Program-made: the position numbers and the translations under genes
Assembly: GCA_036444215.1 (NCBI GenBank)
Contig: JAZGAA010000020.1
Coordinates: 1 to 39,946, forward strand
Length of the DNA stretch: 39,946 bases
Direction: 5' to 3'
Origin: Minisyncoccota bacterium
GTDB taxonomy: Bacteria; Patescibacteriota; Minisyncoccia; UBA6257; UBA9933
Shown here: one piece after another, positions 1 to 39,946 of the stretch
How the letters are laid out: every line of letters starts with the position of its first letter
Position numbering within the stretch: position 1 is the first letter of the stretch
The notes under the pieces: generated by a model
Databases searched by the model: none
What the model was told of the DNA's origin: nothing
Seen by the model: only the letters and a program-made list of their open reading frames with translations

Positions 1-90
1 CCCAATTTCTAAATTCAAAACACGTGTTTAGAATTTTGGTCATTGAGTATTATTTGTAATTTGGTGCTTGAGATTTGAGATTTAATAATA

Positions 91-270
91 ATGTTCGGTA
101 TTGGTACAAAAGAACTAATAATAATCGCCATTATTTTGGTGTTGCTTTTCGGGGCTAAAAAGATTCCGGATTTGGCCAGGGGAATTGGCGACGCTGTTCG
201 ACATTTAAGAAAAGCAGCGAAAGGAGAAGAAGAGACAAAAGAAGAAACAAAGAATGATTTAAATCAATAA
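91..270 (+). CDS. tatA: Twin-arginine translocase subunit TatA/E (59 aa); absent from supplied ORF track (below length cutoff)
   Basis: ATG 91, TAA 268-270. The translation is MFGIGTKELIIIAIILVLLFGAKKIPDLARGIGDAVRHLRKAAKGEEETKEETKNDLNQ. It has an N-terminal TM helix, an FG-x-KKIP-x-L hinge and a charged tail, which is the TatA/E signature. Confidence 0.8.
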   Translation: MFGIGTKELIIIAIILVLLFGAKKIPDLARGIGDAVRHLRKAAKGEEETKEETKNDLNQ

Positions 271-294
271 ATCATTAAATATTTTTTATAAATA

Positions 295-3200
295 ATGAAA
301 GCTGGTAAATTATTATTAATTTTATCTTTGGCAGTAACTTTTGTTACGGTTTTTGCCAATTTTGTTTTTGCAGAGTCAGCGCTTTACCAGAGATTTGAAC
401 CGAATTCCACCTCAACAGTCGGAGAGTTTCTTTTTGATGATGATTATATTGCCACCACTACCCCGGCTTGCAATATTACGATCAGAGACACTTCAGGAAG
501 CGTATGGGTTAATAATGCTTCAATGTCAACCAGCTCTGATGGCTGGTATAGCTACACTTTTTATACTTCTTCAACTTTAGGTTTTTACCGCGGCATAATG
601 ACGTGCGGCACAAGCACTGACAGTAGTTTGATATCAACTGACAAATCGTTTTTTGTCGGTCCAACTTTTTATTCAACAACAACTATTGTTGAGACAATTT
701 GGTCTTACACTGGTTCAACTTTGGACACGGCTAACAATGCTATTGCTAAAGTTTGGAGCTATGCCGCTAGAAAATTAACTTCTAGACAAATTGCCACTAG
801 TTCAGAATATATTGCCGGTGTAACCACCTCTACTGCCATTGCTCAAGTGGCGGAAAAATCCGTGGTTGATGCTATTGAATACGACGTTGATTTAATTAGA
901 GGAGTAACTTTTGATTTCAGCGGGTTTGCTGATGTAGGTTCAAGTAGTTCTACTTTAGTTGATTCAGAATTAACACACCCGGATGACTATTGGAATAATT
1001 ATCGTTTGATAATGATGTCAGGTTCTAATTTCGGCGAAGAAAGAACGGTTTCCGATTTTGTTGCGTCTACAGATACCATAACTGTTTCTTCGCCGTTTAC
1101 AAACGCGATTTCAGCAAGCGATAAATACGTTTTATTTCATGAAGACAGATTAGTTTATCAGATTTGGAATTATAGCACCCGAACTTTGACCAGCTTCGGC
1201 ACTTTGGTAACGGATATTTGGAGTAATGCCAGTCGTACTATGACAGCTTTCGGTTCATTAGCTGCTGATGTCTGGAATAACACTTATGCTCCAACTAGAG
1301 GATTAAGTACTTCAACATTAACTTCCGGCTCCTTAGCCACTCTTACGAATTTAAATACTTTAGAGAGTAATATTAGGGGCGCTAGCTCAACTGATTTAAC
1401 TACTTTAGCTGGTTATGTTGATTCAGTAGAAGGTTATATTGGGATACCAACTGATACCGCGACTTCTACGTTATTCGGGGCTATTAAAGATGTAAGAACA
1501 AAATTAGATCAATTAGACACTTTAGAGACGAAAATTAATACATTAGATACGGTAGTTGACCTTATCCGCGCTTCGCAGTTGCTTGGTTATAATCTTGAAC
1601 TTTCTGATATTGGAGAGATTGTAGAGACGAAGAATTATCGGGCTAAATTAGTAATAACTGATTATGAAAGTAATCCAGTAGATGCTTCTTCTACGCCATC
1701 TATTGTTCTTTATGACGCTTTAAGAGCAACAGCTACCAGCACTACAATGACCAAGCTTTCTACTGGTGTGTATGAATTTGTTTATACGGTCGTCTCAGGA
1801 GCAGCCAATGGAACCTGGGAAACATTGGTTAGTGTTGATTTGGGCGGTTCGGCAAACGTCCAGTTGAACGACTATTGGGAAGTAGAGGGCTCGCCAGCCC
1901 AGGTAGTTATAAATAGCATGAGCGATACTACGGTTCCATCAATTTCTGCCAATACAACTATTTCCAATGAGGGCTCTACCGGCTATGAATATCAATATGA
2001 ATATTGCGTGGTGTCCACAGAGGCCAATCAATGTGGAGGAGGAGATGATGTAGCTTATGCTAATGCAGCCAAGTATCTTAATGCCGGACAAGATTGGACA
2101 ACTGATTTAGGATTAACTGTTTCCAATACGGGAGATTATTGGTTCAAAGTCGTGGTTTATTGGGGAAGCGAAACTTCAGGGGCATCCAGGACATTTACTG
2201 CTGGCGAAGAACCAGCCCCAGAAGCGCCATCAGGCGGCGGAGTTACGGTTGGAGTAAGCTTAAACACTATTTACAGCAAGCTTTTAGAAGTTCAAGAAGA
2301 ATTAGGATATCACGCCATACCGTCGCAAAATCTAGGAACTTCAGTTTATGAAACGCTTAGAGCTATGGCAGGAGATTTGGAAACAGTAGCCGGCGTTGAG
2401 GGTTGCGGATTGTGCAATATTTTCAAATTAGAACAAGAACAGGCAAATGACATAGATTATCTAAAAAACAAGCTTTCCGAACTTAGGGCTTTACTTGACG
2501 TTAATAAATTACTTATTGATAAAGCGGCGAATAAACCGGTTATTAAAACCTGGTTTGAATGGGGTTCTGTTGTTTTGAAAATGTTAGTAATTAATCCGTC
2601 TGTTTCTCAGTCTCAAATTATCCCATTTGAAGCGTATCTGCCAAGAGAAGTTAAACCGGAACATATTATTGACCGCGGAGATTTAATATTGGATTTTGAT
2701 GAAGAAAATAATCTCTGGTATGTTCATAAGGAAATAAGGTTAGCAGCTGGTGAGTCAGCAACCAAAAGAGTGGAAATTAAAGATATCTGGATAGTTCACG
2801 AAGAGGATATTGATTCTTTGAGAAACCAATTTGAAGAATTGATAAAGCCGTTAGAAAAGACAGCTTTCTTTGCCCAAGCTGTTACTTTGAAAAGCGATGC
2901 TGACAGGTTATTAGACGGAATTATTAGAAAACAAAATGAATACAAAGCCACACCGCAAGAGCACATTATAGCTTATCGGGAAAATCAAGAAAGCTTAAAT
3001 GCAATTGAGAGCAATCTTGAAGCATTACAAAAATTAGTAGCTGAAGAAAGCGGAGCCAGCAGGGCAATCGGAAGTTTGTTTGGAGTTTCTACAACAATGA
3101 CTTGGGCAATTGTAATTATTGTAATAGTTGGAATCGCGGTATTAATGATAATGCTTTACATAATGTTATTGCGGCACCAAGATTTGGAATATCATTTGGC

Positions 3201-3384
3201 CGGCGAAGAAGGATTGCAAAAAAATCCTCAGCGCGGCTTGCGTCACTCATTAATAAGACAGACGTCGAAAATTCACAGTCATTTTTCAACAGTTACCTTA
3301 AAAGTTATAATTAGATTTTTGATTATTATCGGAATTTTATCTTTGTTAATTTGGCTCTTAATAAAATTTACTCCAGGTTTTTAG
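295..3384 (+). CDS. Giant secreted/membrane-anchored surface protein of unknown family (1029 aa)
   Basis: Sec-type signal peptide (KLLLILSLAVTFVTVFANFVFA/ES). The body is Thr/Ser-rich with five W-x-[YN]...R-x-[LM]-T repeats. There is a coiled-coil-like segment and two C-terminal TM helices. I recognise no family. Confidence 0.75.
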   Translation: MKAGKLLLILSLAVTFVTVFANFVFAESALYQRFEPNSTSTVGEFLFDDDYIATTTPACNITIRDTSGSVWVNNASMSTSSDGWYSYTFYTSSTLGFYRGIMTCGTSTDSSLISTDKSFFVGPTFYSTTTIVETIWSYTGSTLDTANNAIAKVWSYAARKLTSRQIATSSEYIAGVTTSTAIAQVAEKSVVDAIEYDVDLIRGVTFDFSGFADVGSSSSTLVDSELTHPDDYWNNYRLIMMSGSNFGEERTVSDFVASTDTITVSSPFTNAISASDKYVLFHEDRLVYQIWNYSTRTLTSFGTLVTDIWSNASRTMTAFGSLAADVWNNTYAPTRGLSTSTLTSGSLATLTNLNTLESNIRGASSTDLTTLAGYVDSVEGYIGIPTDTATSTLFGAIKDVRTKLDQLDTLETKINTLDTVVDLIRASQLLGYNLELSDIGEIVETKNYRAKLVITDYESNPVDASSTPSIVLYDALRATATSTTMTKLSTGVYEFVYTVVSGAANGTWETLVSVDLGGSANVQLNDYWEVEGSPAQVVINSMSDTTVPSISANTTISNEGSTGYEYQYEYCVVSTEANQCGGGDDVAYANAAKYLNAGQDWTTDLGLTVSNTGDYWFKVVVYWGSETSGASRTFTAGEEPAPEAPSGGGVTVGVSLNTIYSKLLEVQEELGYHAIPSQNLGTSVYETLRAMAGDLETVAGVEGCGLCNIFKLEQEQANDIDYLKNKLSELRALLDVNKLLIDKAANKPVIKTWFEWGSVVLKMLVINPSVSQSQIIPFEAYLPREVKPEHIIDRGDLILDFDEENNLWYVHKEIRLAAGESATKRVEIKDIWIVHEEDIDSLRNQFEELIKPLEKTAFFAQAVTLKSDADRLLDGIIRKQNEYKATPQEHIIAYRENQESLNAIESNLEALQKLVAEESGASRAIGSLFGVSTTMTWAIVIIVIVGIAVLMIMLYIMLLRHQDLEYHLAGEEGLQKNPQRGLRHSLIRQTSKIHSHFSTVTLKVIIRFLIIIGILSLLIWLLIKFTPGF

Positions 3385-3508
3385 AAATTTATTTAAGTGG
3401 GTGGTGGTTTACCCAGCACTAGAAATTCTACGAATTTCAGTGCGGGGTTTACTTTTTGTCTCTAAATTGTCATTATAAAGAAACTAATTAAGCACTAATT
3501 CGTTTTAT

Positions 3509-4045
3509 ATGTTAGATGGCGAGAAAAATATAATAAAAAGTGCCATCCGGGGTAAGTCCTCGTCTTTTGGCTTACTTTACGATCACTACCAACCAAGAAT
3601 TTATCGGTTTATTTATCTTAAAGTCAGCCACCGTGAGGAAGCCGAGGACCTTACCCATCAGGTGTTTTTAAGCGCCTGGCAGAATATTGATAACTACAAA
3701 TTTAAAGGATTTCCGTTTTCAAGTTTTCTTTATAGAATTGCCAGAAATCAAGTAATTGATTATTACCGAACAAAAAAGAAAAATGTCAGTTTAGAAAATA
3801 TTGCCGACCCGGAGATTGAAAGTTTTAGCGAGAAAATAATTGACAGTAATTTAGAGCTTGAAAAAGTCAGAGAAGCCATTACTCAACTTAATCCGGAACA
3901 ACAAGATGTGATTATTATGAGGTTTGTTGAGGACCTTTCGTCGCAGGAAGTGGCAAAAGCGCTTAATAAGAGTTCTGGCGCCGTGAGATTATTACAGTAT
4001 AGAGCGATAAAGAATCTAAAAAGAATTATGAATAATGAAGCATGA
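3509..4045 (+). CDS. ECF-type RNA polymerase sigma-70 family factor
   Basis: 178 aa. Region 2 is YRFIYLKV..EEAEDLTHQVFLSAW and ARNQVIDYYR. The region 4 HTH is LSSQEVAKALNKSSGAVRLLQYRAIKNLK. Confidence 0.85.
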   Translation: MLDGEKNIIKSAIRGKSSSFGLLYDHYQPRIYRFIYLKVSHREEAEDLTHQVFLSAWQNIDNYKFKGFPFSSFLYRIARNQVIDYYRTKKKNVSLENIADPEIESFSEKIIDSNLELEKVREAITQLNPEQQDVIIMRFVEDLSSQEVAKALNKSSGAVRLLQYRAIKNLKRIMNNEA

Positions 4046-4051
4046 ATTATT

Positions 4052-4567
4052 ATGCCAAAGGATTTACTCAAAAATTTAAAAGATTTACAGCAGATTAGAC
4101 CCGATGACGAATATGCCAAGCGGTCGCGACTTTTGATTTTATCTTCACCGCACTATGAAACAAGAGTTAGAAAAATTAATCCGATTGCCATTATGGCAGT
4201 TTCCGGAGTTTTTGTTTTAATAATTGTTTTTAGCGTTTCATACATTAATCAAATTTTATCACCAATATTTTTACCGGGTTTAAATCAAAATGATTTAGTT
4301 GCCGAAGCAAACGAAATGACAGCTTTAATTCAGGTAAGATTAGATGATGTTAAATATAATATTCAGGAACTTGAAGATAAAAGTTTGGCAGACCTGGCAA
4401 CTCTTAACGAATTAAAGGTTTTATTAAAGGAAGTTACTAATAAATTAGAAGAAGCAGCTGGACTTGGTCTTGATGGCGAAGATTTAGAGGTGTCTTTACA
4501 AAAGATGAAGTCAGCTTACGAGATTCTTCAAGAAATGAGTTTAGAGATAAGTGGAGTGCTAAAATAA
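4052..4567 (+). CDS. Single-pass membrane protein, putative anti-sigma factor (assigned by position only)
   Basis: Starts 6 nt after the sigma gene. It has one TM helix (IAIMAVSGVFVLIIVFSVSYI) and a coiled-coil-like C-terminus. No zinc anti-sigma motif is present. Confidence 0.4.
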   Translation: MPKDLLKNLKDLQQIRPDDEYAKRSRLLILSSPHYETRVRKINPIAIMAVSGVFVLIIVFSVSYINQILSPIFLPGLNQNDLVAEANEMTALIQVRLDDVKYNIQELEDKSLADLATLNELKVLLKEVTNKLEEAAGLGLDGEDLEVSLQKMKSAYEILQEMSLEISGVLK

Positions 4568-4569
4568 AT

Positions 4570-4598
4570 AACCCCGACGTAATGTCGGGGTTATTTTG
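4570..4598. terminator. Bidirectional rho-independent terminator between the anti-sigma-like gene and hup
   Basis: AACCCCGAC-gtaat-GTCGGGGTT is a 9-bp stem. It is flanked by an A-run upstream and ATTTTGTT downstream. Confidence 0.7.
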
Positions 4599-4616
4599 TT
4601 CAATTTTTATTTATCT

Positions 4617-4892
4617 TTATTTAACAGCTTCTTTGAGCGCTTTACCAGCTCGAAATTTTGGTTTAATTGAAGCTGCAATTTGAATTTTTTCTCCAGTTTT
4701 TGGATTAACTCCCATTCGAGCAGCTCTTTTGGCAACTTTAAAAACGCCAAAACCGGGAATAGCTACTTCTTCTCCTTTTGATAATGTTTTGGTAATAATA
4801 TCAAATACAGCGTCAACAGTTTCAATTGCCTGTTTTTTAACTTCAATTCCAGCAGAAGTCATTAATGCTTCGGCTAATTCTACTTTTTTCAT
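4617..4892 (-). CDS. hup: DNA-binding protein HU
   Basis: 91 aa. It has GFGVFKV..R.ARMGVNPKTGEKIQI...KPKFRAGKALK, the canonical HU/IHF arm. Confidence 0.92.
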   Translation of the reverse strand: MKKVELAEALMTSAGIEVKKQAIETVDAVFDIITKTLSKGEEVAIPGFGVFKVAKRAARMGVNPKTGEKIQIAASIKPKFRAGKALKEAVK

Positions 4893-5036
4893 AATTTAAA
4901 TTAAAGATTAGTGATTTAATTCTCTCGACCTTTATCTTAACGTATATTAATTATAGTAGATTATATAGGAAAAATCTACTAAAAACAACCTTTAATCTGT
5001 TAACTAATTAAACTAGCTAACTAATCAACTAGTCAA

Positions 5037-6563
5037 CTACTTTGCGTACTCTACCGCCCTTATTTCTCTTATGACGTTTACTTTAATCTCTCCTGGATAT
5101 TTTAGTTCAGATTCTATCTTATTGGCAATATCTTTGGCTAATTGAAGGGCTTTGAAGTCATCAATTTTCTCCGGCACCACAAAAACTCTTAACTCCCGGC
5201 CCGCGGAAATAGCATAAGCGGTTTTAACGCCTTCAAATTCAGAAGCTATTTTTTCTAAATCTCCCAAACGTTTGATGTAATTTTCCAATGTATCGCGTCT
5301 GGCTCCTGGTCTGGCAGCTGATAGAGCATCAGCAGCAGCAACAATATACGATTCCGAAGTGCTAAAAGGATATTCTTCATGATGAGATTCCATTGATTTG
5401 ATTATTTCCTCGGCAATTCCGTATTTTTTCAAAATCCTCATTCCCAATTCAGTGTGACTGCCTTGTACTTCATGGTCAATGGCTTTGCCAATGTCATGCA
5501 ACAAAGCTCCTTTTTTAACAGTTTCAATATCTAAATTAAGTTCCGAGGCCATCATTGATGCTAAATAAGCGGTTTCAATAGAGTGAACCAAGACATTTTG
5601 TCCGTAGCTGGTCCTAAAATGAAGCCGTCCCAATAGTTGAATAATTTCTTTAGGCAGGTCATATACGCCTACTTCATAAGCTGCTGCTTCGCCAGTTTCA
5701 GTGATTTTTTTATTTATTTCAGACCGCGCTTCTTCAACTTTTTCTTCAATTTTTGCCGGTTGAATCCGACCGTCTTTAATTAATTTCTCTAAAGTTAATT
5801 TGGTAATTTCCCGTCTTATCGGATCAAATGAGGAAATTATTAAACTATCGGGCGTTTCATCTATTATTAATTCTACACCCGTCAGTCGTTCCAATGTCCT
5901 GATATTTCTTCCTTCTCGGCCGATAATTTTACCTTTAAGGTCCTCGTCGGGAAGATTGAATGCCGTAGTTGTTATTTCCGACACATGAGAACGGGCATAA
6001 CGCTGGATAGCGGTGGTAATAATTTCTAAACTTCGACGTTCAATTTCTTCTCTTCTTTTCCCTTCTAATTTTTGGATAACTGAAGCAATCTCTTGTTGAT
6101 ATTTTTTTTCGGTTTCTTTTAGAAGCGAATCTCTGGCTTCAGAAAAAGACAGCTTGGCAATTCTTTCAAGTTCCAAATCGGCTTTTTTATTCAGCTCTTC
6201 AATTTGGGTCTTAGCGGTTTTTAACTTTTCAATATCTTGACTTACTTGGGATTCGCGTAATCTTAAATCAGATAACTGTTTTTCGGTGAACTCTTCTTTT
6301 TTAAGAAGACGCTCCTCTAAGCGATTAAGTTGAGTTTTTCGTTCTCGTTCCTCTTTTTTTATTTCTTCAAGTAACCCAGTGGCTTTTTCCTGGGCTTCAA
6401 GAATTATTTCTTTAGATTTTGCCTTAGCTTCCTCAAGCTGCCTTTTGATTTTTTGTTCAATTGAGCTGTCCTGCCTGACGGCAATTAATTGTCGGATAAA
6501 ATAGCCGGCAACTAATCCCGAAGTAATTAAAGCAACCCAAAAAAGTGGATTTTGGTAATTCAT
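5037..6563 (-). CDS. rny: Ribonuclease Y
   Basis: 508 aa. It has an N-terminal TM helix, a long coiled coil, a KH motif (GKIIGREGRNIRTLE) and an HD domain (LLHDIGKA..H). Confidence 0.92.
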   Translation of the reverse strand: MNYQNPLFWVALITSGLVAGYFIRQLIAVRQDSSIEQKIKRQLEEAKAKSKEIILEAQEKATGLLEEIKKEERERKTQLNRLEERLLKKEEFTEKQLSDLRLRESQVSQDIEKLKTAKTQIEELNKKADLELERIAKLSFSEARDSLLKETEKKYQQEIASVIQKLEGKRREEIERRSLEIITTAIQRYARSHVSEITTTAFNLPDEDLKGKIIGREGRNIRTLERLTGVELIIDETPDSLIISSFDPIRREITKLTLEKLIKDGRIQPAKIEEKVEEARSEINKKITETGEAAAYEVGVYDLPKEIIQLLGRLHFRTSYGQNVLVHSIETAYLASMMASELNLDIETVKKGALLHDIGKAIDHEVQGSHTELGMRILKKYGIAEEIIKSMESHHEEYPFSTSESYIVAAADALSAARPGARRDTLENYIKRLGDLEKIASEFEGVKTAYAISAGRELRVFVVPEKIDDFKALQLAKDIANKIESELKYPGEIKVNVIREIRAVEYAK

Positions 6564-6609
6564 ATATTTGGTTGTTTGTTAAATACTTCATTTGCCTTTA
6601 ATTAAATCC

Positions 6610-6625
6610 ATTATAGCGCTATAAT
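6610..6625. promoter_or_regulatory. 16-nt perfect palindrome ATTATAGCGCTATAAT, giving back-to-back TATAAT boxes for divergent rny and gpmI
   Basis: On the plus strand, TATAAT at 6620-6625 lies 6 nt before the gpmI ATG (6632). On the minus strand, TATAAT at 6615-6610 lies 46 nt before the rny ATG. Confidence 0.5.
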
Positions 6626-6631
6626 AAAAAA

Positions 6632-8182
6632 ATGTCAAAACGAACCGTTATTTTAGCAATCTTAGATGGTTGGGGGATTGGCCGTCAGAATGAATCTAAC
6701 CCGATTTTCATAGCTAAACCATCAAATATTAATTATATTAAAAGCAATTTTCCAGCCGGCGCCCTTCAGGCCTCGGGGATTGCCGTTGGTCTTCCTTGGG
6801 GTGAAGAAGGGAACAGCGAGGTTGGACACTTAAATTTGGGAGGCGGTAAGATTATTTATCAAAATTATCCCCGGATTACTTTAACTATTAGAGACAGCAC
6901 TTTTTTTAAAAATAAGATATTAAGAGAAGTATTTGAACATGCCAAAAAAAATAATTCCCAAGTTAATTTTATTGGTCTTTTGAGCAAAGGGAATATCCAT
7001 TCTTCTTTTGAGCATTTAGAGGCCTTACTCAAATTTGCCGAGCAAGAAGGTTTATCCGGAAGAGTAAATCTTCATTTAATTACCGACGGCCGTGATAGCC
7101 CGCCCCAGTCAGCAATTGAGTTGTTGAGGCGTTTGCAAAAAGACAAATTAGCAAGTATTGCCGGACGTTACTATGCCATGGACCGTGATAAACATTGGGA
7201 CAGAACCAAAAAGGCCTATCAGGTTTTAGTTGGTGAAGGGTCCTCTATAGATGATTTTGAGAGCCATATTAAAAACACCTATCAGAAAAATCTTAATGAT
7301 GAGTATGTTGAACCGGTACTAATTGGTCCTGAGTCAAAAAATCGTGGCATTAAAGAAAACGACGCAGTGATTTTTTTTAATTTTCGTGAAGACCGGATGC
7401 GTCAAATTGTTGAGCCGTTTATTAACAGTAATTTTGCTCAATTTCCGATTAAAAATTTCTCCAATCTCCATATAGCGACAATGATTAGTTATGATGATAG
7501 ATTTAAGGCCCTGGTAATTTTTCAGTCAAAAAAAATAGAAAATCCTTTAAGTAGAGTTTTAGCTGACAATCAAAAAAGTCAATTTCGGGTGGCGGAAACC
7601 GAAAAATATGCCCACATTACTTATTTTTTTAACGGTCAAAAAGAAGTGCCGTTTAAAAATGAATATCGGATATTAATTCCCTCTCAAAAAGTAATTCGAT
7701 ATGATGAACATCCGGAAATGATGGCTGCTGAGATTACTAATCGGATAATTGGAGCTATTGAGGACAAGGGTTTTGATTTTATTTTGGCAAATTATGCCAA
7801 CCCGGATATGGTTGCCCACACCGGCAATTATCAAGCCGCTATTCAAGCGATTAAAGTAATTGACGAAGAAATCGGTAAAGTGAAGGAAGTTGTTTTGAAA
7901 CAAAACGCAATTTTAATTATTACCTCTGATCACGGCAATATTGAGAGAATGTTCAATCCATTAACCGGCGTCCCGGAAACCAAACACGACCCTAATCCGG
8001 TTCCAGTTTATTTAGTTGCTAAAGAATATGAGAGAAGCAAAAGTAAATCAGAAATTTATAAATCAGAAAGCAAAACAATTGGCATACTTGCTGATATAGC
8101 TCCGACAATTCTTGAGTTGATGGACATTCCTAAACCCAAAGAGATGACCGGCATAAGTTTGCTAAAGGAGTTAGTAATATGA
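6632..8182 (+). CDS. gpmI: 2,3-bisphosphoglycerate-independent phosphoglycerate mutase
   Basis: 516 aa. It has ILDGWG, NSEVGHLNLG, TDGRD, YFFNG, NPDMVAHTG and TSDHGN, the iPGM signature blocks. Confidence 0.92.
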   Translation: MSKRTVILAILDGWGIGRQNESNPIFIAKPSNINYIKSNFPAGALQASGIAVGLPWGEEGNSEVGHLNLGGGKIIYQNYPRITLTIRDSTFFKNKILREVFEHAKKNNSQVNFIGLLSKGNIHSSFEHLEALLKFAEQEGLSGRVNLHLITDGRDSPPQSAIELLRRLQKDKLASIAGRYYAMDRDKHWDRTKKAYQVLVGEGSSIDDFESHIKNTYQKNLNDEYVEPVLIGPESKNRGIKENDAVIFFNFREDRMRQIVEPFINSNFAQFPIKNFSNLHIATMISYDDRFKALVIFQSKKIENPLSRVLADNQKSQFRVAETEKYAHITYFFNGQKEVPFKNEYRILIPSQKVIRYDEHPEMMAAEITNRIIGAIEDKGFDFILANYANPDMVAHTGNYQAAIQAIKVIDEEIGKVKEVVLKQNAILIITSDHGNIERMFNPLTGVPETKHDPNPVPVYLVAKEYERSKSKSEIYKSESKTIGILADIAPTILELMDIPKPKEMTGISLLKELVI

Positions 8183-8194
8183 TAACATGTTAAT

Positions 8195-8560
8195 ATGAAG
8201 CTTTTTTCTAAACTAGTTTTTTTTCTTTTTTCTAATTTAGTGGCGCTTTTGGCAGCGGCTTATTTTGTTGAGGGTTTTGAGATTTCGCCGGGTTTTATAA
8301 ACTATCTTACTGTTGCCGCGATTTTGACTTTGATTAATGTCTTTATCAGACCTTTTATTAAACTTGTCTTAACTCCAATAATTATTTTAACTCTTGGATT
8401 AGGCATTATTTTAGTTAATGCTTTAACGCTTTATATTCTTGACATTTTTTCCAACGAGATTACTATTATTGGGCTCGCGGCTTTGGTTTACGCGACTTTA
8501 ATTGTAAGCGCCGTAAATATCTTGATTAATTTTTCGGCAAAAAGGATATATAAACAATGA
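8195..8560 (+). CDS. Small 4-TM membrane protein (holin-family-IV / DUF360-like)
   Basis: 121 aa and almost entirely hydrophobic helices. The layout is like YvlD/DUF360 proteins. The name does not imply a prophage. Confidence 0.5.
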   Translation: MKLFSKLVFFLFSNLVALLAAAYFVEGFEISPGFINYLTVAAILTLINVFIRPFIKLVLTPIIILTLGLGIILVNALTLYILDIFSNEITIIGLAALVYATLIVSAVNILINFSAKRIYKQ

Positions 8561-8772
8561 TAATCTCCATCGCCCAAATCATCATTTCTGTTGTTTTGAT
8601 TATTTTAATTCTTCTTCAAGAGCGGTCTTCCGGACTTTCCGGCATGTTTGGCGGCGGCGGCGAAGGAGAATTTTATCAAAAGCGTCGCGGCTTGGAAAAA
8701 CTTATTTTCCGGGGCACTATAATTTTAGTCATTCTTTTTGCCGGCTTATCGTTGGTCAACCTCCTCCTCTAA
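8557..8772 (+). CDS. secG: Preprotein translocase subunit SecG
   Basis: 71 aa. It has two TM helices with LLQ..S.GLSG.FGGGG between them. There is a 4-nt ATGA overlap with the upstream gene. Confidence 0.8.
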   Translation: MIISIAQIIISVVLIILILLQERSSGLSGMFGGGGEGEFYQKRRGLEKLIFRGTIILVILFAGLSLVNLLL

Positions 8773-8798
8773 ATTAAAATTAGTAGATTGTAGATTGA

Positions 8799-10475
8799 AT
8801 GTTTAACAGAATACCTCAAATTCTTAAATCTTTTTCTCGTTATGAGCGATATATTTTTTTGGCCTCTTTTTTGGTATTTATCATTTCTTCTATTTTTCTT
8901 TTAATTAAGTTTATAAATCAGAACACCTTTCTGGTGTCGGTTAGCGGCGGAGAATATAGAGAAGGAATAATCGGTCAGCCGACTTTTATTAACCCAGTTT
9001 TAGTCGGTAATAATGATTCTGACAGAGATTTAACCGAATTGATTTTTAGCGACCTCCTTGATTTAGCTGAGAGTTATAAAATGAATAGCAAAGGTGCAGT
9101 TTGGAACGTTCGGCTTAAAGAAAATGTTTTTTGGCATGATGGGAAAACCATTACCAGCGATGATGTAATTTTTACAGTTAGAACCATTCAGGACTTCGAT
9201 ACTCGCTCTCCGTTCTTTTCTAATTGGCAGGGGGTAGTTGCCGAACGGATTAGTGAACGGGAAGTAAAATTTATTTTATCAGCCCCCTATGCGTTTTTTG
9301 AAGGCACACTTAAAGAATTAAAACCAATTCCCAAACATCTTTTTAGCGATATTCCGGCTGCTAATCTCAAGCTTTCTAATTATAATCTTGAACCAATTGG
9401 CAGCGGGTCGTTTAAATTTGATTCCCTTCAGAAACGCCGTGACGGTTTTATTACCGATTATAAACTTATAAGAAACGAAAATTATTTTGGCCAAAAGCCA
9501 TATCTGGACCAGATAATTTTTAAATTTTTTCTCAATAATAATGAATTAATTGAGGCTTTTAATTCCGGAGTAATTGATGGTTTTGGAGGCGTTAATCCGA
9601 AAAGCTTAACGGGCATTAAACTTGATTATCAGGTCTTTAAGCTTATAATGCCCAGATATTATGCTGTTTTTTTTAATGGCAATTCTCAGCCGTTATTAAG
9701 CGAGAGAAATATCCGGCTGGCCTTAGATTTAGCTACTGATCGTCAGACGATTATTGAAGAAGTTTTTTTAAATCATGCCATAGCTGCTTTTGGTCCTTTA
9801 ATTCCATCAATGGAAGGGTATAGCCCCGATATTTTTCAGGAGAATTCTTTGGGGTTTGAATTTGAAGAGGCTAATCAACTTTTAGATAATGATGGATGGC
9901 AGGTTAATGATGAAGGAATTCGGGAGAAAGATTTTACCAATGGCAAAAAAGAGGAAATTTTAAAGTTAGAATTTAAATTGGTTGTTCCGGAAATACCGTT
10001 TTTAACTGAAACAGCAAATATTATTCAGGAAGATTGGGGAAAAATCGGCGTTAAGTTAGATTTAATAATTCTCCAGCCGTCTGACATTAACAATGAAATA
10101 ATTAAAACTCGCGACTATGAAATGATTTTATTCGGCAATATTTTCGGAAGAAACCCCGACCTTTTCTCTTTTTGGCATTCTTCGGAAAGATTTTATCCCG
10201 GGCTAAACCTGTCTCTTTATGATAATGAAGAGGCAGATGCTTTAATTGAGTCAATCAGAGAGAGTTTAAAAGAAGAAAGCCGACAGCGAAATTTAAATAA
10301 ACTTCAACTGTTAATTATAGGTGACCAGCCGGCAATCTTTCTTTATTCTCCGTTTTATTTCTATATCAGCAAAAACCAACTCGGTGGTTTTGAGGAAAAA
10401 TTTATTCCTCTACCAAGTGAGCGTTTTGAAAATATTGAGAGATGGTATTTGAAAACAGAGAGAAGATTCAGGTAA
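8799..10475 (+). CDS. Membrane-anchored ABC-type substrate-binding protein, family 5 (peptide/nickel type), orphan
   Basis: 558 aa with an N-terminal TM anchor. It has SBP_bac_5-like blocks (W.DG..ITS.DV.FT, NP.Y, FGW, LIGDQPAIFLY). No permease or ATPase gene is adjacent. Confidence 0.7.
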   Translation: MFNRIPQILKSFSRYERYIFLASFLVFIISSIFLLIKFINQNTFLVSVSGGEYREGIIGQPTFINPVLVGNNDSDRDLTELIFSDLLDLAESYKMNSKGAVWNVRLKENVFWHDGKTITSDDVIFTVRTIQDFDTRSPFFSNWQGVVAERISEREVKFILSAPYAFFEGTLKELKPIPKHLFSDIPAANLKLSNYNLEPIGSGSFKFDSLQKRRDGFITDYKLIRNENYFGQKPYLDQIIFKFFLNNNELIEAFNSGVIDGFGGVNPKSLTGIKLDYQVFKLIMPRYYAVFFNGNSQPLLSERNIRLALDLATDRQTIIEEVFLNHAIAAFGPLIPSMEGYSPDIFQENSLGFEFEEANQLLDNDGWQVNDEGIREKDFTNGKKEEILKLEFKLVVPEIPFLTETANIIQEDWGKIGVKLDLIILQPSDINNEIIKTRDYEMILFGNIFGRNPDLFSFWHSSERFYPGLNLSLYDNEEADALIESIRESLKEESRQRNLNKLQLLIIGDQPAIFLYSPFYFYISKNQLGGFEEKFIPLPSERFENIERWYLKTERRFR

Positions 10476-10485
10476 AGGGCTTTGT

Positions 10486-10504
10486 CTCCGACGGAACGTC
10501 GGAG
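10486..10504 (+). other. GC-rich hairpin CTCCGACG-gaa-CGTCGGAG in the SBP/PGI-like intergenic gap
   Basis: It is a perfect 8-bp stem with a GAA loop and no U-tract. It lies inside the TTG-extended ORF-track start of the next gene. Confidence 0.4.
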
Positions 10505-10538
10505 GTACAAAACTGCTTTAAATTCAAACAACATTGGC

Positions 10539-11141
10539 ATGGAAAATTTTTGTGAAAAAGGAAAAATAGAATATAAAATCGGCTATGATGTGTGTCGAGG
10601 CAAAGATTGGCAAGGCGACCTACGTTATGATTTGACGCTTATTTACGCGAAAGACACGGCCAGAGAATTACCTCGGACATTCGGACATTATCACACACAA
10701 GGGTACGCTGAATTATTTGAAGTGATTGAAGGAAAAACAATGGCGTTTATACAGCAATACGGAGCCGAATCTGATATAATTGAGAAAGCGTATCTGATTG
10801 AGGCTAGTAAAGGAGATAAATTTATTATTCTACCGGACTTCGGCTTTACGAATATCAATCCGGACAAATCAAAAAACCTTCTTCTTTCAAACTGGACTAA
10901 TGTCAATGTTAAAAACCAGTATGATTTAATAAAGAAATACAACGGGTTTTGCTATCGTGCTTTAAGAAACGGGAACGGCAATATAACTTTTGAAAAAAAC
11001 GAAAATTACAAAAAAATTCCAGAACTTATTAAACTAAAGCCAAAAGAATTGCCCAAAGAACTGAAAAATCTGGATTTTTTGAGCGAGCCGGAAAAATATA
11101 AGGATGTTTTGAGAGTTGATAAATTATTTAAATTAGATTAA
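10539..11141 (+). CDS. Cupin-domain protein resembling archaeal-type (cupin) glucose-6-phosphate isomerase
   Basis: T-F-G-H-Y-H-x5-E-L-F fits the cPGI TxGHxH...ExY motif. The second motif is degenerate (LPDFGFTNIN, with no His). I moved the start from TTG 10482 to ATG 10539. Confidence 0.5.
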   Translation: MENFCEKGKIEYKIGYDVCRGKDWQGDLRYDLTLIYAKDTARELPRTFGHYHTQGYAELFEVIEGKTMAFIQQYGAESDIIEKAYLIEASKGDKFIILPDFGFTNINPDKSKNLLLSNWTNVNVKNQYDLIKKYNGFCYRALRNGNGNITFEKNENYKKIPELIKLKPKELPKELKNLDFLSEPEKYKDVLRVDKLFKLD

Positions 11142-11164
11142 TTTTATTGGGCTTTTATATTGTT

Positions 11165-11248
11165 GCCCAGGTGCTGGAATTGGCAGACAGGTTAGCTTCA
11201 GGAGCTAATGTCCGTAAGGACGTGTGGGTTCAAGTCCCACCCTGGGCA
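11165..11248 (+). tRNA. tRNA-Leu (anticodon CAG), long variable arm
   Basis: Manual cloverleaf: acceptor GCCCAGG/CCTGGGC, anticodon stem TTAGC/GCTAA with loop TTCAGGA, variable arm TGTCCGTAAGGACGT, T arm GTGGG-TTCAAGT-CCCAC. Confidence 0.88.
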
Positions 11249-11258
11249 CATGAATTAA

Positions 11259-11345
11259 ATTTCTAATTACTAATTTCTAATCAATTTTTAATGTTTTAAT
11301 TATTTAAACATTATAAAATTAGAAATTGGTTCAAAATTCAAAATT
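11259..11345. repeat. Iterated-word palindrome upstream of rnj
   Basis: ATTTCTAAT occurs twice (11259, 11273). The central arms are AATGTTT/AAACATT (11290-11312). There is an inverted copy ATTAGAAAT (11318) and CAAAATT occurs twice. Confidence 0.5.
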
Positions 11346-11360
11346 AGTTATTCTTAGTAT

Positions 11361-13073
11361 ATGTTTAAACAAAAAATAATTAAAACTACAAAAAGAACTC
11401 TTCAAAAAGAAGAGGCGGTTAGATTTATTCCGATTGGCGGGTTTGAGGAGGTTGGCCGCAATATGATGGTTTTTGAGTATAAAGATGAGATTATTGTTAT
11501 TGACGCCGGACTTCAGTTTCCTGAAGAAACAACCCCTGGGATTGACTACATAATTCCAAACATTGCTTATCTTGAAGAGAGAAAAGAAAATATTAAGGCA
11601 TTAATTATCACTCACGGCCATTATGACCACATCGGCGCCATTCCCCATATTATGGAGAAATTAGGAAATCCGACTATTTTTACAACATCAATTTCTAAAG
11701 AAATAATTAATAAGCGCCAAAGAGATTATTCTAATGCGCCAAAACTTAATTTTGAAATTATTAAAACTAATGACAGCCGCCAGCTTTCCAAGAATTTTAA
11801 GGCTGAATTTTTTGGGCTTGCGCATAATATCCCTGAAGGATTTGGTTTAACTTTAGATACTCCAATAGGGAAAATTGTCCATGGCGGAGAATTTAAGTTT
11901 GATTACGACATTAACGGCAAGCCGCGCGATTTGGATGTCTGGAAAAAGATTGGCGATAAAAAAATTCATACACTTTTACTTGAATCAACCGGGGCTGAAG
12001 AGCCGGGCTATTCGGTTTCTGAAAGAGTGGTAGAGCAAGAATTGGAAAATCTTTTTAAGAAAGCCGAAGGTCGGATTATTGTCGGCACTTTCGCTTCGCT
12101 TTTGGACCGCTTGGCGGAAATTATTAAAATCGCCGAACGGCTTAATAAAAAAATCGCCATTAGCGGATTTTCAATGAAAACAAACATTCAGATTGTCAGG
12201 AATCTTGGTTTTATGAAAGTTAAGAAAGGGACAATTATTCCTTTGGAGGAAATTAAAAAATATCACGATAACAAACTTTTAATTCTTTGCACTGGCGCTC
12301 AAGGCGAACCAAATGCCAGTTTAATGAGAATTGCTAACGGCGAACATCGCCATATCCAGATTAAAAAAGGCGACACAGTGATTTTATCATCGTCAATTGT
12401 TCCGGGAAACGAGAACAGCGTTCAGGTGATTAAAGACGACATTGCCCGCCAGGGCGCTTTGATTTACCACTATAAAATGATAGATATCCATTCCAGCGGA
12501 CATGCTCCTCAAGAAGAGTTGAAGACAGTCATGAAACTTGTCAGGCCAAAGTTTTTTATTCCAATGCACGGTTTTTATTTTATGCGTTGGAGAAACGCCC
12601 AGCACGCCCAAGAGGTATTAAATCTTAGACCAGAAGAAACAATAATAGCTGACAATGGCCAGGTTATTTTAATGGAAAAGAATTCAGTCAAAATAACTGA
12701 AGAAGATGTGCCGGCTTTTTATGTAATGGTTGACGGCTTAGGAGTTGGTGATGTTGGAGAGGTGGTTCTAAGAGACCGTCGGACATTAGCCCAGGAAGGA
12801 ATGGTAGTGATTATCGCTACTTTGGATCGCCAGACCGGTCGTTTTCTTAAAAATCCGGATATTATTTCCCGCGGTTTTATTTATCTTAGAGAAAGTAAAG
12901 AATTGGTTGAAGAGCTCAGAAGACGCATTAAGGGTATTATCAGCCGCATTCCCCGCCATCAGCATCTTGAGCCAGATTACATTAAATCTTTAATACGAGA
13001 CCAAATCGGCCAATTTTTGTATAATAAGACCAAGAGAAGACCGATGATATTACCGGTTGTAATTGAGGTGTAA
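11361..13073 (+). CDS. rnj: Ribonuclease J
   Basis: 570 aa. It has a metallo-beta-lactamase HGHYDH motif, beta-CASP blocks and a C-terminal domain. Confidence 0.9.
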   Translation: MFKQKIIKTTKRTLQKEEAVRFIPIGGFEEVGRNMMVFEYKDEIIVIDAGLQFPEETTPGIDYIIPNIAYLEERKENIKALIITHGHYDHIGAIPHIMEKLGNPTIFTTSISKEIINKRQRDYSNAPKLNFEIIKTNDSRQLSKNFKAEFFGLAHNIPEGFGLTLDTPIGKIVHGGEFKFDYDINGKPRDLDVWKKIGDKKIHTLLLESTGAEEPGYSVSERVVEQELENLFKKAEGRIIVGTFASLLDRLAEIIKIAERLNKKIAISGFSMKTNIQIVRNLGFMKVKKGTIIPLEEIKKYHDNKLLILCTGAQGEPNASLMRIANGEHRHIQIKKGDTVILSSSIVPGNENSVQVIKDDIARQGALIYHYKMIDIHSSGHAPQEELKTVMKLVRPKFFIPMHGFYFMRWRNAQHAQEVLNLRPEETIIADNGQVILMEKNSVKITEEDVPAFYVMVDGLGVGDVGEVVLRDRRTLAQEGMVVIIATLDRQTGRFLKNPDIISRGFIYLRESKELVEELRRRIKGIISRIPRHQHLEPDYIKSLIRDQIGQFLYNKTKRRPMILPVVIEV

Positions 13074-13079
13074 AAAATT

Positions 13080-14117
13080 ATGGGCAAACCAATTTTAATC
13101 TCCGGTGTTCAGCCGACTGGAAAACTTCATATTGGAAACTATTTCGGGGCTTTGAAGAATTTCGTTGATTTACAGAATTCTGGCCGTTATGAATGCTATT
13201 TTTTTGTTGCTGACCTTCACGCGCTTACGGAAAATCCGGACGCTAAAGATTTGAGCAAAAATATTTTAAATTTAGCGGCTGATTTTTTGGCGGCGGGACT
13301 TAGTCATGACAAATCAGTTATTTTTCAGCAATCGCAAGTTAAGTTCGTACAGGAGTTAAAGTGGATTTTGAGTACACTTACGCCGGTGAGTGAATTATTG
13401 CGCATGACAGCATTTAAGGAAAAAGTTTTGCAGCCGCTTAAGACCTCCGATAAAGAAAGAATTACAAAAGAGAAGTTCGATAAAATAGTTGAGAAATCAA
13501 ATTTCGGATTGGCAGAATACCCTGTTCTTATGGCCGCAGATATTTTGCTTTACGACGCCAAATTTGTTCCAGTTGGAGAAGATCAGCTGCAGCACTTGGA
13601 ATTCACTCGCGCTATAGCAAGAAAATTCAATCGTAGATTCGGAAAAACTTTTATTGAGCCAAAGCCGCTTTTAACAGAAGCGCCAAGGCTAATGAGTTTG
13701 GATAATCCGCATAAAAAGATGTCAAAATCTCAGCCGTCAGGATGCTTGTTTTTAGATGATTCGCCAAAAGAAATTAGTGAAAAAATCAAAAAAGCCGTCA
13801 CTGATTCCGGTAAAGAAATTAAATACGACTGGAAACGCAAACCGGCAATTTCTAACTTAATGAAGATATACGGAATTTTAAGCGGGCAGACAATAAAGAT
13901 GATAGAGAATAAATTTAAAAACAAAGGATACGGGGACTTTAAAAAGGATTTGGCTGAAGTCGTCATTAAACACCTCGTGCCTTTTCAAGAAAGGAAGAAA
14001 CAATTAAAAAGGCAGTCGTCCAAGATTAAAAAGATTATGGAAATCGGCAGTAAAAAAGCCAACAAAAAAGCGGAGAGAAAGATTAAAATAATAAAAAACA
14101 AAGTAGGTTTAATATAA
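13080..14117 (+). CDS. trpS: Tryptophan--tRNA ligase
   Basis: 345 aa. It has GVQPTGKLHIGNYFGA (HIGH-type), YPVLMAADIL, GEDQ.QH and KMSKS. There is an insertion of about 25 aa before YPVLMAAD. Confidence 0.9.
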   Translation: MGKPILISGVQPTGKLHIGNYFGALKNFVDLQNSGRYECYFFVADLHALTENPDAKDLSKNILNLAADFLAAGLSHDKSVIFQQSQVKFVQELKWILSTLTPVSELLRMTAFKEKVLQPLKTSDKERITKEKFDKIVEKSNFGLAEYPVLMAADILLYDAKFVPVGEDQLQHLEFTRAIARKFNRRFGKTFIEPKPLLTEAPRLMSLDNPHKKMSKSQPSGCLFLDDSPKEISEKIKKAVTDSGKEIKYDWKRKPAISNLMKIYGILSGQTIKMIENKFKNKGYGDFKKDLAEVVIKHLVPFQERKKQLKRQSSKIKKIMEIGSKKANKKAERKIKIIKNKVGLI

Positions 14118-14151
14118 AAAAACGGCTCAGATATATATGAGCCGTTTTTTT
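14116..14151. terminator. Bidirectional rho-independent terminator (trpS / dehydrogenase convergent pair)
   Basis: AAAAAACGGCTCA-gatatatat-GAGCCGTTTTTTT. Confidence 0.8.
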
Positions 14152-15160
14152 AGGCCTTAATCGGAAAAGTCGTCTCTCCTTTTTCCAAAAAAGATTTAAT
14201 ATTTTCAATATCCGTATTTAAAATTCGCTGGAGCGCTTCTTGAGTGTTAAAAGCGTTATGCGGCGTAATAATCACATTGGGCATATCAATTAAAACATGG
14301 TTTGCCAAAATAGTTTTTAAATCATGTTCTTTAGGATGTCCGTAGAGAAGAAAAGATTTTTCATCTTGGGTTGCACCTTCTTCTTCTAAAACATCTAAAC
14401 CAGCGCCGCTTAAAATTCTTTCATTTAATCCTTTAACCAAAGCAGCTGTTTCTACTACCGCGCCGCGAGAAGTATTTATAAGTATGGCGCCTTTTTTGAT
14501 TTTGTTGATATTTCCAGAATTTATTAAGTGATGAGTAGATTTAAGATATGGGATATGTAAACTAATGATGTCTGACTGACCGAGTAATTTATCCAAATCA
14601 ACGTACTGAAAATCCATTTCTTTACTAAGCTGCTTATTAGGATAAGCGTCAAAAGCAATTACATTCATATCAAACCCTTTGGCGATTTTTATCATATATT
14701 TACCAATCCGGCCAGTGCCGATAATCCCAATAGTTTTCCCTTTTAAGTCAAACCCCCTTAATCCTTCCAAAGAAAAACTGCCGGTTTCGCGAATGCGATC
14801 GTAGGCCTCATAAATTTTTCTGGAAAGAGTAAGAATCAAGCCAAAAGCCATCTCTGCAACGGTATTATCGCCATATCCCGGGACATAGGCGGTTTTAATG
14901 TTTTTTTCTTTAGTAGTTTTTAAATCTATATGGTCAAAGCCGGTTGAACGGGTGGTAATTAGTTTTAAATTAGGAAAATTATCAATAACTTCTTTATCAA
15001 TTTTTGAACCAACAAAAACCGAAATAATATCAGCATCTTTTTCAGCGGGCAGATTATCTTTATTTAGTTTATTTTCAGAAAATAAAATTTCCTGCTCAGG
15101 CAAAGCATTTTTCAAATAATCTTTTTCCCAGTTTTCAATTTCAAAAAAAGCTATGGACAT
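14150..15160 (-). CDS. D-isomer-specific 2-hydroxyacid dehydrogenase (D-lactate/glycerate dehydrogenase-like)
   Basis: 336 aa. It has the NAD fold GIIGTGRIGK and the catalytic-type blocks NTSRG..V and ITPH.A. Confidence 0.8.
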   Translation of the reverse strand: MSIAFFEIENWEKDYLKNALPEQEILFSENKLNKDNLPAEKDADIISVFVGSKIDKEVIDNFPNLKLITTRSTGFDHIDLKTTKEKNIKTAYVPGYGDNTVAEMAFGLILTLSRKIYEAYDRIRETGSFSLEGLRGFDLKGKTIGIIGTGRIGKYMIKIAKGFDMNVIAFDAYPNKQLSKEMDFQYVDLDKLLGQSDIISLHIPYLKSTHHLINSGNINKIKKGAILINTSRGAVVETAALVKGLNERILSGAGLDVLEEEGATQDEKSFLLYGHPKEHDLKTILANHVLIDMPNVIITPHNAFNTQEALQRILNTDIENIKSFLEKGETTFPIKA

Positions 15161-15172
15161 AATTAAATTATA

Positions 15173-15928
15173 TCATTCCGGTAACAAAATCCCAATACTA
15201 AATATCGCCAGAATTCCTAAAACAATTATGAAAAAATGAGAAAAGTCAGACCCTTTTGTTTTGCGATGAATATGAGGCAAGAGGTCAGTAGCGGCAATAT
15301 AAATAAACGAACCAGCAGCAAAAGACAATAAAAATGGAAGTTTGTTAATAAAAAGCGGCGCTGCCAAAAAAGCTATTATTGCCCCTAAAGGCGTTGCTAA
15401 GCTTGAGAGGAGATTTATAATAACTACTCTTCTTCTACTATAGCCAGCGTGAAGCAGAACGCCAAAATCACCGATTTCCTGAGGGATTTCATGAAAAAAG
15501 ACCGCTAAAGAAGTGGCGATTCCAACAGGTATGGAAACCAAAAAGCTTAGAACAATAATAACGCCGTCAATAAAATTGTGTATTGCGTCGCCAAAAATTA
15601 CAGTTGAAGTGAAAGTATGAGTTTCGCATTTTTCTTCATCGTGGCAGTGATGCCATTTCAAAAACTTCTCAAAAATAAAGAGTGTTAAAAAACCCAAAAG
15701 AACTGAGCCTAAAATTAGATTTTGGCGCAGCATGTTGCCGTTTAGTTTTAACGCCTCAGGAATTAAATCAAAAAAAGCTGCCCCCAAAAGAGCGCCAATA
15801 GCAAAACTTACCAGATAAAGAGAGAGGCGGCGAGCTAAATTTTCTTTATAAAGAAGAAATAATCCTCCAATTAAAGAAAAGATTCCGCCAAATATACTAG
15901 CACCGATGATCCAATATAATGTTTCCAT
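15173..15928 (-). CDS. ZIP-family divalent metal transporter
   Basis: 251 aa and polytopic. It has the HNF.DG and HEIPQEIGDF motifs typical of ZupT/ZIP. Confidence 0.8.
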   Translation of the reverse strand: METLYWIIGASIFGGIFSLIGGLFLLYKENLARRLSLYLVSFAIGALLGAAFFDLIPEALKLNGNMLRQNLILGSVLLGFLTLFIFEKFLKWHHCHDEEKCETHTFTSTVIFGDAIHNFIDGVIIVLSFLVSIPVGIATSLAVFFHEIPQEIGDFGVLLHAGYSRRRVVIINLLSSLATPLGAIIAFLAAPLFINKLPFLLSFAAGSFIYIAATDLLPHIHRKTKGSDFSHFFIIVLGILAIFSIGILLPE

Positions 15929-15936
15929 TTAATTTT

Positions 15937-16020
15937 ACTAATAGCCACTAATTTATAACGAATAGCCACTAATCACGAATTCGTGATTCGTAGCCATTAG
16001 TCAAGATTCGTGGCCATTCG
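15937..16020. repeat. Iterated-word palindrome between the clpP stop and the ZIP start
   Basis: AATAGCCACTAAT occurs twice (15940, 15961). The centre is an 18-nt perfect palindrome AATCACGAATTCGTGATT (15971-15988). The inverted word GATTCGT[AG]GCCATT occurs twice (15985, 16005). Confidence 0.7.
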
Positions 16021-16029
16021 TAGAGCTTT

Positions 16030-16614
16030 CTATCTCTTAGCCTTAATAATTTCATCAACTATGCCGTATTCTTTGGCTTCTTTGGCATTAAGCCAAAAGT
16101 CGCGGTCAGTGTCTTTTTCAATTTTAGACAACAGTTGTCCAGTATGTTTGGTTAAGATTTGGTTAATTTGGTCTTTAATTTTAATAATATGGCGGGCTGC
16201 AATCTCCACTTCTATGGCTTGTCCTTCACCGCCACCCATTACCTGGTGAAGCAGAATTTCGGAATTAGGCAGGATAAATCTTTTACCTTTTTTGCCGGCT
16301 GCCAAAAGCACTGCGCCCATTGAACCGGCAATTCCCACGCAGATGGTTGAGACATCAGGCTTGATGTGTTGAATAGTGTCATAAATCGCCAAGCCAGCCG
16401 TAACCATACCGCCAGGAGTATTGAGATAAAGCTTAATATCTTTTTTAGAATCTTCGTGTTCTAAAAACAATAATTGAGCAATTATTGTATTGGCAACCGC
16501 GTCGGTAATCGGACCGCCAAGAAAAATTATCCGTTCTTTTAATAAACGAGAATAGATATCATAAGCTCTTTCACCGTGTTGAGATTTTTCAATTACTGTA
16601 GGTATTAAATTCAT
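16030..16614 (-). CDS. clpP: ATP-dependent Clp protease proteolytic subunit
   Basis: 194 aa. It has [26 protein letters not shown] (active-site Ser context) and LLHQ. Confidence 0.93.
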
Positions 16615-16648
16615 ATATTTATTATCTATTTAAATATCAAAAAGTCAA
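16615..16648 (-). promoter_or_regulatory. Candidate sigma-70 promoter of clpP with near-leaderless geometry
   Basis: On the minus strand: TTGACT (16648-16643), a 16-nt spacer, GATAAT (16626-16621), 6 nt, then the ATG. Confidence 0.45.
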
Positions 16649-16668
16649 CTAAAAACCTATGAATTTAT

Positions 16669-16700
16669 CGGCTCAATCATATCTGAGCCGTTTGTTTTTT
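16669..16700. terminator. Hairpin CGGCTCA-atcatatc-TGAGCCG overlapping the 3' end of the symporter gene
   Basis: It is a 7-bp stem. The T-run (TTTGTTTTTT) is on the plus strand, while the flanking genes are on the minus strand. It uses the same stem word as the terminators at 14116 and 35955. Confidence 0.35.
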
Positions 16701-18020
16701 AAATATTATTTGGCCAATTATTAAAAATAAAATTGCCGAAGGCAATGTAATAATTGAAGTGTCAGGATTAAAGTTATTTGTGGCTATTAAAACAATAAAC
16801 CCAAGCAAGCCGCCGATCATACTAAGAAAAACTGCATTATTTTTTATTTTCCAGAAAAACGAAGCAATAATTGATGGAGATATTGCTAATGTCAAACTTA
16901 GTATTCCGAATAGAATAGTAATAATATTAGTAAATAGTATCGCAGTTAACGCAGAAATCGCGGCTAAAATAATAATAGATATACGCAAAATTTTTGCCAT
17001 TTTTTCTTCTGATAATGCCTTTTTTCTATGAATAAAATCTTTAGATATACTTGATGAAAGATAGAATAATTCTGTATCAATAGTTGACATTATTGCAGCT
17101 AAAAGAACAATAATTGAAAGACCGAGCAGTTGAGTTGGAATCAAGTAAAACATTCCATAATAGAGGGCTTCACTTGGATTAATATCCGGAAAATTATTTT
17201 TAGCAGCTATTCCGATAATAGTTAAAACAATTCCAAAAATTAAAAATAAAGCAGCGGAAAGAAAAGAAGCGTTTCTTATCGTTTTAACGTCTTTTGCAGC
17301 AAAAATTCTTTGCCAAATATCACCTGCGCCAAATACTATAAAAATTCCTATAATTAAAAATATAAATATTAAAGGTCCGCCAATAGAAGTAATATTTATT
17401 TGCTCTGGCGTATATGTTCCTATATTTATAGTTGAAAGGATAAAAATAAAAACAAAAAACATAATTATGAATTGTAGAAAATCCGTTTTAATTACAGCTT
17501 TAAATCCGCCTAAAACAAGATATATAAGTGTTCCTAATCCCATAACTAAAACTGCTGTTGAGTATTTAATTCCAAGTAATGGCGAAAATAAACTTCCGGC
17601 CGCAATAAATTGACCTACAAGTAAAGCATAAAATGCTATAAACAAAATAATCGCAGACAAAATTCCATTTTTATAGTCAAATTTTGTAAAGAAGTAATCA
17701 GATAGCGTAAGGAAATTGTTTTTATCAGCAATGATTTTAATTTTTTTAGCAGCAAATCCTAAACAAACTAATCCTAAAGCAGCGCCAACCCAATACCAAG
17801 CTGCTGCCAAACCCAATTCATAAGCCAAAGCCGCTTGAGTAACTAATACCATGCCTCCTACAACTGCTAAAATAGAAGCAGTAGTTTGTAATAGTTTAAT
17901 TTTTCTTCCGGCAATTAAGTATTCTTGTACAGTTTCTTTTCTTCTAACCCAAAAACCAATAGCAAAAACTATTACAAAGTAAAGCGCAATTAACAAAATA
18001 TTACTTGTTGATAATTCCAT
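16677..18020 (-). CDS. Sodium:solute symporter family transporter
   Basis: Polytopic, with SSF-like blocks (YLIAGRK, GG..LV). I placed the start at ATG 18020 (MELSTSN...), which has TATAAT 7 nt upstream. The ORF-track start is 18056. Confidence 0.7.
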   Translation of the reverse strand: MELSTSNILLIALYFVIVFAIGFWVRRKETVQEYLIAGRKIKLLQTTASILAVVGGMVLVTQAALAYELGLAAAWYWVGAALGLVCLGFAAKKIKIIADKNNFLTLSDYFFTKFDYKNGILSAIILFIAFYALLVGQFIAAGSLFSPLLGIKYSTAVLVMGLGTLIYLVLGGFKAVIKTDFLQFIIMFFVFIFILSTINIGTYTPEQINITSIGGPLIFIFLIIGIFIVFGAGDIWQRIFAAKDVKTIRNASFLSAALFLIFGIVLTIIGIAAKNNFPDINPSEALYYGMFYLIPTQLLGLSIIVLLAAIMSTIDTELFYLSSSISKDFIHRKKALSEEKMAKILRISIIILAAISALTAILFTNIITILFGILSLTLAISPSIIASFFWKIKNNAVFLSMIGGLLGFIVLIATNNFNPDTSIITLPSAILFLIIGQIIFKKQTAQI

Positions 18021-18063
18021 AAATATTATTATACAGAAAATCTTTTCTGTAGCCAATAATAAA

Positions 18064-18323
18064 AAAATCTTTTAAAACACGAATAAATCTTTTCATAGCC
18101 AGCATGTTGGAGCGAAGTCACCCGCCCGCCATGACTTCGTCAAGGCGAAGTCGGGCGCGGTAAATTACCGAGTGAGGAGGAAAGAAGTAGGAAAATGTCG
18201 CTGTCTGAATCCCGAGTGTAGCGAGGTTGAGTTCGATATTTTCCGTTACTTCTGACGACGAACGAGGATAATTTATCTGAGTGGAAACCGCTGGCGAGAA
18301 AAGATTTATGAGTGAAAAGATTT
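18064..18323. ncRNA. Candidate structured RNA or MITE-like element of about 260 nt; family and strand unknown
   Basis: A closing stem of about 31 bp is built from AAATCTTTT words (18064, 18085) and AAAAGATTT words (18299, 18315), plus GCCAGC/GCTGGC. The core is GC-enriched and has nested helices and mutually exclusive pairings. No ORF is present. Confidence 0.4.
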
Positions 18324-18329
18324 TCCCCC

Positions 18330-20336
18330 TTATTTCAGAAATTTTACAATCAACAAGGCAACAATATTAATAACCTTGATTAACGGGTTGATAGCCGGAC
18401 CGGCCGTGTCTTTGTAGGGGTCGCCAACAGTGTCACCGGTTATTGCTGCTTTATGTGTTTCCGAACCCTTTCCGCCAAATTCACCATCCTCAATAAGTTT
18501 CTTGGCATTATCCCAGGCCGCACCTCCAGTAGTCATTGAAATTGCCATAAACAAGCCGGAAATAATAGAACCAATTAAGAATCCTCCTAATGCCTTGGCA
18601 CCTAATAAAAATCCAACTAAAAGAACCGAAATCACCGGAATCAAAGCCGGAATAATCATTTCTTTGATAGCGGCCTTAGTAACAATATCAACAGCTCGGC
18701 CGTAATCCGGCTTAGCTTTACGCTCCATAATACCCGGAATTTCTCTGAATTGTCGGCGCACTTCTTCAACAACCGAGCCGGCGGTCTTGCCAACTGCCCG
18801 CATTGCCATTGAGCTGAAGAGATAAGGAATAGCCGCGCCTAAGAATAATCCAGCAATAACGTAAGGGTCTTGAAGTTCAAATCTAATATCTTTGACAAAT
18901 CCTGCTAATTCCTCAGTATAGCCGGCAAACAAAACTAAAGCAGCTAAACCAGCTGAAGCAATAGCATAGCCCTTTGTAACGGCTTTAGTTGTGTTACCAA
19001 CCGAATCAAGAGCATCAGTAATTTTCCGGACTTCCTTTGGCTGATTAGTCATTTCCGCAATACCACCGGCGTTGTCAGTAATCGGTCCAAAAGAATCAAT
19101 GGCAATTATTACGCCGGCAACCGAAAGCATAGCAACGGCAGCAACAGCAATTCCGTAAATTCCAGCCAAACTAAAACTCGCTAAAACTCCGGCAATAATT
19201 AAGACAATCGGCAAGCCAGTTGATTCCATTCCAACGGCTAATCCCATAATAATATTAGTGCCGTGGCCGGAACGTGATGCTTCAGCAATTGATTTAACCG
19301 GTCTAAATCTTTTTGCTGTGTAATAATCGGTAATAATTACCATTAAAGCCGTAATTAGTAAACCAATTAAAGCGCAAAGATAAATATTTAAGTAATTATC
19401 AGAAAAATATAATTTAGTTGCCGGATAAAATAAAATTGCTGAAATTATTAATGAAGCAAATAATCCTTTATAAAGAGCTGACATAATACCTGCCCCGTAG
19501 CGAGCTTGCTCTGCTTCGGGGTCCTGTTTTTTTCCTAATCGAACAAACAGAGTGCCAATTACCGAAGCTACAATTGCCAAACCAGCCAGAGCTAATGGAA
19601 AACTAATGCCGCCAACGCCAATTGTCATGGAGCCGAGCAGGATTGCGGCAGTTAATGTAACAGCATAAGTTTCAAAAAGGTCAGCTGCCATACCAGCGCA
19701 GTCGCCGACATTATCACCGACGTTGTCAGCAATTACCGCTGGATTTCTCGGGTCGTCTTCAGGAATACCGGCTTCTACTTTGCCTACTAAGTCAGCGCCT
19801 ACGTCAGCGGCTTTGGTGAAAATACCTCCGCCTAACCTGGCAAAAATCGAAATTAAACTGGCGCCAAAACTTAAACTTATTAAAACTTTTATGTCATTGG
19901 TCAAAAAATAAAAACCAGCTACCGCCAATAAAGCTAAGGCAACTACTAAAAATCCGGTTACTGAACCTGCTTTGAAAGCTAATAAGAGAGCTGGCAATAG
20001 TCCTTTTTTAGCTGCCTCCGTGGTTTTGGCGTTAGAACGGACAGCAACATTCATTCCAATATAGCCGGCTAAAGCTGAAGCAGCTGCTCCAACTATAAAA
20101 CCAATTGCTGATAAGGTCCCAAGAAAAATATAAATAATAATAAAAAGTATTGCAGCTACAATAGCAACACTGCGATATTGTCGGTTAAGATAAGCCGAAG
20201 AGCCGGTCTGAATGGCTTTAGAAATTTCTGCCATTTCTGAACTGCCGGCCGACTGTTTTTTGAGCCAGAAAATTAAATATAAACTGTATAAAATTGCGAT
20301 GCCGACCGGAACTAATGTGAGAGAGTAAATATTCAT
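18330..20336 (-). CDS. hppA: Membrane-bound proton-translocating pyrophosphatase, K+-independent signature
   Basis: 668 aa. It has [30 protein letters not shown] and GNTTKA (Lys variant). Confidence 0.92.
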
Positions 20337-20338
20337 AT

Positions 20339-21532
20339 TTATTCTTCTTCTGTTTTTGTTTTTTCAACATCAGCTATTCCGCCTTCGTGGGTTTCTTCTG
20401 GTCGCGATTGAGAACGAACATCAATTTTCCAGCCGGTGAGTTTGGCTGCCAACCGAACATTTTGTCCGCCTTTACCAATTGCCAAACTTAGCTGGTCTTC
20501 CGGCACCAATGCTTTAGCTTCCCGGCGCGGCAGAATTTCCACTACTTTTACTTTTGCCGGCGAAAGGGAAGCAGCAATAAATTTTTCCGGGTCATCTGAC
20601 CATTCAATAATATCAATTTTTTCAATGCCGAGTTCATTGGTTACTGACATTACTCTGGTGCCTCTTTGTCCGACGCAGGAGCCAACCGGGTCAACTCCTT
20701 CTATTTCAGAAGCCACGGCAATTTTTGTCCGGCTACCGGCTTCCCGGGCAATAGCTTTGATTTTTACCGATTCATCCTGGATTTCCGGCACTTCCATTTC
20801 AAAAAGCTTGCTGACAAATTTTGGATGAGAACGGGAAAGAATTATCCCCGGCAATCTGGCAGTTTCTTCTTGGAGAGCCAAGAGATAAAAGCGTAACCTT
20901 TCGTTGATTCGGTAATGTTCGCCGGGAATAGTTTCATTATAAAACATAATGCCAACAGCGCGTCCCAGATCAATGTAGGCGTTACCGCGTTCAACCCGCT
21001 GGACAACGCCGCTAACAATTTCTCCCTCTTTATCAGCGTATTCTTTTTTAATTGACTCTCTTTCAGCCTCTCTGATTTTTTGAAGGATTACTTGTTTAGC
21101 TGCTTGAGCGGCAATTCTTCCGAACTCCTTATGTTCTTCCAAAGAAAATTCTAATTCTTCGCCAAGTTTAGCATCTTTTTTTATTTTTTTCGCTTCTTCA
21201 ATTAAAATATGACGGTCAGGATTATAGCGCGGAAGGCGTTCTTCGCCTTCGTTCACTGGTTTACTTTCCTCCTTGCCCGCCAAAGCTTCAGTGTCGGCGG
21301 GTTCTTTTATTTCCACCGTACTTTCATTAACCACAGTTTTTATTTTTTTAAATTCTAAATCACCGGTTTTTAAATCCAGTTTTACCCTGATAACTTCTCC
21401 TTTTTTCCCATATTCTTTTTTATAGGCAGCGGCAATTGAGTCCTCAATTACTTTTAAAACTTCTTCCGGTTTAATGCTTTTTTCATCGGCAATTTGCTCC
21501 ACTGCCCTGTTGAGATTTTTTAAGTCCATCAT
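20339..21532 (-). CDS. nusA: Transcription termination/antitermination factor NusA
   Basis: It has an N-terminal domain ([11 protein letters not shown]), an S1 domain ([15 protein letters not shown]) and two KH domains ([20 protein letters not shown]). The start is placed at ATG 21532. The ORF-track TTG at 21568 would read through the leader hairpin. Confidence 0.88.
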
Positions 21533-21539
21533 AATTTTA

Positions 21540-21564
21540 TAAAAGTCCGCTTTTTGGCGGACTC
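21540..21564 (-). terminator. Terminator-like hairpin in the nusA leader (candidate attenuator)
   Basis: On the minus strand: AGTCCGC-caaaaa-GCGGACT followed by TTTTATAAAATT, ending about 8 nt before the ATG. Confidence 0.5.
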
Positions 21565-21575
21565 TCAATAATTCA

Positions 21576-21605
21576 ATTATATAATTTTATTTAAATAAAA
21601 GTCAA
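21576..21605 (-). promoter_or_regulatory. Candidate sigma-70 promoter of nusA
   Basis: On the minus strand: TTGACT (21605-21600), an 18-nt spacer, then TATAAT (21581-21576). It lies just after the pnp stop. Confidence 0.5.
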
Positions 21606-21612
21606 GTATTTT

Positions 21613-23715
21613 TTATTCCTCCCTCACCGTTTTTAACGACAACCCAATTTTTCCGTTTTCAACTTTAATAATTTTTGCTTTTACTTTGTCGCCAAGTTTT
21701 ACTACGTCTTCCACTTTTTCTACAAAGCCATCTTTTAATTCTGAAACGTGAATCATCCCGTCTTTACCGCCTTCTAAATCAACAATCGCTCCGAAGTCAA
21801 GAATTTTTATTATTTCGCCTTCTATGGTTTCGCCAACCTGGAACTCGCGGGTCAGCGATTTAATATAGCGAATCGCTGAATCTACTTTTCCGCTGTCAAT
21901 TGCAGCAACAAAAACTCTGCCGCTTTCTTCAATATCAATTGTTTCTACTCCAGTATCCTGAATAATTTTATTAATCATTTTCCCGCCAGGACCTATAACC
22001 GCGCCGATTTGTTCAGGATTAATTTGAACAGACAATATAGTAGGTGCGTAAGCAGAAACCTGTTCTTTGGGCTTACTAATTGTTTTGTCCATAACTTCTA
22101 GAATTTCTAAGCGGGCTTTTTTAGCTTGCTGTAAAACTTCTTTCAGTACAGGCAGAGCAATACCGTCAATTTTCACATCCATTTGAATGGCAGTAATACC
22201 GTCTTTTGTGCCGGCAACCTTACAGTCCATATCGCCATAGTGATCTTCAGGCCCTTGGATGTCCGTTAGTATTTTATATTCCTGGTCCCCGATTATTAAC
22301 CCTATCGCAATTCCAGCCACTGGTTTTTTAATCGGCACTCCAGCATCCATTAATGATAAAGAAGTCGCACACACACTTGCCATTGAGGAAGAACCATTGG
22401 AAGATAAAATTTCTGAAACAACCCGAATTGTATATGGAAATTCTTCTTGCGAAGGAATAAGAAATCGGACTGCTTTTTCAGCTAAGGAACCGTGTCCTAT
22501 TTCTCTTCGGCCAGGTCCGCCTAATCGTTTTATTTCTCCTGTTGAATAAGGAGGGAAGTTATAATGAAGCATAAATCTGCGTTTTATAGTTGCCTCCATT
22601 GTTTCCATAAGTTGTTCAGATCCTGGAGCAGCTAATGTTGTAACCGCTAAGGCCTGTGTGCTGCCTCGAATAAAAAGTCCTGAACCATGAAGTCGTTTGA
22701 ATAATCCTATTTCAGCGTGGAGTTCGCGTACCTCATCAAGCTTACGGCCGTCTGGTCTTTTTTCAGATTCAATAACGTTTTTATGAATTAATTTGTCGGT
22801 TTCATCTTCAAATATAACGTCAACTGATTTAAGTTCGCTTTCAGGAATACCTTCTTGAATTAAATACTCTTTTAGAGATTGCTGTAATGCATCAATATTA
22901 TTTTGACGCTCTGTTTTATCGGCTGTATAAACCGAATCTTCTAATTTGTCTTTTAAGAAATTCTGTATTTTATTTTTAATCTCTTCGTTCGGTTCCGCTA
23001 ATGGAACTTCAATTTTTGGCTGGCCGATTTTTTTTATAATTTCTTTTTGAAAGGCAATTAGTTTTACAATCTCTTTTTGAGCTAAATCAAAATTTTCAAT
23101 TACCTCATCTTCATTTGATTCGTTTCCTGATAATTCAATCATGTTTATTTTTTCTTCTGTGCCAGCAACAAAAGCGTCAAATTTAGCTTCTAGCTCTTTA
23201 ACTTGAGAATTAGTAGGATTAATTACTGTTTCTCCGTTTGTGCCGCGTATAATTTTTACACCTGCAACAGGTCCATTCCACGGTATTTGCGATGTTGCCA
23301 AAGCTGTTGAGGCGGTAAGAAGAGAAATAAAGTCAGGGTCATTTTCATAATCATAAGAAAGAATTGTAATAACGATTTGGACATCTCTGCGTATTCGCTG
23401 GTTAAAAAGTGGCCGCAGGGTGCGGTCAATCATTCTGCCGGAAAGGACGGCTTCTTCTGATGGCCTGCCTTCGCGTCGGACAAATCTGCTGCCTATAATT
23501 TTTCCAGCAGCGTAGAACTTTTCTTCATAATCAACAACTAAAGGAAAGTAATCGGAATCTTTATCTTTTTTCCCTATTACTGCCGTTACCAAAACAGTTG
23601 TGTCGCCATATTGCCCAATAATTGCCGCGTTAGCTTGCCCGGCAATTTTAGAAACTTCCATTCGCAGCGGTTTTCCAGCAAAATCCATTTTAAATTCTTG
23701 TTTGTTTAAATCCAT
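21613..23715 (-). CDS. pnp: Polyribonucleotide nucleotidyltransferase (PNPase)
   Basis: It has two RNase PH domains (FFPL.V.Y.E..YAAGKI, RREGRPSE, GS.SMA.VC), a KH domain (IG.GGK.I) and an S1 domain. ATG 23715 is preferred over the ORF-track GTG at 23733. Confidence 0.93.
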   Translation of the reverse strand: MDLNKQEFKMDFAGKPLRMEVSKIAGQANAAIIGQYGDTTVLVTAVIGKKDKDSDYFPLVVDYEEKFYAAGKIIGSRFVRREGRPSEEAVLSGRMIDRTLRPLFNQRIRRDVQIVITILSYDYENDPDFISLLTASTALATSQIPWNGPVAGVKIIRGTNGETVINPTNSQVKELEAKFDAFVAGTEEKINMIELSGNESNEDEVIENFDLAQKEIVKLIAFQKEIIKKIGQPKIEVPLAEPNEEIKNKIQNFLKDKLEDSVYTADKTERQNNIDALQQSLKEYLIQEGIPESELKSVDVIFEDETDKLIHKNVIESEKRPDGRKLDEVRELHAEIGLFKRLHGSGLFIRGSTQALAVTTLAAPGSEQLMETMEATIKRRFMLHYNFPPYSTGEIKRLGGPGRREIGHGSLAEKAVRFLIPSQEEFPYTIRVVSEILSSNGSSSMASVCATSLSLMDAGVPIKKPVAGIAIGLIIGDQEYKILTDIQGPEDHYGDMDCKVAGTKDGITAIQMDVKIDGIALPVLKEVLQQAKKARLEILEVMDKTISKPKEQVSAYAPTILSVQINPEQIGAVIGPGGKMINKIIQDTGVETIDIEESGRVFVAAIDSGKVDSAIRYIKSLTREFQVGETIEGEIIKILDFGAIVDLEGGKDGMIHVSELKDGFVEKVEDVVKLGDKVKAKIIKVENGKIGLSLKTVREE

Positions 23716-23730
23716 ATCGCTTCGCTCACC

Positions 23731-23822
23731 CACGAAACTAACACGAAACTCTTACACGAAACTGGTACGAAACCTAAAAAGTTTAGTGTCGGTTTAGTGT
23801 GTTGTTTAGTGTCTGTTTAGTG
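23731..23822 (-). promoter_or_regulatory. 4+4 iterated-word inverted repeat filling the NYN-pnp intergenic region (candidate pnp leader hairpin)
   Basis: On the plus strand, [CT]ACGAAAC occurs four times (23731, 23742, 23755, 23766). The loop is CTAAAAA. GTTTAGTG then occurs four times (23781, 23792, 23804, 23815). Confidence 0.6.
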
Positions 23823-23824
23823 GA

Positions 23825-24364
23825 TTACTTTTTAAGTAATACTTTTGGTTTTTTTTCTAAATCAATAAAAAAATCCGCTTTTTCCTTTAATTTAGCGGAA
23901 GCGCTGCGGCCAAATGCCGCGACTTCAATTTCTCTGCCCAATCCCCATTTAAGATATTCCACTAAAGGGATAAAATCGCCATCGCCTGTAACTAAAATAA
24001 TTACATCAAGAAAACTTGACATTCTAATGGCATCAACTGCCATTCCTACGTCCCAATCAGCTTTTTTAAGGCCGCCTGGAAAAATTTGCAAATCTTTTGT
24101 CCTTAATTCTACGCCAGCTTTTTCTAATGCCTCAAAAAAAGTGGTTTCACTTTTTTGTTTCGTTTGTTTTGGTCGTGCGGGAGTTTCAGCTAAAACAGCT
24201 TCGCTTTTAACCGTATAACCAATAACTCTTATTAATTTTCGGCCACCAACTAATTCCTTAATTAATTCCCGGTAATTCACTCTGGCGCCGTAAAGATTTT
24301 TAGCCGAATGATAAAGATTTTGGATATCAATAAAGATTCCTATTCGTTGATCTTTGTATTTCAT
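23825..24364 (-). CDS. NYN/LabA-like (DUF88) domain protein, putative ribonuclease
   Basis: 179 aa. It has [14 protein letters not shown] near the N-terminus and [16 protein letters not shown], the NYN/LabA acidic motifs. There is a 4-nt overlap with the rpsO stop. Confidence 0.7.
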
Positions 24365-24636
24365 TTCTTTAATCCCAGTTTTCTTACCAGGGACGTATAA
24401 CTTTTCTTATTATTCTTAGACAAATAATCTAATAACCGCCTTCTTTTGCTAACCATCTTTAAAAGCCCGCGACGGGAGTGATTGTCTTTGGGATGAGTTT
24501 TTAGGTGACTGGTTAGTTCGGTGATTGATTTAGTCAAAAGAGCAATTTGGACTTCGGCTGAGCCAGTGTCAGCTTCGTGAAGTTTATATTCTTTTATAAG
24601 ATTTTGTTTTTTACGAGGTGTTAACATATTTTTCAT
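24361..24636 (-). CDS. rpsO: 30S ribosomal protein S15
   Basis: 91 aa. It has [36 protein letters not shown]. Confidence 0.93.
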
Positions 24637-24673
24637 ACTACTTTATCCCAAAATAAAAATCAAGCGAAAGAGA

Positions 24674-24773
24674 TTTTGCGACAGGATATTTTGCGACTGA
24701 TTATATCTGTTGCAAAATATCCGTGGTGCTTTTGCGACTAATTTATTAGTTGCAACAAGCATGATTTTACGAC
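24674..24773. repeat. Word repeats and a hairpin in the rpsO/xer divergent region
   Basis: TTTTGCGAC occurs three times (24674, 24689, 24730), with a variant TTTTACGAC (24765). Inverted copies are GTTGCAAAA (24709) and GTTGCAAC (24749). A 14-bp hairpin is formed by 24684-24697 and 24709-24722. Confidence 0.6.
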
Positions 24774-24792
24774 ATATTGTATAATAAACCCA

Positions 24793-25749
24793 ATGCCCGA
24801 CATCAATAAACTTCTCAAAACTTATCTTGATTATTTGGAGATTGAAAAAAACCGTTCGCCAAAGACGCGGGAGAATTATGAACGGTATCTTAAGGTATTT
24901 ATAAATTTTGCCCCTCCTGGCGGCGGGCAAGGTAAAATCAGAACTGAAAAAGATATTACCATTGATAAAGTGCGGGATTTTCGACTTCATTTAGCGCGAG
25001 CCAAAACCTCGGATAGAGGAACTTTAAAAAAAACCACTCAGTCCTATTATGTGATTGCTTTAAGGAATTTTCTGAAATATTTAACTAAACAGGATTATAG
25101 TGTTTTATCACCTGATAAAATTGAACTGCCAAAAATTCCGACGAGGCAGATTGAAATTATTGAATATAAAGATTTAGAAAGGTTGCTTGAAGCGCCCAAA
25201 GCACAGGATTTGCGGACTTTGCGTGACAAAGCCATTCTGGAAACTTTTTTCTCTACTGGCTTGCGGATTTCCGAACTCTGCGGGCTTAACCGCTATCTTG
25301 ATTTAAATCGCGGCGAGATTTCAGTGCGCGGCAAAGGCGATAAATTGCGAATAGTTTTTCTTTCCGAACGCGCCAAGAGAGCGATTAAAAATTATTTAGA
25401 TAAAAGAACGGATACTGAAGAAGCGCTTTTTGTAAGTTTATCTTCCGCCAAAGGCGGATCCGCCTCGGGCGGAAAAAGCTCCTCTAAGATTATAGGTAGG
25501 ATTATCCCACGGGCAATTCAAAGATTAGTGAATTTTTACGCTCGAAAAGCCGGCATTCCTGACAAAATTACCCCGCATCAACTTCGTCACCAATTTGCCA
25601 CCGATCTTTTAATGGGCGGCGCTGATTTACGTTCTGTTCAGGAACTCTTAGGGCACGCTAATGTTTCCACTACTCAAATTTATACCCATCTTACCAACAA
25701 AGAACTTCGCGAAATCCACAAAACCTTCCACGCCAGAAGAAGAAGATAA
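24793..25749 (+). CDS. Tyrosine recombinase, XerC/XerD family
   Basis: 318 aa. It has an N-terminal SAM-like domain, then R...HQLRH.FAT.L...GADLR.VQELLGH....TTQIYTH. There is a Ser/Gly-rich insertion (SSAKGGSASGGKSSS). TATAAT at 24780-24785 lies 7 nt before the ATG. Confidence 0.85.
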   Translation: MPDINKLLKTYLDYLEIEKNRSPKTRENYERYLKVFINFAPPGGGQGKIRTEKDITIDKVRDFRLHLARAKTSDRGTLKKTTQSYYVIALRNFLKYLTKQDYSVLSPDKIELPKIPTRQIEIIEYKDLERLLEAPKAQDLRTLRDKAILETFFSTGLRISELCGLNRYLDLNRGEISVRGKGDKLRIVFLSERAKRAIKNYLDKRTDTEEALFVSLSSAKGGSASGGKSSSKIIGRIIPRAIQRLVNFYARKAGIPDKITPHQLRHQFATDLLMGGADLRSVQELLGHANVSTTQIYTHLTNKELREIHKTFHARRRR

Positions 25750-25753
25750 ATTT

Positions 25754-25838
25754 TGGTGCCGGCGAGAGGACTTGAACCTCTAAGCCTTTCGGCACATGGT
25801 CCTAAACCATGCGTGTTTCCCAATTTCACCACGCCGGC
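25754..25838 (-). tRNA. tRNA-Leu (anticodon UAG), CCA encoded
   Basis: The reverse complement folds as acceptor GCCGGCG/CGCCGGC, anticodon stem CATGG/CCATG with loop TTTAGGA, a long variable arm, T arm AGAGG-TTCAAGT-CCTCT, then ACCA. Confidence 0.88.
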
Positions 25839-25845
25839 GCAATAG

Positions 25846-25874
25846 TTGACTTTTTTATAATTTTATGCTATATT
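25846..25874 (+). promoter_or_regulatory. Candidate sigma-70 promoter of the SPFH operon
   Basis: TTGACT (25846-25851), a 17-nt spacer, then TATATT (25869-25874). This leaves a leader of about 125 nt with two small hairpins. Confidence 0.5.
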
Positions 25875-26003
25875 TACGATAACTTCAATAGATACCTTTG
25901 GTATTCTATGAAGCAAGTTTCAGGAATAAATCTTGAAACTTAACTACCTTAACAATTTTATATTGGATTGTATAGAAAGACAATCTGAATGGAGGATGAA
26001 AAA

Positions 26004-26924
26004 ATGCTTATACTCTATTTAATTTTCATTATTATCGTGTGTGGAGTGCTGCTATCGGATTCAATTGTGTTAATTCCAGCATACCATTTTGGAGTAGTGG
26101 AAAGATTCGGAAACCGAACTGGTCGAATTTTTCGCGAAGGGTTAGGATTTAAACTGCCTTTTATTGATAAGGTTCAGTTAATTTCAATGGAGCTGACAGA
26201 GACAGATGTTTCCGTTGTTTTCACAACAAAAGACAAGCTTCAATTAACTTGTTCTGGCTCTCTCCAGTACAGGTCATATCCTGAAATTAAAGACAAAGAA
26301 GGTAGAAATGTTTTTATCTCTATGTCTGAAAAAATTATTACTTCGGGTATAAGGGATGCTATTAAGGCAAAATTAGGAGCTTTAGGTGGCGTGAAAAATG
26401 GAGAAGACTTCATTGAAAATCGTCACGCGGTTGCTGATATAATTAACTGTTTCTTTAGATTTAAAAAGCTTCCTCATCGAGACCACGATCCTCAAGATTG
26501 CGGTGTTAAAAATTGTGATATTCCAGCCGGAGACATTTTAGCTGAAAATCTTCTGGAATTTTACAAGAAACATTGGGTAGTGGTTAAAGCTGAACTAGAC
26601 AAAGAGAAGGAAGAATTAACTGGTTCAGTAATAGAACAAAGATATGGAATTGATATCGAGTTCTACGCGCTATCAGACATCAGTTTTTCAGAAGAAACAC
26701 AAAAGGCCTTTGAAAAGGAAAAACAGGCAGAAGCCAGACAAAGGGCTTTTAAAATGAAGATTTCTATGGCCAAAGAGGTAAAAGATTTAGGAGCTTCTCC
26801 TCAGGTAGCTTTTAATGCCGCTGATGTTTCCCTTAATCCAGAAATTAAAAAGAAAGTGATTTCTGTTGAGGGAGAGGCTGGTATCTTGGGAGGCGTATTA
26901 AGCGGTATAAAGGGAGGTGATTGA
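26004..26924 (+). CDS. SPFH/band-7 (stomatin/prohibitin-like) domain membrane protein
   Basis: It has an N-terminal TM helix, then V.IP....GVVERFG....R...EGL.FK.PFID.V and a C-terminal Glu/Lys/Ala-rich coiled coil. ATG 26004 is preceded by GGAGGA. The ORF-track start is 25989. Confidence 0.75.
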   Translation: MLILYLIFIIIVCGVLLSDSIVLIPAYHFGVVERFGNRTGRIFREGLGFKLPFIDKVQLISMELTETDVSVVFTTKDKLQLTCSGSLQYRSYPEIKDKEGRNVFISMSEKIITSGIRDAIKAKLGALGGVKNGEDFIENRHAVADIINCFFRFKKLPHRDHDPQDCGVKNCDIPAGDILAENLLEFYKKHWVVVKAELDKEKEELTGSVIEQRYGIDIEFYALSDISFSEETQKAFEKEKQAEARQRAFKMKISMAKEVKDLGASPQVAFNAADVSLNPEIKKKVISVEGEAGILGGVLSGIKGGD

Positions 26925-27385
26925 TGATGGCGGAAATTGCAACGCACAGAAAAGGAATAGCTAAACCACCTAAATTCATTTTGGTTATAATATGGTCTAT
27001 AATAGCTATCGTTGTTCTCGTGACATTCGGTATATGGTTGCATACATTGCATACAACTGACAAAAAGGAAGCTTCTTCTCAGCCGGTGGCGATGATGGCG
27101 GATTATCCGATTTGCGCAGGAGGAAGTCATGACTTTTCAAGGACAATTGCTCCAGGGGAAGTTAAGGTTGATTTCCGTCCAGATTGCAGAACAGAAGTAA
27201 CTTTACCTCCAGGAGTAGTTTTTAGAACAGATCCATCTGCTGATATAGAAATTATTTTCATTGATGGTTCTCAATATGTAGATGGTCCTGGTTATCGGGT
27301 ATGGTACGGTCTTAAACGCGGAATTTTTGAGATGCACGGCATTAAAAAAGCAGGCATCTTAAAAATCACTTTTGAGAAAAGTTAA
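26924..27385 (+). CDS. Single-TM protein of unknown function, translationally coupled to the SPFH gene
   Basis: There is a TGATG stop/start overlap, with GGAGGTGA upstream. It has a TM helix (FILVIIWSIIAIVVLVTFGIWL) and a beta-rich domain of about 100 aa with three Cys. Confidence 0.6.
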   Translation: MMAEIATHRKGIAKPPKFILVIIWSIIAIVVLVTFGIWLHTLHTTDKKEASSQPVAMMADYPICAGGSHDFSRTIAPGEVKVDFRPDCRTEVTLPPGVVFRTDPSADIEIIFIDGSQYVDGPGYRVWYGLKRGIFEMHGIKKAGILKITFEKS

Positions 27386-27391
27386 ACACAA

Positions 27392-27433
27392 ACCCCGTTA
27401 GATGAATAAATTCTATCTAACGGGGTATTTTTT
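27392..27433. terminator. Bidirectional rho-independent terminator (SPFH operon / pilin array convergence)
   Basis: ACCCCGTTAGAT-gaataaattct-ATCTAACGGGGT followed by ATTTTTTT. On the other strand it is followed by TTTGTGTTT. Confidence 0.75.
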
Positions 27434-27458
27434 TCTAAAAATTTTCTTAAATTGATTT

Positions 27459-27815
27459 TTATCCACCGGTTTCCAAAAAGGTTCTGATAATTGTTTGGAA
27501 GCCAACTGCTAAGAGGGCAACAATAATGGCAACTGCCGCATAAATTATCTGGTTTTTAGCTTTCTTGACTTTTTCTTCATCACCACCGGCAGTTAAATAA
27601 GTAAATGCCGATAAGATAATATATAGAACAGCGATAATAAAGAAGATAATATAAACCCATCTGACAATATTATCAATTACATCAACCATGCCGGTAACTG
27701 TCGTAACCGGAGATGGAGGAATTGGTGCTGCTGCTCCAACAAGAGCTGCGTTTCCCAATAAAGTTGATAAACCAATTAAAGCGCCGACTGAAATTTTTGT
27801 TTTAAGTTTTTGCAT
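27459..27815 (-). CDS. VirB2/TrbC-like small secreted two-helix protein, paralog P1
   Basis: It has a signal peptide ending in a VGAAA-like motif, then helix - YLTAGGDEEKVKKAKNQIIYA - helix. Confidence 0.65.
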   Translation of the reverse strand: MQKLKTKISVGALIGLSTLLGNAALVGAAAPIPPSPVTTVTGMVDVIDNIVRWVYIIFFIIAVLYIILSAFTYLTAGGDEEKVKKAKNQIIYAAVAIIVALLAVGFQTIIRTFLETGG

Positions 27816-27824
27816 AATAATGTA

Positions 27825-27915
27825 ATGCTAATATACTAATTCATGCTAATTATACTAATGAATACGAATTATTAGTATCTATTCGTATCATTAGTACGCA
27901 TTTGTATATTGGTAT
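27825..27915. repeat. 5+5 iterated-word palindrome upstream of P1
   Basis: The left half has ATGCTAAT / ATACTAAT / ATGCTAAT / ATACTAAT / ATACGAAT. The right half has ATTAGTAT / ATTCGTAT / ATTAGTAC / ATTTGTAT / ATTGGTAT. Confidence 0.65.
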
Positions 27916-27977
27916 CACGCTTAATCTCTTTCGACCTTTGGAAATTGATTATATTATATATTATTAATTACTAAATT

Positions 27978-28319
27978 TTAACCCCCAGTCATTAAAAATG
28001 TTTCTATTATTTGTACCGCTCCTATGGCAATTAGAGTAACAGCAATAGCAATGGCTGCATAGATTATCTGATGATGAGCTTTCTTAACTTTTTCAACATC
28101 GCCGGCAGCGGTTAAATAAGTAAATGCCGCGAAGATAATAAATAAAATAGCTAAAGTAAGAGCAAGCCAGTAGGTTATTGTTAAAATACTGTCAAGTATA
28201 CCTACTAATTCCTCGACACTTGAAGCCGGAGCATCTGGAAGACCAGTAGTATCCGTAAATTGGTCATAAGTAACAGCGGCTTTGGCTGTTAAAAAAGATA
28301 AGATATTTGATATTTGCAT
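27978..28319 (-). CDS. VirB2/TrbC-like paralog P2, with a truncated signal-peptide region
   Basis: The C-terminal half is about three-quarters identical to P3 by eye. The N-terminus MQISNILSFLTAKAA lacks the charged n-region and most of the h-region seen in P3. Confidence 0.6.
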   Translation of the reverse strand: MQISNILSFLTAKAAVTYDQFTDTTGLPDAPASSVEELVGILDSILTITYWLALTLAILFIIFAAFTYLTAAGDVEKVKKAHHQIIYAAIAIAVTLIAIGAVQIIETFLMTGG

Positions 28320-28333
28320 GTTAAGAATTTAAG

Positions 28334-28720
28334 TTAAAGTATACTTTTAACTATTTGCACTGCCCCAACAGATATTAATGTAACAGCGATAGCAATAAGC
28401 GCATAAATTATTTGATGATGAGCTTTTTTGATTTTTTCAGTGTCGCCAGCAGCGCCGAGATAATTAATAGCAGCAAATATAATAAATAGAATAGCCAAAC
28501 AAAGAGCAGTTATATAAGTTACTACTAAAATACTGTCTATTATTCCTACTAATCCACCAACATCTTGAACAGGAGACGCTGGAAGCCCAAGGTCTCCAGC
28601 GCTTGGTATTTTTCCGGGCGTAATAGCAGCTTTAGTTGTTAAAAAAGCTGGACTAATTAAAATTATCAATATAATTATAAAGCCAATTTTACTCCCTGCT
28701 CTTTTGATGCTGATATTCAT
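28334..28720 (-). CDS. VirB2/TrbC-like paralog P3
   Basis: It has a signal peptide (KIGFIIILIILISPAFLTTKAA), then helix - YLGAAGDTEKIKKAHHQIIYA - helix. Confidence 0.65.
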   Translation of the reverse strand: MNISIKRAGSKIGFIIILIILISPAFLTTKAAITPGKIPSAGDLGLPASPVQDVGGLVGIIDSILVVTYITALCLAILFIIFAAINYLGAAGDTEKIKKAHHQIIYALIAIAVTLISVGAVQIVKSIL

Positions 28721-28727
28721 AATATTT

Positions 28728-29054
28728 TTAATCTAAAATACTTTCGATTATTTTGACAGCGCCTGTTGAAATTAAAGCAATAGCAATTGCAATAGCAGCA
28801 TAAAGTATTTGATTGCGGGCTGTTTTAATTTTTTCAGGATCTGCTTTAGCTGTTAAAAAATGGAAAGCTGCGATAATGATAAAAATGATGGCTACAATAA
28901 AAAATGCAGTAAACAGATATTTAGCAATTTTATTTATTACTCTTATAACGTCATCAGGGCTTTCAACTGCTGAATAAGAAATTAATGGAGCGGTGAGTAA
29001 AATTATTAAACCGCCTAAAATTAATAATGATGTAATTTTTGTTAGTTTATTCAT
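28728..29054 (-). CDS. VirB2/TrbC-like paralog P4
   Basis: It has a signal peptide (ITSLLILGGLIILLTAPLISYSA), then helix - FLTAKADPEKIKTARNQILYA - helix. Confidence 0.65.
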   Translation of the reverse strand: MNKLTKITSLLILGGLIILLTAPLISYSAVESPDDVIRVINKIAKYLFTAFFIVAIIFIIIAAFHFLTAKADPEKIKTARNQILYAAIAIAIALISTGAVKIIESILD

Positions 29055-29067
29055 ATTTCTATATTAT

Positions 29068-29460
29068 TTATTCTAATAGTTTTTCTATTATAGCAACAAT
29101 TCCCCAGGCAGACAAGATTATAGCATAGCCAATAACAGAATACAAAATAGTGTGTCTGCCGGTTTTGACTTTTTCCGGATTGTCGCCGGCAGTTAAAATC
29201 TGGAAACCACCGATTAAAATCATAATTGCTAAAATCGGAGCTCCGATTTTAATTAAATAATTAACAATATTTTTAAGAATATCGGTAATATTATCAGCCC
29301 CAAGGGGGTTGGGAAGTGTAACGCCGGGAGTTTGACCAACTCCAGCTGATAAAGCCACGCTAATTATTAGAGATAATCCTAAAAATAACACCACACTAAA
29401 TAAGTATAGAGTTTTTTTATTATTTAATTTTTTTTGCTGAGATTTCATAATTATATTCAA
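29068..29460 (-). CDS. VirB2/TrbC-like paralog P5
   Basis: It has a signal peptide (LYLFSVVLFLGLSLIISVALSA), then helix - ILTAGDNPEKVKTGRHTILYS - helix. Confidence 0.65.
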   Translation of the reverse strand: MNIIMKSQQKKLNNKKTLYLFSVVLFLGLSLIISVALSAGVGQTPGVTLPNPLGADNITDILKNIVNYLIKIGAPILAIMILIGGFQILTAGDNPEKVKTGRHTILYSVIGYAIILSAWGIVAIIEKLLE

Positions 29461-29465
29461 TATTG

Positions 29466-29528
29466 CGAGGTCGGACTTCCTACGAATAATAATAAAGCAT
29501 TAATCAATATTTGGGAAGTCCGACCTCG
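29466..29528 (-). promoter_or_regulatory. Perfect 15-bp GC-rich hairpin between P6 and P5
   Basis: CGAGGTCGGACTTCC (29466-29480) pairs with GGAAGTCCGACCTCG (29514-29528). The loop is AT-rich and about 33 nt. There is no U-tract on the coding (minus) strand. Confidence 0.6.
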
Positions 29529-29532
29529 AATA

Positions 29533-29940
29533 TCAGCAACTAATCTGGTTCCATGGACCGATATCCGCCTGCAAGACGACTTTGATTATTGTATCAATTA
29601 TCAACCAAGAACCAAGAGCAATAATAATTCCGATTACTGCCGATTTTATGATATCCCGGCCATGTTTTACCCGTTCAGGCGAACCGCCGGCCGTCATTAT
29701 CACAAACCCGCCCCAGATGATAAGAGCTACAGCGATTACGATTACAATCTTAACAAGAAAATCTATAATATTCGCGATTAATTTGCCTAAATCGCACCAA
29801 GTGCATGGGTCAGTAGTGCTTGTGCCGCAAGGAACAAGTCCAGCAGCATCTGCTACCAAAGGTAGCAGCACGAAACTAATACTAAATAAAAATACTAAAC
29901 CGATGCAAAAGATTTTTATTTTATTTTTTTGCGTCTTCAT
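29533..29940 (-). CDS. VirB2/TrbC-like paralog P6, Cys-rich subtype
   Basis: It has a signal peptide ending VADAA, then GLVPCGTSTTDPCTWCDLGKL, then helix - IMTAGGSPERVKHGRDIIKSA - helix, and a C-terminal Cys. Confidence 0.7.
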   Translation of the reverse strand: MKTQKNKIKIFCIGLVFLFSISFVLLPLVADAAGLVPCGTSTTDPCTWCDLGKLIANIIDFLVKIVIVIAVALIIWGGFVIMTAGGSPERVKHGRDIIKSAVIGIIIALGSWLIIDTIIKVVLQADIGPWNQISC

Positions 29941-29949
29941 AATTAGTGT

Positions 29950-31230
29950 TTATTTCATCAACGATGAAATTTCGTTTTCTGCCTGCTCTAACGCTTTATT
30001 GGAAACTAATCTGCCATTTAATATTGATTCTATCATATCAGAAAAGATTTGTTTAACTGCGGTGCTGTCGGGCTGGTACCAGGAGCGGGCAGTAAGGGCT
30101 TGTTGGGCAAAAACTCCTAAATCCGGGTCATTAAGGTATTGATTAACAAGCGTTCTAAGAGCCGGCGGATGCCCGGAACTTTCTAAATATTCCAAAGAAC
30201 TTTCGGAATTAGTTGTTAGGAATAAAATAAAATCCCAAGCCCAAGCCGGACTTTGACTTTTATTAGAAACCGCCAAACCCCAATAATTAGCATAATTTAT
30301 TGGTTGAGAAAGATTGAACTGCAGCATCAGCGCTGTTCCTAAATTTAAAAACGGATTTTTAGCTTTTATTTGGGGAATTGCCTCAGCATAATTGAAAATC
30401 ATATCCACTGTTCCTTGGCTGAAAGCGTCAATGGAATATTGGAAATTATCATTCCAAGTGTAAAAAGGACCGGCTGGATTGGCGAATTGAACATAAAAGT
30501 TTAACGCTTCAAGCCCTCGGTCGCCAAAATCCGCTTGGGAGTATTGCTGATTAATCATTTGAGTATCAAATTGGAGCATTAAAAGAGAAAGTAAGTCAGT
30601 TGCCTTACTGATGCTTTTTTCCGAACCGCCGATAGCTGCGGCGGCATGAGCTATTTGATTGGCTTGGTTTTTTGTTCTAAGCCGTGGAATTAAATTCTGA
30701 AATTCATACCATTGAGTTGGCGGCAGGGCAACAGCTTTGGCGTCAAAAGCATCTTTATTATATAAAAACGCTAAAGTATCAATATAAAGAGGCAAACTAT
30801 AAATAATGCCGTTGGAAGTTAAATCTTGTTCAGCCACGGTCGGAAACATTTGGCGAAAATTAGCAAGAGGAATTTGTGATTCGTTTGCTGCCACAATTTT
30901 GTCAAAATGTTTTGGCAACCATGTATTATGTAACATCAAAATATCCGGTCCCCGGCCAGCCGCTAAAGCGTTAATTAAATTATTTTCATAGGAATTGGCA
31001 TTGATTTGGCGGTAGTTAATTCTGACTTCCGGCCGAAATTGCATATAACTCTCTAACGAGGATTGGAAGTTTTTATAATCTTCAATACCCCAAAATGTCA
31101 ATTCGATTTGCTGGCCTCCGCCTCCGCCGCCATTACCGTCTTGCCGGAATAAGACAAACATTAATACCACTAACAGAATTATTGCTGCAGCGATGAAGAT
31201 TATGATTATTTGGGATTTAGTAAAAGACAT
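29950..31230 (-). CDS. Membrane-anchored extracellular solute-binding protein, family 1 (sugar-type), orphan
   Basis: 426 aa with an N-terminal TM anchor and a poly-Gly linker (GNGGGGGGQQ). It has SBP_bac_1-like blocks (LTFWG, GPDILMLHN.W). No permease or ATPase is adjacent. Confidence 0.7.
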   Translation of the reverse strand: MSFTKSQIIIIFIAAAIILLVVLMFVLFRQDGNGGGGGGQQIELTFWGIEDYKNFQSSLESYMQFRPEVRINYRQINANSYENNLINALAAGRGPDILMLHNTWLPKHFDKIVAANESQIPLANFRQMFPTVAEQDLTSNGIIYSLPLYIDTLAFLYNKDAFDAKAVALPPTQWYEFQNLIPRLRTKNQANQIAHAAAAIGGSEKSISKATDLLSLLMLQFDTQMINQQYSQADFGDRGLEALNFYVQFANPAGPFYTWNDNFQYSIDAFSQGTVDMIFNYAEAIPQIKAKNPFLNLGTALMLQFNLSQPINYANYWGLAVSNKSQSPAWAWDFILFLTTNSESSLEYLESSGHPPALRTLVNQYLNDPDLGVFAQQALTARSWYQPDSTAVKQIFSDMIESILNGRLVSNKALEQAENEISSLMK

Positions 31231-31241
31231 ATATTATTTCA

Positions 31242-33692
31242 TTATAAAATTACTATTCCTATAATTCTGTCTTTCTCTTTTAATTTCATTATTTTTACGC
31301 CGCTTGTAGCCCGGCCAGCAGTTCTGATATTGGAAATTTTAGTTCTGATAATTTGTCCTTTTGCCGAAAGAGCTAAAAGTTCTTCTTCGTCTGTAATAAT
31401 TCGACTTGCCACAATCAGTCCGGTTTTTGAAGTAATTTTAGCGGTTTTAATTCCTTGGCCTCCACGGCTTTGAATTTTGTATTCTTTAAGCAACGTTTGT
31501 TTAGCAAACCCGTTTTCGGTTACTATTAGCAGTTTGGAATTTGTAATTTGAGATTTGGAGCTTACGTTTATTATATCAAGCCCAGCTACAAAGTCATCTT
31601 TCTTGAGTTTAATCGCCTTAACACCAGCAGCGGTTCTTCCCATTTGCCGCAATTGAGATTCTTTAAATCTTATTGCCTGCCCCAGTTTAGTTGCCAAAAT
31701 CACGCCGTCTTTTCCTGAAGAAAGCTTAGCCCATTTTAATCTGTCGTTTTTGGACAGATTAATGGCAATAATTCCGTTTCTTCTAACATTAGAGAATTCT
31801 TTAAGGGGTGTTTTCTTTATCAACCCATTCCGAGTATTCATTATAAGAAAAGCTGTTTGCAGGGCATTATCCGAATAGGTAACTATAGCCGTAATGCTTT
31901 CACCGGTTGGAATATCTAAAAAGTTTTGGATTAATTTGCCTTTGGCAGTCCGCGAGCCTGCAGGAATTTCATAAACTTTGGTTTGAAAAACTTTACCGCG
32001 GTCAGTAAAGAATAAAATATTATTGTGAGTATTGGCGGAAATAAAGTGAGTAAGAAAATCTTCTTCACCGACATCAGAGCCAATTAATCCTTTTCCGCCT
32101 CGGCGTTGGGCTTTAAAATTGGTTGGAGCCACTCGTTTAATGTACCCGCTTTTTGAAAGAGTAATAATTGTTTCTTCTTTAGGTATCAGGTCTTCTTCTT
32201 GGAATTCTTTAAGACCGCCGGCAACTAATTTAGTTCGCCGTTCATCTCCGTATTTATCTTTAATTTCCGATAATTCATCCTTAATAATTTTAAGAATTTT
32301 TTGTTTGCTTTTTAGAATTATTTCCAATTCATTAATAAGTTTTTTCTTTTCTTTTAATTCATCTTCAATTTTCTGCCGTTCCAAAGCTGCCAAAGTGCGG
32401 AGTTTCATTTCCAGAATTGCCGTTGCTTGAATACCGGTAAGCTTGAAATTCTTTACCAGTTTTTGATGGGCTTCTTCGGTGGTTTTTGATTTTTTAATAA
32501 CGGCAATTATTTTATCAATAACAGAAAGCGCCTTAGACAACCCTTCCAAGATGTGGGCACGTTCTTTTGTTTTGGTCAGTTCAAATTCCGTTCGGCGTCG
32601 CACCACTTCCTGACGATGTTCTATGTGGGCATGGAGAATATCTTTAACCGACATTATCTGCGGCTGAATCCCTTGGTTTAAAGCCAGCATATTTACGTGA
32701 AAATCTTTTTGAAAATCGGTATGCTTGAAAAGCTGATTAAGTATTTTTTGCGGAGAAACGTCATTTTTTAAATCAATAACAATTCTAATTCCTTCTTTAC
32801 CGCTTTCGTCTCGGACATCGCGAATGCCTTCTATTTTTTTGTTTTGAACTAATTCGGCAATTTTAATAACTAATTCTGATTTGTTTACTTGGTAAGGGAT
32901 TTCAGTAACAACGATATTAAATTGACCGCTTCGCTTCTCAATAATTTCTGTTTTTGCCCGGAGAGTAATCGGTCCCCGACCGGAAATATAGGCGTCAGTA
33001 ATCGCTTTTTTGTTGTAAATAATTCCGCCGGTTGGAAAATCCGGACCTTGAATAAATTTCATTAGGTCTTCAGTTGGAGATTTTGGGTTATCTATTAAAT
33101 ATAAAATAGCGTTTGTTATTTCGGTTAGATTATTCGGCGGAATATTGGTTGCCATTCCTACGGCAATTCCCATTGAGCCATTAAGTAAGAGATTTGGCAG
33201 TTTTGCCGGCAGAACTTTTGGTTCCTGATGGGCGCCGTCATAATTCGGCTTCCAGTCAACAGTTTCTTTTTCTATATTAATGAGCAATTCTTCGGCTATT
33301 TTGGAAAGTTTGGCTTCGGTGTAGCGGTAGGCGGCCGCGGAATCTCCGTCTTGGCTGCCAAAATTACCCTGCCCTTGAATTAGCGGGTATCTTAACGAAA
33401 AATCCTGAGCCATTCTAACTAAAGCGTCATAAACCGCTACGTCGCCGTGAGGATGATATTTCCCTAATACATTACCTATAATATTGGCAGATTTTCTAAA
33501 TTTTGCAGAATAATTAAGTCCATCTTCCCAAGCTGCCCATAAAATTCGGCGATGAACCGGTTTTAAGCCATCCCGAACATCCGGCAGAGCCCGGGAAACA
33601 ATCACGGACATGGCGTAATCTAAATATGATTCCTGAAGTTCAGTAGTAATCTCTCGCTTTTCTATTTTTTGAGGTTTTTTATTTGTGTCCAT
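31242..33692 (-). CDS. gyrA: DNA gyrase subunit A
   Basis: 816 aa. It has [31 protein letters not shown] and [10 protein letters not shown] (active-site Tyr context), plus a C-terminal beta-pinwheel repeat region. Confidence 0.95.
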
Positions 33693-33707
33693 TTAGTAAT
33701 TAGTAAA

Positions 33708-33774
33708 TAGGAACTAGTAAACAGGGGATAAATTTTTCGTTTTTTTATTCCTAACCCCTAGTTATTAGTTCCTA
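33708..33774 (-). promoter_or_regulatory. Imperfect 20-nt-arm hairpin between the small membrane protein stop and the gyrA ATG
   Basis: TAGGAACTAGTAAACAGGGG (33708-33727) pairs with CCCCTAGTTATTAGTTCCTA (33755-33774) at 17 of 20 positions. Both arms are built from AACTA[GA] words. Confidence 0.55.
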
Positions 33775-33775
33775 G

Positions 33776-34090
33776 TTACTTTTCTATTATTATCGTATTC
33801 TTACTCTTAATTTTATCCATAATTTCAGAAATCAAATTTTTCGTTTTGTCTTTTATCGATTGGCCGGTGATTATTAAGCCGGTTTTAAAAACCTGCCAAA
33901 AACTTGTTGAGTGAGCAATTTCATTGTCTTCAGGGGCGCCAATTTTCTCAATAGTGTAATTAAGATAAACCAGCCAGCCGCTGATTACAAAAATCATTGT
34001 TATGGCACTGACTCCTATTAGCCAGCGTTTCTTTGTTGCCTCATCAGAATTTTGGAGGTGGAGAATAAATGATTTTATATTTTTAAACAT
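33776..34090 (-). CDS. Small single-TM protein, unknown function
   Basis: 104 aa with one TM helix (WLIGVSAITMIFVISGWLVYL). It overlaps the upstream gene by 16 nt. Confidence 0.5.
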   Translation of the reverse strand: MFKNIKSFILHLQNSDEATKKRWLIGVSAITMIFVISGWLVYLNYTIEKIGAPEDNEIAHSTSFWQVFKTGLIITGQSIKDKTKNLISEIMDKIKSKNTIIIEK

Positions 34091-34704
34091 ACGATTTTCG
34101 TCTTTTTAATTTCTCCCAAATCTTTTTTCTTAATAGTCAGTTTTTCTTGCGGTGTCACTTTTTGATGGTTGAATTCTTCAATGAAATTTTTTACATCATC
34201 AGCGTGCCTTTTAAGGCCGGAAACCTTAAAGAAACTCGGAATAACAATTTTTGGTTCAAGTTGTTTGATTAATTTTACGGCTGATTTTTGGTCAATAAAC
34301 GGCGAGCCGCCGGATGGAATAAATAATAAATCCATTTCCTCAAAATATTCCAGAATTTCCGGCTCCAACACTTCTGAAAGATGCCCTAAAAAACCGAGTT
34401 TTATATCTTCTATTTTTATTAAGTAAACGGTTTTAAGAAGTTTTTCAGTTGATTCTTTAATTAAACCAAAGCCGGTGATATCAGTATTTTTAAGATTGTA
34501 TTCGCCGGGACCATAAATTAGTTGAGTAGTTTCATAGTTAATTAGTTGATTAGTTAAAGGAAACGATGTCAAAGTTTTTATAAGGATATCGGGTTTAAAA
34601 CGTGGCGGCGTTAAGCCGCTTTGATTAGTGAATGTGTCGGTTAGAATTGTTGTTTCACCGCTTTGGATTTTAAAACAGTTTTCACCGTAAAATGTGATAA
34701 TCAT
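34075..34704 (-). CDS. Metallo-beta-lactamase-fold protein (UPF0173/COG2220-like), metal motif degenerate
   Basis: 209 aa. The N-terminus MIITFYGENCFKIQ...ILTD is typical of this family. I could not see a canonical HxHxDH motif. Confidence 0.45.
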   Translation of the reverse strand: MIITFYGENCFKIQSGETTILTDTFTNQSGLTPPRFKPDILIKTLTSFPLTNQLINYETTQLIYGPGEYNLKNTDITGFGLIKESTEKLLKTVYLIKIEDIKLGFLGHLSEVLEPEILEYFEEMDLLFIPSGGSPFIDQKSAVKLIKQLEPKIVIPSFFKVSGLKRHADDVKNFIEEFNHQKVTPQEKLTIKKKDLGEIKKTKIVCLKI

Positions 34705-34717
34705 AAATTACAAATTC

Positions 34718-34782
34718 CAAGCACCAAATAACAAATAAGCACCAAATTCAAAATTCTAAACACGACGGGTTTCGGTCATTGA
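34718..34782. repeat. Dispersed intergenic repeat, related to positions 23-70 at the window start
   Basis: CAAGCACCAAATAACAAATAA (34718-34738) matches the reverse complement of 50-70 at 20 of 21 positions. AAAATTCTAAACACG (34750-34764) is identical to the reverse complement of 23-37. GGTCATTGA is a direct copy (34774-34782 and 38-46). Confidence 0.7.
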
Positions 34783-34851
34783 AATTTTACTATACTATTA
34801 TAACGCATCCCTACTTGATTTTCAATGAGGTTTGTGTAAAATGTCTTGAGT

Positions 34852-35946
34852 ATGCCAGCAGTAATCAACAAAAAATCTCTTTCACCGGTTGGGCAATTAA
34901 TGAAGCTTGAGCCGGACTTAATTTCTTTTCTTAAAGAAGGAGAATTAATTGAGGTGAAATTTTTAAACAAGGGCAGACGTGCTTTTTATTTTGATTTAGG
35001 GAAGTTTGGCACCGGCGTTGTTTACGGAAAAGAATTTTTAAATGCCAAAGAGACGATTAAGAATTTGAAACCCGGCGATTTAGTCAGCGCTAAAGTTGTT
35101 GGTTTGGAAAACGAAGATGGCTATATAGAACTTTCATTAGCCGATGCCCAAAAACAGAAAGATTGGCAAGAAATAAAAGAACTTAAAGAATCCGGCGAGA
35201 CGATTACAGTAAAGATAATCGGAGCCAACAGCGGCGGCTTGGTAGCTAAAATTAACGAGCTTAAGGCGTTTTTACCGGTTTCTCAGTTAGCCGGTGAGCA
35301 TTATCCGCGGGTTGACGAAGGAGAACGGAATAAGATTTTGGAAGAATTGCGAAAACTGGTTGGTCAGGAATTGCCGGCTAAAGTTATTGATTTTAATCCC
35401 CGAAATGACAAGCTGATTATTTCCGAAAAGGAAGCATTAGAAGAAAATATTAAAGAACTTCTTAATCAATATAAGGTAGGCGATGTAGTTGAAGGAGCTG
35501 TTTCCGGAATAGCAGATTTCGGCGTTTTTATAAAATTTACCGACAATCCGGCGATTGAAGGACTAATTCATATTTCTGAACTTGACCACCGGCTTATTGA
35601 AAATCCAAAAGAAATAGTAAAAGTTGACGAACAAATCAAAGCAAAGATTATTGAAATTAAAGACGGCCGGGTTTCACTTTCATTAAAAGCATTCAAGCCA
35701 GACCCTTGGGAAAAAATTGAAGAAAAGTATAAACGGGGTCAGGAAATCAGCGGCATGGTTAATAAATTTAACCCATTTGGCGCTTTCATTGATTTAAGTC
35801 CGGAAATTCAAGGGTTAATCCATATTTCAGAATTCGGCAGTGCTGAAGAAATGGGGAAACAATTGGAAATTGGAAAGAATTATCAGTTTATTATTGAAGC
35901 GGTAAAGTCAGAAGAGAAAAGGATAGTGCTAAAATTAAAGAAATAA
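34852..35946 (+). CDS. rpsA: Ribosomal protein S1-like protein with four S1 domains
   Basis: It has repeated S1 motifs (G..V.G.V, G.F..L, G..H.SE). ATG 34852 is preferred to the ORF-track TTG at 34846. Confidence 0.8.
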   Translation: MPAVINKKSLSPVGQLMKLEPDLISFLKEGELIEVKFLNKGRRAFYFDLGKFGTGVVYGKEFLNAKETIKNLKPGDLVSAKVVGLENEDGYIELSLADAQKQKDWQEIKELKESGETITVKIIGANSGGLVAKINELKAFLPVSQLAGEHYPRVDEGERNKILEELRKLVGQELPAKVIDFNPRNDKLIISEKEALEENIKELLNQYKVGDVVEGAVSGIADFGVFIKFTDNPAIEGLIHISELDHRLIENPKEIVKVDEQIKAKIIEIKDGRVSLSLKAFKPDPWEKIEEKYKRGQEISGMVNKFNPFGAFIDLSPEIQGLIHISEFGSAEEMGKQLEIGKNYQFIIEAVKSEEKRIVLKLKK

Positions 35947-35954
35947 TAGCAAAT

Positions 35955-35994
35955 AAACGGCTCATACGGCGTGTGAGCCGTTTATTTTGTTTTA
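35955..35994 (+). terminator. Rho-independent terminator after the S1 gene
   Basis: AAACGGCTCA-tacggcgtg-TGAGCCGTTT followed by ATTTTGTTTT. Confidence 0.8.
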
Positions 35995-36014
35995 AAAACT
36001 GCTATTTTTAGGGC

Positions 36015-36042
36015 TTGACTTATTTTAAAATTAACCTATTAT
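36015..36042 (+). promoter_or_regulatory. Candidate sigma-70 promoter of the ORFan at 36201
   Basis: TTGACT (36015-36020), a 16-nt spacer, then TATTAT (36037-36042). A purine-rich leader of about 150 nt follows, ending in AAGGAAGGAGAAAAG-ATG. Confidence 0.45.
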
Positions 36043-36200
36043 TTAAAGTAGTCCTAACTTTAGAGGATTTGTTCTTTGATTTTTTAATAACTTTTTAACG
36101 AAAAAAGGGGGTAAAAGAAATGACTTAGATTAAGGAATTTAAGAGAAAGGGAAGTGTTTACTTCAATATTTTAAATTTTAAAACCAAGGAAGGAGAAAAG

Positions 36201-36656
36201 ATGCAAAAGTCACCATCGCCTTATTTGTTTAATAAGATGCCAGAATCTCATGATTTTTGTCCTGTTTGTTCTTTAAGTGTGCCGCTCGCGAGGAGGATAA
36301 CCGAAGTTGATATTCATGACAACGAAATTGACATTCATCTAGAGTGTCGGCAAACGTGGTTGATTCAGGAAACCAAGAAGGTAATTATTTCTATAGCCGA
36401 AAACATAAAGGGCATCTGCGCGGAATCGTCAAGATTCTGTAAAAAAATCAAAAAGAAACTCAGAAGTAATTATCAAGAGCTTAATGAGCTCAAGACCTTT
36501 TTCCAAGAGATTGTTTCTTGGATAAAAGGAAGATTTGAATACTTTCGCCAGGTAGCTGCCAATACATTGAATAAGTTGTATAAGCAAATTAATTACCTTG
36601 CCGAAAAACTCGGTATTGGTGAGGAAATTATTTCTTTTCCTCTCCCAATCCATTAA
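36201..36656 (+). CDS. Hypothetical protein with an N-terminal Cys/His motif and a helical C-terminus (ORFan)
   Basis: 151 aa with a strong SD. It has H-D-F-C-P-V-C ... H-L-E-C, a zinc-ribbon-like spacing. The C-terminal half is predicted amphipathic and coiled. I recognise no family. Confidence 0.55.
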   Translation: MQKSPSPYLFNKMPESHDFCPVCSLSVPLARRITEVDIHDNEIDIHLECRQTWLIQETKKVIISIAENIKGICAESSRFCKKIKKKLRSNYQELNELKTFFQEIVSWIKGRFEYFRQVAANTLNKLYKQINYLAEKLGIGEEIISFPLPIH

Positions 36657-36658
36657 AT

Positions 36659-36886
36659 CTACGGCAGGTGCGCTGCAGTTATCTCGACGAGAGCGTGCCG
36701 TAGTGGCGAAGAAACAAACGACTTTTCTTCGTCAACCTCCTTTAAGTCTGCTGGAAACCGACACCAGCAGCAACAAGGGCCAATCGTTACGATTGGCCCT
36801 TATTAATCCCCGTAGTAGAAAAAGCACATTAATTTTCCTAGAACAGGAAAATTATTTATGCTTCGCAGTGCTTTTTCACTACGGGG
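36659..36886 (+). ncRNA. Candidate structured RNA: five consecutive hairpins, GC-enriched, family unknown
   Basis: H1 36659-36703 (CTACGGCA/TGCCGTAG). H2 36707-36731 (CGAAGAAA/TTTCTTCG). H3 36748-36770 (CTGCTGG/CCAGCAG). H4 36775-36801 (perfect 12 bp). H5 36808-36886 (9+10 bp, enclosing TAATTTTCC/GGAAAATTA). Confidence 0.4.
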
Positions 36887-36887
36887 T

Positions 36888-36916
36888 TTGACACTAAAAC
36901 GCAATACTAATATACT
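36888..36916 (+). promoter_or_regulatory. Candidate sigma-70 promoter of ftsH
   Basis: TTGACA (36888-36893), a 17-nt spacer, then TATACT (36911-36916). The ATG is 12 nt downstream with no SD. Confidence 0.55.
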
Positions 36917-36928
36917 AAATTTATATTT

Positions 36929-38764
36929 ATGAAGAGTTTATCTAAAAATATTTTTTGGGCGATTATTACGCTTTTAATGGTGGCGTTTATTTTTTCGTTT
37001 TTTTACAGCGAACGTGAAAAGCCGGAAGTTTTAGGTATTGGCCAATTAGTGGCTAAAATTAACAGCGAAGAGGTTTCTAAAATTATTGTCAGCGGCAATA
37101 ATCTGGAAATTGAATTAAAAGACGGCACCAAAGCCACCTCAAAAAAGGAAACCGAAGCCGGCTTAACCGAAACCTTTAAAAATTACGGTGTTGATTCGGT
37201 TGCTTTACAAAAAGTTGCTTTGGAAATAAAAGAAGAATCAGGATTTCGTTATTGGCTTAGTATTTTACTGCCGGCGCTTTTGCCTTTATTAATTATCGTT
37301 GCTATTTTTTGGTTTATTTTCCGGCAGGCCAAGAGCGGTATGGGTCAGGCCTTTAGTTTTGGCAAAGCTAATATTAAGCTTTTTTCAGCTTTTAAAGACA
37401 GGGTATTTTTCAATGACGTTGCCGGGCTTAAAGAATCCAAAGAAGAACTTTTAGAAGTTGTTGATTTTTTGAAACGTCCTAAAAAATACTTAGAGCTTGG
37501 CGCCCGAATTCCCAGAGGAGTTTTGTTGTTAGGGCTTCCGGGCACAGGAAAAACTTTGTTGGCCCGCGCCGTGGCTGGCGAAGCCAATGTGCCGTTTTTT
37601 CATATTTCCGGTTCAGAATTCGTGGAGATGTTTGTAGGAGTCGGAGCTAGTAGAGTACGGGATTTATTTCAGACCGCCAAGAAAGCAGCTCCGTCAATAA
37701 TTTTTATTGATGAAATTGACGCTATTGGCCGGGAACGGGGAGCTGGTTTGGGCGGTGGTCATGATGAAAGAGAGCAGACCCTTAATCAGATTTTAGTGGA
37801 AATGGACGGTTTTGACCGTGATACTAAGGTTATAGTTATAGCAGCCACCAATCGTCCTGATGTTTTAGACCAAGCTTTATTAAGACCAGGCCGGTTTGAC
37901 CGAAGAATTATTCTTGATTTGCCTGACATCAATGACCGCGAAGCGATTCTTAAAATTCACAGCAAAGACAAAGTTTTGGCTAAAGATATTGATTTACGCA
38001 AAGTAGCTGTGCGAACACCGGGATTTTCAGGAGCTGATTTGGCTAATTTAATGAACGAATCAGCTATTTTCGCAGCCCGGAAGAATCAGTTATTTATTAA
38101 TCAGCAGGATATTTTTGATTCTATTGAGAAAGTTCTTTTAGGTCCCGAACGCCGGAGTCGGGCTATTTCCCAAAAAGAAAAGGAAATCATTGCTTATCAT
38201 GAAGCCGGTCATGCCTTGGTAGCGGCAAGTTTGAAAAATGCTGACCCGGTTCAAAAAGTTTCTGTTGTAGCGCGCGGTCGGGCAGGCGGCTATACCATAA
38301 AACTCCCGATTGAAGAAACTCATTTGCGGACTAAGTCGCAGTTCTTGGCTGACTTGGCGGTAATGTTCGGCGGTTATGTTTCAGAGCAAATAACGTTTAA
38401 GGATGTCAGTACTGGCGCTTCCAATGATATAAAAGAAGCATCAGAATTAGCCCGCAAACTAATAACGAAATTTGGAATGAGCGAGAAACTTGGACCCATT
38501 GCTTTTGGTAAAAGTGATGAATTGGTTTTTTTGGGCCGGGAAATTGCCACTGAAAAGAATTATTCCGAAAAAATCGCCGCGGAAATTGACAAAGAAGTGA
38601 AGAGAATGATTGATAAAGTTTTTCAGGCTGCCAGAAAAATCATCACCGGTCGTAGAAAAGTATTAAAAGCCATTGCTCAAAAACTTATTAAAGAAGAAAC
38701 CATAGAAAAAGAAGCATTTGACGAATTGATAAAGAGTTTTAGATTAAAAGTGGTGAATGTGTAA
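36929..38764 (+). CDS. ftsH: ATP-dependent zinc metalloprotease FtsH
   Basis: 611 aa. It has two TM helices, Walker A (GLPGTGKT), Walker B (IIFIDEIDA), SRH, and the zinc site HEAGHA. Confidence 0.95.
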
Positions 38765-38766
38765 AA

Positions 38767-38838
38767 GCGTGCGTAGCTCAGTGGTAGAGCATTCGGCTTA
38801 TATCCGAATGGTCGGGGGTTCGATTCCCTCCGCACGCA
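38767..38838 (+). tRNA. tRNA-Ile with anticodon UAU
   Basis: Manual cloverleaf: acceptor GCGTGCG/CGCACGC, D arm GCTC-AGTGGTA-GAGC, anticodon stem TTCGG/CCGAA with loop CTTATAT, T arm GGGGG-TTCGATT-CCCTC. Confidence 0.8.
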
Positions 38839-38979
38839 CAAAATTTTATGCAATCTTTTTTAATAAATTTTTCTTAAACTTATCAAAAAAACCGCCGTAC
38901 TCTTTATTTCTATTTTTATTTTGGTTATTATTATTTTTGAAGACGTCTTAAGAAGATTGCTTAAAAAAGATATAAATAC

Positions 38980-39053
38980 GGGCGCGTAGCTCAATTGGTT
39001 AGAGCGTCTCGTTTACACCGAGAAGGTACGAGGTTCGAATCCTCGCGCGCCCA
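38980..39053 (+). tRNA. tRNA-Val (anticodon UAC)
   Basis: Acceptor GGGCGCG/CGCGCCC, anticodon stem TCTCG/CGAGA with loop TTTACAC, T arm CGAGG-TTCGAAT-CCTCG. Confidence 0.88.
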
Positions 39054-39064
39054 CATTTGAATAA

Positions 39065-39136
39065 GGGCGCATAGCTCAGTGGTAGAGCGCGTCGTTGACA
39101 TCGACGAGGCCGGAAGTTCGATCCTTCCTGCGCCCA
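39065..39136 (+). tRNA. tRNA-Val (anticodon GAC)
   Basis: Acceptor GGGCGCA/TGCGCCC, anticodon stem CGTCG/CGACG with loop TTGACAT, T arm GGAAG-TTCGATC-CTTCC. Confidence 0.88.
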
Positions 39137-39242
39137 CTAGAATTTATTTATTTAGTTATCCACAGTTGTAATACTTTTTTCTCATATTTTGAGGTATAAT
39201 AGATAATAAAGTAATCTCAAAAGGTCGAAAACTGTGAATTTA

Positions 39243-39258
39243 TCGCGAAATTTCGCGA
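39243..39258. promoter_or_regulatory. 16-nt perfect palindrome TCGCGAAATTTCGCGA upstream of the last gene
   Basis: It is self-complementary and lies 18 nt before the ATG at 39276. It is the only GC-containing block in an AT-rich leader. Confidence 0.45.
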
Positions 39259-39275
39259 AAAATAGTATTTAATTT

Positions 39276-39946
39276 ATGATAATTCAAAATTGGACAGATG
39301 TAGTTGTAGGTTCGCTTCAAAATCTATGGGGAACAGTAGCGGGGTTTTTGCCGTCACTTATAGGAGCTTTAATAATAATTATTATTGGCTTGATAGTGGC
39401 AGCTGTATTGGCCTCTTTAGTTGAGCGATTAATTGGCGCTCTTAAGATAGATTCACTTCTTAAGACGCTTCGTTTAAGTCCTTATTTTGAACGAGCTGGT
39501 CTTCAGATGAATGCGGGTCGGTTTCTGGGCCGTTTAGTTTATTGGTTTTTGGTTATCGCCTTTATTTTGGCAGCTTCTGATATTTTAGGATTTTGGGCGC
39601 TTTCAGGTTTCTTAACAGACGTCTTACTTTATATCCCGAATATTATTATTGCTGTTTTGATAATGTTGGCGGCAGTGGTCTTAGGAAGTTTCCTGCGTTC
39701 ATTGGTCAGGTCTTCGGTAACCGCATCTAAACTACACGCTTCAAAATTTTTAGGAACTCTTACTTGGTGGTCAGTAATAGTTTTCGGTCTTCTTGCTGCT
39801 TTAACTCAGCTTGGCATTGCCGTTGCTATTATTAATACATTGATTACTGGTTTGATTGCTATGATTGCTTTGGCTGGCGGTATTGCTTTCGGGTTGGGCG
39901 GCAAAGATTATGCTGCTTCTCTTATAGAAAAACTTAAACGAGAAAC
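39276..39946 (+). CDS. Conserved-TM-helix repeat membrane protein (MscS-N-terminal-like), 3' partial at the window edge
   Basis: The frame is open from ATG 39276 to the window end, so it is not in the ORF track. It has repeated TM hairpins and ends ...GGIAFGLGGKDYAASLIEKLKRE, as in the 'conserved TM helix' family. Confidence 0.6.
   Translation, partial: MIIQNWTDVVVGSLQNLWGTVAGFLPSLIGALIIIIIGLIVAAVLASLVERLIGALKIDSLLKTLRLSPYFERAGLQMNAGRFLGRLVYWFLVIAFILAASDILGFWALSGFLTDVLLYIPNIIIAVLIMLAAVVLGSFLRSLVRSSVTASKLHASKFLGTLTWWSVIVFGLLAALTQLGIAVAIINTLITGLIAMIALAGGIAFGLGGKDYAASLIEKLKRE

Follow-up and report, generated by a model that had tools for sequence, protein, structure and literature searches.

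The window analysed here, a stretch of 39,946 nucleotides from a Minisyncoccota bacterium, carries a minus-strand operon in which a membrane-anchored, sugar-type solute-binding protein (SBP) is followed by six tandem genes of VirB2-like pilins (27459-29940; named P1-P6), with a Cys-rich pilin, P6, in the lead and P1 at the end. The SBP is the obligate first gene and the tightest-linked partner of the pilin array. Pilin arrays have already been described for Patescibacteria; new are the conserved operon with an SBP and the specialised Cys-rich lead pilin.

All six ORFs of 108-135 aa listed in the initial annotation of the sequence exist and are paralogs (identity to P1 34-50%) with a common loop motif, A-G-[GD]-x-x-E-[KR]-[VI]-K; as six genes of low pairwise identity they form a tandem array, defined by at least two PF18895/VirB2 genes. 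P6 starts 9 nt after the SBP gene, and the gaps between the pilin genes, in the order P6 to P1, are 72-84, 13, 7, 14 and 162 nt, i.e. the spacing of 7-14 nt given for most of them holds for three of the five. P5 has two candidate starts, one at 29460 (130 aa) and an ATG at 29448 (126 aa), the latter being the form called in public data. The neighbours of the array are gyrA, the SBP gene and a Xer gene, and a pair of SPFH/Band_7 genes is convergent with it; its position downstream of gyrA and the SBP gene was seen as originally described. The features are listed in Table 1.

Table 1. Features of the gyrA-SBP-pilin region, with positions in the window.
Feature	Position	Strand	Remarks
gyrA	31242-33692	-	Pfam DNA_topoisoIV + DNA_gyraseA_C; ends 11 nt before SBP start
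SBP, membrane-anchored family-1 (MalE-like, sugar-type)	29950-31230	-	SBP_bac_8, SBP_bac_1
P6, lead pilin, Cys-type	29533-29940	-	135 aa; PF18895 37.6 bits
Perfect 14-bp inverted repeat, arms GAGGTCGGACTTCC, strong RNA hairpin between P6 and P5	29467-29527	-	folding
P5, plain pilin	29068-29460	-	130 aa; probable start ATG 29448; PF18895 54.6 bits
P4, plain pilin	28728-29054	-	108 aa; PF18895 31.4 bits
P3, plain pilin	28334-28720	-	128 aa; PF18895 22.3 bits, under cut-off
P2, probable P3 duplicate with apparently degraded signal peptide	27978-28319	-	113 aa; PF18895 32.7 bits
Promoter-like site TTAAAA-17-TATAAT with leader motif CAAAGGTCGAAAG	27928-27981	-	in 162-nt spacer before P1
P1, last pilin	27459-27815	-	118 aa; PF18895 48.1 bits
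Intrinsic-terminator-like hairpin CCCCGTTAGA...TCTAACGGGG with T-run, operon end	27384-27425	-	sequence reading, folding

P1-P6 are members of the VirB2-like pilin family of the ultrasmall Patescibacteria (CPR). Pfam PF18895, the accession given in the initial annotation, is indeed T4SS_pilin and matches all six; five pass its gathering cut-off of 26.6 bits and P3 falls below. The TrbC/VirB2 profile PF04956 matches P5 at 37.5 bits over profile positions 2-97 of 98, which makes P5 the only paralog above the cut-off of 27.9; P4 (21.5 bits) and P1 (16.7 bits) score lower, and P2, P3 and P6 are not listed. NCBIfam NF045849 matches all six over nearly the full 80-position model (24.1-34.9 bits, E-values 2e-5 to 9e-9), its equivalog cut-off of 40 bits being reached by none. 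The AF2 models are helix-loop-helix hairpins with pLDDT 82-90 (H40-74/H80-116 in P1, H48-83/H88-123 in P6). The proposed assignment to this family, with its VirB2/TrbC-like layout, holds up. The hairpin fold is generic, and a Foldseek search against the PDB did not discriminate: no solved conjugative pilin was matched significantly, the best E-value was 1.9, the conjugation pilus of A. pernix (8dfu) ranked 37 with a TM score of 0.61, and the match to ATP synthase subunit c was no worse than that to conjugative pilins. A PDB sequence search with the pilins yielded nothing significant (8dft at E 1.1). The combination of a signal peptide and two hydrophobic helices, expected in every copy, was found by hydropathy and n-region charge in P1, P3, P4, P5 and P6; P2 has neither a charged n-region nor a hydrophobic N-terminal segment, and no convincing signal peptide.

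P6 consists of a signal peptide, the segment AGLVPCG...CxWC, the hairpin and the C-terminus GPWNQISC. Residues C38, C46 and W130 are invariant; C49 and C135 co-occur in 33 of 36 sequences and are jointly missing in the other three. The tails of P6 are probably disulfide-stapled, the predicted pairs being C38-C46 and C49-C135, which would join its N- and C-terminal ends. The array had been divided into one Cys-type and five Cys-free copies; P6 is of the Cys-type, P3 contains one Cys, and the Cys-free paralogs are therefore four. The ortholog of P6 is always gene #1 after the SBP in relatives. The first pilin has at least three Cys at 22 of 26 loci and at least two at 72 of 74, and the median for later pilins is zero. 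Some relatives have the lead pilin fused to He_PIG, PKD, fn3 (Ig-like) and SLT (VirB1-type) domains. More than just one of two subtypes, the Cys-type pilin has a fixed lead position that different lineages have kept.

The paralogs show positional orthology across relatives: P6 is kept as #1, P5 as #2 (in most relatives) and P1 as the last gene, and this conserved order argues that they are not redundant. P5 is the paralog closest to TrbC/VirB2. At the related genome locus L003 (loci are numbered with the prefix L), the ortholog of P4 is in position #3 with 85% identity, and P2 and P3 both correspond to the single gene #4. P2 and P3 are 63% identical in an alignment that begins only at residue 25 of P3. 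This points to a recent lineage-specific duplication in which P2 appears to have lost its signal peptide; the identity is above the published array maximum of 54% (PMC12102498), consistent with recent duplication. P1 is the best conserved pilin, with orthologs 85, 81, 74 and 63% identical in L003-L006, and the majority of database homologs resemble it.

The promoter-like site before P1 gave 10 of 12 matches in a promoter scan. Its leader motif is kept ahead of the last pilin in L003, L004 and L005 and occurs elsewhere in 1.9 Mb only once, upstream of the HU-like gene of the window. The terminator-like hairpin had a z-score of -3.3 on folding, and L003 and L005 have a matching hairpin and T-run past the last pilin. 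The inverted repeat that separates P6 from P5 has no second copy in the window and is not conserved in L003-L005; the RNA hairpin formed by it has a Delta-G of -34.9 kcal/mol and a z-score of -6.9, with no equally stable structure in 200 shuffles.

The SBP matches Pfam SBP_bac_8 and SBP_bac_1 with E-values of about 1e-22 each and sugar SBPs in the PDB (5ci5 at 1e-15; MalE-like proteins at about 1e-10); its N-terminus is a TM helix followed by a poly-Gly linker. These profile matches and the membrane tether, as in monoderms, are shared with the MalE-like SBPs of ABC importers. In contrast to those, no permease or ATPase gene adjoins the SBP gene at any of 80 SBP-selected loci, no ABC ATPase-like ORF (Walker A and LSGGQ) was found at these loci or near the SBP gene of the window, and pilins invariably lie downstream. 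It had been regarded as an orphan; a same-strand pilin array instead follows the SBP gene at 72 of 72 evaluable metagenome loci, which were picked solely through the SBP and not through the pilins, and at three of three further SBP-selected loci (gaps of -41 to +224 nt). A pilin HMM built here matched 226 of 636 same-strand ORFs downstream of related SBP genes vs one of 1045 upstream ORFs, an association beyond chance. Of 76 loci selected through pilins, 23 have the SBP gene immediately ahead of the array in the same orientation. GyrA is encoded upstream of the SBP in L003-L006, L008, L009 and L079-L081 and at 64 of the 80 SBP-selected metagenome loci, and gyrA is possibly co-transcribed with the SBP-pilin operon. 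The SBP is far better conserved than the pilins, which fits a housekeeping ligand and gives no physical link to a filament.

Domains of VirB4, VirB6, VirB8-11, VirD4, a relaxase or a prepilin peptidase were absent from window ORFs of at least 90 aa, in agreement with the initial annotation, and from the 4.8 kb upstream of the window, taken from the identical public contig, where the complete conjugative T4SS that might have lain just outside was not found. These 40 kb and 4.8 kb, the visible part of the source genome, show no T4SS component. The 80 SBP-selected loci (663 kb) contain no VirB4, VirB6 or PrgI gene. In all relatives of the clade the neighbours gyrA, SBP, SPFH and Xer hold and the array is not embedded among VirB3/VirB4/VirB6/VirB8-like genes; synteny around it is kept across relatives with GyrA 63-83% identical, and GC content reveals no island. 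Because relaxase, T4CP and VirB4 are absent and synteny is conserved across relatives, the array is a fixed, vertically inherited chromosomal module and not a conjugation locus, as had been suspected. A comparison of arrays with T4SS ATPases in relatives, proposed at the outset, gave a divided result: the genomes of L006, L008 and L009 are recorded as having VirB4, more than 10 kb from their arrays, and the draft assembly of Uhrbacteria L044, with a 9-gene SBP-linked array, is listed as VirB4-negative (PMC12102498). These three of four VirB4-positive array genomes equal the base rate of 80% of the phylum's assemblies, so the count adds no discrimination. Wolfebacteria-labelled genomes carry a pilin-VirB4-TrsD core.

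Arrays of 2-11 diverged VirB2-like pilin genes are known from Patescibacteria (441 arrays in 383 assemblies), most abundantly from Microgenomatia and Saccharimonadia, with pilins located close to virB4 in just 1135 of 1948 assemblies and no mention of SBP or gyrA (PMC12102498); most of the 76 related genome loci carry 2-13 pilin genes. The copy number, the missing T4SS and the tight spacing, initially held to be unusual, are thus normal for the phylum. Nor are such arrays experimentally uncharacterised, as had been assumed, since Tn-seq found the six-gene array of Ca. Southlakia epibionticum to be essential (PMC10633639; PMC12857230). In methanogen-associated Patescibacteria, PF18895 genes rank with the unknown genes of highest expression (PMC10936435). 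Reviews go no further than a 'potential to elaborate conjugative pili', and as far as they state, a VirB2-type pilus has not been visualised on any cell of the Patescibacteria (PMC12857230).

The array shares its tandem divergent PF18895 genes, the monoderm CPR background and the chromosomal location with S. epibionticum SEML1_0006-0019 and the 'Sec secreted array' of TM7x; the array of S. epibionticum also has six genes, and both are without a relaxase. In Saccharibacteria, however, the array is in or beside a T4SS cluster, with PrgI and other membrane-protein genes and no SBP (L022-L030), whereas here the array lies at a distance of more than 10 kb from any T4SS gene, none being present in the window or the 4.8 kb upstream, and the operon has a sugar-type SBP and a Cys-type lead pilin after gyrA. 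TrbC/VirB2 proteins (PF04956; RP4 TrbC, Ti VirB2) likewise have a long signal peptide and a pair of hydrophobic helices connected by a short charged loop; unlike in these Gram-negative systems, the host is a monoderm, VirB3-B11 are not adjacent, a TraF-type cyclase is lacking and five of the six pilins are under the PF04956 cut-off. The disulfide staple predicted between the N- and C-terminal tails of P6 would be analogous to the head-to-tail cyclisation of TrbC and VirB2. The family matched by NF045849, the pilin-like conjugal transfer protein Mbov_0395 of Mycoplasma ICEs, has a monoderm, MPF-FATA-type context, and Patescibacteria VirB4 is related to the MPF-FATA class; the Mycoplasma gene is on a mobile ICE, whereas the array here is tandem, chromosomal and below 40 bits. 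Minor-pilin clusters of type IV pili and T2SS consist of small tandem paralogs in fixed order, with one abundant major and several low-copy subunits. The likeness to these is in organisation only; fold and biogenesis (class III signal peptide, prepilin peptidase) are unrelated and there is no homology.

We consider it fairly probable that the vertically inherited operon of gyrA, SBP, lead pilin and plain pilins is the Paceibacteria-type pilin locus of the Patescibacteria T4SS and provides this system, encoded at another site, with the subunits of structures that contact the host. Each pilin would be inserted through Sec and its signal peptide then cleaved, P2 perhaps excepted, to give a helix-loop-helix hairpin in the membrane with both ends outside and the Lys-rich loop in the cytoplasm. 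The hairpins would then be pulled out by a machine of the VirB4/TrsD/VirB6 type, whose genes lie in another part of the genome, and built into a surface filament or conduit for host-cell contact. The paralogs would not be interchangeable: P6 may be a low-copy initiator, tip or anchor subunit, a position at which relatives have adhesin domains of the Ig-like kind and a lytic transglycosylase of the VirB1 type, and P1, which has a promoter-like leader and a terminator to itself, is the candidate for the major subunit. The membrane-tethered, sugar-type SBP would have the pilins as its partners in place of an ABC transporter; its ligand, bound where the cells touch, would most likely be a conserved glycan or metabolite.

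The linkage of SBP and pilins at 72 of 72 loci, with no VirB4, VirB6, PrgI or ABC ATPase-like ORF in 663 kb, would also suit a T4SS-independent membrane complex, in which the SBP and the two-helix proteins are a binding-protein-dependent uptake channel or a sensor in the envelope and never a pilus; one array genome listed as VirB4-negative and a fold that matches ATP synthase subunit c no worse than pilins are in line with it. We regard such a complex as unlikely, given that the profile similarity is specific to conjugative pilins (PF18895, PF04956, NF045849), that Saccharibacteria arrays adjoin PrgI and the essential one of S. epibionticum lies inside a T4SS cluster, that SLT fusions of the lead pilin mirror the VirB1-VirB2 pairing, and that VirB4 is found in 80% of the phylum's assemblies. 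A variation cassette, in which interchangeable major pilins form a repertoire for varying antigens or host range, as has been suggested for the VirB2 paralogs of Bartonella and Anaplasma, and the SBP is merely co-transcribed, is a quite improbable explanation. The idea was voiced for array paralogs in PMC12102498, and the pilins do diverge faster than their neighbours (in L004 and L005, P5 50-56% and P6 58-62% vs GyrA 78-83% identity), with copy numbers of 3 to 7 among relatives and the apparently recent P2/P3 duplication. Against it, the Cys-type first and P1-type last genes are kept over deep divergence, the subtypes differ in conserved motifs and number of Cys, P1 is preceded by a promoter-like leader of its own, which speaks for fixed, different roles, and neither a recombination element nor a switching element turned up, the sole inverted repeat being lineage-specific.

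An ordinary conjugation or mobile-element locus with its remaining machinery just outside the window is effectively refuted and hardly deserves further credence: a tyrosine recombinase gene (24793-25749) does lie 1.7 kb off the array, but the conserved synteny of the housekeeping flanks includes the Xer-type recombinase, relaxase, T4CP and VirB4 are missing in the window and 4.8 kb upstream, a T4SS ATPase was found at none of the 80 related loci, and there is no GC island. It is doubtful, but conceivable, that SBP and array form a binding-protein-dependent contact or uptake device, in which the SBP would capture a host glycan or metabolite and pass it to a VirB2-like hairpin conduit nucleated by the Cys-stapled lead pilin. 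If true, a T4SS pilus module would have been repurposed for nutrient import in building-block auxotrophs, maybe without VirB4, and in relatives with a lead subunit armed with a lytic transglycosylase.

Among T4SSs, that of Patescibacteria was the first for which an essential role in its own carrier bacterium was shown. In much of the phylum, namely in genomes of the Paceibacteria and ABY1 types, the pilins do not stand alone and are bound into an operon with a well-conserved sugar-type SBP and a lead subunit that is specialised and probably stapled by disulfides; in relatives this subunit bears adhesin-like domains and a domain that cuts the cell wall. Candidates are now defined for the major subunit (P1) and the tip or initiator (P6), the predicted disulfides of P6 are checkable by mass spectrometry, and the SBP is a soluble, expressible protein open to ligand screening. 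Thousands of CPR genomes have 'orphan SBP' genes that at present bear the names of ABC transporter components, and these should be renamed.

The six minus-strand ORFs (P1 to P6, numbered by coordinate) were found exactly at the positions assigned to them in the initial annotation; in all of them an A-G-[GD]-x-x-E-[KR]-[VI]-K loop connects two hydrophobic helices, and P2 to P6 are paralogs of P1 at 34-50% identity. The Pfam family T4SS_pilin, whose accession PF18895 had been given correctly, matched all six, five of them above the cut-off of 26.6 bits (P1 48.1, P2 32.7, P4 31.4, P5 54.6 and P6 37.6 bits) and P3 below it (22.3 bits). The cut-off of classical TrbC/VirB2 (PF04956) was passed by P5 only (37.5 bits), and similarity to the Mycoplasma-ICE pilin-like model NF045849 was significant for all six, yet under that model's cut-off; this similarity is in keeping with the proposal that the VirB4 of the phylum has an MPF-FATA origin. 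The claimed layout of a signal peptide plus two helices held in a simple hydropathy and charge analysis for P1, P3, P4, P5 and P6 (charged n-region, signal-like hydrophobic segment, two long helices), but not for P2, whose N-terminus carries no charge and is not hydrophobic. AlphaFold2 models of P1 and P6 were confident helix-loop-helix hairpins (hairpin pLDDT 82-90); a PDB sequence search with the six-paralog profile yielded no significant match, and Foldseek with the P1 model against the PDB returned generic helical hairpins only (E of at least 1.9). Five paralogs had been counted as Cys-free, which is one too many since P3 carries one Cys; the spacing of 7-14 nt applies to three of the five inter-pilin gaps, the other two being 72-84 nt and 162 nt. 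Public gene calls start P5 at an ATG at 29448; the TTG-start form has no exact public match.

The array belongs to PF18895 and to the VirB2-like pilin arrays published for Patescibacteria. Searched with the pilin alignment, a set of one genome per species yielded 76 loci, nearly all in Patescibacteria MAGs, the nearest at 85%, 81% and 74% identity and Ca. Wolfebacteria GW2011_GWA1_44_24 at 63%; by iterated HMM, most of the 76 contain arrays of 2-13 pilin genes. Quinonero-Coronel et al. 2025 reported 441 VirB2 arrays of 2-11 genes each from 383 assemblies, with a mean identity of 25%, and found virB4 near pilins in only 1135 of 1948 assemblies (PMC12102498). A 2025 review describes the Southlakia epibionticum cluster as six VirB2-like pilins of conserved structure and divergent sequence (PMC12857230). 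Because such arrays and their distance from virB4 are already published and widespread, the three points initially held to be unusual (copy number, missing machinery and close packing) are the norm; observation and family call were right, and the phenomenon as first described was already known. The description of such arrays as experimentally uncharacterised is out of date, given that the Southlakia epibionticum pilin series is essential by Tn-seq (Wang et al. 2023, PMC10633639) and that in methanogen-associated Patescibacteria PF18895 genes rank with the most strongly expressed genes of unknown function (PMC10936435). The window array is not of the S. epibionticum type, because that type is embedded in a T4SS cluster. 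The fetched Saccharibacteria loci also differ, their arrays adjoining a PrgI gene and other membrane-protein genes and lacking the SBP (the solute-binding protein encoded between gyrA and P6). Among them, L022, L024, L026, L028 and L030 (at about 6700-8380) encode a 555-aa protein with a PF18895 hairpin, Big_2 Ig-like domains and a DUF4886-like region, a counterpart to the lead pilins with ectodomains in the SBP-linked arrays.

No secretion machinery was found near the array by a Pfam scan of every window ORF of at least 90 aa, as had been noted initially. The window is a housekeeping stretch with genes for an ECF sigma factor, RNase Y, iPGM, an SBP_bac_5 protein, RNase J, a class-I tRNA synthetase, ClpP, H+-PPase, NusA, PNPase, S15, a Xer-type recombinase, SPFH/Band_7, the SBP, GyrA, S1 and FtsH (see table). 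An identical public contig reaches 4.8 kb past the window start, where it encodes TatA/TatC and a nucleotidyltransferase; a T4SS gene was looked for in these 4.8 kb and not found, and GC content across the window indicated no island. A conjugation locus is therefore rejected, in agreement with the initial reading, and 80 related loci without VirB4 or T4CP likewise speak against it.

Features of the window discussed in the text
Feature	Position	Strand	Remarks
1029-aa protein	295-3384	+	signal peptide, Ser/Thr-rich body, two C-terminal hydrophobic anchors, no Pfam match
Leader motif AAAGGTCGAGAG with TATAAT-like boxes before it	4893-4945	-	upstream of 91-aa gene 4617-4892
Second solute-binding protein, SBP_bac_5, 558 aa	8799-10475	+	no adjoining ABC permease/ATPase genes
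SPFH/Band_7 gene and 154-aa ORF, 4-nt overlap	25989-27385	+	pair convergent with array
Pilin array, P1 to P6	27459-29940	-	
Perfect 14-bp inverted repeat between P6 and P5	29467-29527		hairpin delta-G -34.9 kcal/mol, z -6.9, without T-run
SBP	29950-31230	-	
gyrA	31242-33692	-	

The 1029-aa ORF lies directly behind TatC and TatA (outside the window; locus L002, 3731-4791) and precedes the ECF sigma factor gene and a 171-aa ORF without assigned function. It was considered as a hidden VirB4 or VirB6 and rejected, having no Walker A motif and no Pfam match; its sequence looks like that of a large surface or adhesin-like protein. The SBP_bac_5 gene is syntenic in L079 and L080, two of three loci chosen via the SBP, and the lineage as a whole may be characterised by orphan SBPs. 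The 154-aa ORF beside SPFH/Band_7 had no Pfam or NCBIfam match. In L079-L081 the arrays are again followed by a Band_7 gene and a small unassigned gene, and at least 19 metagenome loci also contain Band_7 genes, a recurrence read as synteny.

The "orphan" SBP is not an incidental neighbour. When large neighbours of the 76 pilin-selected arrays were clustered, its family was the most recurrent (23 of 76 loci), always immediately upstream and on the same strand, followed by GyrA (13 loci), and the linkage is kept in lineages whose other neighbours differ entirely. In the reverse test, all three loci picked by the SBP alone (L079-L081) contained GyrA, the SBP, 3-6 PF18895 genes and then a convergent Band_7 gene and a Xer-type recombinase, with the SBP stop overlapping the first pilin start in two of them (by 4 nt and 11 nt). 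Scanning metagenomes with an alignment of diverse SBPs recovered 80 loci, whose SBPs are 38-58% identical; 72 of these loci were evaluable (at least 450 nt of sequence downstream of the SBP); a pilin directly followed the SBP on the same strand in 72 of 72, without exception, and the pilin HMM gave one false positive among 1045 upstream ORFs of the same loci. GyrA was upstream in 64 of the 80. T4SS and ABC genes are absent locally: the 663 kb of these loci yielded no match to VirB4, T4CP, PrgI or VirB6-like genes and no ABC ATPase-like ORF, FtsH being the only large Walker-A proteins. A 182-aa SAM-methyltransferase gene, missing from the window, separates gyrA from the SBP in 26 of the 80 loci (e.g. 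L156, 5420-5968). Its sequence places the SBP among the family-1, MalE-like sugar binders; an N-terminal TM helix serves as tether, and conservation of the SBP far exceeds that of the pilins (79% identity in the related locus L004, versus 56-64% for P4-P6).

The SBP-pilin operon lies among envelope-glycan genes in lineages other than that of the window (L033, L037, L038, L042-L045, L055, L067, L070 and L071), the neighbours comprising an NTP_transferase (GalU-like by eye), a Polysacc_synt flippase, a Wzy_C ligase-like protein, a GT2 and a 548-aa multi-TM protein without Pfam match. Wzy_C is also a domain of pilin O-oligosaccharyltransferases. Glycosylation of the pilins is a possibility, because the predicted mature N-termini of the plain pilins are rich in Ser, Thr and Pro.

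The first pilin after the SBP (P6 in the window) is Cys-rich, with at least three Cys in 22 of 26 genome loci and at least two in 72 of 74 metagenome loci (median 4), against a median of 0 for the pilins behind it. Sequences of the P6 subfamily (47 database matches) show an invariant V-P-C-G, a second invariant Cys, C-x-[WF]-C and the final residues G-P-W-N-x-x-x-C. C49 and the terminal C135 were both present in 33 of 36 sequences and both absent in the other three, with no single loss; they are jointly lost in L080 as well, and L008 is also without the C-terminal Cys. Both hairpin termini face outward, which suggests disulfides C38-C46 and C49-C135 that would staple both tails. TrbC and VirB2 undergo head-to-tail cyclisation, to which such a staple would be functionally analogous. 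Domain fusions occur in some relatives, whose lead pilins reach 1208 aa and 32 Cys and carry He_PIG, PKD or fn3 Ig-like domains plus an SLT lytic-transglycosylase domain (VirB1-type activity).

The paralogs are positional orthologs across relatives: the P6 ortholog was the first gene after the SBP in every syntenic relative, that of P5 was usually second and that of P1 last or near-last. P2 and P3 are 63% identical and, because both map to the single fourth gene of the nearest relative, represent a lineage-specific duplication, with P2 the copy that has lost its signal peptide. In Ca. Wolfebacteria GW2011_GWA1_44_24 (L006, 8347-12094) an inversion breaks the operon at the border from lead to plain pilins, leaving the SBP and the Cys-type lead pilin on the strand opposite to the other five.

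The 162-nt spacer before P1 contains a promoter-like site and the motif CAAAGGTCGAAAG, which also precedes the last pilin gene in each of the three closest relatives; elsewhere in the 1.9 Mb of fetched DNA it occurs only ahead of the window's HU-like gene (the 91-aa gene, Bac_DNA_binding in public annotation). The leader motif AAAGGTCGAGAG, common to the HU-like gene and the clade's P1-type pilin genes (5 occurrences in 1.9 Mb), may be the signature of a group of transcripts that these organisms express strongly. A hairpin with a T-run lies 3' of P1 and after its orthologs in L003, the nearest relative, and L005. P1 is proposed as candidate major subunit because no other type is as well conserved or as frequent among database homologs. 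The P6-P5 hairpin is specific to this lineage and missing in the closest relatives; it may serve in attenuation, mRNA stabilisation or as a processing site. It was rejected as a repeated or mobile element, being single-copy in the window and absent from relatives. An Rfam scan of 27200-31400 gave sub-threshold chance matches only.

Regarding function, we infer that the pilins would be Sec-inserted and then cleaved, and that a VirB4/TrsD/VirB6 machine with its genes elsewhere in the genome would polymerise them. This is favoured by a compact pilin-VirB4-TrsD core in Wolfebacteria-labelled genomes; the genomes of L006, L008 and L009 each have a VirB4 on record, but none lies within 10 kb of their arrays. 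Three of four array genomes being VirB4-positive equals the 80% base rate and counts against a distal machine, as does the 9-gene SBP-linked array of L044 (Ca. Uhrbacteria RIFCSPHIGHO2_02_FULL_46_47), a genome listed as VirB4-negative (Table S1 of PMC12102498), which is a draft assembly, so that the absence may be only apparent, and possibly a T4SS-less carrier. The main rival, a T4SS-independent device made of the SBP and the hairpins, is considered unlikely. If the paralogs were instead purely a variable repertoire, fast pilin divergence and copy-number changes would fit, whereas the fixed gene order would not.

Within the literature searched, the obligate SBP partner, the gyrA synteny of the array, the fixed subunit order and the Cys-stapled, sometimes SLT- or Ig-armed lead pilin appear undescribed; for an SBP linked to VirB2-like arrays no report was found in that literature, which is absence of evidence only. 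The SBP, a lead Cys-pilin and plain pilins form an operon that is vertically inherited behind gyrA, in which the paralogs, judged by order and sequence, would have fixed and different roles.
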